A stretch of DNA of 52,751 nucleotides, taken from positions 1-52,751 of the forward strand of contig JAZDNN010000040.1 in NCBI GenBank assembly GCA_043799675.1, in the 5' to 3' direction. The DNA comes from Candidatus Aenigmatarchaeota archaeon (GTDB taxonomy: Archaea; Aenigmatarchaeota; Aenigmatarchaeia; Aenigmatarchaeales; JACQIB01). The notes beneath the pieces were generated by a model. The model was not told the origin of the DNA and ran no database searches. It saw nothing but the letters and a program-made list of their open reading frames with translations. Positions within the stretch are counted from its first letter, which is position 1. Each line of letters opens with the position of its first letter. A program made the position numbers and the translations under genes. Shown here in pieces: positions 1 through 52,751 of this stretch.

Positions 1-25
1 CGGGCTGGACCCGAAGCAGCCCTGG

Positions 26-1021
26 ATGATGACAAGGGAGAACGTGAAGCAGCACCTGCAGCTGGCGAAGAACATGAATGCAGGCTCGGTCAGGATAAAC
101 GGGTTCGACCTGGAGCGGATGAAGATGGTCGGGGACGTTGCCGCCGAGCTCGGACTCGAGGTCTGGCTCGCTCCCCGCTTTCTTAACATGACACCCGAGG
201 TCGCCGCCAAGCAATTGGTTCCGTTCGCGGCTTATGCGGAGGAATTGAGAAAGAAGACCAAGGTGATGTTCATCGTCGGCAACGAGCTCACTCTCGATGC
301 CATCGGACTGATGCCGGGCCGGACTTACAACGAGCGGGCGCGTTCCGCCGGAGCTTTCATGCGCATATTTTTGGCCCCTCCCAAGCAGCTCACCCCCTAC
401 CCGAAGGTCGCGAGGGCGATAAACGAGCAGCGCAGGAGGACGGACAGGCAGCTCAATTCCGCGCTGACAAAGCTCGTCAAGGCTGTCCGCAGGAAGTACA
501 AGGGTGACATCACATACGCGAAGGCGGCGTGGGAGAAGGTCAAGTGGGCGCGCTTCAATGTTGCTTGTATGAACATGTACATGTCGCAGTGGAACCGCGA
601 GCAGTTCGCGGAGCTTTTGGCGGCCGAGCTGAAGTCCACCGGAAAGCCCTGCATCCTGACCGAGTTCGGGACGGCCTCGTTCAAGGGCGCCCTCGACCAG
701 GGAGGCTCCGCCTGGCAGTATCTTGAGGATCATCCGAACATCTCGTATGACGAGGAGACGCAGCTTGCCGGCCTCACCGAGCAGCTGAGGGCGATAGGTA
801 AGGCCGAGCTGAACGGTTGCTTCGTCTGGCAGCTGTTCGAGCACAACGAGAAGGGCTACGGCATAACGAAGCTCATGCAGAACGGCAACCTGGAGCCGAA
901 GCGCTCCGCCGGAATAGTTTCCGAGTTCTACTCCGCCTGGCTCTCGCGCAAGCCCCAGGCCACCAGTCAGGCCACCCCTACAGTCAGCGAATACCTGAGA
1001 AGGGCAAGGCCCGGCGACTGA
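26..1021 (+). CDS. Glycoside hydrolase-like TIM-barrel protein (clan GH-A-like); N-terminus may lie upstream of the window
   Basis: VGNE (acid/base-like) and LTEFG (nucleophile-like) motifs; frame is open to the window edge. Confidence 0.6.
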   Translation: MMTRENVKQHLQLAKNMNAGSVRINGFDLERMKMVGDVAAELGLEVWLAPRFLNMTPEVAAKQLVPFAAYAEELRKKTKVMFIVGNELTLDAIGLMPGRTYNERARSAGAFMRIFLAPPKQLTPYPKVARAINEQRRRTDRQLNSALTKLVKAVRRKYKGDITYAKAAWEKVKWARFNVACMNMYMSQWNREQFAELLAAELKSTGKPCILTEFGTASFKGALDQGGSAWQYLEDHPNISYDEETQLAGLTEQLRAIGKAELNGCFVWQLFEHNEKGYGITKLMQNGNLEPKRSAGIVSEFYSAWLSRKPQATSQATPTVSEYLRRARPGD

Positions 1022-1022
1022 T

Positions 1023-1616
1023 ATGGCCGCAAAGGGTTTTGCTCTGAAGATGAGGCCGAGATTGGCCGGTGCAAAGCGTTCTAGGGCGAGAAGGCACGTC
1101 AAGGACGATGTCCAGAGGCTGGAAAATCTGGAGGAAAGGCTTGAGAACGTCACGGACGAGATAAACCGCGAGGTGGAGGAGATAGAGGGCGTCAAGCATT
1201 TTGTCAAGTCAAAAAAGACCGAGTTCGGTTGGATAAAAGGGGAGCTGACCGAGCTTGCCCTGCAGGATTTTGTCGGGGCCGTTTTCGGTGCGATGTTTTT
1301 TGCGTTCACGCAGGAGGTATGGGTCATCGCCTCCTCCATCAGCTGGTTCAACACGCTGCTCGTGTTCATGCTTTCGTTTTCCGTGGGATATCTTCTGATT
1401 TTCCTTTCGCGCCGCAGGAAGTTCATATCGGAGCGTGCTTTCCACGTCTCGTTCCTGCGTGCGACCGAAATTTACGTGATGTCGCTGTTCGCCGCCTGGA
1501 TTTTCGTGGAACTGTTCAGCTTGGCACCAAGTGCCGGCGGGGGACTCAGGGAGATAATCATAATATCCCTCCCTGCGGTCATTTCGGCTGCAACGGCGGA
1601 TTTGCTGTTCTATTAG
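1023..1616 (+). CDS. Membrane protein with N-terminal coiled coil and about 4 TM helices (DUF2391-like)
   Basis: Starts 1 nt after the upstream stop; QDFVGAVFGA...TQEVW pattern; hydrophobic segments. Confidence 0.55.
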   Translation: MAAKGFALKMRPRLAGAKRSRARRHVKDDVQRLENLEERLENVTDEINREVEEIEGVKHFVKSKKTEFGWIKGELTELALQDFVGAVFGAMFFAFTQEVWVIASSISWFNTLLVFMLSFSVGYLLIFLSRRRKFISERAFHVSFLRATEIYVMSLFAAWIFVELFSLAPSAGGGLREIIIISLPAVISAATADLLFY

Positions 1617-1700
1617 ACAGGCAAAGCCGACGTTTCCGCGGGCAGACCCGCTAAACGGCAGACCTGTTATTTTATTGATTTTGCCGTTGCACCATTCACA

Positions 1701-2465
1701 ATGCTTAAATACTCTTTGGAGAAACTCGTTCCCATGAGCATGCCAGTCGATGTGTGCGAGGGACCTATTCCGGCGCATATCGCGGTGATTCTGGACGGAA
1801 ACCGGCGCTTCGCGAAGAAGCTGATGCGGGCCCCGTGGATGGGTCACGTCTGGGGGGCCAAGAAGGTGAGGGAGTTTCTGGGCTGGTGCCGCGAACTCGG
1901 AATCAAGTACGCCACACTGTACGCTTTCAGCATCCAGAACTTCAACCGCCCGAAGAAGGAATTTGATTATCTCATGAAGCTTTTCGAGAAGGATTTCAGG
2001 TCCATCACCGACCCGAAGCACGATGTCCATAAGTACGGGGTCCGCGTGCGCTTCCTCGGAAGGATCGGCATGCTGCCGCCGGCCGTGCAGGCTGCGATAA
2101 AGGCGGCCGAGAAGGCCACCGCCCGCTACACCAATTATTTTGTCAATATCGCCGTGGCTTACGGCGGCCAGGAGGAGATAACCGACGCCGTCAAGGGGCT
2201 TGCTGTGAAGGTGGCGAAGGGCCTGTTGAAGCCCGCCGCAATCAACGAGGAACTCATACGGCATTCCCTGTACACCGACGGCACACCTTACCCGGAAATG
2301 ATAATCAGGACGGGCGGCGAGAGAAGGTTGAGCAACTTCCTGCTCTGGCAGAGCGCTTATTCAGAGCTCGTTTTCATCGACAGGGCTTGGCCGGACATAA
2401 GGAAGAACGACTTCGTCGGCGCGATGAAGGAGTTCCAAGCCAGGGAAAGACGGTTCGGCGCCTAG
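1701..2465 (+). CDS. uppS: cis-polyprenyl diphosphate synthase (UppS family)
   Basis: HIAVILDGNRRFA, YAFSIQNFNRP, IRTGGERRLSNFLLWQSAYSEL, C-terminal RRFG. Confidence 0.95.
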   Translation: MLKYSLEKLVPMSMPVDVCEGPIPAHIAVILDGNRRFAKKLMRAPWMGHVWGAKKVREFLGWCRELGIKYATLYAFSIQNFNRPKKEFDYLMKLFEKDFRSITDPKHDVHKYGVRVRFLGRIGMLPPAVQAAIKAAEKATARYTNYFVNIAVAYGGQEEITDAVKGLAVKVAKGLLKPAAINEELIRHSLYTDGTPYPEMIIRTGGERRLSNFLLWQSAYSELVFIDRAWPDIRKNDFVGAMKEFQARERRFGA

Positions 2466-4069
2466 AGCGCCTGCTCGATCAGCTTCGTCACTCTCTCTTT
2501 TCCTATGGCTTCCATCAGCGGTCCCGCCCTCGGGCCTCTTTCGCTGCCCAGTATTATTCTGTAAATCAGCTTGAACAGTTCCCCGGTCTTCATCTCATTT
2601 CTTCTGGCTATCTCGAACAGCTCCGTCTGTATCTCCCCGCCCGTCTTTTTTGACTTGAGCAGCTTTAGCAGTTCCCGAAGGGCGGCCTTTTCCTCTTTCT
2701 TCGTCTTCACCTTGGCGGGCTTCGCCTCGAGCCCCTCCGACTCCACCCAGGCCGTCGCATACCCAATCCTTTTCGCCAGCTCTTCCGCCTGCCTTGCATC
2801 CAGCTGTTTCGGTATTGCCCCCATGTCCGCCAGGCTGTCCGAAATTATTTTCAGCTTTTTCTCGGGCTCGACGGGGAGCATGCGTACAAGGCTGACCAGC
2901 GTGTGATAAGGTACGCCGAGCGAGGGCTTCGGTTTGTCAAGGAAGTGGGCGTATTCGAAAAGCCTCTTCAGGTGGGAAAGTTCCTTTTCGTTTTCAACGT
3001 CTTCCTTCCCGTTGTACACTTTTTCGAGCCTGTCCATCTCTTCCATGTAGGTCGGGATGTCCTCCGGCCCGAGCTCCCTCGCACCGGTGAACCGCTTGAG
3101 CATCAGCAGCCTCAGGCTCGACGGGCTTCCGTAGCGGAGCCAGTCCTGCGGAGTCAGGACATTCCCGAGGCTCTTGCTCATCTTTCCCCCGCCCTTTTCC
3201 GTGAAGTGCTCGTACATCGCATGCACCGGCGGCTCCCAGCCCAGCACCTCCCTGCTGATGATATCGTTGATCCGCATCGAGTCTATCAGTTCCTTCCCGT
3301 AGGCTTCGAACACCACCTTGAGCGCCGCCCACCTTGCCCCTATCTCCACCTTCCACGCCAGTTTCCCGTGGCCGTTGAGGTAGCTCTGCGCCCCCCTGAA
3401 TCCGCAGCCCTTCACGATGATTTTCTTGCCGGTGTTCACGTTCTTCGCTTCGAAGTCCTTGTCACATGAATATTCGACCGACTTCTCGTCCGGGAGGAAT
3501 TTCGTCACCCTTGTGGTGTAAATCCTGCCGCATTTCTCGCATATGGGCATCCACAGTGTGGGAATGTCCTGTCCGACCTCCTGCCTGATGATTTCCTTTA
3601 TCCTGCCCTCGTTGAACAGTATCTTTTCTATCTGCTCGTTCAGCAGGCCTTTGCCGTAGCTCTCGGCGCCCGACATGAAACTGTAATTCTTCACGCCCGT
3701 CTCCTCTATCGCATCCATCAGGAGGCCGGTCATGTGCGCCCCGTAGCTCGGGTGGCAGCCGAACGGGTCCGGTATCTCGCTCACCGGCTTTCCCAGTTCC
3801 TTTTCAAGCGAGTTCGAGAATCCGGCCGGCACCTTCCTCAGGCCGTCTCGGTCGTCGCTGAAGGCTATGAGGACCGCCGGCAGCTTCATGTCCTTCAGTC
3901 CCAAAGTGACCGCATAGCTCCTTATCGCATCGCTCAGGTTTCCCACATGAGGCAGCCCGCTGGCCCCGAGACCCATCTCGGTCCTGTATTCCTTCACCCT
4001 CTTGAGCCGGGCCTCCCTGTCCGCGACCTCCTTGGCCAGCTTGTCGGCCCAAAAAATACCTTCAGCCAT
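2462..4069 (-). CDS. lysS: Class I lysyl-tRNA synthetase
   Basis: ASGLPHVGN (HIGH-like), DGLRKVP, CEKCGRI, KLAWKVE, KMSKS, GPRAG. Confidence 0.95.
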   Translation of the reverse strand: MAEGIFWADKLAKEVADREARLKRVKEYRTEMGLGASGLPHVGNLSDAIRSYAVTLGLKDMKLPAVLIAFSDDRDGLRKVPAGFSNSLEKELGKPVSEIPDPFGCHPSYGAHMTGLLMDAIEETGVKNYSFMSGAESYGKGLLNEQIEKILFNEGRIKEIIRQEVGQDIPTLWMPICEKCGRIYTTRVTKFLPDEKSVEYSCDKDFEAKNVNTGKKIIVKGCGFRGAQSYLNGHGKLAWKVEIGARWAALKVVFEAYGKELIDSMRINDIISREVLGWEPPVHAMYEHFTEKGGGKMSKSLGNVLTPQDWLRYGSPSSLRLLMLKRFTGARELGPEDIPTYMEEMDRLEKVYNGKEDVENEKELSHLKRLFEYAHFLDKPKPSLGVPYHTLVSLVRMLPVEPEKKLKIISDSLADMGAIPKQLDARQAEELAKRIGYATAWVESEGLEAKPAKVKTKKEEKAALRELLKLLKSKKTGGEIQTELFEIARRNEMKTGELFKLIYRIILGSERGPRAGPLMEAIGKERVTKLIEQAL

Positions 4070-4119
4070 AACCTAACACTTTGGATTCACTATTTAAACC
4101 GCCTCACATAAAGGCTGTC

Positions 4120-5283
4120 ATGCTTGCTTTCGAGGATGTCTACACCATCTCGGTCGTCCTGTTCTTCGGCCTCCTTGCCCTTTTGATATGGCGCGATCGG
4201 AAGCACATCGAGTTCCATACGCTCGTGATAATGAGGCGCACGAAGAGGTTCAGGGACACGATAGACAGGCTTGCCATGGCTTCCCCCCGTTTCTGGAAGG
4301 CATTCGGCACGCTGGGCGTGATTGCCGCCTTGGTGGCAATGGTGTACGGGACGCAGATGCTCCTCTCGACAGCGAACCTGATATTGTCGGGAATGGTGGA
4401 AAAGCCCGCTATGCAGGTGATACTTCCTTCTCCTGGTGCGACGACCGTCGCGGGGCCGGGCTACGTGCTCCTGCCTTTCTGGATATGGTTCTTCATAATT
4501 GCGATGATACTCATCCCCCACGAGATGATGCACGGGGTGATAGCCAGGGCCGAGAAGATAAGGCTGAAGTCCGTCGGCCTGCTTTTGCTGATAATTTTCC
4601 CGGGAGCCTTCGTCGAACCGGACGAGAGGCAGCTGAAGAGAGCCAAGCTGATGACCCGTCTCAGGGTATTTGCCGCCGGAAGTTTCGCAAACTTCTTCCT
4701 TGCCGGCCTGATGCTGGTCATCACCGCCTATGCGTTTTGGCCGCTGGCGGCGGTCCCGAGCATAACGCTCAATATAACAACCGTTAATGCAAGCAGCCCG
4801 ATGGCAATCGCCGGCGTTCCCGTGGGGACGGTAGTGACCGGAATAAACGGCCACCCGATAACCCCGGGCTATTGGGAGTTCGTCGGCGGAGGCACCTACC
4901 TGAACGATGAGCTCGGCAGCCTGGAAGTGGGCCAGCCCGTCACCTTCACTACGGCCGAAAAGGCCTATATAATAGCCCCGGTAGCCAACCCGACCACCGG
5001 CAAACCCTGGATGGGCTTCACCGGCAGCTTCAGCGACGTCGTGCTGTCCGAAACCCCGAACCTGCTGATATCCTTCTTCACCCTGTTCTGGATACTGAGC
5101 TCGGCGGTCGGCCTGGTGAACATCCTGCCCCTCAAGCCGCTTGACGGCGGCCTGATGTTTGAAGCGGTTGCAAAGAAATATTATCCGAAGAGGAGCGCCT
5201 TGCTCACGAAGGCAATGGCCGTCCTCCTGCTCGCATTGATAGTGTTTGCTTTCGTCGGCCCCGGAATAATAAGCGCGCTCTGA
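4120..5283 (+). CDS. Site-2 protease (M50 family) intramembrane metalloprotease with PDZ-like insert
   Basis: HEMMH zinc motif, GAFVEPDE, AAGSFAN, NILPLKPLDGG; ATG 4120 preferred over TTG 4081. Confidence 0.9.
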   Translation: MLAFEDVYTISVVLFFGLLALLIWRDRKHIEFHTLVIMRRTKRFRDTIDRLAMASPRFWKAFGTLGVIAALVAMVYGTQMLLSTANLILSGMVEKPAMQVILPSPGATTVAGPGYVLLPFWIWFFIIAMILIPHEMMHGVIARAEKIRLKSVGLLLLIIFPGAFVEPDERQLKRAKLMTRLRVFAAGSFANFFLAGLMLVITAYAFWPLAAVPSITLNITTVNASSPMAIAGVPVGTVVTGINGHPITPGYWEFVGGGTYLNDELGSLEVGQPVTFTTAEKAYIIAPVANPTTGKPWMGFTGSFSDVVLSETPNLLISFFTLFWILSSAVGLVNILPLKPLDGGLMFEAVAKKYYPKRSALLTKAMAVLLLALIVFAFVGPGIISAL

Positions 5284-5538
5284 TTATTTTTTCATCTTCT
5301 TCAGCATGTCGATGACGGCAATGGCCACGCCGATGCCAAGCAGGCTGTACCCGATAATCCTGTCGTCGCCAAACGTGATTCCGGCCAGAACGAATGCGAA
5401 CGCGATTGCCGTCAGCCTGGAAAGTTTTTTCGGTCCCTTCTTCCCTTTCACGAAAAACATCAGGACGGCTATTATCGCAAGCGCGACTATCGCGACCAAG
5501 ATGTATGCAAGGGAGATGTCCGCCACGGAATCAGACAA
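5284..5538 (-). CDS. Small membrane protein (about 3 TM)
   Basis: Overlaps the nusA stop; three hydrophobic segments with Lys-rich loops. Confidence 0.6.
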   Translation of the reverse strand: MSDSVADISLAYILVAIVALAIIAVLMFFVKGKKGPKKLSRLTAIAFAFVLAGITFGDDRIIGYSLLGIGVAIAVIDMLKKMKK

Positions 5539-5929
5539 CTTTCAGTTCTTTCAGGGAGCTGTTCCGTATCAGGAGTTCGCGGAGGGCGTTGATGTTCGCT
5601 CCGCCCCTTCCTATGACGGCACCCCTTTCCTTTGAGTCGACCGTCACGATCGCCTTTTCCCCGTCTATCTTGATGCTTTTGGCCGAGGGGATGAGGTTCC
5701 TCACAAATTGCTCTGACTGGTCCGCCCATTCGTAAATCCTTATCTGCTTCTTGAACACTTTCTCCGCGTTCTGCACCGCGGCCCCGCCCTTCCCTATCGC
5801 CAGCGCCGCCTTCCCGGGGTTCACCAGAAAATGCAGGCTCTCGTTCTTCACTATGTCCCGTACCTCGCTGCCGGTGAGCTGCTCGAACGCGGCAATCAGT
5901 TGCATTGTTTCGGTATCGAACTCGCGCAT
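5531..5929 (-). CDS. nusA: Archaeal NusA (two KH domains)
   Basis: AIGKGG and VIGRGGANI KH motifs; follows L30e. Confidence 0.92.
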   Translation of the reverse strand: MREFDTETMQLIAAFEQLTGSEVRDIVKNESLHFLVNPGKAALAIGKGGAAVQNAEKVFKKQIRIYEWADQSEQFVRNLIPSAKSIKIDGEKAIVTVDSKERGAVIGRGGANINALRELLIRNSSLKELKVV

Positions 5930-5933
5930 ACAA

Positions 5934-6209
5934 TCATTTCTTGGTTTCGGCTTTTATAGCACACGCTGCGACCCCGAACGGCCTTCCCAGGAAGGTCCCC
6001 AGCTGGGCCGACGTGCCCGGAAATACGTGTATCGGTATCTTGGTCAGTCCCGCATAATGCTTGGCATCCCTGCTGACGCTCGTCGGCGCATTGCTGGAAA
6101 GTATGATGCTCCTGGCGGCCCCGCCCTTCAGTATCTTCATGACTTCGCGCGTCCCGACGATAAGGGTCTTTCCGGCCAGTGCGGACTTCAGTTCATCTTC
6201 GATTGTCAT
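5934..6209 (-). CDS. rpl30e: 50S ribosomal protein L30e
   Basis: IVGTREVMK, LGTFLGRPF; conserved position after rpoA2. Confidence 0.9.
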   Translation of the reverse strand: MTIEDELKSALAGKTLIVGTREVMKILKGGAARSIILSSNAPTSVSRDAKHYAGLTKIPIHVFPGTSAQLGTFLGRPFGVAACAIKAETKK

Positions 6210-6219
6210 GCATTATCAC

Positions 6220-7347
6220 TTATGCCTTCTTTTTCGGCGGGTGGAATGTCAGCTCGAACATGCCCGTTCCGGCCGGCACCACCTGGTTGATCATCACGTT
6301 CTCTACTATGCTCTCAAGCTTATCTACTTCTGCCGTCACCGCGGCCTTGGTCAGGTGCTTGATGGTTTCCTCGAAGTTCGCCCTTGCAAGAACTGAACCT
6401 TTTGCGCCGGCAATTCCGTACCTTCCGATCGCTTTCACTTCCCCGTCAACGGTCATGACATCGGCCACTATCATGATGTGCCTGATATCGACGTCCAATC
6501 CGGCCTGCCTTATGGTGTAGGCGGCCTCTTTGATTATCGCCATCCTTGCAGCCTCGATTCCGAGTACCCTCGCTATCTCGTGTATGTTGTTCGTATCCGT
6601 CCTGCAGACGTCCACCCCGTCCATGACAAGCACCTTGGCGAGGTTGCTGCCCAGCGTGTTTATCACCCACTCGCCGTCCTTCTGGGTGACGATGGTCTGT
6701 TCTATGTTCTTGACGCCCTTGATATGTGCGGCGAGCGCCTTGCCCCTTATTTTCTGCATGTCCTTTACCGTGGCATCGTCCTTCGGTTTGAATGCGACCC
6801 CGTCCGCTCTCGGCCTTACCTCGACATTCTTGAGGACCTCTTTCAGCGCAATCGGTATGGAGCTCGGCTTGACCCCGAACACCTTGATCATTGCCTGGTT
6901 GTATTCCACCTCTATAAGCCCGTTGGCAAGGTCAAGCGAGCTGTTTGCGGCGATGTCCATGAGCGTGACTTCCTTTATCTCCCTGGCTATCTCGTATGCC
7001 TTTTCCTTGCTGGTGCCGGGCTTGAGATGAATTATCATTGCGGGCGTGGCAGGGCTCCTTCTTGCGTCGAATATCTCCACCATTCTCGGCAGACCGAGCG
7101 TCACTTCTATCTGGGCCGCTCCGGCGACGTGGTATACACGCATGGTCATCTGCGTTGCCGGTTCGGATATTGACTGGGCCGCGAGCATTCCCGCCGCCTC
7201 GCCGGCCTCGAATTTGCTCCTCTTGTAAAGGTCCAGGACCATCTCAATGACCTTCTCTTTCTGTGACTCGGTGAGCCTGTTCTGCTTGATTGCCGCCTTC
7301 AGTTCCTCTCTCAGCTTCGGAGGAAGCTCTTCGATGGTAATGCTCAT
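6220..7347 (-). CDS. rpoA2: RNA polymerase subunit A'' (Rpo1C)
   Basis: AAQSISEPATQMTM, VTLGLPRMVEI, VDIRHIMIVAD, SVLARANFE. Confidence 0.97.
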   Translation of the reverse strand: MSITIEELPPKLREELKAAIKQNRLTESQKEKVIEMVLDLYKRSKFEAGEAAGMLAAQSISEPATQMTMRVYHVAGAAQIEVTLGLPRMVEIFDARRSPATPAMIIHLKPGTSKEKAYEIAREIKEVTLMDIAANSSLDLANGLIEVEYNQAMIKVFGVKPSSIPIALKEVLKNVEVRPRADGVAFKPKDDATVKDMQKIRGKALAAHIKGVKNIEQTIVTQKDGEWVINTLGSNLAKVLVMDGVDVCRTDTNNIHEIARVLGIEAARMAIIKEAAYTIRQAGLDVDIRHIMIVADVMTVDGEVKAIGRYGIAGAKGSVLARANFEETIKHLTKAAVTAEVDKLESIVENVMINQVVPAGTGMFELTFHPPKKKA

Positions 7348-9791
7348 GCGGTCACCCTCTCTATCACTCTGTTCACATCTATCTTCCCCCAGTCACTCTT
7401 GCTCGGGTCTATGCCGTCCTCGCCGGGGGTGAACTGGATTATGATCTTCCTGTTGTCCCTGACCGTCCCGTCGTACTCTATCTTGAGGTCTTGCAATGCG
7501 TTCATCAGCCTTCTTTCGAGATAGCCGGAGTGCCTTGTCCTCAATGACTTGTCCATGAGGCCTTCCCTTCCGGACAGAAGGTCGAAGAAGAACTCGAACG
7601 GATTGAGGCCCTTCTTGAAGGCCGAGCTGACGAAGCCGTGAGCGGCCGGGCTCAGATCGCCGATAGCGAAGTGCGATAACGTTCTTCCCCTGTAACCGCG
7701 CTGTACCCTCTCTCCCATCACCCTCTCCTGTCCGACCGAACCCATCAGTTGGACCATGTGGGTTATGCTTCCCCTTGCCCCGGAGCGTGCCATCACGACC
7801 GCATGGTTCTCCGTCACGCTGCTGTCGATTATCTTTCCTATCGCATCGGTCACGTTCGCGAGCATCCGCAGCATGTGGCTCTCGAAGCTTTCGGTCGCCG
7901 TCCTTCCGGGCAGCACCTCCAGCGTGCCGTTCCTGTACTGCTCGATGAGCTTGTTGGATTCGGAATCCCCTTTCTCCAGTTCGACCTTTATCCTTTCCGA
8001 TGAGGCGCGCGGTATGTCGAAATCGTCAAGGCCGACCGAGAAGCCGGAGCGTTCCAGCCATTTTATTCCGAGCAGCGCAGCCCTGTCTATGAACAGTCTT
8101 GCAGTCTCGCTTCCGTATTCGCGGTCTATCCTGTCGAGAAGCTTACCTGCCTCCCTTCCGACGCTTTTCTTGTCTATGACGCCTTCCTTGAGCATGCCTT
8201 TCTCTATCACCACGGGCGCCCCGGTAACCGACTTTATCGTGAGGTTGAGATCGCGCGGGAGCATTGAACTGAACACTTCCTTGCCGGTGACGGTCTTCTT
8301 GTTCGGCAGCCTCTGCTCGGCCCCCACTTCCGCAAGCACCGCATATGCGGTCTCGATGGGCATTTCCGTGCCGTCCCTCGTGAGCATGTACAGGCCGGAG
8401 ATGTGATCGTGCTCCATTCCTATGATGGGTCCTCCGAACCTCGGGCTGCGGATGTGCTTCTCGGATGACATGAGCATCCTCGCTTCCGCCTGCGCCTCTT
8501 CGTTCTGCAGCACGTGCAGGTTCATCTCGTCGCCGTCGAAGTCCGCGTTGTACGGCGGGCAGACCGGCGTGTTCATCGTGAACGTCCTCCACGGGCTGAC
8601 CCTGACCTTGTGGGCCATTATGCTCATGCGGTGCAGGCTGGGTTGTCTGTTGAAAAGCACTACATCACCGTTGTGCAGCTGCCTTTCCACCACGTAACCG
8701 ATTGCCAGCTCCTTCAGTATCTCATCATGATTATCTTCGGTTATCCTCTTCCTTCTGCCGTCCGGTCTTATCACGTAATTGGCAGAAGGCCATGCCGGGG
8801 CCCTCATTATCAGCGCCTTGAGCGCCTCGATGTTGTGCGCCTGCACCACCACAGGGATGGTGAGCTCCTTTGCCACCGACAGCGGCACTCCGACCTCGTT
8901 GATGCTGATGTGCGTGTCCGGGCTGATGACCGTTCTTGCCGAGAAGTTGACCCTCTTTCCGGCGAGGTTCTGCCTGAACCTTCCTTCTTTGCTCTTCAGC
9001 CGGTCGGCAAGGGTCTTCAGGGGCCTTCCGCTCCTGTGCCTGGCGGCGGGGATTCCCGGCAATTCGTTATCATAAAATGTCGCGACGTGGTACTGCAGCA
9101 GTTCCCAGAGGTCTTCGATGATGAAGTCGGGGGCGCCGATGTCTATGTTTTCCCTCAGCCTCTGGTTGATCCTTATGATGTCCACCAGCTTGTGCGTCAG
9201 GTCGTCCTCGCTCCTTTCTCCCGTTTCAAGCGTGATGCTCGGCCTGGCAATCACCGGCGGGACAGGAAGAATTGTGAGCACCAGCCACTCGGGCCTTCCT
9301 CCGAGGAAGTTCATGTTCGGCAGTTCCTCGTCGGGTATCTTTTCCATCCGTTGCCTGATTTCCAGCGGGTTCAGTATCTTCTCCCCTTCGAAATAGGTGT
9401 ACGGTTTCTCGAACCTCACCGGTATCAGCGCGATGCCGCAATGCGGGCATGCCTTCGGCATCACCGTCGGATTGGTGGTCGCGGTCTTGCCGCAGTTCGG
9501 GCATGCCATGCGCAGCATCCTGTGCACGAGCTTGCCGTACAGGACATGGATGACGGGTCTTATCAGCTCTATCCAGCCGAAGTGTCCCGGGCAGTTGCCC
9601 AGCGGCAGCCCGCAGGTCCTGCATCTGAGGCCGGGGTCCACCACGCCGAGGCGCGGGTCCATCACGCCTCCCTCTATCGGGAAGCCGTCATTGTCGTAAA
9701 GCTCCGCTTTGTTGATTTCGCTGACAGCCAGTTTCTTCAGCTCCATCGGAGAGAACAGCTTGAATTCGATTGCTTCGATCAGTGCAGACAT
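7344..9791 (-). CDS. rpoA1: RNA polymerase subunit A' (Rpo1N)
   Basis: CPGHFG, GKRVNFSARTVISPD, NRQPSLHRMS, catalytic YNADFDGDEMN. Confidence 0.98.
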   Translation of the reverse strand: MSALIEAIEFKLFSPMELKKLAVSEINKAELYDNDGFPIEGGVMDPRLGVVDPGLRCRTCGLPLGNCPGHFGWIELIRPVIHVLYGKLVHRMLRMACPNCGKTATTNPTVMPKACPHCGIALIPVRFEKPYTYFEGEKILNPLEIRQRMEKIPDEELPNMNFLGGRPEWLVLTILPVPPVIARPSITLETGERSEDDLTHKLVDIIRINQRLRENIDIGAPDFIIEDLWELLQYHVATFYDNELPGIPAARHRSGRPLKTLADRLKSKEGRFRQNLAGKRVNFSARTVISPDTHISINEVGVPLSVAKELTIPVVVQAHNIEALKALIMRAPAWPSANYVIRPDGRRKRITEDNHDEILKELAIGYVVERQLHNGDVVLFNRQPSLHRMSIMAHKVRVSPWRTFTMNTPVCPPYNADFDGDEMNLHVLQNEEAQAEARMLMSSEKHIRSPRFGGPIIGMEHDHISGLYMLTRDGTEMPIETAYAVLAEVGAEQRLPNKKTVTGKEVFSSMLPRDLNLTIKSVTGAPVVIEKGMLKEGVIDKKSVGREAGKLLDRIDREYGSETARLFIDRAALLGIKWLERSGFSVGLDDFDIPRASSERIKVELEKGDSESNKLIEQYRNGTLEVLPGRTATESFESHMLRMLANVTDAIGKIIDSSVTENHAVVMARSGARGSITHMVQLMGSVGQERVMGERVQRGYRGRTLSHFAIGDLSPAAHGFVSSAFKKGLNPFEFFFDLLSGREGLMDKSLRTRHSGYLERRLMNALQDLKIEYDGTVRDNRKIIIQFTPGEDGIDPSKSDWGKIDVNRVIERVTA

Positions 9792-9792
9792 G

Positions 9793-10095
9793 TCAACCCT
9801 TCCTCCGTTTCGGCATGTACGTCAGCAGTGCGCATGCGATAACGTATGCGAAAATGATGTCTACGGCAAGGTTGATGTACGAGATTGACGGAGTATCGGG
9901 ACATTCTCCAAAATCTATTGAACATGGGTAAGTCCCCAAGAAGTAAAAGTCGAGCGGGAATCCGTACACAACCGCATCAGCAAGGTGCGTTACGGTCCAG
10001 CCGCTGTAAAGGTAGGTCGCAACCGCGAAAATGACCACGGTAAGTACGACTTTCTTCCAGTCGGGTTTTACGAACGATTTCCAATCCATATTCAT
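9793..10095 (-). CDS. Small 2-TM membrane protein inserted between rpoB and rpoA1
   Basis: ATGA overlap with the rpoB stop; KPDWKK N-terminus, YGFPL motif, a Cys pair, two hydrophobic helices. Confidence 0.75.
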   Translation of the reverse strand: MNMDWKSFVKPDWKKVVLTVVIFAVATYLYSGWTVTHLADAVVYGFPLDFYFLGTYPCSIDFGECPDTPSISYINLAVDIIFAYVIACALLTYMPKRRKG

Positions 10096-13000
10096 CCGCC
10101 TATTTTCAGCTTTGGCCATATTCCCATGGTCTTCAGCTCGTCCAGCAGCAGTTTGAACGCGTAGCTCATGTCCACGTCTACCACATCGGTGTCCTTGTCT
10201 AACGGGCAGACATTGGTTCCCTTGGCCTTGTCCCACAGCGCGGTTATGCCATGGGTCCTGCATATCGGGATGGTTATCTTGTCGGAGTCGAACCTTTCTT
10301 TTAGCGTGAGCACCGCTCCGTGGGCAATCAGGCAGTCCTTTTCCATTTCCCCGAGCCTGAGACCGCCTTCCTTCGCTTTTCCTTCGGTCGGCTGCCTTGT
10401 AAGCAGTGTCACGGGTCCCCTGCTCCTGGTCTGCAGCTTGTTGGCGACCATGTGGTCCAGTTTCTGGTAGTAGTTTATTCCGATGAATATTTCCGCTTCG
10501 AACTTTTCCCCGGTGAGTCCGTTGTACATTATCTCCTTCCCGTCGCTCCTGAATCCCATGCTTCCGAGCATCGCCCTTATGTCCGATTCCGGCAGGCTTG
10601 CGAACGGGGTCGCGTCCATCTTGCTTCCGTTCAGGGCGGCGGTCTTGCCGGCAAGCATCTCCAGCAGCTGTCCCAGCGTCTGCCTGCTCGGCACCGCGTG
10701 CGGATTGATCATGATGTCCGGAATGTAGCCGGCCGCGCTGAACGGCAAATCTTCTTCGTCCGCAATCATCCCGACTACGGATTTTTGCCCGTGCCGCGAT
10801 GCAAACTTGTCGCCGGGCTCCGGTATCCTCAAATCCCTTACGGCGACCTTGATGAGCTTGTTCCCGTGGACGGTCTCGGTCATGAACACCCTGTCCACTA
10901 TCCCCCTTTCCGACGGGCGCAATTGGACCGAGGTGTCCCTCATGTTCGCTATCCCGCCCATCAGCTCGGTGGCGGAAAGGAACCGCATCGGGCTTATCTT
11001 TCCTATGACCACGTCCCCTCCGACGACCGGGCTCTCGGGCGGCAATATTCCGTCCTCGTTGAGCCTGGCGTAATCGGCCTCGGCTTTGTACCCCCTGACG
11101 TCCTTCTCGGGTATGGCAACCTTGTCCTCCTGTCCTCCCCAGTACCTTCTTTCTTCTGCGCTGTATATCCTGTAGAAGAACGAGCGGAACATCCCCCTCT
11201 CCACCGACGACTTGTTGAATATCACCGCGTCCTCCATGTTGTAGCCGTGGAACGGCGCGACGGCGATTATCACGTTCTCCCCCGCCGGATGCGTCAGCAT
11301 GCTGGTCAACGGCACTGCCGCCGTCTCTATCAGCGGCGTCTGCGAATAAACAAGGATGTTGCTCTTGGTGTCGGCCCTTCTGAGGAAATTCGACTGGTAA
11401 AGCCCTATCGACTGTCCGATCATCTTCGCCCCGAAGTTGACACGGTCCCCTCGGTTGTGCTGTGCGAACGGAAGCAGCGCCGCGCTGAGCCCGAGGATTA
11501 TGAGCGGCGTCAGTTCGAGGTGGGTGTGCTCCTGCCTGAGATCGCTCTCCTTCAGCGCGACAAGGGCAGCGTCCTCCTCGTCCGCGTCAATGAATTCTAT
11601 CACTCCGGACTTCAGCAGGTCGCTCCACTTCATCTGTCTGCCGGCTATCTTGTCCAGCATTTCCTGCGTGAGCCTGTGCCTTCCGTTCTCCACCACCAGC
11701 AGCGGTCTCCTTACCCTGCCGGCGTCCGTGTTGATCCTGATTTCCCCGTGCGGCAGGAAGACCGTGTTTATCTGCCGCGAAATCAGGTCCCCTCTCCGCT
11801 TCTTCCTGATGTCCTCGATTATGTCCCTGCTCCCCCAGCCGGAGGGAGTTCCGTCGATGAGCACCCTGTACTTGCCTTCGCCGGGCGCGCTCGAGAGCTT
11901 GAGGTTCTTGACCAGTTTTTCCTTGTCCGCTTCGTTGAGGCCGGGCGTCACTTCGGCCATGAGGGCAAGGTGTTTCCTGAGTCCGATGGTCGGTCCTTCC
12001 GGCGTTTCCGCGGGGCAGAACCTTCCCCAGTTTGTCGGATGCAGCTCCCTTGCCTCGAAGTGCTCCTGCGTGCTGGTGAGCGGGCTGAGGACCATGCGCA
12101 GGTGGGAGAACGTCTTGGTGAGGTTCGCCCTGTCCAGCCTCTGGCTGACTCCGGTCCTTCCTCCGGTCCAGGCGCCGGTTGACATCGCGCTGACCAGCTG
12201 CTGGCTGACGACGTTGGACTCGACGATGGTCTGGATGGGCGGCAGCTTCCCTCTCTTGGCCATCTTCTGATAATTGTACTTTATCCTTGTGATGAGTCCC
12301 CATCGTCCGACCAGTATGCTCCTGAACAGCAGCTCAAGCAGATCCCCGGAGAGCCTGACTCTCTTGTTGGCGAAGTGGTCGATGTCGTCCTCCGGTATCT
12401 TTCCGAGTGAGAATCCTACTATCTTCGTTATCGCTGCGCAGAGGTAGGCCGCCTTGGCTTTCCTGCTCTTCGCGTCCTGTCCGAGATGGGGAAGAAGGTA
12501 CCTGTCGATTATCCTTTCGATCCTGGTGCTCTCGAACTCCTTCTCGACTATCCGCATGTTGGAAGCTATGACACCGAGTGCCGACTTGGAATCGGTGACC
12601 TCCGTCTCGTAAAGGTTGCCCATGAACGCGTTGATCGTCTCGGGGTCCGCCTGGAGTCCCTCCATTATTTCCTTGTCGGTCTCCGTTCCGAGCGCCTTGA
12701 GCAGGATGACCACCGGCAGCCTGCGTATGTTCGCGAAGCTTATCACGATGGAACCGTCGACCTTCCTTTCAATGAGGTGCCTCTGGGTGTATCCCTCCCG
12801 CTCGGAATTTATCCTGATGGTCTCCCTGTAGTTTCCCGCGTCCTGCTTCTGCACTATCATCCGGTTCGGTGCGATCTCTTCTATGAGAATAAGAGCCCTC
12901 TCTGTGCTGTTGACTATGAAGTAACCGCCCGGGTCGTCCTGGTCCTCGCCGTACTCCGGGAGCTGCTGGCGCGTCATCTTCGACAGCGGGCATGTGGCGC

Positions 13001-13379
13001 TCTTGATCATCACGGGCAGTTCGCCTATCATCACCGGGACGCCTTCCTGCTCGACCTTGTTCACCACCGGGGTCATCTCGACATGGATGGGGGCCGCATA
13101 GGTGAGGTCCCTCAGCCTTGCCTCGGCCGGCATTATCTTCCTGACCGTGCCGTCCGCTTCCCTGACCGACGGGTCTCCGACCGTCACCTTGCCGAGCTTT
13201 ATGACCAGTTCGCCTATCTCCGGCACCTCGGGTTCTATCTGTCCTATCTCGTCTATGACCTTCTGGAGCCTCCTTTCCACGAACGCGTTGAAGCTGTCAA
13301 TCTGGAACCTTACCCAGCCGATCTCCTCGGCGAACGACTTCAACAGGATCTCGGTATTTTTTTCCACCATCAATATCAT
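10092..13379 (-). CDS. rpoB: RNA polymerase subunit B (unsplit Rpo2)
   Basis: GGYFIVN, CPAETPEG, GYNMEDA, GDKFASRHGQK, RQPTEGKAKEGGLRLGEME. Confidence 0.98.
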   Translation of the reverse strand: MILMVEKNTEILLKSFAEEIGWVRFQIDSFNAFVERRLQKVIDEIGQIEPEVPEIGELVIKLGKVTVGDPSVREADGTVRKIMPAEARLRDLTYAAPIHVEMTPVVNKVEQEGVPVMIGELPVMIKSATCPLSKMTRQQLPEYGEDQDDPGGYFIVNSTERALILIEEIAPNRMIVQKQDAGNYRETIRINSEREGYTQRHLIERKVDGSIVISFANIRRLPVVILLKALGTETDKEIMEGLQADPETINAFMGNLYETEVTDSKSALGVIASNMRIVEKEFESTRIERIIDRYLLPHLGQDAKSRKAKAAYLCAAITKIVGFSLGKIPEDDIDHFANKRVRLSGDLLELLFRSILVGRWGLITRIKYNYQKMAKRGKLPPIQTIVESNVVSQQLVSAMSTGAWTGGRTGVSQRLDRANLTKTFSHLRMVLSPLTSTQEHFEARELHPTNWGRFCPAETPEGPTIGLRKHLALMAEVTPGLNEADKEKLVKNLKLSSAPGEGKYRVLIDGTPSGWGSRDIIEDIRKKRRGDLISRQINTVFLPHGEIRINTDAGRVRRPLLVVENGRHRLTQEMLDKIAGRQMKWSDLLKSGVIEFIDADEEDAALVALKESDLRQEHTHLELTPLIILGLSAALLPFAQHNRGDRVNFGAKMIGQSIGLYQSNFLRRADTKSNILVYSQTPLIETAAVPLTSMLTHPAGENVIIAVAPFHGYNMEDAVIFNKSSVERGMFRSFFYRIYSAEERRYWGGQEDKVAIPEKDVRGYKAEADYARLNEDGILPPESPVVGGDVVIGKISPMRFLSATELMGGIANMRDTSVQLRPSERGIVDRVFMTETVHGNKLIKVAVRDLRIPEPGDKFASRHGQKSVVGMIADEEDLPFSAAGYIPDIMINPHAVPSRQTLGQLLEMLAGKTAALNGSKMDATPFASLPESDIRAMLGSMGFRSDGKEIMYNGLTGEKFEAEIFIGINYYQKLDHMVANKLQTRSRGPVTLLTRQPTEGKAKEGGLRLGEMEKDCLIAHGAVLTLKERFDSDKITIPICRTHGITALWDKAKGTNVCPLDKDTDVVDVDMSYAFKLLLDELKTMGIWPKLKIGG

Positions 13380-13649
13380 CTAATCCTTGACGACTATCCT
13401 GTAGTAGACCGCGGTGCCTGCGGTCGGACTGTTTCTCGTTATCTTCAGCACCTGCCCCTCCTTCGCTCCTATTGCCTTGACAGCCGGATCGGTGCTGAAG
13501 ATTTTCGGCAGCTGCTGCACGGTGATGTTGTACTTCTTCATAATCTCCGCGATTTCTTGCTCATTAAGAATAACGTGCTCGGGCACGAGGTGGTGCTTGA
13601 GTACGGCTATCTCTTTCTCTTCATCATCTTTCTTGGTCGCCAAAGGCAT
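13380..13649 (-). CDS. rpoH: RNA polymerase subunit H (Rpo5)
   Basis: HHLVPEHVIL, QLPKI, DPAVK, SPTAG, YYRIV; ATG 13649 preceded by GGGGAGTG. Confidence 0.95.
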   Translation of the reverse strand: MPLATKKDDEEKEIAVLKHHLVPEHVILNEQEIAEIMKKYNITVQQLPKIFSTDPAVKAIGAKEGQVLKITRNSPTAGTAVYYRIVVKD

Positions 13650-13744
13650 CACTCCCCGCAACGAGAGCCTTAGGGCTTTCGTGCAAATTTTCTGGAGTAA
13701 ACTTGTCCCTATCGAGCTGACAGACCTTATAAAGATATCGCCGA

Positions 13745-14434
13745 TTGCCGTATTCGTACCGAAACGAACAAAAGGGCGGATTATCGTGGTTTATATCGCC
13801 GGATGCAAATCAGGTTATGCTGCTTTTGGCTTATCTTGCGATTGCCGCCGCTTCTCTTTGCATCTGTCTGTACAAGTGCAACCGGCGCAGGTATGCCGTC
13901 TACCTTTCCATGGCGGCATTGGCCGGAATTTCCGGGTATTTCATCGAGGAGGCGAACATTGCGGGCGGCTACTGGTACTGGACGGAGGGTGTGATGTTCC
14001 TTGGCAATACTCCTGTCGAGATGATACTGATATATGCCATGCTCGGTTGCATCGTATCCGTGCTGACGATTTACCTGAAGGAATTCCTGGCCGCAAAGCA
14101 TGCCCTGATGGGTAGAAAATCCGTTCTCTATGAAATTCCGTTCGGCATCTTCGTCCTGTTCCTGCTGTATCATTTTTGGAGCGCGGCATCCTGGCCCTTC
14201 CTGGCGGCGCTCCTGATAGGCGGACTGGTTTTCCTGAAATACAGGAACCCCGTGATCGTGATTTTCGGCATGTTCTCGGCGGGGGTCGACTTCCTGTTTG
14301 ACACGTGGCTGGTCCTGTTCGGCATCCTTCCGGTGACCTACAAGATACCTTACCTGTTCTTCTTCGGTTCAGGCGTTTTCTTTTCGGGGGTCTCCATCCT
14401 TTTGGACGACCTGTTTTACGGAAAGAAGCGGTGA
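13745..14434 (+). CDS. Multi-pass membrane protein, unknown function
   Basis: About 7 hydrophobic segments; divergent from rpoH; start uncertain. Confidence 0.6.
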   Translation: MPYSYRNEQKGGLSWFISPDANQVMLLLAYLAIAAASLCICLYKCNRRRYAVYLSMAALAGISGYFIEEANIAGGYWYWTEGVMFLGNTPVEMILIYAMLGCIVSVLTIYLKEFLAAKHALMGRKSVLYEIPFGIFVLFLLYHFWSAASWPFLAALLIGGLVFLKYRNPVIVIFGMFSAGVDFLFDTWLVLFGILPVTYKIPYLFFFGSGVFFSGVSILLDDLFYGKKR

Positions 14435-14439
14435 AAGTT

Positions 14440-14640
14440 TGGTGGGCCCAACGGGATTCTCTGGCGCGTTTTGGCGCTTCGCGCTCATTCGAACCCGCGA
14501 CTCCCGGGTACCTTCCTGTCATTGCACAGAGTGCTCTACATGCTTTTATCTGGTGCGGGTGCGTTCTGCGACACTTACACCGCAGACGCGGCGTGCCGCA
14601 GATAAAAGCCCGGTACTCTACCAGACTGAGTTATGAGCCC
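14440..14640 (-). tRNA. tRNA-Lys(UUU) with two introns: 37/38 (14510-14602, 93 nt) and T-loop about 59/60 (about 14457-14487, 31 nt); CCA encoded
   Basis: GGGCTCA/TGGGCCC acceptor, D arm ACTC-AGTCTGGTA-GAGT, anticodon arm CCGGG-CT TTT A/A-CCCGG, T arm GCGGG-TTCGAAT-CCCGT after removing the inserts; BHB helix CTTT/GAAG at 37/38. Confidence 0.9.
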
Positions 14641-14690
14641 ATTGTGCTATGCAGGCAGGACATTAAAAAGAATGGCGCCGGGACCTTGGT

Positions 14691-14933
14691 ATGGGCGATG
14701 AAAGGGCGGAGGAGGAACTGGTAGAGAGCGGAAGGTACAGATTCATAGTCGACTTGAAACGTAACAGGATTTACTACGGTTATGATACGAATGCCGGCCG
14801 CATGGCCACTTATTCCGAGCTTGGAATGCTTGATAGGAGGACTCTCGCCCGCGCCGCAACGGAAAGAAACGGTCACATGCTCTACTTTACCGATGATGTG
14901 TCGCTTTTTCTTGCAATACCCATCGAGGTCTGA
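14691..14933 (+). CDS. Hypothetical protein (80 aa)
   Basis: ATG-initiated ORF filling the gap between two tRNAs; no motif recognised. Confidence 0.45.
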   Translation: MGDERAEEELVESGRYRFIVDLKRNRIYYGYDTNAGRMATYSELGMLDRRTLARAATERNGHMLYFTDDVSLFLAIPIEV

Positions 14934-14997
14934 ATTGGCGCCCGCCATTCAACCGCTGCTGCAGCGCGGTGTATACCGCAGGACGAATGCGGTTAAA

Positions 14998-15137
14998 TGG
15001 CGCCCGGGCGGGGATTCTCAATTTCCCTGGAAAGTTTCTCTTTCCAAGGTTCTTTCTCTTTTCTAAAGAGAAAGGCCTTTTGAACCCCGGTTACAAGCTT
15101 GACAAGCTCGCATACTGGGCCACTATACTACCCGGAC
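14998..15137 (-). tRNA. tRNA-Asp(GUC) with a 64-nt T-loop intron (59/60; about 15015-15078); CCA encoded
   Basis: GTCCGGG/CCCGGGC acceptor, anticodon arm CGAGC-TT GTC AA-GCTTG, T arm CGGGG-TTCAAAT-CCCCG after removing the insert; helix TTCA/TGAG. Confidence 0.9.
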
Positions 15138-15159
15138 AAACCAGCTTTAAGCCCGAGAT

Positions 15160-15167
15160 TATTTAAA
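15160..15167 (-). promoter_or_regulatory. TATA box of tRNA-Asp
   Basis: TTTAAATA on the minus strand about 23 nt upstream of the tRNA 5' end. Confidence 0.6.
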
Positions 15168-15232
15168 CGTTGATTTTACATGAGCAGCAAAGCTGCCAAA
15201 ACATGTTTTCGCCGCCCGAGGCGGCAGGTTTG

Positions 15233-15424
15233 CTACCCTTTGGGCCCGTGGCCCGATAAACCCAAAGCCACCGCAAGCGAGGCGGTCACCATTCCCATGA
15301 TGACGGTCATGTCCACGCTTCCCGTGACGGCGCTCCAAGCGGTCCCGATTGACACCGCAAGGAGGGCTACAGCGAACGCCGTTTCCAAGCTCTCATTTTC
15401 GTCCGTTTTGCGCTTCCGTGGCAT
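15233..15424 (-). CDS. Small 2-TM membrane protein
   Basis: Charged N-terminus then two hydrophobic helices. Confidence 0.5.
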   Translation of the reverse strand: MPRKRKTDENESLETAFAVALLAVSIGTAWSAVTGSVDMTVIMGMVTASLAVALGLSGHGPKG

Positions 15425-15501
15425 GCATTTGATTGCTTAAGCCAGAATAAAAAGAGAGCCGTTGGCGCTGTAATAAATCCTTTCCTGCCGATAGCCCGTT
15501 C

Positions 15502-17055
15502 ATGAAGTTCGATTACTTCGCGACCAACCGCGTCGAGGTGCCGCCGGCAAAGCGGAAGGACTACATGCGCCTCTGTTTCTTCCACGTCACATCGCAGTAT
15601 GACCTGAGGCATCACCTGAACTCGCTTCCGAAGCACATCCAGGCGAGGATGCTCGTTGACAGGAACATGGATTTCCGCGTCGGAATGAGGAAGGAGGACG
15701 CATGGGCTACCGACCCCAGGGGCTTCTCGACCATGATGTACGGCGAGGTAGGTTTCGCCTCGAATATTATGTTCGACGGCAGGAATTTCAGGTACAGGCT
15801 GTACTGTTCGGACGACCTGAAAAAGCGCAATCTTAACATACTGTTCGAGCCCATGCGGCTGCATGAAAAGACCGGCCCGGATGCGCACGGCCTTAATGTC
15901 ACCAGGGAGGACGAGAAACTGGAGCCAATCGAGGCGCCGTTCACCTGGGACGACATAAGGAATCATTACAAGCATGGTCTCGAGTTCGAGATGAAGGAAG
16001 CGAGACAAAGGTTCGGGTGGCACGGTCCCAATCTTGACGGACTTGACATCGATGAAAATTATGAAAAGTTCGAAGAGGCAAGATGCCTGGAGGACGAAAA
16101 GGAACGCGCAAAGAAGGAACTTCATATCAACCGCATCGTACGCAGGAACCTTGAAAAAAGCAATCAGTGGCGTGAAAGCCTGAAGGAAAAGTGCAATCTG
16201 TTCAAGGAAGTTCGTGCTGACATCGCAAAGAAGCTAGGAAGACCGGCAATGCTGAACGTGGCCTACGGGACCATGCCTTTCCTGCAGAACGACTGTCTCG
16301 ACGATTCGATTGCCGCCTGCTGGCCGGTCATGTATGCGTTGCCCTACACGGACGGCATGAATGACAGGACGCTCGCCCTTCTTGACGCGGAGATATACGT
16401 AAGGCCCGAAGGCGGATGCACGCACATCGTCTCGTTCTATCCATACACGTCGCCGACCGAGGAAATAGCCGAGCTCAATGCGCAGTTGCTGAAGGAAGAC
16501 GGACCCATGCGCGCGATGTTCGCGCATGAAATGCTTGAGTCATTCATGTGCGAGAAATTCCGGTCGATTGGCTATGACTTCCTGGGATACATGGTCGACA
16601 GGGGGTATCGGGAATGTATCCAAGCTGAAAAGGTTTCGCAGGGGAACGAAAGGCACCGCCGGCTCAACAGTATGCTGGACAGGCTCGGCTATTCGGACTG
16701 CACGGAAGCGCTGCTGAAACGGTACGAGGAAGCGGCCGATGCGGTAATCAAAAGGATTGACGCGGAGAAACCTATGAAACGCGGTATTCTGGAGTCGGTG
16801 ATGGAGAGGTATGGGATGTTCCGCTACAAGCCTGACATGATAATCAGTGCGGCGGAACACCTGATGGGCTGGAAGTACGCCCACATGCTTGCGATGAAGA
16901 CCGGCTGTGAAGAATGGAGGCAAAGCATCCAGTCGGGCAAACTGCCGAAGTCCGGAATGGGGAACATAAAGCTCAGACAAATGGATGCCTTTATGTTGAG
17001 GGACGATGCTTCTGAAAAGTGCGAAATCCAGGCAACGGATGATTCGGAAGAATGA
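15502..17055 (+). CDS. Hypothetical protein (517 aa)
   Basis: Long ORF with coding-like composition; central coiled coil; AHEMLE motif; no family recognised. Confidence 0.75.
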   Translation: MKFDYFATNRVEVPPAKRKDYMRLCFFHVTSQYDLRHHLNSLPKHIQARMLVDRNMDFRVGMRKEDAWATDPRGFSTMMYGEVGFASNIMFDGRNFRYRLYCSDDLKKRNLNILFEPMRLHEKTGPDAHGLNVTREDEKLEPIEAPFTWDDIRNHYKHGLEFEMKEARQRFGWHGPNLDGLDIDENYEKFEEARCLEDEKERAKKELHINRIVRRNLEKSNQWRESLKEKCNLFKEVRADIAKKLGRPAMLNVAYGTMPFLQNDCLDDSIAACWPVMYALPYTDGMNDRTLALLDAEIYVRPEGGCTHIVSFYPYTSPTEEIAELNAQLLKEDGPMRAMFAHEMLESFMCEKFRSIGYDFLGYMVDRGYRECIQAEKVSQGNERHRRLNSMLDRLGYSDCTEALLKRYEEAADAVIKRIDAEKPMKRGILESVMERYGMFRYKPDMIISAAEHLMGWKYAHMLAMKTGCEEWRQSIQSGKLPKSGMGNIKLRQMDAFMLRDDASEKCEIQATDDSEE

Positions 17056-17064
17056 AATAATTGA

Positions 17065-17214
17065 TGGTCGCCAGCTTCTTGGGGTTCCCGCCTTTTCGGC
17101 AGTACAGCCCAAATCGATGACGCGATTCACTACCGTGATTCCGCCTCTTTTTGGTCTCAAAAAGATGTTTCGGAACGGGAACGGGTCTTACCACGTCTCT
17201 TTGGCCGGCAACCA
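17065..17214 (-). rRNA. rrf: 5S rRNA with a 31-nt BHB-bounded insertion (17138-17168)
   Basis: Helix I TGGTTGCCGGC/GCTGGCGACCA; ACCCGTTCCCGTTCCGAA|CACGG loop C signature; GTACT...GGGAAC loop E region; 150 nt with the insert, 119 nt without. Confidence 0.9.
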
Positions 17215-17236
17215 AGTCTGATTGCGCCTTCGAAGG

Positions 17237-17244
17237 TATTTAAA
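17237..17244 (-). promoter_or_regulatory. BRE/TATA promoter of the 5S rRNA gene
   Basis: AAAAAC-TTTAAATA on the minus strand about 23 nt upstream of helix I. Confidence 0.65.
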
Positions 17245-17260
17245 GTTTTTGTCGACAGGT

Positions 17261-17641
17261 TTAGCGGTAAGAGTCCAGAATTTTCCTGATTAAGATTGCT
17301 TTTCTGCTTTCTGTAAAACCTACCAAACTTCCAAATTTTGTCATGTTGCTTTTGCCTAATACTAGCAGCGCCCAACAATCCATTGTTGCCCTGCCGGTGC
17401 CTGCCGCATGGTCCAGATATATCCGCGATTCTACCCCGGCCTTTTCTAGCATCTTCTGCACGGTCAGTAGCAGTTTCTTATCGGAATTGCTAATTTTGAT
17501 TTTACGATCCCATTGTGGATACTCTTTTCCATTTTTCTTTTTACACCCGCGTCGCATTATTGGAGTTCCTTCGCCGTCTGCAAATCCTCGAATGTATTTC
17601 ATCTGTTGACTCTGCGGCCAGTTCAACATTTCCGAATACAT
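17261..17641 (-). CDS. Free-standing single-motif LAGLIDADG homing endonuclease family protein
   Basis: YIRGFADGEG motif followed by IKISNSDKKLL...L, LVGF...RK pattern; visibly AT-richer than its neighbours. Confidence 0.88.
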   Translation of the reverse strand: MYSEMLNWPQSQQMKYIRGFADGEGTPIMRRGCKKKNGKEYPQWDRKIKISNSDKKLLLTVQKMLEKAGVESRIYLDHAAGTGRATMDCWALLVLGKSNMTKFGSLVGFTESRKAILIRKILDSYR

Positions 17642-17735
17642 ACTGTACGATTAGTTGCTCCGAATAATAAGCTTTGTCCGAAGGTCCAGCCGACTTTTTA
17701 TTCGGGCTATCCGAACTAGGTATGAGGTGAAAGAT

Positions 17736-18020
17736 ATGATGTCGACTTTACCGGTTGATCTGAAGAAAGTGAAAAAGGAGGATATCGACAAGTCCATCTG
17801 CAGGGTGGGGATGATAGCCGAGCTGGATGCTGTCAGCTTCTACGAGCAGATGGCGGCAATGACCGACAACCACGGCATAAGGAAGATGCTGCTCGACATC
17901 GCCAAGGAGGAGAAGACACACATGGGCGAGTTCGAGGCGTTGCTGCTCAGATTGGACAGGGAGCAGGTAGACGAGATCGCAGCCGGCAAGAAGGAAGTCG
18001 AGGAGAAGGCCGGAAAGTAG
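17736..18020 (+). CDS. Small ferritin-like/rubrerythrin-family protein
   Basis: AELDAVSFYEQ and DIAKEEKTHMGEF di-iron motifs; SD GAGGTGA before ATG 17736. Confidence 0.88.
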   Translation: MMSTLPVDLKKVKKEDIDKSICRVGMIAELDAVSFYEQMAAMTDNHGIRKMLLDIAKEEKTHMGEFEALLLRLDREQVDEIAAGKKEVEEKAGK

Positions 18021-18066
18021 TCCGGTCCTTCCTTCCGTTCTTAAGCCTTCCAGTGCTGGCATTGGC

Positions 18067-18240
18067 ATGCCAGAACAGATAGGAGAGTGCAACACCCTCC
18101 TTGCGGTGCCGGTCGGGAATGAAAGGCACGTGATTTGCTACGGGATCGAATGCGGGCCCCGTATAGGCAGATTCTTTAACACAGGAATGATGTGTTGCGA
18201 AAGGTCCAAGTATGACAGCCTGCCGAAAAGGCAACTATAA
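18067..18240 (+). CDS. Small Cys-rich hypothetical protein (57 aa, not in the ORF track)
   Basis: Manual translation MPEQIGECNTLLAVPVGNERHVICYGIECGPRIGRFFNTGMMCCERSKYDSLPKRQL*; fills the gap between two + strand genes. Confidence 0.45.
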   Translation: MPEQIGECNTLLAVPVGNERHVICYGIECGPRIGRFFNTGMMCCERSKYDSLPKRQL

Positions 18241-18266
18241 ATTCTTTTCATGCGAAGCAGCCACCC

Positions 18267-18818
18267 ATGGCGGTCCTGCAGGTAAGGAGGCTGGGTGCAA
18301 GCAACCATCCGGCAGTTCCGAAGGGATGGACGGAGGAGCTCTGCGAACTGGCTCTCAACGAGCTTCATCGCCAGGAGCTGGGTCTGCTCGAGGATTGCAC
18401 GATCAGGCGGATGCCGGCAGACGGCATGATAAAGCGCTCGAACGGTTCCGTTTTTCTGGACGGCAACAGGCTCGTCCGGCGGTACGCCGACGGGAATAAT
18501 CCTTACCTTTTTTTCACGCCCCGCCAGACCGTTCTTGCGGCCGGACCCGAACATATGCTGATACGGAGGGAATGCGCCGGGTACGGGCAGGACGGGGTGG
18601 CGATAGTGGACCTTGACAACGGCATGGCCGGCTTCCACAGCCGCATATCGGTCAATTATCTCCTTCATGAGCTGGGACATTCTATCTATGGATTAAGGCA
18701 CCATCGCAGCGGAGCGAAGGTCTGCTCAATGAACAACTACGGAAAGAACGAGAACGTCCTGCATTACTGCCTCGGTTGCCGCGCGAAAGCGAGAAGGGTG
18801 GAAAAGGAACCGACCTAA
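18267..18818 (+). CDS. Divergent archaemetzincin-like zinc metalloprotease
   Basis: HELGHSIYGLRH followed by C-S-M Met-turn and YCLGC. Confidence 0.7.
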   Translation: MAVLQVRRLGASNHPAVPKGWTEELCELALNELHRQELGLLEDCTIRRMPADGMIKRSNGSVFLDGNRLVRRYADGNNPYLFFTPRQTVLAAGPEHMLIRRECAGYGQDGVAIVDLDNGMAGFHSRISVNYLLHELGHSIYGLRHHRSGAKVCSMNNYGKNENVLHYCLGCRAKARRVEKEPT

Positions 18819-19462
18819 CCGTAAAATTCGCCGCTTCCGTTCCCCGTCATCCATATCGCGATGTCCAGCTCTTCCGGCGGGATTTCAAGCTGTTTGGCAA
18901 GCTGGAGGAAAATCTTTTCGTTTTCAGCATACGCTTTCCTGTTCAGCTTCCCTGCCTGGCCTCTCAGCAGGTTGTTTCTTTCCATGAAGTTCTGGACATG
19001 AATGTCCAAAATCGCAAGCCCGTAAATCCCGATGTTGCGCATGAAGTGTGACGCCAGCTTAGGCCCCATTCCCTTCACATTTTCAACGAGCCATTCCCTC
19101 AGCTCTTCTTTTGGCAGCCCGAGCTGCTGTTTGATTGACGGAATCTGTCCTCTTGCCTTGTGCAGGTATTCCGACTTCTTTTTCGAGAATCTCACGCCTT
19201 CCATGCATTTGTGTATCTGGTGCGGATTGGCCGTGAAAAGCATTCCGCATTCCTTCAACCGGTTGATTGTGGCTCTTGCCGTCTTGGCGGAGGATTGTGC
19301 GGTCTGCAGGCAGAACATCAGCTCGGAGGTGATGTGCTCATCGCTCCTGTCGTTTGCCTGAGCCAGGAATCCCTTGATTACCGGCTTGTACCTCTCGTAT
19401 GTCTCAAGAAGTTTCTTTTCCTCTTCTTTGTCAAGGGTCAGCTCAGTTAGTCGGTCTTGCAT
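18815..19462 (-). CDS. ogg: N-glycosylase/DNA lyase (8-oxoguanine DNA glycosylase, HhH family)
   Basis: ELMFCLQTAQSSA, VKGMGPKLASHFMRNIG, AILDIH, ELDIAIW; the track's N-terminal extension overlaps tRNA-Tyr and is rejected. Confidence 0.9.
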   Translation of the reverse strand: MQDRLTELTLDKEEEKKLLETYERYKPVIKGFLAQANDRSDEHITSELMFCLQTAQSSAKTARATINRLKECGMLFTANPHQIHKCMEGVRFSKKKSEYLHKARGQIPSIKQQLGLPKEELREWLVENVKGMGPKLASHFMRNIGIYGLAILDIHVQNFMERNNLLRGQAGKLNRKAYAENEKIFLQLAKQLEIPPEELDIAIWMTGNGSGEFYG

Positions 19463-19502
19463 GATTAGGATGCGCTGCCAAACGATAAAAGGGAAGGAAT
19501 AG

Positions 19503-19575
19503 ACCTGTAAGGGAACAGGTGGAAGTACGCTTCCACCGTTCGGTGGACAGTAGTCCACCTGAAACCGTAGGTTTC
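19503..19575. repeat. Cluster of tandem short hairpins 3' of tRNA-Tyr
   Basis: ACCTGT/ACAGGT, GGTGGAAG/CTTCCACC, GGTGGAC/GTCCACC and GAAACC/GGTTTC inverted repeats. Confidence 0.7.
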
Positions 19576-19585
19576 TCTTGATGAT

Positions 19586-19709
19586 TGGTCCCGCCTGGGA
19601 GATTTGAACTCCCGGCCCCCTGATATCTGCTTTCCGAGCAGCGACTAAACACCCACGCTCAGCGCGCTGGGCTACAGTCAGGTGCTCCACCAGACTGAGC
19701 TAAGGCGGG
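19586..19709 (-). tRNA. tRNA-Tyr(GUA) with a 47-nt canonical 37/38 intron (19625-19671); CCA encoded
   Basis: CCCGCCT/AGGCGGG acceptor (C1-G72), CCTGA-CT GTA G/A-TCAGG, GGGAG-TTCAAAT-CTCCC; BHB helix CTGT/GCAG. Confidence 0.95.
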
Positions 19710-19736
19710 AATCAATTTAGGTGATGACCTCTTAAA

Positions 19737-19800
19737 TTGATATTGCGAAGCCAAATTAGGAGAAGTAAACCCTTAGAGGAACCTAGGTTCCTCTCGGGAG
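19737..19800 (+). repeat. Dispersed palindromic repeat, copy 1
   Basis: TTGATATTGCGAAGCCAAATTAGGA...AGAGGAACCTAGGTTCCTCTCGGGAG; matches the reverse complement of 38287-38336. Confidence 0.8.
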
Positions 19801-19829
19801 GGAATGAGTCTAGGCTTTGGCCTCTTAAA

Positions 19830-21212
19830 TTAGTTGTCGACCGCGACTTTCAGTACGGGTTTCTGCTTCTCGCCCGGCAGTTTCGTGCTTGATGAGCTTG
19901 ACAGTATGGTCTTCTCGCCGCGCTTTGCGGTCAGTCTCGCGTGGGGAAGGTCTACCGCGCGGTTGCCGTTTATCCTGTAATGCAGGACCCTCTGCTCCCC
20001 CTTCCGCATTCCGCCTATCCTCCAGACCAGCTCCGTTCCTCCGCCTATCGCCCTGGTTATCGGCCGCAGCGTCTCGAAGTGCGCACCGAGCCTGAATCCG
20101 GACGGCACCATGTCCCTCACGATTACCCCGTCCACCGCACTGCCGCGGTTCGCCACCGTCAGCGAGATCATCCAGTCCCCGTCCTTCTTCGTCACCTTTT
20201 TCTTGAGCGCGATTGCGGTTATCCAGAAGTATGCGTAAACACCGCCGGCAAGGAGGGCGATGATTATTATCGGCACCGGCCAATAGAACTCCGTATAGCT
20301 TACTGTGTTGCTGGTTCCCGGCGGCAGCTGGACCACCCATGTCACGCTGTTCCCGCTCTGGCTGGTCGGGGTCTGTTCGAAGCTCAGGCTCACCCACGGG
20401 CTGGGTGTCGCCGTGGCGGTTATGGTTGCCGTGTCCGGTGCATTGCCTCCGTTCACCGCGGTGTATCTTACGGTCCTGCTCCACGGCAGAAGGAATTCCC
20501 CGTTGGCTACCTGGACGTTCTTTATCAGCGGTATGTTGAAGTTGATGATTCTGGAATCCATCAGTCCGTCGTCACTTGTCAGTTCGGCGCGGGCGAAGTA
20601 ACTCCCCGGAACCGTGCCCTCAAGGTTCAGTTTTCCCCTCAGTGTCTTCTTCGCTCCGGTAGCGACGTCACCCAGGTCCAGCGGTATCTGCTGCCCCGGG
20701 CCGCTCATCACCACCCTGAATCCTCTGAGCAAGGTCGTCCCCACGTTCTCGACGCTCACATCGAAATCTGCTTCCTTGGCTGTGCATTCGGTGCAGCTCA
20801 GATTGAATGTCCTTATCACCGCGGCCGCAACGTGCTGTTTCACGGTTGTCGACCATTCGTTCTCGATGTTGCTGCTGGTCGTCTGTTCGGTCACGGTGAA
20901 TGAGAACCTGTACGTCGCGGCTTTCGCATCGAGGGACGGGGTGAACCTTACGATGAACGTTCCGTTTGTTCCCATCTGTATCTGTATTCCGACCGGTCCC
21001 TGCACATGAGACCATGTGCTGGCCTCCGGCGAGGCTATTATCTGCGACATGGTGTAGAAGCTGGTAGCGCCGGAATTGTGGATGTTGATGATTATGTCCG
21101 CGTTGCCCCCGGCGTAAATGTCGTCGGGTGCGCTCACGTCCACGGTGAATGCCGCAAGCGCCGGTGAAGCTATCATCGCAAGCATCGCGGCGAGAAGCAA
21201 AATGTTTCGCAT
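19830..21212 (-). CDS. Secreted, membrane-anchored protein with Ig-like (CARDB/NEW3-like) beta domains and a cytoplasmic C-terminal domain
   Basis: Signal peptide, V.N.G beta-sandwich repeats, TM helix about 100 aa before the C-terminus. Confidence 0.75.
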   Translation of the reverse strand: MRNILLLAAMLAMIASPALAAFTVDVSAPDDIYAGGNADIIINIHNSGATSFYTMSQIIASPEASTWSHVQGPVGIQIQMGTNGTFIVRFTPSLDAKAATYRFSFTVTEQTTSSNIENEWSTTVKQHVAAAVIRTFNLSCTECTAKEADFDVSVENVGTTLLRGFRVVMSGPGQQIPLDLGDVATGAKKTLRGKLNLEGTVPGSYFARAELTSDDGLMDSRIINFNIPLIKNVQVANGEFLLPWSRTVRYTAVNGGNAPDTATITATATPSPWVSLSFEQTPTSQSGNSVTWVVQLPPGTSNTVSYTEFYWPVPIIIIALLAGGVYAYFWITAIALKKKVTKKDGDWMISLTVANRGSAVDGVIVRDMVPSGFRLGAHFETLRPITRAIGGGTELVWRIGGMRKGEQRVLHYRINGNRAVDLPHARLTAKRGEKTILSSSSSTKLPGEKQKPVLKVAVDN

Positions 21213-21245
21213 GCCCCAGATTGCTTCTGCCGCCTTATAAAATAA

Positions 21246-21557
21246 CTACTTGGAGCGGCGCACAAACAGCCAGGCAACGAACACGAGCGCGGTGATGCCG
21301 CCGAGCGCATAAACGACGGTCATTCCGGTCGAACGCAGCATTTCCTGCAGGCTTCCGGTGGTGGTGGCGGGTATCGGGAGCCCTTTTGCCAGCCAATCCC
21401 CGATGTAGACTATCACGAACAGCCCTATTGTCAGCACAAGAAGGCTGATGAACAGCTGCTGCAGGCCCTTGCCTTTGGTTTCCGGCTTCGGCTTGGTTAT
21501 CTCCGGTATCTTTATGTTCCCGCCGGTCGGCTGCGGTTGTTCGGTCTGTGTATCCAT
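21246..21557 (-). CDS. Small 2-TM membrane protein
   Basis: Follows eif2g by 4 nt; two hydrophobic helices. Confidence 0.65.
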   Translation of the reverse strand: MDTQTEQPQPTGGNIKIPEITKPKPETKGKGLQQLFISLLVLTIGLFVIVYIGDWLAKGLPIPATTTGSLQEMLRSTGMTVVYALGGITALVFVAWLFVRRSK

Positions 21558-21561
21558 GTAA

Positions 21562-22773
21562 TCACTTCAGTGTTCCCCATCCTATAAGTCTCCACCTGTC
21601 GCCAATACGCTTGCTTATCGCGATCCTGTCACCGACCTGTGCCACGACGGGCAATCTGAGCTCGAGTTCCGCCAGGCCTTTCTTTACGATTTCCACCGTT
21701 CCGGCAGTCCTGGCAACTCCGATGTTCAGCAGCAGCTGGTCCCCCTGCTTCACAGGGTCTATCTTTTCTCCGTCCATGCTGGGAAACAATTGAAGCTCGA
21801 TTTTGACCTTGAATATGGTCGGGGGAAGCGCCTCCGGCGTGCCCGCCACGCTTCCGGACAGGCTGTCCGCCTTTGAAAGCGAAGGATCGAGGCCCGTCAT
21901 CACTCCGAGAAGTCCGCCAGGTCCCGCTTCCTCCATATTTATCCCGGTCTTCTGTATGCCGCTCACTTTTGTTTTGAGTGCGACCCATTTTCCCCTGATG
22001 CTCACGCCCGGCCTGATTTCTATTTCATCCCCGACCTTCAGCCTCCCCTGCATCAGGCTCCCGCCGAGGACCCCTCCCCTCAGCTTCTCGACCTGTGTCC
22101 CGGGCTTGTTGACGTCAAAGCTTCTTACGACAAGCATGCGCGGCGGTTTGGCAGGATCGTGCTGCGGTGTCGGTATGTTTTCCTGTATGGCGTTCAGCAG
22201 CGCCTCGATGTTGACCTTCGCCTGCGAACTCACCGGAATGACGGGCACGTTCTCGGCGACCGTTCCCTTGACGAACGCCTTTATTTCCTGGTAATTCTTC
22301 ATCGCCTGCTCCTCGTTGACCAGGTCTATCTTGGTCTGCACTATGACCATGTTATTGAGCCCGGCAATGTTCAGGACCATCAGGTGCTCCCTGGTCTGGG
22401 GTTGCGGGCACTTCTCATTTGCCGCAATGACAAGCAAAGCCCCGTTCATCAGGGCGGCTCCCGCCAATGCCGTGGCCATCAGTGTTTCATGCCCCGGCGC
22501 GTCCACAAAACTGACCGTTCTCACCGGAGTTGTCTCGGATGCATGTGCCAGGCATTTCTTGGATATCGTCAGCTCCCCGCCTTTTTCACATTTGTAAATG
22601 GTCGCATCCGCATAGCCCAGTCTTATCGTTATTCCCCGTTTGAGCTCTTCGGAATGCGATGCGGGCCACTTCCCCGTGAGGGCCTCGACCAGCGTGCTTT
22701 TCCCGTGGTCGACGTGGCCCAGCGTGCCTATGTTCACTTCCGGAAGCAGTCGCGGGTCTGGCTCGGTCATCAT
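21562..22773 (-). CDS. eif2g: Translation initiation factor aIF2 gamma
   Basis: GHVDHGKST, EELKRGITIRLGYA, DAPGHE, PQPQTREH, RSFDVNKPG, WRLIGWG. Confidence 0.97.
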   Translation of the reverse strand: MMTEPDPRLLPEVNIGTLGHVDHGKSTLVEALTGKWPASHSEELKRGITIRLGYADATIYKCEKGGELTISKKCLAHASETTPVRTVSFVDAPGHETLMATALAGAALMNGALLVIAANEKCPQPQTREHLMVLNIAGLNNMVIVQTKIDLVNEEQAMKNYQEIKAFVKGTVAENVPVIPVSSQAKVNIEALLNAIQENIPTPQHDPAKPPRMLVVRSFDVNKPGTQVEKLRGGVLGGSLMQGRLKVGDEIEIRPGVSIRGKWVALKTKVSGIQKTGINMEEAGPGGLLGVMTGLDPSLSKADSLSGSVAGTPEALPPTIFKVKIELQLFPSMDGEKIDPVKQGDQLLLNIGVARTAGTVEIVKKGLAELELRLPVVAQVGDRIAISKRIGDRWRLIGWGTLK

Positions 22774-23174
22774 TTATTTTCCTCTTTCTTCTCTTCGGCC
22801 TTCTTTTCCTTGGGCGGTATCCCGAGTATCACCGCTACGTCCCCTTCCCCCTGCGTTATCTTGCAGTTGAGCTGCATTGTGTCCGGAGAAACGGTGTTCC
22901 CTCGCACAAGTTTCCGCCTTCTCTGCCCTTCCTTCAGCGGCTTGAATCCCGGCGGTCCGCTCAGAAGTATCCTTTTCCTTCCCGGTCCCGGAAGCTCCAC
23001 CCTCATTGGGAACCCTTCCTTGTCGCTCCCGCCGGTTATCTTCAGCATGAAGCCGTTAAGCCCTATCAACGAGCCGTCAAATGTTTCGCCTATTTTCAGC
23101 CCCGCAATGGTCGGGACATCTTTCTCAATCTGGTAGCTCTTCCGCGTCTTCGGTTCGCCTATCACTATCTTCAT
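22770..23174 (-). CDS. rps6e: 30S ribosomal protein S6e
   Basis: ITGGSDKEGFPMR, GQRRRKLVRGN. Confidence 0.95.
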   Translation of the reverse strand: MKIVIGEPKTRKSYQIEKDVPTIAGLKIGETFDGSLIGLNGFMLKITGGSDKEGFPMRVELPGPGRKRILLSGPPGFKPLKEGQRRRKLVRGNTVSPDTMQLNCKITQGEGDVAVILGIPPKEKKAEEKKEENK

Positions 23175-23281
23175 CCAATCAACCCCCTCAGTTTGCCGAT
23201 CACGTACAGGCCGGCTTTCGTCGGCTCCATATCAAGGCACATCTCCGAGTGCTCCTAGTTCAGGACCGACCTTTTTAAATG

Positions 23282-23794
23282 TTATTTCCGCGTTTTGTCG
23301 AACAATTTTTCAGCGGGACAGCCGAGCTTTCGCTGCTTGCAGTATTTGCAGGCGAGCTTGCTTCTTACAAGCCCGCTGGCGGGAAACCCCAGAACGAATA
23401 GCGTTATCAGCAACATCAGGAAAAGCCAGTCAAAACGCATTGTCAGAAGCCAGACGGCCGCAATCATCGGCACTACGGCGGCCATGAAATCGGGGATTAT
23501 GCTCTTCCATGTTATCGGACGGTCGGCAAACTTTTTGTTGCCTTTCTTGAATAACACGCAGCTAAGCCTGCCCTTCCCGAACGCGCACGTCTTGCCGAAA
23601 TAATAGCAGCTCGTGCAGTGATTTTTCAATAGTCGTATTTCCAGGAACAGGATGTAAAGCAGGTAGAGCGCGAGCCAGACGGGTCCGATATTGCAGATTA
23701 TGAACGCACCGATAAGGTAGGTTGATATTGAAACGAGGTTAGAGACCAGCACTATCCGGAACGGATAGTTCTCGCAAAGTTTCTCTTGGACCAT
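23282..23794 (-). CDS. 4-TM membrane protein with Cys clusters
   Basis: CTSCYYFGKTC and CKYCKQRKLGCP; hydrophobic helices; AT-richer DNA. Confidence 0.7.
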   Translation of the reverse strand: MVQEKLCENYPFRIVLVSNLVSISTYLIGAFIICNIGPVWLALYLLYILFLEIRLLKNHCTSCYYFGKTCAFGKGRLSCVLFKKGNKKFADRPITWKSIIPDFMAAVVPMIAAVWLLTMRFDWLFLMLLITLFVLGFPASGLVRSKLACKYCKQRKLGCPAEKLFDKTRK

Positions 23795-23824
23795 GTTTCG
23801 AATACGGATTTTGCCGTTTAAAAG

Positions 23825-25552
23825 TTACCCTACTTTTGCCAGGATTTCCCTTGCCAGGCTCGCTTCTTCCCAGAGTCCGAGCTCCTCCAGTATCTTCAGG
23901 TCCCTGTCGTACAAGTGAGTGACAAGCTCGTCCCCTTCCTTGATTTGCCTTCCGACCGTCGGGCCCTCGATTGAGACAGCTACCCTTTGCCCTTTCTCCG
24001 CCTTCCCGACCGTCTGTCCTTCGTTCTGGATGTCCCTTATCCAGCCTATTTCCTTCCCTTCCTTGTGCAGCCTGATTCCCGACTTTATGCTGCCGGCCAG
24101 CACTTCGACTCCGACGATTGCCGGGTCATTGGCACGGAAAACAAAACCTGGTAGAATCTTGATTTTTCCCGGCATGGTTATGGTTGCGAGCTTGGCTTCC
24201 CGTTCTTTCGCCTTCTGTTCGATCAGCCAGGAGTCATAGCCCTCCAAAACCCTGTAGATTATTTCGCCTGAAACGATGTGCACCCCGTGGTCCTTCGATT
24301 CGTTCTGCACTTCCGCCGCCAACGGGACGTTGAACGCGAGCATCACCCTCTTGTAAGGGTCCGTTACCGTCTCGAGTTCCATGATGTCCTTCCTTGTCGG
24401 GGGGCCGACCTCCGCCTTCCGTATTTCGATGCCGTGCTCCTGTGCGAGCCTTATCAGTGCCTCCAGGCTGCCGAGTGTGTCCGCCCTGAGGATTGTCCCC
24501 TCGCGCGCGCTTGCGAACTCCACCTGCTCCACCTCTGCCGAGAGTTCCTTCTTCGCCTTCTCCGCTTCCGCTTCTGTTCTCACGGCCCTTATGGGGCTGC
24601 CTGCTATCGCTCTCTCCAAATCGGGAGCGGATACCTTCACGCCTGCAGCGGCAGTGACAGATTCTACAGGTTCGAACTCCTTCTCCGTCCTTATCTCGTG
24701 CAGCGGCTTCGGCTTCAGCAGGGCCTTTATCTTGGTGATTATCGGTTCCCTTCCACCGATGACCAGCCAGTCCCCTTTCCTGATTTCCCCGTCGTGTAGG
24801 ATTATGTCCGCGGCCATGCCGAGCCCCCTTACTTCTTTTATCTCGAGGATTGCACCCGCTCCCGGACCCTCCGTCGATTTTAGTTGGTCCTTCAGGAACG
24901 TCTGTGACAATCCCGCCAGCATCATCAGCAGCTCGGGCAGTCCTTCACCTGTGGTGCCCGAGACCGGAACTATGGCCACCGTTTTCTTGAAATCCGAAAT
25001 CCTGTCAAACCTGTCGCTCTCGAACCCGCGCTGGGACAGCTGGCCAAGTATCTTGTACACCGCATTGTCCACTGCTTCTCTCACGTGCTCCGGCTGCTTT
25101 CCCAGGCTGTCCGCAAAGCTTGAATTCTCATAGGAATGCCAGCCCTGTATCCTGTCCACCTTGGTAGCGGCAACCACGAAGGGCGTCTTGAACTCCTTGA
25201 GGAATCCCAACGCTTCATCGGTCTGCGGCTGGAATCCCTCGTTTATGTCGATGACCAGTATCGCCAGGTCCGCTATGCTGCTTCCCCGCTTGCGGATGGT
25301 CGTGAAGGCGGCATGCCCCGGCGTGTCAAGCATCAGGAGGCCCGGAATGTCCAGCCTGATGTTGAGCTTGTCAAGAAGTTTTCCGGAAGTCTTCCGTATG
25401 GCTTCCGCGGGTATCTCGCTTGCGCCCGCGTGCTGGGTGATGAATCCCGCTTCCTTTGCCGCGACAGCGCTGCCTCTAATCCTGTCCAGAAGGGTCGTCT
25501 TGCCGTGGTCGACATGACCAAGCACTGCAACGATGGGCTGTCGGAAGGTCAT
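23825..25552 (-). CDS. infB: Translation initiation factor aIF5B (IF-2)
   Basis: RQPIVAVLGHVDHGKTT, EAGFITQH, DTPGHAAF, DTLGSLEAL, GPTVGRQI. Confidence 0.97.
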   Translation of the reverse strand: MTFRQPIVAVLGHVDHGKTTLLDRIRGSAVAAKEAGFITQHAGASEIPAEAIRKTSGKLLDKLNIRLDIPGLLMLDTPGHAAFTTIRKRGSSIADLAILVIDINEGFQPQTDEALGFLKEFKTPFVVAATKVDRIQGWHSYENSSFADSLGKQPEHVREAVDNAVYKILGQLSQRGFESDRFDRISDFKKTVAIVPVSGTTGEGLPELLMMLAGLSQTFLKDQLKSTEGPGAGAILEIKEVRGLGMAADIILHDGEIRKGDWLVIGGREPIITKIKALLKPKPLHEIRTEKEFEPVESVTAAAGVKVSAPDLERAIAGSPIRAVRTEAEAEKAKKELSAEVEQVEFASAREGTILRADTLGSLEALIRLAQEHGIEIRKAEVGPPTRKDIMELETVTDPYKRVMLAFNVPLAAEVQNESKDHGVHIVSGEIIYRVLEGYDSWLIEQKAKEREAKLATITMPGKIKILPGFVFRANDPAIVGVEVLAGSIKSGIRLHKEGKEIGWIRDIQNEGQTVGKAEKGQRVAVSIEGPTVGRQIKEGDELVTHLYDRDLKILEELGLWEEASLAREILAKVG

Positions 25553-25596
25553 ACACACTCACGTCCAAGCTTGCTCGTCAGAGTTTAAAAGTCGGC

Positions 25597-26658
25597 TTAA
25601 TGCGAGAATGCCCTGAGTCTGCTGAATAGGAGCGCCATTTCCCATTTGTCCCCTGCTGCTATTACTTCCGGCGCATGTATCCCGCCCTCCCCTGTGATGA
25701 CGGCCTTCACGCCGTGGTAGCCGAGCGCATCGATCCCGTCCACCCTGGGGAAGAAGCCGTCGCTGGCCGCCACCGCTCCGTTTGACCTGCATGTGCACGG
25801 AAGCCCGAATCGCGTGAGCATTGACTGGTCATCCGCGTTTTCTACCGCCATCTTTACCGCCCGGTTCCGCTTCGTGCTGGTCCCTATTCCGTACGTCCAG
25901 AACGCTTCGAGCTTTCCGTCTTTCACCCTTCCGTCCCCGACGACCACCGCATTCGAGGGGATCTTGCGTGCAACCTCCCACTCGGCAAGCAGCTTGATTT
26001 TTTCCTCTTCGGTCGGCTGTCTCTTGGATACGACCTCGGTGTCGCCCATGGTAAGTTTTTTCGAATAATCGGGAAGCTCCTCAACCAGGACGCCGCCGTC
26101 CACGAACCTTACATCGTATTTGAAATCGCTGAGCATCCCCGTCTTGAACACCCGCATCCTGCCGACGCCCTTCCCTTTCCTGCAGGTCTTGAGTATGTCC
26201 AGCGCACCCGCCTCATAGCTTGGGGCTGCAATCACGTCCCTGATGTCGCCGGCATCCGCGTTCGCTTTTATCGCCGCGGCGACCTTCGCGGTCAGACGTT
26301 GTGTGTAGACCTCCACGCCGCCGAGGTTTGCCTCGAGGTCGCATTGCGTGGCTTTTTCCCTGGCCTCCTCTATCGTGGGTGCGAAAGCGAAGCCGGCAGG
26401 TATGCCGTGCTTGGCCACCACCATGGCCGGACGGTCCTCGTAACCGTCCAGGAACCTTCTCGTGAGCCCGAGCTCGCGCAGGTTGTTGAACGAGGCTGGC
26501 TGTCCGTACAGCTGCTCGCATTCCGGAAGTCCGGACGAATTCGCGGGAAGCCTGTAGAACGCGGCCTTCTGCCCCGGGTTCGACCCGTAGTCGATGTCCC
26601 TTACCTTCCGCATGTCGAATGACAAGTCGTTCGGAAAGCTCGATTCGTTGTTGCTCAT
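25597..26658 (-). CDS. purH: PurH C-terminal half (AICAR transformylase domain)
   Basis: YGSNPGQKAAFY, SFNN, AKHGIPAG (catalytic KH), PSNAVV, ASDGFFPRVDGI, RAFSH. Confidence 0.85.
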   Translation of the reverse strand: MSNNESSFPNDLSFDMRKVRDIDYGSNPGQKAAFYRLPANSSGLPECEQLYGQPASFNNLRELGLTRRFLDGYEDRPAMVVAKHGIPAGFAFAPTIEEAREKATQCDLEANLGGVEVYTQRLTAKVAAAIKANADAGDIRDVIAAPSYEAGALDILKTCRKGKGVGRMRVFKTGMLSDFKYDVRFVDGGVLVEELPDYSKKLTMGDTEVVSKRQPTEEEKIKLLAEWEVARKIPSNAVVVGDGRVKDGKLEAFWTYGIGTSTKRNRAVKMAVENADDQSMLTRFGLPCTCRSNGAVAASDGFFPRVDGIDALGYHGVKAVITGEGGIHAPEVIAAGDKWEMALLFSRLRAFSH

Positions 26659-26667
26659 TTCGGAATC

Positions 26668-27285
26668 TCACTCCGTGTACGGGCCGGTCAGCTCGTTCAG
26701 GTTGTGCCAGACGGATATCGCGGCATAGTATTCGGCCAGTCTCTTCCTGGCTTCCACCGCAAGCTCCCATCTGGTCCTCCTGCTTATTCCGCCGTTCCGT
26801 ACTTCCAGCGCTATCGATCTGTACTTGTGCGGGTTGGACACCGCCGCGACGCCCTCCCAGTTCTTTGCCGCGGCTGCGAGCATGGTCGGCCCGCCGATGT
26901 CTATATTTTCTATGCAATCTGCAAACGTCGCGCCTTTCTCTTTAATCTTCTGTTCGAACGGGTAAAGGTTGCACACGACCATGTCTATCGGTTTCAGTTT
27001 CTGCTCTTCCATCTCCCGGACATGTTGCGGGTTGTCACGCATGTAAAGTATTCCGGCATGGACCTCGTACTGCAGGGTCTTCACCCTTCCGCCGAGTATC
27101 TCCGGCCTGCCGGTGTAATCCTTTATGGAAACGGCTTTCAGTCCGGCCTTCTGCAGTTCGTCCAGCGTGCCCCCGGTGGACACCAGTTCGACCTGACAGT
27201 CCTGCAGATTTTTCGCAAATTCCGCTATTCCGGTCTTGTCATAGACGCCCAACAGCGCCCTTTTCGGCTGCAAAATCCAATTCAT
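26668..27285 (-). CDS. purH: PurH N-terminal half (IMP cyclohydrolase domain)
   Basis: RALLGVYDKTGI, STGGT, PEILGGRVKTL, VVCNLYPF, ENIDIGGPTMLAAAAKN. Confidence 0.9.
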   Translation of the reverse strand: MNWILQPKRALLGVYDKTGIAEFAKNLQDCQVELVSTGGTLDELQKAGLKAVSIKDYTGRPEILGGRVKTLQYEVHAGILYMRDNPQHVREMEEQKLKPIDMVVCNLYPFEQKIKEKGATFADCIENIDIGGPTMLAAAAKNWEGVAAVSNPHKYRSIALEVRNGGISRRTRWELAVEARKRLAEYYAAISVWHNLNELTGPYTE

Positions 27286-27309
27286 TTAATCATCCCCAAT
27301 CATACCATC

Positions 27310-28479
27310 TCACGACGTTATCCCCGCAAGTTTTTTCATACTTATTGCTTCCTGTATCTGGAACATGACGCGCTCGGCCATGGAAAGCGGCCGTCCATCC
27401 TGTTCGCGGTAAGTGCCCTCGTCGGCCAGTTCGGCATACCATGCGCCCGTTGCCGCGTTGGTGCCGCCGAACAGGCGTCCCGTTATTTCCATGGGCCTTA
27501 TTTCAAGGTTATCGGTGACTATGCACTCCAGACAGAACGGTCCGACCACCTCCTGCCCTCCGTCGAAAATCTGCTTCGATGCGTCCACCACCTTCCTTCC
27601 TTGCAGCAGCGCCCGTTTGATAAGGGATTCCCTGAACACGACTTCGTAGTTGCCCGTGACGGTGAAGCTCGGTTCCATGCCGAGCTGCTTCTGTTTTTTC
27701 GGCGTCAGCATGCCTATTATCCTCGGCCTGCCGTCCGCCGTGGTCTCCACCCTGACGTCGCAGCCTCGCATTTCCAAGTGTCCATTTCCGCATTTGTAAC
27801 CTTCTTTGGAAAGCGGGTCCTGGAAAAAATGCGTGTAATATCTCGGGCCGTCCAGGAATTCCTGTACAACGATGTCATCCGTTTCGTCTTTCTCCAGGCG
27901 TCCGTCCGCTAGTCTTGCCTTGATTTCTGTGTCGTATTCCTCCTTTCCGCTCACCAGGAAGAATCCTTTTCCGCCCTTGGCTCCACCCCTCTTGATCAGG
28001 TAGAGTTTGTCTCCCTTCATGTCCTTGGGCTCCATGATGTCCGCCATCGGCAGGCCCGCAATATCTTTCAGCCACGTGCTTTGGACTTTTTTGTTTATCT
28101 CCCATTTCATGGCGTCCCTGTACCCGTGGAAGGGCAGTTCCACTTTCATGTTTTCAAGCCCAAGTGCCTCCTGCTGTGTGCCGTGCGGGATTATGTATGC
28201 GTTTTTTCCCCTGAGCTCCGCTTGGACGTCGGCTTTCAGCATGTCCCTGTAATTTTGCACGCGGAAGAAATCATCCGGTTTTCCGCCCGGAAAGGCGTCA
28301 TACCACTCCCCATCGTCCTTGCTGTCGATTATTCCGATTGAAGGGAATCTGAAACGCCTCGCGGCCTGGAATATCTGCAGTGAGGCGCTGCTGCATATGC
28401 TGGCAATGTGAAGTTTTTTGACATCGTACTGCTCGAGCACTTCATGTCCGATGCTCTTGGCTGCAACGCCCACATCCAT
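27310..28479 (-). CDS. purP: PurP-family ATP-grasp protein (formate-dependent AICAR ligase-like), divergent
   Basis: ICSSASLQI, IIPHG, GAKGGKGFF, VTGN...RESL, GPFCLE, EITGRLFGGTN, SMAERV. Confidence 0.8.
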   Translation of the reverse strand: MDVGVAAKSIGHEVLEQYDVKKLHIASICSSASLQIFQAARRFRFPSIGIIDSKDDGEWYDAFPGGKPDDFFRVQNYRDMLKADVQAELRGKNAYIIPHGTQQEALGLENMKVELPFHGYRDAMKWEINKKVQSTWLKDIAGLPMADIMEPKDMKGDKLYLIKRGGAKGGKGFFLVSGKEEYDTEIKARLADGRLEKDETDDIVVQEFLDGPRYYTHFFQDPLSKEGYKCGNGHLEMRGCDVRVETTADGRPRIIGMLTPKKQKQLGMEPSFTVTGNYEVVFRESLIKRALLQGRKVVDASKQIFDGGQEVVGPFCLECIVTDNLEIRPMEITGRLFGGTNAATGAWYAELADEGTYREQDGRPLSMAERVMFQIQEAISMKKLAGITS

Positions 28480-28535
28480 GCCTAATCAGGCGTTTTGTGG
28501 AATAAATTCATGCGTCTATTAACTTAGAAAATGAC

Positions 28536-28724
28536 TCATTTCGCCTTGATTGCGGCCGTCTTTACCTTCTTCCTGGTCCAGTTCACCCTGGACGGGTTCC
28601 TGCCCAGCGCGGCGTTCTTTTCGCATTTTGAACTGCACCAGTAGAGCAGCTTGCCGTCATTCTTGACCAGCAGCTTGCCTGTTCCTACCTTCAGCTCATC
28701 GCCGCAAAAACTGCATTTGCTCAT
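28536..28724 (-). CDS. rpl24e: 50S ribosomal protein L24e
   Basis: [26 protein letters not shown]. Confidence 0.95.
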
Positions 28725-28730
28725 TTTTCA

Positions 28731-28901
28731 TCAGGCCTTTATCGCACCGACCGGGCACGAATCCACCGTTTCCTTGACGTTGCACTTTGCCTTCGGGTTC
28801 TTGACGTGGCTCTTTCCGTTGCCGCCTATCTCGAACATGTCCGGGCATATCGCAACGCACGCGCCGCAGCCTATGCACTTGTTTTGATCAACGCTTACCA
28901 T
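28731..28901 (-). CDS. Monocluster [4Fe-4S] ferredoxin (56 aa, not in the ORF track)
   Basis: Manual translation MVSVDQNKCIGCGACVAICPDMFEIGGNGKSHVKNPKAKCNVKETVDSCPVGAIKA*; SD GAGGTGA. Confidence 0.92.
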   Translation of the reverse strand: MVSVDQNKCIGCGACVAICPDMFEIGGNGKSHVKNPKAKCNVKETVDSCPVGAIKA

Positions 28902-28906
28902 CCATC

Positions 28907-29206
28907 TCACCTCGGTTCCATTGCTCCCGCCGCTTCCATTTCGGTTTCACGCAGCATGAGGACGTCCCCGACCCTTACCGGGCCCAGGACGTTGCGTATC
29001 AGCATCTTCCCCTCGTCCCTCCCCGTGAGGACCTTGCAGCGGACCTGCATCACTCCCTTGATTCCGCTGCGTCCCATCAGCTGGAGGACCTCGGCAGGCC
29101 ACGCTTCCGCTCCGACCCTTATTCCCGCGGTCGGTGCCCTTGATTGCTCCCGCTGCTTGCCTTCGGCCGGCTTTGCCTCAGCCTTGTCGGATTTTTCCTC
29201 AGCCAT
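28907..29206 (-). CDS. rps28e: 30S ribosomal protein S28e with charged N-terminal extension
   Basis: GRSGIKG..QVRCKVL.G.D....[19 protein letters not shown]. Confidence 0.95.
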
Positions 29207-29221
29207 AATTCTCAGTTGGTT

Positions 29222-29539
29222 TTATTTCTTTTTTGTCATGCTTTCTATGATTTTCTTGGCATCGCCTGCTTCCAGTATCGCCACTGCAGCGGTACCAACT
29301 TCTATGCCTGCCGCCCTTCCGAGGTCCGCCTTGGTTGCTACTTTTGCATACGGTATCTTTTTCTCATCGCACAGCGGCGGCAGATGCATCACGACTTCCT
29401 TGGGTTGCACGTCCTCCGCTATCACAATGAGCTTGGCTATTCCCCTCTCGGCGGCCTTGGTGGCTTCGTTGGTTCCTATCCTTATCTTGCCCGTGGCCTT
29501 GGCCAGTTCGATTGCCTTAAGTGCGTCTTCTCCTGCCAT
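29222..29539 (-). CDS. rpl7ae: 50S ribosomal protein L7Ae
   Basis: [35 protein letters not shown]. Confidence 0.96.
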
Positions 29540-29545
29540 CTCATC

Positions 29546-29561
29546 ACCTCATTTCATTGGT
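29546..29561 (-). promoter_or_regulatory. Putative K-loop/K-turn in the L7Ae 5' UTR overlapping the SD
   Basis: ACC-AAU-GA-AAU-GA-GGU: 3-bp C-stem, 3-nt bulge, tandem G.A pairs. Confidence 0.6.
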
Positions 29562-29628
29562 TCGACCTTGTCGATAATGCAAAAGCTCTCGCAGAGTATA
29601 TAAATCCTTCATTTCGCAGTTATGTTCC

Positions 29629-29889
29629 ATGGTAACCGGACCGGAAACCAGTTATGAGGTGACGGAAAAGGGCAGGGAGAAGGTGGAGAAGTTCAGAGCC
29701 ACCGGTCGGGTACAGAGCTATGATTTCGACATTCTCAATCGCCTCAACAACCAGCCTGATACGCTCACGCACCTTCGCGACCGTCTGGGCGACTCCGGCA
29801 TGTACAGGGGCCCCGACGGCCTCGCCGCCCTGAAGGAATACCTGGACAAGCTGGAGCAAAGGGGCGACATAAGGTCCAGCAAGGCCTGA
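29629..29889 (+). CDS. Small hypothetical protein, winged-helix-like
   Basis: YEVTEKG and YLDKLEQRGDI patterns typical of wHTH; divergent from L7Ae. Confidence 0.55.
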   Translation: MVTGPETSYEVTEKGREKVEKFRATGRVQSYDFDILNRLNNQPDTLTHLRDRLGDSGMYRGPDGLAALKEYLDKLEQRGDIRSSKA

Positions 29890-29895
29890 GATAGC

Positions 29896-31554
29896 TCACT
29901 TGTGCGCCAGATAGAAAACGTGCGGCTTTACCGAATCACAGCGTGCAAAGCTTATCCTTTCAAATTGCACCATATCATCCACCTTTGCTTTGATTATGTC
30001 CGGCTCGGCAATGCCTCTGACCTTCTTTCCCAGTTGGGTGACAATCTCAACAGGCACATTCTTCTGCCCGACCCAGTGGAGCTTGGGAGTGTCCTTCACG
30101 GGCATGCCTGTGAATTTTGCCGTGCTGTCAAGGATGAAGTTGGCCATGTGCATCAGCCTGACCTCCTTGCCCCTGTTGGCTATGAAATCGGTTTTCTCTA
30201 TGAACATCTTCTTGGAAACAGGGATTGAGCGGTACGTCTTTTTGCCTGGATACACCGGTGCCTTCACCATCTTTACCGGTATCTGGTCGAGCTCTATCTC
30301 GACCGGTTCTGCCAGGAAGAAATACCGGTTGGCCTTGCTGTCTATCAGCTCGCGGTTCATCGTGTATAGGATGTTCAGGTCGAGGGTGGTCTCGCTGGTG
30401 TTCAGGCCCAAGGCAAGCATGTAGCTCCGTATTGCCTGGGGTTGTATCCCCCTCCTCTTCAGAGCGGGCAGGAACACGAGCCGCGGGTCGTCCCAGCCCG
30501 AGTAAATTCCTTTTCTCATCCCTTCCAGCGCTTTGCTTTTGGAAATGACCATGTCCTCGGTGGAAAGCAGCTTTCCATAAACAGTGGTATGCGGATAATC
30601 CCACCCCATGTGCTGGTATAGTATCCTTTGTCTTGCCTCCGAAATCATCAGGTCCTTCCCTCGCAGTATGTGCGTTATCCCGAACTCCTTGTCATCGATG
30701 GCGGAAGCAAAGTCCAGCATCGGCCAGACATGGACGTCAGGCTCGAACGGATGCTGCGGGTTGTCCACTATCCTGAACGCCACCCAGTCCAGCACTGCCG
30801 GGTCCGCGATGTCCTGCGGTGTCTTTATCCTTCCGACAGCCTGCCCTTCCTTCAGCTCCCCTATCTGCATCTTCTCCCAGAGCTCGAGGTTCTTTTCTTT
30901 CGAATTGTCCCTGCACGGGCATGTCCCCCTTCCCACGCGCACCATCTCGCTCCATTCCTCTTGGCCGCAGGTGCAGACGTAGGCGAACCCCTTTCCGAGG
31001 ATTTCTTTGAAATATTTGTAATAAGTTTCAATTCTGCTTGAAGCCCTGATAACTTTCGAGTATTTCACTCCGAGCCATTTCAGTCCTTCTTCCATCCAGG
31101 CATACGCTTCCTTCATCGGTACCTTGTTCGGGTTCTTCGGGTCCGTGTCATCGAACCTCAGAATCAGCTTTCCCTTGTACTTCCTGACATACTCGTCATT
31201 GAGAATCACCATCCTGCAGTGCCCGATGTGCATGGGTGCGGTCGGGTTGGGGGCCATCCGCATTATTACTTTCCCGGATTTTGCGTTTTCCAGCTCCGGC
31301 AGCCCCTTCTTCTCCTCCTTCTTCGGTTTCGCGATTTTGCCGAACTTGGCCAATTCGTCTTTTTGTTTTGAAGCCGACCAACCGTTGACATCCTTGACTA
31401 TGGCAACAACCAGCTTGCCCAGCGCAGCCATGTCCTTCTTTGCTTCCGGCTCTTCTGCAATGACCTTCCCTATTACCGAGCCTGCGCTGGCCTTACCGTT
31501 GAAGTCTGCCGCATTGATGATGGCGTGCTTGAGAACTATCTTCCTGAGTTCCAT
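29896..31554 (-). CDS. gltX: Glutamyl-tRNA synthetase (archaeal)
   Basis: RMAPNP...HIGH, LRFDDTDP, THILRGKD, ISKS, GWDDPRL, QFER. Confidence 0.96.
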   Translation of the reverse strand: MELRKIVLKHAIINAADFNGKASAGSVIGKVIAEEPEAKKDMAALGKLVVAIVKDVNGWSASKQKDELAKFGKIAKPKKEEKKGLPELENAKSGKVIMRMAPNPTAPMHIGHCRMVILNDEYVRKYKGKLILRFDDTDPKNPNKVPMKEAYAWMEEGLKWLGVKYSKVIRASSRIETYYKYFKEILGKGFAYVCTCGQEEWSEMVRVGRGTCPCRDNSKEKNLELWEKMQIGELKEGQAVGRIKTPQDIADPAVLDWVAFRIVDNPQHPFEPDVHVWPMLDFASAIDDKEFGITHILRGKDLMISEARQRILYQHMGWDYPHTTVYGKLLSTEDMVISKSKALEGMRKGIYSGWDDPRLVFLPALKRRGIQPQAIRSYMLALGLNTSETTLDLNILYTMNRELIDSKANRYFFLAEPVEIELDQIPVKMVKAPVYPGKKTYRSIPVSKKMFIEKTDFIANRGKEVRLMHMANFILDSTAKFTGMPVKDTPKLHWVGQKNVPVEIVTQLGKKVRGIAEPDIIKAKVDDMVQFERISFARCDSVKPHVFYLAHK

Positions 31555-31592
31555 GTAAGAATATGCGGCGGTGCGGTTGATAAAAGCTTCTC

Positions 31593-32291
31593 TCAGCGGC
31601 GTCCGCGGGTCTGTCCGCGCATGCTCCGGCCGCCGCGTGCTCCGCCCCTTCCGCCCCGCATGCCGTCCCTCATGGACCTTCCGCCCCGCTCCTCGCGCGG
31701 TTTCCTTTCCCTTGTATCTTCGGGCGCCTCGAAATCCTCCAGCTTGGCCGTGAACTCCTCATCGGTCTTTATTACTCCCCTTTCCTTGAGGACTTCCCTT
31801 GCCAGCGCCCACCAGATCATCGCCAGCGATTTCCTTCCCTTGTTGTTGCACGGAATCACGAAATCAACTGCACCGGTCTCGTTGAACGTGTCGCACAGCG
31901 CTATTATCGGTATCCTCTGCTTGACCGCCTCCACCACCGCCTGCTTGTCTATGAGGGGGTCGGTGACTATGATGACCTGCGGTTCAAAGTAGCCCGGGAA
32001 TGCCGGGTTGGTTATGGTTCCGGGCAGGAACCTTCCGTTGTTTATCTTTGCTCCGGTAAGCTCCCCGAACTTTGACGCCGGTTTCTGCCCCGCGAGCTTC
32101 CTGCTGACGATCATTATCCGCTCGTAATTCTTCAGGAACTTGGCGGTGGTTTTTATCCTTTCCTCTATCATCGCCACATTGAGAATTGCCAATCCGTCCT
32201 GGCGCACCTTGTAGATGAACCTGCGCATGTTGGCGGTCTGTTGCTTCATGCCGATATGCACACCCGCCTGCATGTATTCATCTGTCGTCAT
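31593..32291 (-). CDS. rps2: 30S ribosomal protein S2 with RGG-rich C-terminal tail
   Basis: AGVHIG, GRFLPGTITNP, DP..DKQAV.EA, IPCNNKGRKSLA; ATG 32291 fits the TATA at about 32315-32322. Confidence 0.95.
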   Translation of the reverse strand: MTTDEYMQAGVHIGMKQQTANMRRFIYKVRQDGLAILNVAMIEERIKTTAKFLKNYERIMIVSRKLAGQKPASKFGELTGAKINNGRFLPGTITNPAFPGYFEPQVIIVTDPLIDKQAVVEAVKQRIPIIALCDTFNETGAVDFVIPCNNKGRKSLAMIWWALAREVLKERGVIKTDEEFTAKLEDFEAPEDTRERKPREERGGRSMRDGMRGGRGGARGGRSMRGQTRGRR

Positions 32292-32343
32292 ATTCCGCAA
32301 GCTCGTGTCGGAACTATATAAACCTATTCAGAAATGATGCTTG

Positions 32344-33597
32344 CTACGCCCATCCCCTGAGCCTTACCGCGTCCGCCACCTTCTTGACAGCCACAAGATA
32401 TGCAGCAACCCGCATGTCCACTTGCTTTTCCTTGCTCATGCAAAGCACCTCGCTGAACGCATGTGTCATTATGCAGTCGAGCCTGCTGTACACCTCATCG
32501 ATGGCCCAGTAGTATCCGTACAGGTTCTGCACCCATTCGAAATAGCTCACGGTCACCCCTCCCGCGTTGCACAGGAAGTCCGGTATCACGAATATGCCTT
32601 TCTTGTGAAGGACCTTGTCCGCCTCGGGCGTGGTCGGGCCGTTCGCCAATTCTGCCACCACCTTCGCCTTGATTTTATCCGCGTTCGCGTGGGTTATCTG
32701 GTTCTCCAATGCTGCCGGACAGAGGATGTCCACCGGCAGCTCCAGCAGCTCCTCGTTGGTCACGTCCTTCGCACCGGCAAAGCCGACGACGCTTTCCGTC
32801 TTTTCCTTGTGCTTGAACACCGCGTCCGGGTCCAGCCCTTTCGGATTGTAGATGCCGCCCTTGCTGTCGCTTACGGCGACTATCTTGGCTCCCATCTCTT
32901 TGAGAAGTATCGCGACATACGAGCCCGCGTTCCCGAAACCCTGGATTGCCACGGTGGTTTTCTTGATGTCCATCTTCAGGTGCTTGGCCGCCTCGCGCAT
33001 GCAGAATACCGCTCCCTTGGCGGTCGCATCGCTCCTTCCCTGGCTTCCGCCGAGCTCGATCGGCTTGCCTGTTATCATGCCCGGTTCCTTCCTGCCTGTC
33101 ATCTTCTCGTACTCGTCCAGCATCCATGCCATGATTTGCCCGTTGGTGTAAACGTCCGGGGCAGGCACGTCCTTCCACGCTCCGAGATGCTGCCCGAACG
33201 CGCGGATGTAACCCCTGCTTAATCTTTCAATTTCCCCCTGGCTCATCTTTTTCGGGTCGCAGATTACTCCGCCCTTCCCGCCGCCCAGCGGTATTCCCAC
33301 TACCGCCGTCTTCCAGGTCATCCATGCGGACAGCGCTTTGACGGTATCGATTGTCTCCTGCGGGTGGAACCTTATTCCGCCCTTGCACGGTCCCCGCGCA
33401 TCGTTGTACTGGACCCTGAACCCGTGAAAATTCTTTGTTTTTCCGTCATCCATCCTGACCGGAATGTCAGCCTCAAACACGCGCATCGGTTCCCTCAAGA
33501 AAGCGTGCATCTTCGGGTCAATGTTCAGGATTTTTGCTGCAGTATCGAGCTGCTGTTGCGCAATTTTGAACGGATTCATTTCCTCAGGCACAATCAA
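32344..33597 (-). CDS. gdhA: Glutamate dehydrogenase
   Basis: [57 protein letters not shown]. Confidence 0.96.
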
Positions 33598-33635
33598 AAC
33601 CTCGATGTGCTATCGGCGCTCCGTTAATATAAACC

Positions 33636-34823
33636 TTATGCCCTCAGCTTCAGCCTGGCCATCTCGGGCCTGCCCTTCTCGCTCATGCCCGCCCAGATTT
33701 CCATCAGGCGGTTCAGCTTGGCCACCCTTTCCCCTCCGGCTATCCCGCACTTTATCAGGGGCGCTTCTGTCCCCACCGCAAGGTCCGCTATGAAAGTCTC
33801 GCAGGTGTCCTGGCCGCGGTGGCTGACTACATGGATCATCCTGCCGTTCTTGGCGGCATCAATCGCCCTTAGGGTCTTGCCAACCGTTCCCGCCTGGTCC
33901 GGCTTGATTATCACCGCATTGGCCTGCCCGGCTTGGGCTATCTGTGTCACCCTGTGCGGCTGCGTGCAGGCCAGATCATCGGCTACTACCAGCGCCTTGC
34001 TCTTCGAGTTGAACTCCGCCCACAGCATGGAATCCCTCGCATCGAACGGGTCCTCTATGTAGGCCAGCCTGTACTTCTCCGCCATCATCTTCAGGAATTC
34101 CAGCTGCTCCCCGGAGTCGAATTCCCTTGCCATCGAAGGCCAGACGTACTTGTTGCCGTGCATCAGCTGTCCGGCAGCGACATCTATCCCGACCAGGCAG
34201 CCGTTCGCTTCCGCTATGTTCGTGACAAGGTCCAGCGTCTTTACGTCATCGGCGTTCGTTATCCACGCCCCTTCGTCGTCCCTTCCGAAATTCCCGCCCG
34301 CCTTGATTGTCTGCCCTATCTCCCGCCAGACGGTTATGTTCGTTTCTATCGCCTCGGCCATGGTCTTTGCCTTTGCCGGAATCACCAGGAACTCTTGTAT
34401 GCTTGTGTGACCGCCGTGCGCCCCGCCGCCGACAGCGTTGCCCACGGGGAACGGGAACGAGGTTGATCTGCCGTCGGAAAGTGCCTGCCAGACCTGCCCG
34501 TTGGTCCCGGCCTTTGTCAGCGCCATTGTGAGTGCTGTCCCGAGCAGGGATCCTATCCTTTCAAGGTCCTTCCCGCCGGCTGCTTCTACAAGGGCGTCGA
34601 GCCTGTCCCATTCGGTCTCGTTCTTTCCGATCAGCAGGCGCTTCAGCTCGGGAAACACCTTCGCAATCTCGGCCATGCTTATCGTGGCGGCCTCCCATTT
34701 TCCCTTGCTCTCGCCGGTGGGCGCGGTCGCGGAAAAGGTCTTGTTCTCGGTCTTCACATAAACTCTCAGCGTCCTCCCGCACTTTCCGTTCCATACGGGC
34801 AGGGCTACGATATCTTTAATCAT
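33636..34823 (-). CDS. eno: Enolase (divergent)
   Basis: GGAH..IQEF, DEG, IGIDVAA, YIEDPF, ADDL, IKPDQAG, SHR, IKCG, ERVAKLNRL; follows rpoK. Confidence 0.88.
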   Translation of the reverse strand: MIKDIVALPVWNGKCGRTLRVYVKTENKTFSATAPTGESKGKWEAATISMAEIAKVFPELKRLLIGKNETEWDRLDALVEAAGGKDLERIGSLLGTALTMALTKAGTNGQVWQALSDGRSTSFPFPVGNAVGGGAHGGHTSIQEFLVIPAKAKTMAEAIETNITVWREIGQTIKAGGNFGRDDEGAWITNADDVKTLDLVTNIAEANGCLVGIDVAAGQLMHGNKYVWPSMAREFDSGEQLEFLKMMAEKYRLAYIEDPFDARDSMLWAEFNSKSKALVVADDLACTQPHRVTQIAQAGQANAVIIKPDQAGTVGKTLRAIDAAKNGRMIHVVSHRGQDTCETFIADLAVGTEAPLIKCGIAGGERVAKLNRLMEIWAGMSEKGRPEMARLKLRA

Positions 34824-34848
34824 GCGCAAAATTCGTTCGGCCTACTTA

Positions 34849-35058
34849 TTAAGATGATTCCAGCCGCGGAGGCATTTTCCGCTTGACGTCAAGAGGAATC
34901 ACTCCCGCTTCGAGCTCGGCTTCGGCAATCTTGACGGGGTCCGGGTCCTTGCAGTCAATCAACGGAGGGGCTCCCCTGCTTATCTGAAGGGCTCGTGCAC
35001 CTATCATCCTTGCCTTTTCAAAACGGGTGTACTCTTTCTTTTCCTTCTCGGCAGGCAT
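34849..35058 (-). CDS. rpoK: RNA polymerase subunit K (Rpo6)
   Basis: [25 protein letters not shown] 35058 with a TATA at about 35082-35089. Confidence 0.95.
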
Positions 35059-35084
35059 GAGTTGCTTACAGTCTCGGAGTGTAT

Positions 35085-35381
35085 TTAAAGTTGCTGTAAG
35101 ACGCACTTTTCGCCGTCGAAACATTCGCCCTCGGGGCATCGGCATGTCTGGACCTGGTGGCTGTTTGTCGGCGAGCAGCCGCACGCCCCTATCATACATG
35201 AGTTCGGGAAATCGCCCGTGGCGATGCAGCACGTTCCCGTGCTTACCGTCCCGCCCGATAAGGTGCACATCTCCGCGGGTTCCACCGGTACGTTGGAGAA
35301 CGATATCCAAAGAATCAACGAGACGAAAACGATGACCACGGCTGCGGCAAGCAGGAAGAATATCTTTGTTCCTCTTTCCAT
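35085..35381 (-). CDS. Small membrane-anchored Cys-rich protein (10 Cys)
   Basis: N-terminal TM helix then CTLSGG..CC..C..CGC..CRC..CFDGEKC. Confidence 0.7.
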
Positions 35382-35413
35382 GCAGTGGATTGCCTTGACC
35401 GGAATATAAGCTT

Positions 35414-35644
35414 TCAGGGCGGTTTTTTCTGCCCGGGGTTCTTTTCCTCATCAGCGAATGCGGCTTTTTCATCGTATGCGAACGGACACCTGATTTTTTC
35501 ACACAGGTGCACTTCGTGTGTCAGCGGGTCGTAACATTTTGTCGTATCGTATTGCGGATGACTGCTGCACATGTCTGAAGTCGAATCGAGGTCGGACCCT
35601 CCCATCCATCTCCGGGTCGGCCACGGGCTTTTTACCGGCACCAC
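35414..35644 (-). CDS. Small hypothetical protein with 4 Cys/His
   Basis: Abuts the ahcY stop; GTG start. Confidence 0.45.
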
Positions 35645-36895
35645 TTACGTCCCTTCAGAATAGGCGGTCTTGTACTTCTCCTGCTCCGCGCTCAGCTTGT
35701 CCAGCTCTATTCCCATCGTCCTGAGCTTTATTCCTGCGACGTGTTCGTCCTGCGATTTCGGGATGTCGTACACGTCCGGTTTCAGCTGCTTCCCGTTATG
35801 TGCGAGATGTATCATTCCGAGCAGTTGGTTCGCGAAGCTCATGTCCATCACCTCGGACGGATGCCCTTCCGCGGCCGCCAGGTTGACAAGCCTCCCCTGG
35901 GCCAGCAGGTAAATGTGCCGGTTGTTCTTTATTGTGTACTCCTCGTTGTTGTCCCTCACCGTCCTCTTGCCCGTTGAAATAGATCCGAGCTCGTCGATGT
36001 TGATTTCGCAGTTGTAGTGCCCGGTGTTGCAAACTATTGCGCCGTCCTTCATCTTCAGGAAGTGCTCTTTCCTTATCACGTCCTTCATTCCGGTGGTGGT
36101 TATGAATATGTCCCCGATGCCTGCCGCATTTCCCATCGGCATCACCTGGAAGCCTTCCATCCTGGCCTTCAATGCCTGGATCGGTCGCACCTCGGTGATT
36201 ATCACGTTCGAACCCATCCCCCTTGCCCGCATCGCCACTCCCCTTCCGCAGTGCCCGTATCCCGCCACCACGAAGTTCTTGCCGGCAAGCAGCACCGATG
36301 TCGCCCTGAGTATCCCGTCAAGAGAAGATTGTCCCGTCCCGTAGACGTTGTCGAAGTCCCATTTGGTCTCCGCGTCGTTGATTGCCATTATCGGGTAGCG
36401 CAGCTTCCCGTCCTTCGCCATCGCCCTCAGCCTGTGGACCCCCGTGGTGGTCTCTTCCGTTCCGCCTATCACGTGCTGGATGAGTTCGGGGTGCTTGTTG
36501 TGCAGCGTGAAAATCAGGTCGGCCCCGTCATCGAGCGTGAGTGTCGGTTTGTATTTGAGCGTCTCCTCGATCGCCCAGTAGAACTCGTCCTTGTTCATCC
36601 CGTGCCACGCGAATATCGGAATTCCCTCCGCGGCAAGTGCGGCGGCAATGTCGTCCTGGGTGCTCAAAGGGTTGCATCCGCTCCAGCTGACTTCCGCCCC
36701 GGCATCCCTCAGGGTCCTTATCAGCACCGCGGTCTCCTTTGTCACGTGCAAACATCCTGCAATCCTCATTCCCTTCAGAGGCTTCGTCTTGGAATATTCG
36801 TTCCTGAGTTCCATCAGCACGGGCATCCTGCTTTCCGCCCATTCTATCTTGAGCTTACCCTGCGCCGCGAGAGAAATGTCCTTGACTTTTGACAC
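35645..36895 (-). CDS. ahcY: S-adenosylhomocysteine hydrolase
   Basis: GCLHVTKET, NPLSTQD, DDGAD, EETTTG, FDNVYGTGQS, GYGHCGRG, GRLVNL..AEGHP. Confidence 0.97.
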   Translation of the reverse strand: MSKVKDISLAAQGKLKIEWAESRMPVLMELRNEYSKTKPLKGMRIAGCLHVTKETAVLIRTLRDAGAEVSWSGCNPLSTQDDIAAALAAEGIPIFAWHGMNKDEFYWAIEETLKYKPTLTLDDGADLIFTLHNKHPELIQHVIGGTEETTTGVHRLRAMAKDGKLRYPIMAINDAETKWDFDNVYGTGQSSLDGILRATSVLLAGKNFVVAGYGHCGRGVAMRARGMGSNVIITEVRPIQALKARMEGFQVMPMGNAAGIGDIFITTTGMKDVIRKEHFLKMKDGAIVCNTGHYNCEINIDELGSISTGKRTVRDNNEEYTIKNNRHIYLLAQGRLVNLAAAEGHPSEVMDMSFANQLLGMIHLAHNGKQLKPDVYDIPKSQDEHVAGIKLRTMGIELDKLSAEQEKYKTAYSEGT

Positions 36896-36936
36896 GCCCT
36901 ATCATGGAAGATAAGTTATAAAAAGGCGACTGAAGC

Positions 36937-37149
36937 TCAAGCACAGCGTTTTTTCATCGCTCTGCATATCCCTTTCAGGGTCTCTTGCGCCATTTTATTG
37001 CCTACGTAGTGCGCCTGCTCCTCGGGCGTCATGCCGGCAAGCTTCTCCTGTTCCTCCCTTTCCGCCCTTTTCGCATAGGCGTTCGGAAGGAAGCGCTTCT
37101 CTATCTGCGCAATGCTGTAGAACACGTCTATCTTTCTTGGCATGCACAT
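36937..37149 (-). CDS. Small hypothetical protein
   Basis: C-terminal part of the track ORF from ATG 37149/37143; TATA-like TTTTATAA just upstream. Confidence 0.5.
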   Translation of the reverse strand: MCMPRKIDVFYSIAQIEKRFLPNAYAKRAEREEQEKLAGMTPEEQAHYVGNKMAQETLKGICRAMKKRCA

Positions 37150-37177
37150 AATGCGCGGCAAAAACTTATAAAAGGCT

Positions 37178-37462
37178 TTACCTGCAGCTTGTTTCGGTTT
37201 TTCCCTCGGCACTTTGGACGTAACATTTCTGGCTGTAGAGCATGCCGAAGCAAAGGTAGTCGCAGCCGTAATCCATGATCTGCTCGGGGCAGTAATCGTA
37301 TCTGATTCCGGCGCAATCGAATTCCTCACGATAGGCCGTTGCATCGGCGGCTACAAATCCTCTCAGACCGCCAACGACCCTCGCCTTCGGATAAAAGATT
37401 GCAATCAATGCGCCGATGACAACAAGTATGACGACAATGGCAAGCAGTTTTTTCTTTTCCAC
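37178..37462 (-). CDS. Small membrane-anchored Cys-rich protein (6 Cys)
   Basis: KKK plus TM helix then a Cys-rich domain. Confidence 0.65.
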   Translation of the reverse strand: MEKKKLLAIVVILVVIGALIAIFYPKARVVGGLRGFVAADATAYREEFDCAGIRYDYCPEQIMDYGCDYLCFGMLYSQKCYVQSAEGKTETSCR

Positions 37463-37466
37463 GCAA

Positions 37467-38243
37467 TCATCCGATGTACTTCAGGTCGTCCGCCTTCTTG
37501 GGCTTCTGCATCTGTTCCATCGCCTGCTGCTGGATGTCGTTGATTTTCTTGATGAACTCGTGCATCTCGTCGACCTTCTGCTTGAGCTTGCTAAGGTCCA
37601 CCTTTATTCCCAGTATCTTCTGCATCACTTCCAGCACAGCTTCCGCGGAGGTGGGGTCGGTCACTATCGGGAATCCGCTCGTCTCTCCGAGAATCGTGTA
37701 GCTCTTCAGCCCGCGGATGTGGCCTATTCCTACGAGCAGGCCTGCCGCCCCGACTATCGTTCCTATCTGCCCGCTTACCTTGAGTTCCACGCCGTGCTTG
37801 GCGAGCTCTTTCGCCTGGTCGTCAGTGGTCACGACACCGAACACCCTGGGCTTGTCTGCCACCCTTCCGGTGCTGAAGCCGCCGATGGTGATTATTTCCC
37901 TGGCGCCGAGGCTTTTGATGAAGTCCACTATCTTTCCCGCTATCTCATAGTGCCCCTTCGGGTCGTACGTCTGGCTGTCCCCTATCACAAGGATGAGGTC
38001 GTTTCCCTTCGGGTTCTTCCAGTAGAAGAATTCGTTCCGCAGCTGGTGTATCTTGTCGTCATGCACTATCACGAACGGGAAGAAGTAAGGCGAATACAGC
38101 TCGGCGAACTTCTTCGCCTTCAGCTGGTGGACCAGGTAATCCACGGCAATCCTTCCGATGTGCCCGATGCCCGGAAGGCCTACAAGCGCAACCGCGTTCT
38201 TCAGCTTCGGCCTTTCCTCGATGATTATTTCGCTCTCTTTCAT
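37467..38243 (-). CDS. Proteasome assembly chaperone family protein (PAC2)
   Basis: GLPGIGHIG, GDSQ, IITIGG, IVGAAGLL, GETSG...DP; conserved position after nop10. Confidence 0.9.
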   Translation of the reverse strand: MKESEIIIEERPKLKNAVALVGLPGIGHIGRIAVDYLVHQLKAKKFAELYSPYFFPFVIVHDDKIHQLRNEFFYWKNPKGNDLILVIGDSQTYDPKGHYEIAGKIVDFIKSLGAREIITIGGFSTGRVADKPRVFGVVTTDDQAKELAKHGVELKVSGQIGTIVGAAGLLVGIGHIRGLKSYTILGETSGFPIVTDPTSAEAVLEVMQKILGIKVDLSKLKQKVDEMHEFIKKINDIQQQAMEQMQKPKKADDLKYIG

Positions 38244-38286
38244 TCCAATCAATCCAAGCTAGCCGGAACTTTGATATAAACCTATG

Positions 38287-38336
38287 CTCCCGAGAGAAAC
38301 CTAGGTTTCTTTCCTAAATTGGCTTCGCTATATCAA
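38287..38336 (-). repeat. Dispersed palindromic repeat, copy 2
   Basis: Reverse complement TTGATATAGCGAAGCCAATTTAGGAAAGAAACCTAGGTTTCTCTCGGGAG matches 19737-19800. Confidence 0.8.
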
Positions 38337-38350
38337 AATCAGTTCCCGTT

Positions 38351-38506
38351 TCATGCCCCTGCTTGTGCCATTCTCCTGTATTTTCCGAGCCGTTGTTCCT
38401 TGTCCGGCGAGAAGGCCGGAGGATGCGGAGAGATTGCCTTTTCGCCGCATACGTTGCACTTCTCGGAAAGCGTGTAGTGCCCTCTCGGGCATTTCAGCAT
38501 GTTCAT
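38351..38506 (-). CDS. nop10: H/ACA RNP protein Nop10 (51 aa, not in the ORF track)
   Basis: Manual translation MNMLKCPRGHYTLSEKCNVCGEKAISPHPPAFSPDKEQRLGKYRRMAQAGA*. Confidence 0.92.
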   Translation of the reverse strand: MNMLKCPRGHYTLSEKCNVCGEKAISPHPPAFSPDKEQRLGKYRRMAQAGA

Positions 38507-39003
38507 ACCTTCAATCCTCTCACTTCAAACCAGAAAAAGGCGAACAGCCCAAGGCCTGCAAGCACCGCCCAGAAGGTGCCCGAGTTTGCAAACGCGAACG
38601 AGAACTGCTGTCCTGCCGGCCACAACAGGTAAAGGGAATCCGCCCCGGTGTGATAGGTCAAATCCTCCAGCAGGTGCAGCAGCCCCCCGAGGGCTGCTGA
38701 AAGGTATATCGTAAGGATTGTGAATTTCTTCCATTTCATCTTCTTCCTGAAATGGAGAAGCCCGAGTGCAACAAGCGGTCCGACAACAATGAAAACGCCG
38801 AAGAACGAATGCAGCATGAAATGCGACGGATAGGCCGCCATGCAGGCAAAATCGGCACCGCATGCCGCCTGTGCCGCAGGAATGTAGTAAAGCCCTTCAA
38901 GGTCCGGCAGTGCCGATGCGACAAGAAGGGCCAAAACGTCCAGCCTTTTTCTTGCCGGAAGTGCCAGAAGGTAGTTCGCGAACATGTGGACGAGCGTGAA
39001 CAA
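38503..39003 (-). CDS. Membrane-bound metal-dependent hydrolase-like protein (DUF4184/YdjM-like)
   Basis: N-terminal His, ALPDLE, LHSFFG, LLHLLED..H motifs in TM helices. Confidence 0.7.
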   Translation of the reverse strand: MFTLVHMFANYLLALPARKRLDVLALLVASALPDLEGLYYIPAAQAACGADFACMAAYPSHFMLHSFFGVFIVVGPLVALGLLHFRKKMKWKKFTILTIYLSAALGGLLHLLEDLTYHTGADSLYLLWPAGQQFSFAFANSGTFWAVLAGLGLFAFFWFEVRGLKV

Positions 39004-39783
39004 TCAATCAATCCTTGTGAACGACCCTTCGCCGCCCGCCGCCTTGACGGCCGCTACTGCGGCATCCGCGGTCTCCTGCAGCTTCTTTTCGCCTTTCTTC
39101 GCATCCTTGGTGTTGAGGGAAAGGATGTACTTCGGCGCCGAGATGTAGCGCACGTCGCAGCCCTTCTCCCTGGCTTTCACAAGCGCTTCCCTGACTATAT
39201 CGACCCCGTTCGGCGCATTGGAGCTTATCTGCAGGGCGCCCTTGAGTTCGACTTCCTTGATTATGATGGTCTTATCGGCCACTATCTGGAGGGCGGCTAT
39301 CCACTTCTTGTCCAGTCCCTTCTTTTCCAGCAGCTCCCTGCCCGACGGGCTCATGGACGATTCGAAGCCCTTCCACAGTTCCCCGAAGGATTCCTGCAGC
39401 TTGAACCCCGCCTGCTTGTATGCTTCGGTCAGGCTGACGTTCATCTCGCGCGCGGCCTGTTCGAGCATCTTCTCGGCCCGCTGCTCCCTCCTTACCTCCT
39501 TGAGCTTGCCGGCCGCTTCATTATCACTCACCCTCTTGAGGCTCAATGCCACGTGTCCCTTGTCCGCCTCGACCCGCATGACCCTTGCAACGACCTGCTG
39601 CCCTTCCTTCACGAAGTCGCGGATGTCCTTTATCCACTTCCTTGCCACCTCGGAGATGTGGACCATTCCCTCAACGCCCGGGTACTCCTCCAGCGCCACC
39701 AGGGCCGAGAACGGATTGACCCTTGCGACCCTCCCCAGCACCAGCTCTCCCGGCTCCGGAAACTTCGCGGAATGCTTTACCAT
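39004..39783 (-). CDS. eif2a: Translation initiation factor aIF2 alpha
   Basis: S1 domain GMVHISEVARKWIKDI, LSLKRV, YISAPKY. Confidence 0.95.
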   Translation of the reverse strand: MVKHSAKFPEPGELVLGRVARVNPFSALVALEEYPGVEGMVHISEVARKWIKDIRDFVKEGQQVVARVMRVEADKGHVALSLKRVSDNEAAGKLKEVRREQRAEKMLEQAAREMNVSLTEAYKQAGFKLQESFGELWKGFESSMSPSGRELLEKKGLDKKWIAALQIVADKTIIIKEVELKGALQISSNAPNGVDIVREALVKAREKGCDVRYISAPKYILSLNTKDAKKGEKKLQETADAAVAAVKAAGGEGSFTRID

Positions 39784-39848
39784 TCTTCAAGGAAGCGTCC
39801 AAGAGTTTAAAAAGTAGGATTCTTATCCTTGGCCGGACAAACGGGCAT

Positions 39849-40421
39849 GTGGCAGCCAACGACATCGAGGTCGAGATAAAGCTGGCTTTGGATGAGAAGA
39901 GCTTTGCTAGAATCAGGGAGCAGCTGCAAAAAACAGCGAAGTTCCTCAGGAGCACAAGCCACATGGACGAATACTACACTCCTGCTCACAGGAATTTCGT
40001 GTCACCCAAGTACCCGTTCGAGTGGCTCAGCATACGGAAAAGGGGGGAAAGGACCATTCTGAATTACAAGCACTTCCTTCCCGAGGACGCGGAAGTGCAT
40101 ACCCATTGCGACGAGTTCGAGACCGAGGTGGGGAAGGCCGACAAGCTGGAAAAGATGTTCTCGAGCCTCAATTTCAGGAAGCTGGCGACCATCGACAAGC
40201 AGAGGGAGACCTATGATTTGGACGGCGAGTTCGAGGTGGCTCTGGACACCGTGAAGGAGCTCGGTCATTTCATCGAAATTGAGGCCATGAAGGACTTCGG
40301 GGGCATAGTTGCCACAAGGGCCAGGCTGTTCGCCCTTGCCAGGCTTTTTGGTCTTGACCCCGCAAACGAGGACATGCGCGGCTATCCCTTCCTTCTCATG
40401 AGGAAGAAGGGCTTGCTATAG
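39849..40421 (+). CDS. cyaB: CYTH-domain protein (class IV adenylate cyclase CyaB-like)
   Basis: IEVEIK, DEYY, K.R..Y, ALDTVKELGHFIEIE, RGY; GTG start at 39849. Confidence 0.88.
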   Translation: MAANDIEVEIKLALDEKSFARIREQLQKTAKFLRSTSHMDEYYTPAHRNFVSPKYPFEWLSIRKRGERTILNYKHFLPEDAEVHTHCDEFETEVGKADKLEKMFSSLNFRKLATIDKQRETYDLDGEFEVALDTVKELGHFIEIEAMKDFGGIVATRARLFALARLFGLDPANEDMRGYPFLLMRKKGLL

Positions 40422-40441
40422 CGCTCCCGCTGGGCTGCGGA

Positions 40442-40461
40442 ATAAAAAAGAAGTGAAAAAA
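40442..40461 (-). terminator. T-rich terminator downstream of the pilin gene
   Basis: Two oligo-T tracts on the minus strand just after the pilin stop. Confidence 0.45.
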
Positions 40462-40474
40462 TTTAATTTGAACC

Positions 40475-40927
40475 TTAGCTCCGCTGTCCGGAGACGGTTC
40501 CTGTACTTGATAACGACTGTCCAGCCTTCGTGTAGGTTACGATAACGGTCGGTGTGTACATCGCGCCTGCGATGTCTGCTTCACCGGTGCAGGTTAGCCA
40601 TGTTCTTCCCGCCATGGGAACTGTATATACACCCGTGCTCGATATTAAACCTGTGCAGTTTGTCTGAACCCCGGTGCTGTAGGTAACCGATACGGCGTTG
40701 ATGGTTACTGCATCACCCGCACGGTTCTCAATATACAACCTCAAGGTGCCTGAAGCTGCACTGTAGTCCTGGTCAATCACAGCTATGCTGCCGAAGCCCG
40801 AGGTGGTCTTGCTTATCGGGGGCTTGAACACGCCGTAGTAAACCAACACTGCGCCTACGACTATCACTATCAGGATAGCCCAGCCGTAAGTCATCAAGTA
40901 TTCCATTGCTGATTGGCCTTTTCGCAT
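40475..40927 (-). CDS. Type IV pilin (class III signal peptide), probable major pilin
   Basis: MRKG|QSAMEYLMTYGWAILIV; TATA-like TTTATATA upstream; less GC-rich codon usage. Confidence 0.88.
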   Translation of the reverse strand: MRKGQSAMEYLMTYGWAILIVIVVGAVLVYYGVFKPPISKTTSGFGSIAVIDQDYSAASGTLRLYIENRAGDAVTINAVSVTYSTGVQTNCTGLISSTGVYTVPMAGRTWLTCTGEADIAGAMYTPTVIVTYTKAGQSLSSTGTVSGQRS

Positions 40928-40972
40928 GTTTGATTCCTTACGCAAATCATGCAGAAGCCGATATATAAAGTT

Positions 40973-41977
40973 TTATACGAAGCTGAGTAGGCTGCTTACG
41001 GCGACCCTTGCGACGAAGAATATCCCCAGTGCCGTTGCCATGAACAGGGGTACGTACTTTATGCCCCTTCTTTCCTCCCCGTTCTGTATCAGGCTGATTA
41101 TCAGCGCCCCGAAGAACGTGGTCAGGCTTATGGCCGCTATGGCGAAGTAGAGCAGCTCATCTTCGGTCAGTGCCGGGGCGGTGTTCTTTATCATGCCGAA
41201 GCTGCTTGCCATGCCGCTTCCCTCCAGGGTAGGCGCGGAGCTCATCATCGAAGTCGAACCCGACATGCTGCTTATTGCGCTTACGAACTGTATGCTTATT
41301 GCGAACAGCAGCGGCGCCCCGAACACCGCCGCGAAAAGTATGAGTATGGTGTACATCACCACGGCCGCCTTTATCTCCTTCCTCATGGCATGGGCCGTCC
41401 GTATGTTCGCCGACGTCTCTTCCAGTAAATGTGCTATCTCACCCCCCGCTTCCATTCCTTCGACCAGCAGCTTGACCGCCCTGTCCAGCATGTCCGACCG
41501 TATGTGGTCGGACATCTCGAACAGCGCCTTGCCCAAAGGAGTGCCGCCGATGGTCTTGGTCCCGACCCTCCTCACCTCGTCCTCAAGGATGCCGAATTCG
41601 GGCCTTGCCGACAGCCAGATGGCCTGGTCCACCGTCACTCCCGCCCGTATATTAGATGCTATCAGCTGCAGACAGTCCGGAAGCACCGCGTCTATGTTGC
41701 GGCTCCGCGCATCGCCTATCAGCGCAATCCCCGTCTGAAGGCCTATCAGCGCAATCACCCCGCCTACGAACCCGCCGATCGCGGCAAGCAGCAGCCCGAG
41801 TTCGAACACGTACATCAGGGCGAACGTCACAATGCCTATCCCGATGGAGAACACCATCAGGAACCCTATCAGCCTGATTATCTTGCGCTCGTCGAACCCC
41901 GCAAACTTGAACGAATCATACAGGCCCTTCCTGTAGCCGGCCGGAAGGTGGGCTGCTATGCTTTCATACAGTCTCAT
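40973..41977 (-). CDS. Type IV pilus membrane platform protein (T2SSF/TadC-like)
   Basis: LPDCLQLIASNIRAG, EFGIL, GGEIAHLL; multiple TM helices. Confidence 0.88.
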   Translation of the reverse strand: MRLYESIAAHLPAGYRKGLYDSFKFAGFDERKIIRLIGFLMVFSIGIGIVTFALMYVFELGLLLAAIGGFVGGVIALIGLQTGIALIGDARSRNIDAVLPDCLQLIASNIRAGVTVDQAIWLSARPEFGILEDEVRRVGTKTIGGTPLGKALFEMSDHIRSDMLDRAVKLLVEGMEAGGEIAHLLEETSANIRTAHAMRKEIKAAVVMYTILILFAAVFGAPLLFAISIQFVSAISSMSGSTSMMSSAPTLEGSGMASSFGMIKNTAPALTEDELLYFAIAAISLTTFFGALIISLIQNGEERRGIKYVPLFMATALGIFFVARVAVSSLLSFV

Positions 41978-41979
41978 GT

Positions 41980-42975
41980 TTACACCATCCCGACGGGTCT
42001 TCTTACCTTTATCATTCCCATGAAGAACACCTGAAACATCGCCAGTCCGAACAGTATCAGCGGGAACAGTAATTTCGGTATCGCTATCCCCGAGAACGAC
42101 GAGAGGATTATCAGGAACGTTATTCCGAGGCTGGGCATTATGACCGCTATCAGCATGTATATCATGATGTACGGGTTGAGTTCCTGTCCGTACTTGTGGA
42201 CGGCTATCATCTGCTCGTTGACAAGGTTGTTGACCACCGCCTCAAGGGCGGTTGCCACGCTGCTCCCCGACCTCAGCGCGTCGACAATCTGCCACAGCGA
42301 CCGCCTGAAATGCAGCGAGGTGTTCCTTCTGGATGCGTTGTCCATCGCCACGTTCTCGGGCATCCCCGAGTTGATGTCGTTCACTACCCTTCTGAACTCG
42401 TTCGATATCTCCCCGTATCCCTCGCTCACCGCCACCAGTGCGTTGAACAGCGGGACGCCGGACTTTATCTCTATTAGCATGTGGTGCAGCGCGGTCAGCA
42501 TCTGCCTCTCCAGCTCGCGGACGTGCCTGGTCACAACCAGGGACGGCCACTTCATCAGGTAGAAGAACACGAACCCGCCGAACGCGAACGCCACCCCGAC
42601 CGGCAATATCAGGTCTATGGGCTTGAACACCATGCCGGCGGTCTGCATCACGTTCATGGAGAATGAGCTGAAGAACGCGTCAATCGAGGAGAACTGCACC
42701 TGTGTGAACGAACTGATCAGCATGTCGATGTCGCTCTGCGGATGACCGACGAATACGTTTAACACGCCTATCACCACGCCGAACAGCACGAAATACATCA
42801 TCGTCGCGAATATCGCTATGGCCGTCCATTCCCTTGGACTGGCGTCTATGTTGGACTGGAACAGGTTCATCTTCAGGCCCGGAACGGTCTTCTCGAACTT
42901 TCCGCCGAGCCCTAGGAGCCACCGTGTCTTTTCCTTCGCCTTGTCCAACCGGAAAGGCAGGAATGGTATCACCAT
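41980..42975 (-). CDS. Type IV pilus membrane platform protein (T2SSF/TadB/C-like)
   Basis: IKSGVPLFNAL, YGEISNEF, FRRSLWQI, VIMPSLGIT. Confidence 0.88.
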   Translation of the reverse strand: MVIPFLPFRLDKAKEKTRWLLGLGGKFEKTVPGLKMNLFQSNIDASPREWTAIAIFATMMYFVLFGVVIGVLNVFVGHPQSDIDMLISSFTQVQFSSIDAFFSSFSMNVMQTAGMVFKPIDLILPVGVAFAFGGFVFFYLMKWPSLVVTRHVRELERQMLTALHHMLIEIKSGVPLFNALVAVSEGYGEISNEFRRVVNDINSGMPENVAMDNASRRNTSLHFRRSLWQIVDALRSGSSVATALEAVVNNLVNEQMIAVHKYGQELNPYIMIYMLIAVIMPSLGITFLIILSSFSGIAIPKLLFPLILFGLAMFQVFFMGMIKVRRPVGMV

Positions 42976-42977
42976 TT

Positions 42978-44522
42978 CTATCCCTGCCGCAGCTCATGCA
43001 TGATTTTCTGCCCGAGAAGCAGTTCCGGATTCTTCTTTCCGTTGATTATTTTCATGACGTTGCTCGAATCGTTGTAGTATTCGGCGACCATCTTGCCCAC
43101 CGCGCCGACGGAATCCAGCCTGTTGGCGACCGCCCACTTGAGTATGCTCTCCTTTTCCTTCAGGTCCTTTGCCATCTCCTTCTCTGTCATTCCGGTGTGC
43201 ATCTGTATCTCGTTCGTGATGCGCGTGCTCTTCTTTATTTTTTCAACTATGTCGGTCTGGGGTTTCCACTTGTAGAGCACGTCCATCTTCACTCTGGTCT
43301 GCCCGTTCTGTTCGTACGGTATGACCTCGGCCAGCTGGTACGTCCTTCTGATTCCCAGCCTCCTGTGCCTGAACTGCACCAGCACCACGTGGAGCGATTC
43401 GAGCATGCTTTCCGGCAGGCTGATGGGCGGGTTGGTCAGCCGTCCCAGCACCTGTTCCGCCCTGTCGGCGTGGATGGTGCTGTACACGGAGTGTCCGGTG
43501 TTCATGGCTTCGAAAAGCACTTCCGCCTCGTATTGCCGCCTGACCTCTCCGAGGACCACCCTGTCAGGCCTCATTCGCAGCGAGTTGATGAGGAGGTGGA
43601 GCATGGTCACTTCGCCCTTGTTCTCTATGCTGGGTTCCCGTGTGACCAGCGGTATCCAGTGCAGGTATTCGGGGAGCCTTAACTCCCGTGTATCCTCTAT
43701 TGAGATTACCCTCTGGTTCGGCGGAATGAACGGCATCAGCGCATTGAGCATGGATGTCTTGCCGCTCGCCGTGCCGCCGGCAATCAGGACATTGAGTTCA
43801 TACTGCACGCACAGCCAGAGCAGTGCCCCTATGTCCATCGAGGTGGTCTTCTCGGTCGGTCCGATGAAGTTCACTATCGTCCACGGCTCGCGCCTGAACT
43901 TTCGGATGGTTATGGTGTTGCCGTTCGAGGATATGGGAAACAGCGTGGCGTTGACTCGGTCCCCTGTCGGAAGCTGGGCGTCCATCAGCGGATTGAGGGT
44001 GGTTATCTGCCTTCCGACCTTCCTTCCGATTATTGCGGAATAGTTGCTTATCTGCGCCTCGTTCTGCAGGAACACGTTGGTCCGCAGCCAGCCGAACTTC
44101 TTGTGGTAGACCCAGAGCGGGTCGACCGAGTTGTTGATCACCACCTCTTCCAGGTTGTCGTCATGAAGCAGTATCTCTATCTTCCCGAGCCCGAGCATCT
44201 CGTGCAGCAGGTAGCCCGCCAGCGCGTCCCTCTCGGCGTCCGCCAGGTCCGGCATCTCATTTGAGACATAGAACAGTGCCGTCTCGAAAAAACGCGCCCT
44301 GATGTCGTCCGCGGCCCTGGGGTCCAGGATTTCGGTTATCTTGAGCTTTATCGTTTCCACCATCTTTTCCCGGATGGATGTCAGGATTGCCTCGGTGGCG
44401 GGCGTGATGCTCGGGAATGAGACGGAATAAATCGGCGTGTACGCCTCGGGCTTCCTTGCTATGGTTATGGTGGCAGGGACCTTGTCCGCCACTATCTTGT
44501 ATTGGGCTAGTTCGGCGGGCAA
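42978..44522 (-). CDS. Type IV pilus assembly ATPase (CpaF/VirB11 family)
   Basis: Walker A GGTASGKTS, IEDTREL, LRMRPDRVVLGEVR, NTGH..STIHA. Confidence 0.95.
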   Translation of the reverse strand: MPAELAQYKIVADKVPATITIARKPEAYTPIYSVSFPSITPATEAILTSIREKMVETIKLKITEILDPRAADDIRARFFETALFYVSNEMPDLADAERDALAGYLLHEMLGLGKIEILLHDDNLEEVVINNSVDPLWVYHKKFGWLRTNVFLQNEAQISNYSAIIGRKVGRQITTLNPLMDAQLPTGDRVNATLFPISSNGNTITIRKFRREPWTIVNFIGPTEKTTSMDIGALLWLCVQYELNVLIAGGTASGKTSMLNALMPFIPPNQRVISIEDTRELRLPEYLHWIPLVTREPSIENKGEVTMLHLLINSLRMRPDRVVLGEVRRQYEAEVLFEAMNTGHSVYSTIHADRAEQVLGRLTNPPISLPESMLESLHVVLVQFRHRRLGIRRTYQLAEVIPYEQNGQTRVKMDVLYKWKPQTDIVEKIKKSTRITNEIQMHTGMTEKEMAKDLKEKESILKWAVANRLDSVGAVGKMVAEYYNDSSNVMKIINGKKNPELLLGQKIMHELRQG

Positions 44523-45533
44523 CTATTTCCCCTTCTTTTTTGCCTGAAGCTTCCCTGGTTTCTTGTTCGGTTTCTTCTTGAGTATGATTATTTTCTCCGG
44601 TTTTGGCGGCTTATTGATGTCTGCTTTGTGTCTCTTGACCTTCGTCTTCTTCGGTTTTCCGGCTTTCCCGGGTTTTGGCGGTTTTGCCAGCTTGTTGATG
44701 CCCGTCTTGTGAAGTTCCTTGGCCTTCTCCTTCACTTTCTCCTTTTCAGTGTCCGCCTGCTTCAGGTTCTTGTGGCCGCCGTGGAGGGCCCTTATCAGTC
44801 CGCCGAAAATCGGGATGTTGATAGGGTGCTTTGCCAGCGCGGACACCAGCCTGATTTCCTTGTCGAGCAGGGCAATTTCATACTCGATGTTCTTCTTCTC
44901 CCCCTCGAGGCTGCGTATGTTTCCGCCGTGCTGCTCGCATGCCGCGAGCGCCCTGTTTATTCCGGCATCCATCTTGTCGACCGTGTCTTGCATGACCATG
45001 ATGTCGCCTGAAAGCGCCTTCGATTGCGACTCCAGCTGGGTGGTCTTCTCGGCGACGTGCTTTCCCATTTCCTGCCAGCGGGCCATGTCTGCGTCCGTCG
45101 ATCTCTTCAGCTCGCCGAGCCCTTTCATTTCGTTCATCCGTTTCTGCGCGTCCGCCAGCTTTTCCCTGAGTTCCTTGTCGAGTTTCTTGAAGTCCACGTC
45201 CGTCATCCGGACCTCCAGCTTGACCTCCGCGGTCTTTTTCACAAGCTGCTCCGTTCGGGCCTTCAGCTGCTCCTTGCGGTCCCCGAACTCCCTGACCTTC
45301 CTGTCGACCGGTATGGTGGCCAGCTCTATTCGCGGGTCCCCGACGAACGGATACACTATCTTGACCAGCCCGTGCTCCTCAAGCACCTTGGCCCAGTCCT
45401 CAATCTGGCTGGCCTTGATTCCGAGCCTTTTCGAGGCGTCCTTCATGCTTACTTTTCCCTTCTGCGCGATGAGATTGACTAGCTTGTCCACGTCGGTTTC
45501 TATCAGAAGTTGTCTCAGTCCTTGGTTTTCCAT
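44523..45533 (-). CDS. Protein with N-terminal wHTH-like domain, coiled coil and Lys/Pro-rich tail
   Basis: ETDVDKL...IEDWAKVLEEHGLV; heptad-rich middle; KPPKP tail. Confidence 0.7.
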   Translation of the reverse strand: MENQGLRQLLIETDVDKLVNLIAQKGKVSMKDASKRLGIKASQIEDWAKVLEEHGLVKIVYPFVGDPRIELATIPVDRKVREFGDRKEQLKARTEQLVKKTAEVKLEVRMTDVDFKKLDKELREKLADAQKRMNEMKGLGELKRSTDADMARWQEMGKHVAEKTTQLESQSKALSGDIMVMQDTVDKMDAGINRALAACEQHGGNIRSLEGEKKNIEYEIALLDKEIRLVSALAKHPINIPIFGGLIRALHGGHKNLKQADTEKEKVKEKAKELHKTGINKLAKPPKPGKAGKPKKTKVKRHKADINKPPKPEKIIILKKKPNKKPGKLQAKKKGK

Positions 45534-46414
45534 ACGCTCAGTCCTATTGCCGTCACTTTCCTGCCGAATGGGCTGGTGACGTTCAGCCGCGCCATGAAAT
45601 TGGTATAGAACGAGGCGGTATTTAAAACAATCTTTGTGTTAGTGTGGGCGGTCCCGGAAACGGTCTTCACGTTCAGCAGGTTCGGCAGCGGGCCCACCGT
45701 AACGTTCACCATGCGCGCGCTCCCGGGCTGGAGGTCTATTTCAACGGCGGTGATTTTGTCGGCATCCAGCCTGATTCCCGTGCTGTTCCACCTGTTGGTG
45801 CCGTCCGTCACCGTAAGGTTCAGCAGCAGACAGTGCGCGGTGCCCCCGGTGCAGATGTGGTCGCTCGGGTTCGATATGTTCGGTTGCCACCAGATGTTCA
45901 CCGGCAAGGCAAGCGTCTGCTTGGTCCTGATGTTGAGGTCTATCCTTTCGATGTTTGCGAAGTCGGCTGCGGTGACCCTTATCGTGCTCTGGTTCTTTTG
46001 CCAGTTGGGCCAGGTATAATTGACGCCGACGGGCGTAATCATCACGTTTGTCAGGGAGTTGCTGCCCAGTTCGACCTCGTTGCCGGAAGCGTCCTGGAAC
46101 CTGTTGGATATGCTGGCGTCGTTGCTGTAAATTTTGATGGCGTTTTGCCACAGGTCCAGGAGACCGCTGACGTTCTTTTCCGCGGGCAGGGTGTCGTTTA
46201 TTTCCGCCGTCCCGTAGCTCTTTGTGAACGAGACGTTGGCCATTTCCGCCACTCCGGATGCGACCGAAAGCCAGGAGCGCCACGTCCTCTCCGCCGCTAT
46301 CTGATCGTTGACTATGGTCGTCCTTTCTTTCGCGACGGTCACGAACGCGCTGAAATATGATATGAGACCCATGAATATCAGGAAGGTCGTGAGGGTGAAC
46401 ACGTATCCTTTCAT
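45515..46414 (-). CDS. Pilin-like protein (class III signal-like)
   Basis: MKG|YVFTL hydrophobic N-terminus; beta-rich, many N-x-S/T sequons. Confidence 0.7.
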   Translation of the reverse strand: MKGYVFTLTTFLIFMGLISYFSAFVTVAKERTTIVNDQIAAERTWRSWLSVASGVAEMANVSFTKSYGTAEINDTLPAEKNVSGLLDLWQNAIKIYSNDASISNRFQDASGNEVELGSNSLTNVMITPVGVNYTWPNWQKNQSTIRVTAADFANIERIDLNIRTKQTLALPVNIWWQPNISNPSDHICTGGTAHCLLLNLTVTDGTNRWNSTGIRLDADKITAVEIDLQPGSARMVNVTVGPLPNLLNVKTVSGTAHTNTKIVLNTASFYTNFMARLNVTSPFGRKVTAIGLSVWKTKD

Positions 46415-46415
46415 A

Positions 46416-46853
46416 TTATTTCCCCCTCAGGCTTACTATCATCTGAATCTTACCTACCTTTTCCCGCGTATAGTCGGCGAACATTCTTGTGATTTGCGTG
46501 TAGCTCCGCGTGGTGTTGCAGGTCAATCCGCCGTAGGAGGCGCTGTACACGTTGTTGACGGTCAGGTCCTTGTTAAACACGGTGATTCTCATTGATGCGC
46601 AGTAGGTTCCGGGAAGCGTGGCAAGATGGTTGTAAAGGTCCGGCCCTACCGTCGAGTTCGGCAGGCCGATGTAGTGGCCGAACGTATCGTTTGACTGCAT
46701 GACTGCCAGCAGGTCGTTGCCTGTGGATGCCATCTGCTGTTCGGTGAAGCTGCCGGTCGTCGACTCCGAAATCATGGTTGACAGGATGGATGCCATGGTC
46801 AGGGCGGTCATTGCCGCAATCATCGCGTCCATCGTAAGTATGAAACCGCGCAC
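46416..46853 (-). CDS. Pilin-like protein (class III signal-like)
   Basis: MRG|FILTMDAMIA N-terminus. Confidence 0.72.
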   Translation of the reverse strand: MRGFILTMDAMIAAMTALTMASILSTMISESTTGSFTEQQMASTGNDLLAVMQSNDTFGHYIGLPNSTVGPDLYNHLATLPGTYCASMRITVFNKDLTVNNVYSASYGGLTCNTTRSYTQITRMFADYTREKVGKIQMIVSLRGK

Positions 46854-46857
46854 GGCC

Positions 46858-47883
46858 TCATGCCCTCCGGTACACTCTCATGATGAGCCTGTATTGCTTG
46901 CCGTTGAGTTGGACCACCCTCACTATGCTCGTCACGTCGCTTGCGGTTATGTTCCCCGCTATGGGTTGTCCGAAGCTTGCCGAGTTCAGGGTGCGCATCG
47001 CTATGTCGATGTAGATGCCGACCAATTGCGAGTCTGAAGGTGCATAGTATTCGTCCCCTCCGGTCTTGGCTGCAATCTGTTTCATCAGCGTGCGGTTGCA
47101 GTCGGTTCCGAGCGATATGGTGTATATCGTTATTCCGGCGGCGGCGGCCCTGTCGGCTTCGGCGAGCGTGTAACCCACCGCCTGGGCGACGGTCACGGAC
47201 TTGCCCTGATAGGTGTTCGGGAGTCCGTCGGTAAGCAGGACCTCCGTTTTTATCGCTCCCGGCCTGGCCCGGACCGATTTCAGTTCGGTAGTTGCGTTGA
47301 ACATTCCTCCCGCGATGTCGGTGTTGAGGGAAGCGACCTGCTTGTCTATGCTGTTGTTCAGCGCCGAGGCGTTCGCGATTCCCATCATCGTCAGTTGCTT
47401 GACAAGGTACGTCTTTGTGCTGAAATTGGCCAGTCCGGCCTGGTCGTAGCTCCCGTTGAGCATCGCGACGAACGTCTTTGCGGCCTTCCGCGCGTTGCTT
47501 ATCTTGGTCGCGGGGGACCCCATGCTTCCTGAAACGTCTATTATGAGCATGGTATCCGTTGCTCTTCGCATCGACGGGCACGCATCGTTGGTGACGTTCG
47601 GTATTTCCACCCAGATGTCGTATTCCCCCGCACCGAGCTCCCTTCTGAGGTCGTCATAACTCATGTTGGCTATCTGTATCAGCTTGTCGCAATCGAGGTT
47701 CCCTTCCGTGCCGATTTCGATGGTTGTCAGCTGGCTCGCCATGCTGTTCGCTTTTGTCTGCATGTCGCCGTAATAGATTGTGTTCGTCGGGACGAGCATC
47801 ATGAAGTACATCGCGAGCATCACAATCCCGAGAAATATCGTGAGCGCGACCATGAGGTCCAGGGAGAACAGTTGACCTTTCAT
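46858..47883 (-). CDS. Pilin-like protein with a vWA domain (putative adhesin)
   Basis: True start MKG|QLFSLDL at 47883; MIDAS DVSGSM...TDI...LTDG; YTISLG. Confidence 0.85.
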   Translation of the reverse strand: MKGQLFSLDLMVALTIFLGIVMLAMYFMMLVPTNTIYYGDMQTKANSMASQLTTIEIGTEGNLDCDKLIQIANMSYDDLRRELGAGEYDIWVEIPNVTNDACPSMRRATDTMLIIDVSGSMGSPATKISNARKAAKTFVAMLNGSYDQAGLANFSTKTYLVKQLTMMGIANASALNNSIDKQVASLNTDIAGGMFNATTELKSVRARPGAIKTEVLLTDGLPNTYQGKSVTVAQAVGYTLAEADRAAAAGITIYTISLGTDCNRTLMKQIAAKTGGDEYYAPSDSQLVGIYIDIAMRTLNSASFGQPIAGNITASDVTSIVRVVQLNGKQYRLIMRVYRRA

Positions 47884-48272
47884 GTTATCACTATCGTAGC
47901 TCTGTTGTTGCTTATTGATATAGTTCTTTTGGGCAGGGTGAACGGCGGTGCGCTGGTGCCGTTGCTGAGTGCCGCGGCCGGGTGCGTTTTGACGAAGTCT
48001 GAACTCCCGCGGCAGATTATCGACGTGTTGTAGACGGTGATGGTGTAGTTCGTGGTCGGTATGCTGGCCGGAAGCGTCATGTTCTGGCTGAACCCGTCGC
48101 CGTACTGTACGACCGAACTTATTTTTGCCACTATGCTGTTGCACAGCTGTTCCACCTCGAGGTCCTTCGGTATCGTGCTCGTCCTTCCGAAGGCCGACAC
48201 GTAGAACACCAGCACGAAAAGCAGGACCAGTATCGTGCTTACCATGAATTCGACGCCTGCTTGGCCGCGCAT
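47880..48272 (-). CDS. Minor type IV pilin
   Basis: MRG|QAGVEF class III signal peptide. Confidence 0.82.
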   Translation of the reverse strand: MRGQAGVEFMVSTILVLLFVLVFYVSAFGRTSTIPKDLEVEQLCNSIVAKISSVVQYGDGFSQNMTLPASIPTTNYTITVYNTSIICRGSSDFVKTHPAAALSNGTSAPPFTLPKRTISISNNRATIVIT

Positions 48273-48677
48273 TCAGCTCACCGTTGATACAGTCACATAG
48301 TTGTCCATCGTCCTCATTATCAACCATGCGTAGCCCGGCGAGGACGGAAGGGTGCCGGTCAGGTTTGCCTTGGTGGTCGAGACGATGTCGGTGTTTCCGG
48401 CCGATATGTGTATGCTCAGTCTCACCATCGTGTTGTTGAGGCTGCTTCTGCTTGCGTTGTAGCCGGGCGGGAAATAGACGTTGATGGTGTTCTGCGCGCC
48501 CGGTCCCTGCGCCCACAGGCTGTCGGCGGTATTGGCTATCTTGTCCGCCGTCATTGTCGCCTGCTGCACCGCGGAGGAGGTGGAGTTGCTCTGCCAGACG
48601 TACGCCGCCAGGGGCAGCAGAATGGCCAGTAATATGCCTATCATGGCCATGTATTCGACGGCAGCCTGTCCCCGCAT
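48273..48677 (-). CDS. Minor type IV pilin
   Basis: MRG|QAAVEY class III signal peptide; QGPGA motif. Confidence 0.85.
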   Translation of the reverse strand: MRGQAAVEYMAMIGILLAILLPLAAYVWQSNSTSSAVQQATMTADKIANTADSLWAQGPGAQNTINVYFPPGYNASRSSLNNTMVRLSIHISAGNTDIVSTTKANLTGTLPSSPGYAWLIMRTMDNYVTVSTVS

Positions 48678-48711
48678 GTCCTAATTAGCGTCTGGCTTGA
48701 ACAAAAAGCTT

Positions 48712-48897
48712 TTAGTCCATCGTCTGGAGCACTCTTGCCTTTATCTTCCCCTTTCCGCCGCTCTTTTCCGACAGCGTGCCGTTGCACACCAGGCAGTGGA
48801 CGTCCTGGGAAGGGCTGCTGAAAATTACCTGCTCGTTCTTGCACTTGCCGCAAGCCACCTTCACGAACTTGCTGCTCGGTCTTGCTATGGCTCTCAT
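48712..48897 (-). CDS. rps27e: 30S ribosomal protein S27e
   Basis: PSSKFVKVACGKCKNEQVIFS...CLVC...GGK. Confidence 0.95.
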   Translation of the reverse strand: MRAIARPSSKFVKVACGKCKNEQVIFSSPSQDVHCLVCNGTLSEKSGGKGKIKARVLQTMD

Positions 48898-48947
48898 CAA
48901 GCAAACCCCCGGTTTGCGGATGCCGTGAAAACTTCGTTTTCACTCAT
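48893..48947. mobile_element. Putative miniature hairpin insertion (45 bp) flanked by a 5-bp direct repeat
   Basis: CTCAT at 48893-48897 and 48943-48947; hairpins GCAAACC/GGTTTGC and GTGAAAAC/GTTTTCAC. Confidence 0.5.
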
Positions 48948-49240
48948 GTTCCCGCCCTCTTTACCATCTCGAACTTTCCTGCCCTGTAGCCCAGCCCTAT
49001 CGTGTTCTGCCTCTTGCATTTCTTGCACTCGTACCGCAGATCCACCTTCTTTACCGGTTTCGCCCTGTCCTTCGGGTTGGATTTTGGAAAAGAACCGTAA
49101 CCCTTCATCTTCCGGTTGAACCTTCTCTGCCCTATCGCCATCTCCCTTCTCTTCTTGCCGGAGCCCACCCTGCGCACCTCTTGTTCCGTGTGCATCTTGC
49201 AGTGCGGGCAGAACCGTTTCTGGATTTTTGGTATCTTCAT
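48944..49240 (-). CDS. rpl44e: 50S ribosomal protein L44e
   Basis: FCPHCKMHT, GYG, KPVKKVDLRYECKKC. Confidence 0.95.
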   Translation of the reverse strand: MKIPKIQKRFCPHCKMHTEQEVRRVGSGKKRREMAIGQRRFNRKMKGYGSFPKSNPKDRAKPVKKVDLRYECKKCKRQNTIGLGYRAGKFEMVKRAGT

Positions 49241-49253
49241 TTCCTTGCACCTT

Positions 49254-49904
49254 TCATATCGTTTCCGCCGCGCCGCGCGCGGCGAGTATCGCCACGATGT
49301 CCGGAGGCAGTTCGGCTATCGCCCCCGCATCGAACGGCCCGTACGTCTGCCTGTCCAGCCCCACCACGGCCGGCAGCGCGGACAGCAGCTTTACTTTCCT
49401 TACCGGAGCTTTTAAAGCTCCGTCAAAGGAAGGTGAAATTCCGGAAACCGTGCCCTCTTTTATTTCGGCCGTCGGAAAATCATGGTTTATTGCAGGTTGC
49501 GGTTTCATCTCGTCCATGCACCGCTTCGCTTCCTCTATTTTTTCTCTTACCAGTGCGTCCGCACCCAGCGCGGCTTCCATCGCCGACCTGCCTGACATCT
49601 TTATGGTCGTTACCAGCTGGTCGAAGAACTTCGCCTCCTCAACGGTCAGCCCCTGCGGCGGTGCGGCCCCCCTTGCGGTCGCGAGCGCCGCAATGACCGT
49701 CTTTCGCTGCCTCCGTTGGACTATGTCCTCGATGAGTTTCTTTGCCGAGTCCGCCTCCAGCAGGCTGGTGCTGTCCTTCCTCCCTTCCTTGCTGGATATC
49801 CACGAGTGCACCGCCGGCCAGAATCCTTCATGAAGTTTTGCGAGCTGCTCGTTCTTCTCGGCCCGGTGCGCCGAACGTATGCTCTCGTATGTGATTATTT
49901 CCAT
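49254..49904 (-). CDS. GINS complex subunit (Gins15/Gins51 type)
   Basis: N-terminal helical A domain (RRQRK, LTVEE); C-terminal B domain PAVVGLDRQTYGPF; lies between primase and L44e. Confidence 0.8.
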   Translation of the reverse strand: MEIITYESIRSAHRAEKNEQLAKLHEGFWPAVHSWISSKEGRKDSTSLLEADSAKKLIEDIVQRRQRKTVIAALATARGAAPPQGLTVEEAKFFDQLVTTIKMSGRSAMEAALGADALVREKIEEAKRCMDEMKPQPAINHDFPTAEIKEGTVSGISPSFDGALKAPVRKVKLLSALPAVVGLDRQTYGPFDAGAIAELPPDIVAILAARGAAETI

Positions 49905-49906
49905 AT

Positions 49907-51205
49907 CTATCTCCGCCTAATACTCTTTCCTCTGGCGGATTTATCGTTACGTCCGGCCTGCCGTTTGCCCCTCATGTAGCTCCTTATTCCGTAGTTCACC
50001 GGGTTCTTGATCTGCTTGTTGTTGCACAGCGCGTCCGGTTTGCATATCCCGAACGCGTCATAATAGTCGGCGTTCGAGCAGTTCGCCGGAGGTACGGAGG
50101 TCTCCTTCCTCAGGTGGTAGCGCAGGTGGGTCGTGATTGCCCTGGCCGGCAGCGGCCCCTTCGAATGCTTCAGATTCACTTCCTCGACCTTCTTCGTTAT
50201 TTCCTCGTCGCTCCATCCCATCGCTTTCAGGAAATTGACCAGTGTGAACAGGCTCCTTTTTCTTCCGTCCTCCAGCCCGCCCGTTATCGCCTTGATGCAG
50301 GGCGGGAAGCACTCTTCCGGTATCCTGACCTTCCTCCCCGCGGTCTTCTGCGGCAGCTTCGGTTTCTCCTCCTGTTTCTGCTTCGCCCACCAGTCGAGCG
50401 CGTCCATGAAGAAGTGCGCGGCCTCTTCCGGCTTGTTTTCAAGAAAAGGAAGACCGGTCTGGACGTTCTCGGGCTTTGCAATTTCGGTGGTGAAGTGCTT
50501 GAGCTTGAACAGCTTGACCGGGACCGAGACCATCCAGGTCCCGCTGTGCAGGCTGTAGGGCGCCCTGAACAGGTGCCTGGTCCCCCAGTTCTGCTCAATA
50601 TCCACGAACTGCCACGGGCTCAGCTCCTTTGCACCTTCCATGCTCTTCATCAGCGCGGTGACGCCCCCTTCCTCCTCCACCAGCGCCTCCAGTATTCTCT
50701 CCTTTACGTTCTCCCTGACGAACCCGACCAGTGCCTGGAAGGCCTCTGGATATCTTGTCGCGGTGCGCTGGAAGTCCGCCTGTTCCGGGAACGCCTCCCA
50801 TGCGACGGCTATGTGGAAGCCCCTCCTGCCGGAGAATTTCACGGTCGGCGTTATCCCTTTGTCCCGCAGGAAATCCACCACGGCGACCGCCGCCGCCCTT
50901 GAATGCTCCAGCTTCCCCTTGGAATCGATGTCTATTATCATGTCCCAGCCGGTGCGCATCTCGCCCAGGTTTGCTCCTGCCGTGATTGCCAGCGGGTTGC
51001 TCCATCTTTCCACGCTGAGATGGAATGCTACCGCTCCCCGCCTGACCTTCTCAAGCACGTCGCCCGGGTATTGTATCATGTCCGGCCGTTTCAGGTAGCC
51101 CCCTTCGCGGGACGAGCAAGCCACCTCCCTTCCCTTTGCCGCGGCCGCTATGCTGTTCTGCACGTCCTTCCGCGAGTAGTAATCAAGAACGTCAAGCTGG
51201 TGCAC
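49907..51205 (-). CDS. Fused DNA primase PriS-PriL
   Basis: PriS motifs GWDMIIDID, KFSGRRGFH, RAPYSLH; PriL C-terminal Cys motifs FPPCI, DGRKR, PPANC, GICKPDALC, KNPVNY. Confidence 0.9.
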   Translation of the reverse strand: MHQLDVLDYYSRKDVQNSIAAAAKGREVACSSREGGYLKRPDMIQYPGDVLEKVRRGAVAFHLSVERWSNPLAITAGANLGEMRTGWDMIIDIDSKGKLEHSRAAAVAVVDFLRDKGITPTVKFSGRRGFHIAVAWEAFPEQADFQRTATRYPEAFQALVGFVRENVKERILEALVEEEGGVTALMKSMEGAKELSPWQFVDIEQNWGTRHLFRAPYSLHSGTWMVSVPVKLFKLKHFTTEIAKPENVQTGLPFLENKPEEAAHFFMDALDWWAKQKQEEKPKLPQKTAGRKVRIPEECFPPCIKAITGGLEDGRKRSLFTLVNFLKAMGWSDEEITKKVEEVNLKHSKGPLPARAITTHLRYHLRKETSVPPANCSNADYYDAFGICKPDALCNNKQIKNPVNYGIRSYMRGKRQAGRNDKSARGKSIRRR

Positions 51206-51264
51206 CGATAGGCTTGCCGCGCAATCTATTTAACATTTAAGAAGTTACCGCCAGATGACCATCC

Positions 51265-52200
51265 ATGGACCGCAATGATTTGCTGGCAAGAAAGGTCGAG
51301 GACATGAGGCTCTCGGACATGAAAGCCAGCGAGCTCGTGAGGCAGATGGGGGCCGCCGGAGGCTTCGGTGCCAAGAACGTTTCCACAGCTGTCGACATCA
51401 TGAAGTCAATGCTGGCCGACAAGAACTGCTTCAAGTTCCTTTCGTTTCCTGCCTGTCTGGTCGCTACCGGCCTTCGCGGAGCAATAGCCCAGGCAATAAG
51501 TAAGGGCTGGTTCGACGCCATAATCACTACTTGTGGTACTCTGGACCACGACCTGGCAAGGGCCTGGGGCGGCGATTATTTTCATGGAAGCTTTGAGTTG
51601 GACGACGAGAAGCTGCACCAGATAGAGGTCAACCGCCTCGGGAATGTTCTTGTCCCCAACGAGAGCTACGGAATCCCTCTTGAAAAGCGCATGAATCCGA
51701 TTCTTGAGGAGCTTGCCAGAGAGAAGCAGGACTGGTCCGGTCACGAGCTGGTCCAGAGGTTCGGCAAGCGCATTGACGATGAGAAATCCATAATTCACCA
51801 GTGCGCAAAGCACAATGTCCCCGTGTTCATTCCCGGCATGACCGACGGCGCCTTCGGAACAAACCTTGTTTGGTTCAGCCAGGACCACAAGTTCAAGCTT
51901 GACCTGCTGGCCGATGAAAGGGCATTATCGGACATCGCCTTCGACAGGAAAATCACCGGGGCGTTGATGATAGGCGGCGGCATATCGAAGCATCACGTAA
52001 TTTGGTGGTCGCAGTTCAAAGGCGGGCTTGATTATGCGGTGTACATCACCACCGCCACTCAGTACGATGGAAGCCTGTCAGGTGCCAGGTTGCAGGAGGC
52101 CGTCAGCTGGGGCAAGATAAAGGAGAACGCAAAGTACGTTACGGTGGACGGCGACGCGACAATAATCCTGCCGCTTGTGTTAGCGGCTCTCGACGTCTGA
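51265..52200 (+). CDS. dys: Deoxyhypusine synthase
   Basis: ATGLRG, TTCGTLDHD, NRLGNV, IGGGISKHH, DGSLSGARLQEAVSWGKI, GDATI. Confidence 0.96.
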   Translation: MDRNDLLARKVEDMRLSDMKASELVRQMGAAGGFGAKNVSTAVDIMKSMLADKNCFKFLSFPACLVATGLRGAIAQAISKGWFDAIITTCGTLDHDLARAWGGDYFHGSFELDDEKLHQIEVNRLGNVLVPNESYGIPLEKRMNPILEELAREKQDWSGHELVQRFGKRIDDEKSIIHQCAKHNVPVFIPGMTDGAFGTNLVWFSQDHKFKLDLLADERALSDIAFDRKITGALMIGGGISKHHVIWWSQFKGGLDYAVYITTATQYDGSLSGARLQEAVSWGKIKENAKYVTVDGDATIILPLVLAALDV

Positions 52201-52674
52201 TTAGCCTTTCTTCGGTCTGTTTTTCAATGAACTTTTGTATCCTGCCTCGGCCCGTTTTATGATTCCGATTTCCATCTTTCCGACCCTTTGCTGCAGTGCA
52301 TTTACCCTTTCCTGCGGAAGGTTGCGCTCCCTGGCATTTTCCAACGCATTGCTCGTCTTCACGACGGCTGAATTGGGGCGTATCATTTCCTGCCAGTGGC
52401 TGTCGAGGTAGCTCATCGCACCCTTGTATTCTTTGGCTGCTTCGCTGCCGGGACTCAGTTCGCTCATCAGCGACAAGGCGGCTCTCGTACTGACATATAT
52501 CATATCACGGGTTTCTCCGCCCTTGAAGCGTCCCTTGTAAAGTGCGTCGCGCATTTCGTCGCCGGCCCTTTCCGCCGCCGCTTTCAGGGAGGAATATTTC
52601 TTCCTTTCCACGGCCGTGTAGACGGCCAGCACGAACAACATCCCGGCGCCGAATCCGAGCGCTATCTCAAGCAT
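52201..52674 (-). CDS. Hypothetical membrane-anchored protein
   Basis: N-terminal TM helix; convergent on dys with abutting stops. Confidence 0.6.
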   Translation of the reverse strand: MLEIALGFGAGMLFVLAVYTAVERKKYSSLKAAAERAGDEMRDALYKGRFKGGETRDMIYVSTRAALSLMSELSPGSEAAKEYKGAMSYLDSHWQEMIRPNSAVVKTSNALENARERNLPQERVNALQQRVGKMEIGIIKRAEAGYKSSLKNRPKKG

Positions 52675-52704
52675 GAACAGGATTCCTTGCCCACGAATAT
52701 AAAG

Positions 52705-52743
52705 ATTTTACTTCCGCTTGTGCTTGCCGCTCTTGGCCCTTAA
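52705..52743 (+). pseudogene. Orphan duplicate of the dys 3' end
   Basis: Encodes ILLPLVLAALGP*, versus IILPLVLAALDV* at 52162-52200. Confidence 0.7.
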
Positions 52744-52751
52744 GGCGTGTT

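Follow-up and report, generated by a model that had tools for sequence, protein, structure and literature searches.

A candidate bulge-helix-bulge mini-intron in the 5S rRNA gene of an Aenigmatarchaeota-like DPANN archaeon

Introduction

Are the 31 extra bases inside a 5S rRNA gene spliced out of its precursor, or do they stay in the mature RNA? The gene that raises this question lies in the window, by which we mean the whole stretch of 52,751 nucleotides that was analysed. A first-pass annotation, made from the letters of the window without database searches, had read the extra bases as a spliced intron bounded by a canonical bulge-helix-bulge (BHB). On the basis of sequence comparison, we consider it probable, at roughly four chances in five, that the 31 bases are an archaeal BHB mini-intron in loop C of the 5S rRNA of an Aenigmatarchaeota-like DPANN archaeon.

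Two lines of published work frame the question. Mini-introns of the archaeal 16S rRNA are reported to be removed by the tRNA-splicing endonuclease and RtcB (PMC4496867). For oversized 5S rRNA genes, Stepanov and Fox count the loop B, helix III and loop C region among the preferred expansion sites (PMC7812874), and they state that excision is not excludable for most of these genes.

Results

The interrupted 5S rRNA gene

An Rfam scan of the window returned two RNA genes, one for 5S rRNA and one for a tRNA (Table 1). The 5S gene aligns to RF00001 over the whole model, positions 1-120, and scores 44.7 bits against a gathering score of 38. In loop C, 33 nt of the gene stand opposite 2 model positions, leaving an insert of 31 nt that occupies 17138-17168, exactly where the first-pass annotation had placed an interruption. 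The insert splits the conserved CCGAAC stretch of 5S. Exon 1 holds the helix I and II strands, the 5' strand of helix III, and loop C up to CCGAA.

Table 1. Features of the interrupted 5S rRNA gene and of the neighbouring tRNA gene. 5S positions are counted on the minus strand, with 17212 as position 1.
Feature	5S positions	Window coordinates	Strand	Remarks
5S rRNA gene with insert, 147 nt		17066-17212	minus	RF00001 match
TATA-like box TTTAAATA		17237-17244	minus	about 27 nt upstream of the 5S start; A-rich stretch before the box
Exon 1	1-44	17169-17212	minus	RF00001 alignment and register analysis
Predicted 31-nt BHB intron	45-75	17138-17168	minus	register analysis; contigs of relatives
Exon 2	76-147	17066-17137	minus	RF00001 alignment
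Outer helix h, 5' strand CCGU	35-38	17175-17178	minus	pairs with ACGG, 4 bp
Outer helix h, 3' strand ACGG	77-80	17133-17136	minus	would become the native helix III 3' strand after splicing
Central helix H, 5' strand UCCG, exon	39-42	17171-17174	minus	pairs with CGGA, 4/4
Central helix H, 3' strand CGGA, intron	70-73	17140-17143	minus	complementary to exon UCCG
5' bulge AAA	43-45	17168-17170	minus	predicted cut 17169/17168
3' bulge AUC	74-76	17137-17139	minus	predicted cut 17138/17137
Intron hairpin h'	46-55 with 60-69, loop 56-59	17144-17167	minus	
tRNA-Tyr(GUA) with 47-nt intron at 37/38		19589-19709	minus	2.4 kb from the 5S gene

The assembly of the genome carrying the window (G000) totals 748,753 bases over 45 contigs, at 83% completeness and 0.08% contamination, and the interrupted gene is its sole 5S match. 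The 16S and 23S rRNA genes, which we sought with a view to further rRNA introns, are absent from the assembly. The TATA-like box upstream of the gene presumably serves as its archaeal promoter. When the G000 genome was searched by blastn-short for other copies of the insert, the 31 nt matched only themselves, the remaining hits being chance matches of at most 15 nt; a repeated mobile hairpin family in this genome was therefore rejected. We also note that an intron of 31 nt is too short for protein coding.

Strand reading and folding of the BHB

Read along the strand, the precursor contains two 3-nt bulges on opposite strands with a 4-bp helix between them. On the exon side this core is extended by the outer helix h (4 bp) and on the intron side by the hairpin h', in which C46-G55 pairs with C60-G69 at 9 of 10 positions, the second position being an A.G mismatch; the element of G000 thus has the strict hBHBh' form. 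If both bulges are cut behind their second nucleotide, positions 45-75 are lost and the junction CCGAA/CACGG remains. The in silico product is 116 nt long; its loop C measures 7 nt, and the bulged AC known from the RF00001 consensus is restored. Of the excisions considered in the register analysis below, the one defined by the BHB is the only one in G000 that restores the consensus. When the intron of G000 was shuffled, H was fully paired at the same register in 1.2% of 20000 shuffles, and the motif thus goes beyond chance. The first-pass annotation had expected removal of these bases to restore a 5S of 119 nt: the restoration holds, but that length is obtained only with the wider gene borders 17065-17214, and with the borders given by Rfam the product has 116 nt.

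The minimum-energy fold of the G000 precursor has -57.0 kcal/mol (z = -3.84). In this fold H persists and gains 2 bp, and helix III is formed between ACGG and the upstream one of the two CCCGUU repeats; the 5' bulge is unpaired at 3/3 nucleotides, and 2/3 nucleotides of the 3' bulge are paired. Constraining the fold to the BHB gives -53.8 kcal/mol, a loss of 3.2, and this fold accounts for about 0.7% of the modelled ensemble. Of the 15 comparable 5S inserts of the class described below, only 2 have a minimum-energy fold with the BHB core intact. Such folding discriminates poorly, however, because the canonical BHB of the tRNA-Tyr in the same window is missed too, with 0/4 H pairs formed, and we dropped it as a BHB test for this reason. 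The description of the BHB as canonical can therefore be kept for its elements, which are as claimed, but not without qualification, as h' carries one mismatch and the BHB is not the minimum-energy fold.

Inserts in relatives of the class

Loop C inserts are not confined to G000. In the order, of which 42 species genomes were searched, 36 have a 5S match and 7 of these have a loop C insert (G000, G003, G005, G012, G016, G021 and G017). A class sample of 151 genomes contains 131 with a 5S match, 12 of them with loop C inserts and 2 with inserts near the helix IV tip. In all, 14 genomes of the class (labelled Aenigmatarchaeota, DPANN) provide 15 loop C inserts of 20-68 nt, which fall at three sites. 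The first site, after CCC(A/G)U, is occupied in G003, G016, G021, G017, G102, G116, G101, G106 and G121; the second, after CCCAUUC, in G012; and the third, after CCGAA, in G000, G005, G017, G162 and G100. In the helix IV insert of one genome, G059, a strict BHB search found none.

At the first site, where no outer helix is present (h = 0), the inserts belong to the relaxed HBh' kind of motif and call for an enzyme of broad specificity. G017 carries two inserts, and the outer helix of its second can form only once the first has been removed; one combination of excisions gives H 4/4 for both, with h' of 5 and 7 bp.

For each gene, we listed all excisions that restore a loose loop C consensus, and scored H by comparing the 4 exon bases that end 2 nt before the 5' junction with the 4 intron bases that end 2 nt before the 3' junction. 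The 13 single-insert genes allow 28 consensus-compatible registers, and in every gene exactly one register has the best H. This best register reaches 4/4 in 11 of the genes and 3/4 in G005 and G100, and none of the remaining 15 registers reaches 4/4. Over all 15 class inserts at the consensus-restoring register, H is 4/4 in 13 and 3/4 in 2. As controls, registers slid by 1-8 nt on the 3' side gave H 4/4 in 12 of 240 cases, and slides on the 5' side in 10 of 240; shuffling of each intron (20000 times) gave H 4/4 in 0.2-6%. The 3' tail of the intron varies with the site, being GGGG or GGGA opposite UCCC, GUGG opposite CCAU, and CGGA or CGGG opposite UCCG.

These data bear directly on the possibility that the 31 bases are a retained expansion segment, staying in the mature 5S as an extra loop C hairpin as in Halococcus and some clostridia. 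The insert does form a self-contained hairpin, as this reading would have it. Retention, however, leaves the site-matched tail complementary to the exon unexplained, in particular its change with the insertion site, and it would have to place the extra hairpin within the conserved CCGAAC stretch. In addition, positions 42-43, in the numbering of the source, are reported to be blocked by uL5 in bacterial ribosomes (PMC7812874). Taking these points with the bacterial controls described below, we regard retention as improbable.

Copy number of 5S genes

As a rule in the class, a genome has one 5S match, and this includes genomes assembled into one contig. Two matches were found in 1 of the 131 class-sample genomes (G077), and, in the search of the order, in G039 and G041. 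One of the genomes with a first-site insert, G102, consists of 5 contigs and is about 92% complete, and its sole 5S gene is interrupted. A contig of G102 reappeared as L059 in the genome-collection scan described below.

The interrupted gene of G000 might also be a silent or decaying copy, with an uninterrupted 5S gene lying in the unassembled part of the genome. The incompleteness of the assembly and its missing 16S and 23S genes fit such a scenario, as they imply that rRNA loci are absent from it. Against it stand the one-copy rule of the class and the case of G102. Furthermore, the exons of G000 keep all conserved 5S features and score above the Rfam threshold despite the insert, a TATA-like box lies at the expected distance, and exons and BHB alike are preserved in 40 distinct metagenome variants, which argues for selection. 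We give a silent copy only a slender chance.

Presence and absence among close relatives

A search for sequencing runs that match the window listed eight DNA runs from sediment or freshwater, with small shares, and no RNA run. Four DNA runs were aligned to the window at a likeness of at least 80%. Their contigs come from relatives, as their flanks differ from those of the window. In 6 contigs from 3 runs, 17137 is joined directly to 17169 without positional ambiguity, which means that exactly 17138-17168 are missing; one further contig joins 17138 to 17170. In a contig from the fourth run the insert is present and its hairpin contains 18 additional bases, which makes it a 49-nt variant.

The same pattern is seen between genomes. 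Within genus g2, G005 has an insert and G001 has none. The uninterrupted 5S genes of G001, G002, G004 and G006, all members of the family of G000, are 116 nt long, as is the predicted spliced 5S of G000, and the four alignments of the latter to these genes are all gap-free within 15 nt of the junction. Relatives of the family that lack the intron score 62.8-74.1 bits with RF00001, versus 44.7 in G000.

Since the insert is present or absent among close relatives, we consider the intron most likely to be a passenger, neutral or selfish, without a functional role in the ribosome. The coming and going of inserts between close relatives, together with their range of 19-68 nt and their unrelated interiors in the wider set, also speaks against a retained segment. 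An assembly artefact or chimera, which would make the insert a product of the data processing, is practically negligible in our estimation: independent assemblies carry inserts at the same sites, and the contig of one run holds the 49-nt variant of the same insert.

Wider genome and metagenome collections

With the exon-only sequence as query, a scan of genome collections gave three further archaeal inserts, with H at 4/4 (L058), 4/4 (L063) and 3/4 (L064). Bacterial 5S genes whose loop C contains additional sequence were among the hits as well. Three of these hits (L060, L065 and L067) proved to be partial duplications and not true bacterial inserts. The other two, which show that bacterial 5S genes with loop C inserts exist and to that extent favour retention, served as controls. 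At its sole consensus-restoring register, the Sporotomaculum insert (L057) has H 1/4 and lacks h'; the Acidobacteria insert (L061) has H at best 3/4 and h' 0. The bacterial loop C inserts thus lack the exon-pairing tail, and this counts against retention in the archaeal genes.

A scan of metagenomes, in which only the exon context of the third site was fixed, yielded 54 loci, among which 40 different inserts of 19-41 nt could be distinguished; these variants occur in sediment and peat habitats. Each of the 40 has CGGA or CGGG at exactly the predicted offset, with H 4/4, followed by two unpaired bases. We pooled 58 inserts, of which 57 are distinct (L058 equals L109). Of these 58, 55 have H 4/4 at the register that restores the consensus, the three inserts with 3/4 being G005, G100 and L064. 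Overall the inserts measure 19-68 nt, and their interiors are unrelated. If the hairpin were retained, there would be no reason to preserve the last six bases of the insert, four of which pair with the upstream exon at a fixed offset; yet this arrangement is kept in 55 of 58.

The pairing of h' was evaluated in the same set. The first h' pair is formed in 58/58 inserts, with four pair types, and the maximum in 2000 shuffles was 44. Over the first three h' cells, 167 of 174 are paired; a one-base shift of one of the two strands lowers this number to 31-67 of 174. These counts overstate the independent support, since a large number of the 58 inserts are akin to one another; what can be taken as independent is the three sites together with many unrelated hairpins. 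In the alignment of the 39-nt family, 266/266 cells are paired with 1 compensatory change, a number that was reached by 145-184 of 500 shuffles and is not significant. The family is too closely related for this covariation test to be informative.

Splicing machinery and tRNA introns

Two adjacent genes on contig C10 of G000 (51445-52508) match PF01974, the catalytic domain of the tRNA-intron endonuclease, with 84.5 and 56.6 bits. The best solved match of the downstream gene is the catalytic subunit of N. equitans (3IEY chain A, E 7e-30). Of the triad, Tyr and His are conserved in this gene, and its basic insert KPLKRGPK... aligns to the insert of the N. equitans enzyme. The upstream gene is nearest to the EndA-like unit of M. 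kandleri and is without the catalytic His. At the position of the catalytic Lys (K334 of the fused M. kandleri enzyme), Ala is found in 20/20 alpha-like sequences of the order, G000 included (tblastn, 20 loci), an oddity that counts against the splicing reading. Across the order, an EndA match is present in 20/20 relatives, and two or more matches in 16/20. The EndA of G000 is accordingly predicted, from these alignments, to be a two-subunit splicing endonuclease with a catalytic and a structural gene. Heteromeric and loop-bearing EndAs are reported to cleave relaxed motifs, and loop L3 is described as common in DPANN with disrupted tRNA genes (PMC5829648).

RtcB is also encoded in G000, with a match of 524.5 bits that is in two pieces, and the gene may be intron-split.

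The tRNA genes of G000 indicate how much the pathway is used. In the window, ARAGORN finds no tRNA at default settings, and finds the tRNA-Tyr when introns are allowed. The intron of this tRNA has H CUGU/GCAG and the bulges AG/C and AU/A, and obeys the BHB cutting rule. Over the genome, 12 of 16 tRNA matches are at least 92 nt long, and most of the tRNA genes look intron-bearing; the splicing pathway must therefore be in heavy use.

The presence of this machinery has to be weighed against one more alternative, in which the precursor is cut but not rejoined, and the 5S works as base-paired fragments of 44 and 72 nt. The BHB evidence bears on cleavage only, and helices I-III could hold the two halves together. 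Bacterial intervening sequences leave fragmented rRNAs, and we know of no fragmented archaeal 5S. The tRNA exons of G000 must be joined, and the RtcB encoded in its genome is the ligase that joins EndA products in archaea (PMC4496867). We thus hold fragmentation to be quite unlikely. Splicing of the 5S precursor is the reading that the in silico evidence supports, through the 116-nt product, the comparable inserts, the contigs without 17138-17168, and the EndA and RtcB genes.

Discussion

The proposed pathway has four steps. Transcription from the gene's own TATA-type promoter would yield a precursor of about 147 nt. In this precursor, the 4-bp central helix can form between exon UCCG and intron CGGA, with the bulges AAA and AUC and the intron hairpin next to it, and the outer helix CCGU/ACGG would use the second copy of the tandem CCCGUU repeat; these elements are seen in the sequence itself. 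The two-subunit EndA would then cut at 17169/17168 and 17138/17137, and RtcB would join the exons, a reaction for which the genes are present. Finally, ACGG is expected to re-pair with the upstream CCGU, which would give the native helix III and, as modelled in silico, a standard 5S of 116 nt.

Among the closest known parallels are the 16S mini-introns of less than 50 nt in Thermoproteales and Desulfurococcales (Jay and Inskeep 2015, PMC4496867). Those introns share with the present one a non-coding hairpin and an exon-based BHB core within an rRNA, and they likewise occupy sites in conserved loops and vary between close relatives. The differences are that the host RNA here is 5S, that the lineage is DPANN and not Crenarchaeota, and that no nearby homing-endonuclease intron is available to explain spread by co-conversion. 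In the available part of PMC4496867, the term '5S rRNA' occurs 0 times.

Archaeal pre-tRNA introns of the BHB type share the 4-bp helix, the two 3-nt bulges and the position of the cuts, one behind the second base in either bulge, and would be processed by the same enzymes. A relaxed HBh' type has been described for pre-tRNAs (PMC5829648), and the inserts at the first loop C site are similar to it. Unlike a pre-tRNA, the 5S substrate has no tRNA body, and its outer helix arises from helix III in an alternative register; helix III then has to form anew once the exons are ligated.

The retained 5S expansion segments of Halococcus morrhuae and Thermoanaerobacterales (Stepanov and Fox 2021, PMC7812874) resemble the present case in that a 5S gene contains extra sequence. 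They are shown or assumed to be retained, and the available part of that paper contains 0 mentions of 'bulge-helix-bulge', whereas the BHB is conserved here. A different comparison is provided by the BHBs in the processing stems of 16S and 23S precursors (PMC10515664, PMC7714728), at which EndA also acts on rRNA precursors. According to the sources, those elements flank whole rRNAs and yield circular intermediates; the element described here is internal to 5S, and a spliced product is expected from it. The ends of 5S are reported to be made by other nucleases, namely by tRNase Z and by cleavage at an A/U-rich motif (PMC10515664, PMC7714728), and circular 5S species have been interpreted as degradation products (PMC12558985).

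A full-text search of the available literature for the description of an intron in a 5S rRNA gene found none, in line with the first-pass annotation, which knew of none. As far as their available text goes, PMC8561730 and a 2026 Nanobdellota preprint merely count 5S genes. The mechanism is the known BHB pathway, and what is new is 5S as the host RNA. Considering the relatives and the wider collections together, we think that 5S BHB introns probably form a widespread and apparently undescribed class in Aenigmatarchaeota and related uncultured archaea, whose sites number at least three in loop C, with helix IV as a possible fourth.

If such a class exists, the splicing endonuclease would act on 5S in addition to tRNA, 16S and 23S rRNA and a few mRNAs, and every ribosome in these organisms would depend on EndA and RtcB for its 5S. 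Should the RtcB gene of G000 itself be intron-split, ribosome production would be coupled to the splicing machinery. Splicing would further imply that mini-introns are able to colonise even the smallest rRNA, and do so at a protein-contacting loop. The three sites with their exon-matched tails constitute a natural data set on what the endonuclease needs outside the tRNA context, and the presence or absence of inserts in close relatives offers a handle on the gain and loss of non-coding mini-introns.

There is also a practical consequence for annotation. Covariance-model searches lose about 20 bits on interrupted 5S genes, and two of the genes with inserts fall below the RF00001 threshold, at 37.2 bits in G005 and 36.0 bits in G017. 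Since interrupted genes score low, '5S missing' in quality reports on DPANN genomes may sometimes mean '5S interrupted'.

Inserts in related 5S rRNA genes

The 5S rRNA gene of the related genome G017 (locus L037) carries two inserts in loop C, of 46 and 25 nt, spaced six bases apart. The outer helix of the second bulge-helix-bulge (BHB) can form only once the first insert is removed, and this dependence suggests that the two would be spliced in order.

Inserts also occur near the tip of helix IV. The 5S genes of G070 (L046) and G114 (L047) contain 26-27 nt of additional sequence at 5S positions of about 94-120, which folds as a candidate BHB with the central helix GUCA/UGGU in one genome versus GUCU/AGGU in the other, a compensatory change. 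Excision would yield a length of 121 nt, and the location may constitute a fourth 5S intron site in addition to the three in loop C. A 39-nt insert lies in the same helix IV region in G059 and G044, where a strict BHB search found none.

Loop C inserts in bacterial and other records

Additional loop C sequence is present in the 5S genes of five bacterial genome records (L057, L060, L061, L065 and L067), none of which has a BHB. The loop C insert is 38 nt in a Sporotomaculum 5S gene and 21 nt in that of an Acidobacteria genome, and the extra sequence in three Clostridia-type genomes is a partial duplication, 26-30 nt long, of the segment that comprises helix III and loop C. At the third loop C site (after CCGAA), the one occupied in the source genome G000, an identical 20-nt insert was observed in a genome record labelled Nitrososphaerota (L058) and in a metagenome contig (L109). 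Either the Nitrososphaerota label of this bin is doubtful, or such introns are present beyond DPANN.

Splicing enzymes and tRNA genes of the source genome

Features of the source genome related to RNA splicing
Feature	Location	Strand	Intron position	Loci
Two-gene splicing endonuclease	contig C10, 51445-52508			L042, L123; relatives' loci L124-L142
RtcB match in two pieces	contig C16, 57796-59134			L044, L045
tRNA-Tyr(GUA) gene with 47-nt intron	window, 19589-19709	minus	canonical 37/38	

In the alpha-like subunit of the splicing endonuclease, an Ala aligns with the residue that is the catalytic Lys in the fused M. kandleri enzyme (K334), and the Tyr, the His and the basic inserted loop are retained. 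All 20 alpha-like tblastn rows, representing 20 loci including the G000 gene, share the conserved AH(N/T)IRA motif. The two pieces of the RtcB ligase match cover model positions 1-27 and 25-426, and are separated by about 22 nt.

Only 16 tRNA matches were obtained from the whole genome (83% complete), 12 of them 92-161 nt long; disruption has probably put many of its tRNA genes beyond the reach of standard models. Neither 16S nor 23S rRNA genes were found in this assembly. The tRNA-Tyr(GUA) intron of the window forms a textbook BHB, with the central helix CUGU/GCAG and the bulges AG|C and AU|A. At its default settings, ARAGORN did not detect the gene; with introns allowed, it placed the gene at 19586-19709. 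Since the three additional 3' bases in this placement are CCA, the CCA end looks gene-encoded.

Follow-up and report, generated by a model that had tools for sequence, protein, structure and literature searches.

A free-standing LAGLIDADG endonuclease gene beside a 5S rRNA gene split by a 31-nt BHB mini-intron in an archaeal genome: a possible case of collaborative homing

In the 52,751-nucleotide stretch of archaeal DNA analysed here (hereafter the window; contig C4 of a metagenome bin of 749 kb, 45 contigs and 83% completeness), a free-standing gene for a small LAGLIDADG protein lies directly upstream of a 5S rRNA gene whose loop C is split by a mini-intron of 31 nt. Relatives of this gene lie within introns of other 5S rRNA genes at the same loop C position, and a contig of a near relative carries the locus without either insert. 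Since the insertion site of the relatives is the indicated target, the mini-intron interrupts the window 5S gene right there, and natural alleles without either insert occur, we read the pair as a collaborative homing system, in which the enzyme would cut intron-less 5S genes, the mini-intron would protect the resident gene, and both would be copied together in repair. We consider this reading probable. Our confidence is high for the anatomy of the locus (Table 1) and moderate for its activity, as we infer splicing, cleavage, protection and co-copying from the sequence.

Table 1 Features of the window around the split 5S rRNA gene.
Feature	Position	Strand	Size and basis
5S rRNA 3′ exon	17066..17137	minus	72 nt, first bases CACGG; Rfam alignment
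Predicted BHB mini-intron in 5S loop C, without an ORF	17138..17168	minus	31 nt; BHB register, shuffles, skip in two X3 contigs, minimum-energy fold
5S rRNA 5′ exon	17169..17212	minus	44 nt, last bases CCGAA; Rfam alignment, BHB register, 31-nt skip in relatives' contigs
TATA-like box TTTAAATA of the 5S gene	17237..17244	minus	sequence; 16 nt past the ORF stop, 24 nt ahead of the 5S start
487-nt segment comprising the whole ORF and flanks	17249..17735		replaced by 61 other letters in a near relative's contig (joint 17248 to 17736; X3 record 19, X4 record 23)
LAGLIDADG homing-endonuclease gene, free-standing	17261..17641	minus	126 aa plus stop; ORF list, Pfam, AlphaFold2, Foldseek, homodimer model
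Intergenic stretch from the ORF to the divergent rubrerythrin-like gene	17642..17735		sequence

The single LAGLIDADG motif of the window ORF reads YIRGFADGEG, and the protein matches Pfam LAGLIDADG_3 (E = 2.6e-10; 40.8 bits, cut-off 22.5). The ORF is contained in neither an intron nor an intein and is separate from the 5S gene and from any larger ORF. Its G+C content is 0.42–0.46, against 0.52–0.57 on either side. It is co-oriented with the 5S gene, and the distance from its end to the 5S start (17212) is 48 nt, with 16 nt between the stop codon and the TATA box. The original prediction, made from the letters of the window, had described the single motif, the AT-rich composition, the free-standing position and this spacing, and all four descriptions hold. 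A box of the same type, CTTTAAATA, also stands ahead of the 5S genes at the loci L022 and L004. On the other side of the ORF, an AT-rich TTATTATT box ends 22 nt upstream of the ATG and may be the promoter of the ORF. The upstream neighbour is a divergent rubrerythrin-like gene with its start at 17736 (Pfam Rubrerythrin, 25.6 bits). A single 5S gene was detected in the genome of the window, where a second copy is possible at 83% completeness. For tRNA genes in the window, ARAGORN reported none and Rfam one.

Local alignment of the two flanks of the window ORF (119 nt upstream, 48 nt downstream) with the exons and leaders of L021, L022, L004 and the window 5S gene revealed no exon relics: in each of 14 tests, a fraction of at least 0.25 of the 500 shuffles scored as high as the real sequence. 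A faint similarity of the flanks in a multiple alignment is not relied on, given these tests. A search of viral contigs for a close relative of the window protein, which might point to a vector, gave none, and the single match had 22% identity.

The AlphaFold2 model of the window protein, based on a 15-row family alignment with the window protein as its reference row, has a mean pLDDT of 95. The modelled core follows the order α-β-β-α-β-β-α (helix 10–24, strands 25–36 and 39–52, helix 55–67, strands 73–78 and 89–94, helix 97–106). Foldseek gave 42 matches to PDB chains at E ≤ 0.001, of which the archaeal, intron-encoded I-Vdi141I is the best, followed by I-CvuI, I-CreI and I-MsoI, and the probability to these four is 1.00 with query TM-scores of 0.60–0.67. 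The two-copy model scores 0.78, against 0.01 for the best of three controls; among proteins of solved structure, 20 of 30 one-chain pairs attain the mark applied to this score, compared with 1 of 23 single chains, and passing it may reflect likeness to already solved dimers and does not prove binding. Contact agreement between the homodimer runs is at least 96%, and the pLDDT of the partner is at least 87. In the modelled dimer, the interface runs along the LAGLIDADG helix (residues 8–24), and Glu24 contacts Glu24 of the other copy.

The window protein carries all 10 invariant and all 10 nearly invariant residues of the 15 aligned sequences, including the acidic residue of DGEG, and Gly19, Asp22, Gly23, Glu24 and Gly25 are invariant across the family. 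Comparison with the intron-borne copy at L021 gives a pN of 0.20 and a pS of 0.82, and the end branch of the window protein in the protein tree is 0.19, against a median of 0.25. The protein looks functional, and the ORF is predicted to encode an intact homodimeric LAGLIDADG homing endonuclease.

The window 5S gene (17066–17212, minus strand) scores 44.7 bits with Rfam (cut-off 38) and has about 31 extra nucleotides in loop C. The extra piece fits a BHB register with 4 of 4 pairs in the exon–exon helix A, 4 of 4 in the central helix and 5 of 6 in the intron helix B, and with two bulges of 3 nt each (AAA and AUC). Among shuffles of the 31-nt insert, 6 of 20,000 matched 4/4 pairs and at least 5/6, and the motif is visible in the minimum-energy fold. 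On each side, the cut was assumed to follow the second bulge base; the tRNA(GUA) intron of the window, at position 37/38, fits the same register with 5/5 and 4/4 pairs and thereby provides a check on the assumed cut positions. Removal of the insert would leave 116 nt (44 + 72), and the 5S genes of intron-less relatives have 115–121 nt, mostly 116 nt. Splicing would also give exactly the loop C junction found in the intron-less relatives. There is no ORF within the 31 nt. BHB introns are spliced by EndA and RtcB, and no maturase is needed. Both proteins are encoded in the genome of the window: the splicing endonuclease EndA (PF01974) gives two adjacent matches of 84.5 and 56.6 bits on contig C10, and the ligase RtcB (PF01139) scores 524.5 bits on contig C16. 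The window insert is evidently a BHB intron, judged by its register and exons, and it stands at the loop C site of the endonuclease family.

That site is defined by the intron-borne relatives. All nine ORF-bearing introns, of 394–414 nt, have a canonical BHB register at one identical position in loop C, between CCGAA and C(A/T)CGG, which is the position of the mini-intron in the window. Their exon–exon helices have 2–4 of 4 pairs, their central helices 3–4 of 4 and their intron helices 6 of 6, each with two 3-nt bulges. Helix B covaries between lineages, with the strand pairs GUGGGA/UCCUAC, GUAGGA/UCCUAC, AUAAGA/UCUUAU and GUACGA/UCGUAC. The 3′ strand of this helix consists of the codons of the conserved C-terminal Ser-Tyr-Arg, and the end of the protein and the RNA motif are thus one sequence. 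The family seems to have specialised on this one site of archaeal 5S rRNA genes. Since the introns of nine relatives occupy the identical position, intron-less 5S loop C is indicated as the target and probable recognition site of the enzyme, which the 31-nt insert would split in the window.

The family is small, rare and patchily distributed across archaeal phyla. A search of 5.8 billion proteins returned eight matches, and an exhaustive profile-free search returned six cluster representatives below E = 1e-10. Among 371 genomes of the phylum of the window, two carry a member, namely the genome of the window and G027 (207.5 and 190.1 bits), and the next best match, at 70 bits, belongs to other LAGLIDADG domains. 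Further members were found in records of Bathyarchaeia and Nitrososphaerales and in metagenome contigs. In G027, the ORF frame starts with the translated 5′ half of the 5S gene, which consists of a 5′ exon up to CCGAA, a 394-nt ORF-bearing insert and a 3′ exon from CTCGG.

At 20 of 21 family loci, the 5S gene contains the ORF or adjoins it within about 60 nt, a count that leaves out the four closest protein relatives (P0002 to P0005) and includes near-duplicates (L025/L026, L027/L028, L019/L029/L038 and L018/L033), so that the independent cases are fewer than 21. The ORF lies inside the 5S gene at nine loci (L004, L016, L017, L021, L022, L023, L025, L026 and L031), directly upstream and co-oriented at six (the window, L018, L024, L030, L032 and G386), directly downstream at three (L019, L029 and L038) and divergent at a distance of about 60 nt at two (L027 and L028); the remaining locus, L033, is cut by the contig end. 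At eight more distant LAGLIDADG loci (L034–L037 and L039–L042), no 5S match was found with a profile built from 5S genes of the order of the window. None of the family loci has the ORF within or next to a tRNA gene, and the two tRNA genes flanking the ORF of G027 are more than 800 nt away from it, the ORF itself sitting in the 5S gene. The standard covariance model misses 5S genes with large introns, as in G027, where none was scored although the gene is present.

Free-standing copies fall into at least three separate groups of the protein tree. At its base the tree is not resolved (13 of 25 inner branches are open), and the window copy may either derive from an intron or always have been free-standing. 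Broken copies also occur, with premature stops at L023 and L019.

Natural alleles with and without the inserts are found among close relatives. Contigs of four sediment DNA runs were placed on positions 16700–18000 of the window. Record 19 of run X3 (5322 nt) matches 17065–17137 with 0 differences, lacks exactly 17138–17168, matches 17169–17248 with 6 differences and, after 61 other letters in place of 17249–17735, matches 17736–18000 with 27 differences, so that both flanks of the missing segment are covered. This contig is the same locus of a near relative, without the mini-intron and without the ORF. Record 17 of X3 also lacks the 31 nt, and record 23 of X4 has the same ORF-less joint as record 19. 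In contigs of X1 and X4, the mini-intron is 18 nt longer. In the neighbouring gene, the relative with the empty allele differs by about 10% (27 of 265 nt), and joint absence could also result from two independent gains or two independent losses. A second pair shows the same kind of difference for an ORF-bearing intron: G004, which is intron-less and belongs to the same taxonomic family as the window, and the metagenome locus L021, which has a 400-nt ORF intron, are syntenic with flanks 82–99% identical, and the break between them lies exactly at the loop C site. Presence and absence at a fixed site is a polymorphism among close relatives.

Small inserts in loop C are more widespread than the ORF. 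Inserts of about 30–65 nt are present in 7 of 35 relatives with a detected 5S gene, the window included, and among these seven only the window has the ORF. They occupy three or more positions, and G017 has two. In G005, the insert is at the site of the window and its first five bases are identical, with no family ORF. Inserts of this type without an ORF indicate that mini-introns persist without the enzyme, a point against the homing reading. A tblastn search for ORF remnants beside the 5S genes of 34 relatives gave only a distant LAGLIDADG domain, at G005, which forms the end of a different ORF some 740 nt upstream of the 5S gene, an Ogg-like gene lying in between. For joint inheritance of the two inserts, the record is one near relative without both and G005 with a similar mini-intron but without the ORF.

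Some free-standing copies elsewhere stand beside uninterrupted 5S genes. At L019 and L029, the ORF follows an intact 5S gene with CCGCAC in loop C, altered one base away from the insertion site, and the last exon bases and the intron leader of the intron-borne sisters are kept, which indicates that these copies came out of an intron. By analogy, the gene of the window pair may be an ‘escaped’ endonuclease gene and not a precursor stage. At L027 and L028, an intact family ORF adjoins an uninterrupted 5S gene in which loop C reads CCGAAC followed by TTGG, one base off the exon junction of the intron-borne sisters; here, as a further point against the homing reading, protection is without explanation, or the enzyme is inactive or differently specific. 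At the Nitrososphaerales loci, the ORF abuts or overlaps the 5′ end of the 5S gene. It is present in 2 of 10 genomes with a 17-nt extra piece next to loop C and in 0 of 21 without it, which is weak evidence since the genomes are kin. A scan of this 17-nt piece as an intron gave no canonical BHB that restores a normal 5S RNA, and it may be a retained expansion.

In the collaborative homing reading, EndA would cut the pre-5S RNA of the window at the two bulges and RtcB would seal the exons to a normal 116-nt 5S rRNA. The endonuclease dimer would cut intron-less 5S genes at loop C, and the resident 5S gene would be spared because the 31 nt split its recognition site. Repair of a cut allele from this locus would then copy the mini-intron together with the endonuclease cassette, which lies about 80 bp away. 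The original prediction of a homing pair is supported. Three lines of comparison argue for it, namely the linkage of the homologues to 5S genes at 20 of 21 family loci, where absence of linkage would have spoken against the pair, the identity of the site, and the allele without both inserts. The structure prediction that it had proposed as a check of the active site gave a confident homing-endonuclease fold, with the two Glu24 residues together in the dimer model. On the other hand, the intron-less site had been called pseudo-palindromic, and its palindrome is weak: whichever centre is taken, no more than 5–6 of 11 positions mirror each other, the insertion site itself giving 5 of 11 against about 2.75 by chance. 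This weak symmetry arises in part because the DNA encodes an RNA helix. The tRNA genes proposed as alternative targets also drop out, as the family loci give no pointer to them.

The main rival explanation is that the pair is a remnant in which nothing is mobile. The gene would have left an intron-borne copy, for example by duplication of the 5S region and decay of the exons, and come to rest beside a 5S gene that was already immune, while the mini-intron would be independent and older, an ORF-less leftover, and the ORF would be heading to decay. We consider this unlikely. In its favour, the free copies at L019 and L029 retain exon bases and leader, six other relatives have ORF-less inserts without the ORF, premature stops occur at L023 and L019, and the mini-intron of G005 shares both the site and the first five bases with no family ORF in that genome. 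However, the window ORF is complete, has every conserved residue and does not lie on a long branch, and the low ratio of pN to pS against L021 does not suggest decay. The 14 tests around the window ORF found no exon relics, and the contig of the near relative lacks both inserts together.

Two further explanations concern the protein and the assembly. The protein might have been domesticated and, having given up cutting, serve the host by binding the 5S gene or its RNA, for instance as a regulator or an aid to processing. Linkage to 5S genes persists in four different arrangements, the position of the Nitrososphaerales ORF at the 5′ end of the 5S gene suggests co-transcription, and L027 and L028 adjoin an uninterrupted 5S gene, all of which would suit such a role. 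It is nevertheless improbable, since the family keeps the catalytic acidic residue of its motif without exception, BHB introns require no maturase, and a distribution as patchy as 2 of 371 genomes of the phylum and 2 of 31 in the Nitrososphaerales sample (counting G371) is what a selfish element would show and not a host factor. That the contig joins strains with different 5S alleles, with the ORF not truly outside the gene, is more improbable still. The genome is a metagenome bin of many contigs, and several 5S alleles coexist in related sediment samples, but a chimera of an ORF-intron allele and a mini-intron allele should leave the ORF flanked by duplicated exon sequence, which the window does not show. 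The layout with the ORF upstream of the 5S gene also recurs independently at L018, L024, L030, L032 and G386.

Collaborative homing, the reading we prefer, is the name given to the arrangement of the cyanophage endonuclease F-CphI and the psbA intron (PMC6083498). As in that system, a free-standing endonuclease gene adjoins its target gene, and an ORF-less intron at the target site would block self-cleavage and gain mobility through the neighbouring enzyme. The two differ in that F-CphI belongs to a phage and targets a protein gene, whereas the present pair lies on an archaeal chromosome and concerns an RNA gene, 5S rRNA; the psbA intron is a self-splicing group I intron, whereas here a 31-nt BHB intron would be spliced by proteins; and F-CphI is an Endo VII-type enzyme, whereas the window protein is of the LAGLIDADG type. 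Cleavage and protection were measured for F-CphI and psbA, and here we infer them.

The closest known enzymes are the LAGLIDADG endonucleases of BHB introns in archaeal 16S and 23S rRNA genes, such as I-Vdi141I (PDB 3e54; PMC2602781). I-DmoI and I-Tsp061I, which are among the PDB titles of the Foldseek matches, belong to the same group. In the 16S rRNA genes of Thermoproteales, long endonuclease-bearing introns occur together with short BHB introns (PMC4496867). The fold is the same as in the present family, as the best structural match indicates, the intron type is the same, and long introns with an ORF coexist with short ones without. The systems differ in hosts, which are Thermoproteales there and DPANN-type small-genome archaea, Bathyarchaeia and Nitrososphaerales here, and in the host gene, which is 5S here; the window gene also lies outside the intron, and its protein is unusually small at 126 residues.

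Free-standing homing endonucleases of T4-type phages, such as mobE and seg, spread by what is called ‘intronless homing’ (PMC2790892 and PMC6083498). They share with the window gene a position between conserved genes, a target in a neighbouring gene and, prospectively, spread by co-conversion of flanking DNA. Unlike it, they are GIY-YIG or HNH enzymes of phages, and protection comes from sequence differences and not from an intron. The CCGCAC loop C at L019 and L029 may be an archaeal parallel of such protection by sequence difference.

A literature search for an intron in an archaeal 5S rRNA gene found no paper describing one, including the available text of PMC7714728 and PMC11270868. For CPR bacteria, the survey in PMC11270868 reports no insertion of at least 100 bp in any 5S gene. 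The 5S rRNA is the smallest of the ribosomal RNAs and among the most conserved, and endonuclease introns are known in archaeal 16S and 23S rRNA genes. Taking all loci together, we see close to an even chance that they form a mobile system of 5S loop C that has not been described, in which one endonuclease family would switch between life inside a BHB intron, a free copy with a mini-intron, and a free copy with a point change in loop C, all of these states and empty sites coexisting among close relatives.

If this is true, the free copy with a mini-intron would for the first time extend collaborative homing beyond phages and to an intron that is not self-splicing, and the full life cycle of a homing element would be readable from natural alleles. 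A protein-spliced intron of 31 nt could then shield a neighbouring selfish nuclease, a role for which a phage group I intron is the only demonstrated case to date. Collaborative homing at loop C would also provide a compact 126-residue endonuclease whose target can be named from sequence alone, and it would explain the tiny inserts scattered through the 5S genes of small-genome archaea.

Loop C inserts that lack an ORF are also carried by the 5S genes of six relatives (L071‒L076 in G003, G016, G021, G012, G005, and G017, respectively). These inserts are about 30‒65 nt long and occupy at least three different positions, and the 5S gene of G017 contains two of them in loop C. Among the inserts of L071‒L076 and the window, only those of G012 and the window satisfy strict bulge-helix-bulge (BHB) thresholds at a site where excision would return loop C to its normal form. 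Ten of the 31 Nitrososphaerales genomes have a longer 5S gene of 137‒138 nt (L018, L030, and L032; G371‒G392), in which an extra 17-nt piece follows the loop C site on its 3′ side after a few bases; a canonical BHB was sought for this piece and none was found.

Where a Nitrososphaerales genome has the LAGLIDADG ORF, the ORF abuts or overlaps the 5′ end of the 5S gene, leaving no space for a separate promoter. At L019, L029, and L038, a free-standing copy adjoins an intact 5S gene whose loop C reads CCGCAC instead of the near-universal CCGAAC, and this substitution may be a target-site change conferring immunity. Upstream of the 5S gene, an Ogg-type glycosylase gene is the direct neighbor in three same-family relatives (G001, G003, and G005). 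In the window, the two genes are separated by about 1.6 kb, which holds a 183-aa ORF, a rubrerythrin-like gene, and the LAGLIDADG gene.

ARAGORN returned zero tRNAs over the whole window, whereas Rfam detected a tRNA(GUA) gene with a BHB intron. Since the paired catalytic-domain matches of the tRNA splicing endonuclease on contig C10 occupy separate open frames, the genome sequence suggests a two-unit enzyme, a type associated with relaxed recognition of introns. The weak matches in L004, the G027 locus with an intron-borne copy, may represent an unusual or permuted tRNA gene.

Coordinates of features in the window, its genome (G000), and related loci
Feature	Location	Strand	Details
tRNA(GUA) gene	window 19589-19709	-	47-nt BHB intron at position 37/38; Rfam 53.8 bits
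Stretch upstream of the LAGLIDADG gene	window 17736-19690		
tRNA splicing endonuclease catalytic domain	G000 contig C10 51469-52295	-	two neighboring matches (84.5 + 56.6 bits)
tmRNA-like and YrlA-like matches	L004 453-635 (G027)	-	beside intron-bearing tRNA genes
Intact 5S gene	L029 442-554		
Read-through of the intron ORF	L021 1205-1289		

Certain intron ORFs (L021, L025, L026, and L031) lack a stop codon within the intron, and their frame continues into the 3′ exon of the 5S gene. The C-terminal sequence of three database proteins (P0007, P0012, and P0016) is KHGS or ELGS, and such ends would fit termination at the UAA within GUUAAG, a conserved 5S rRNA sequence. A standard 5S covariance search of the whole G027 genome scored no 5S gene, because the sole visible copy is interrupted by a 394-nt intron. 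Routine annotation will overlook 5S genes split in this way.
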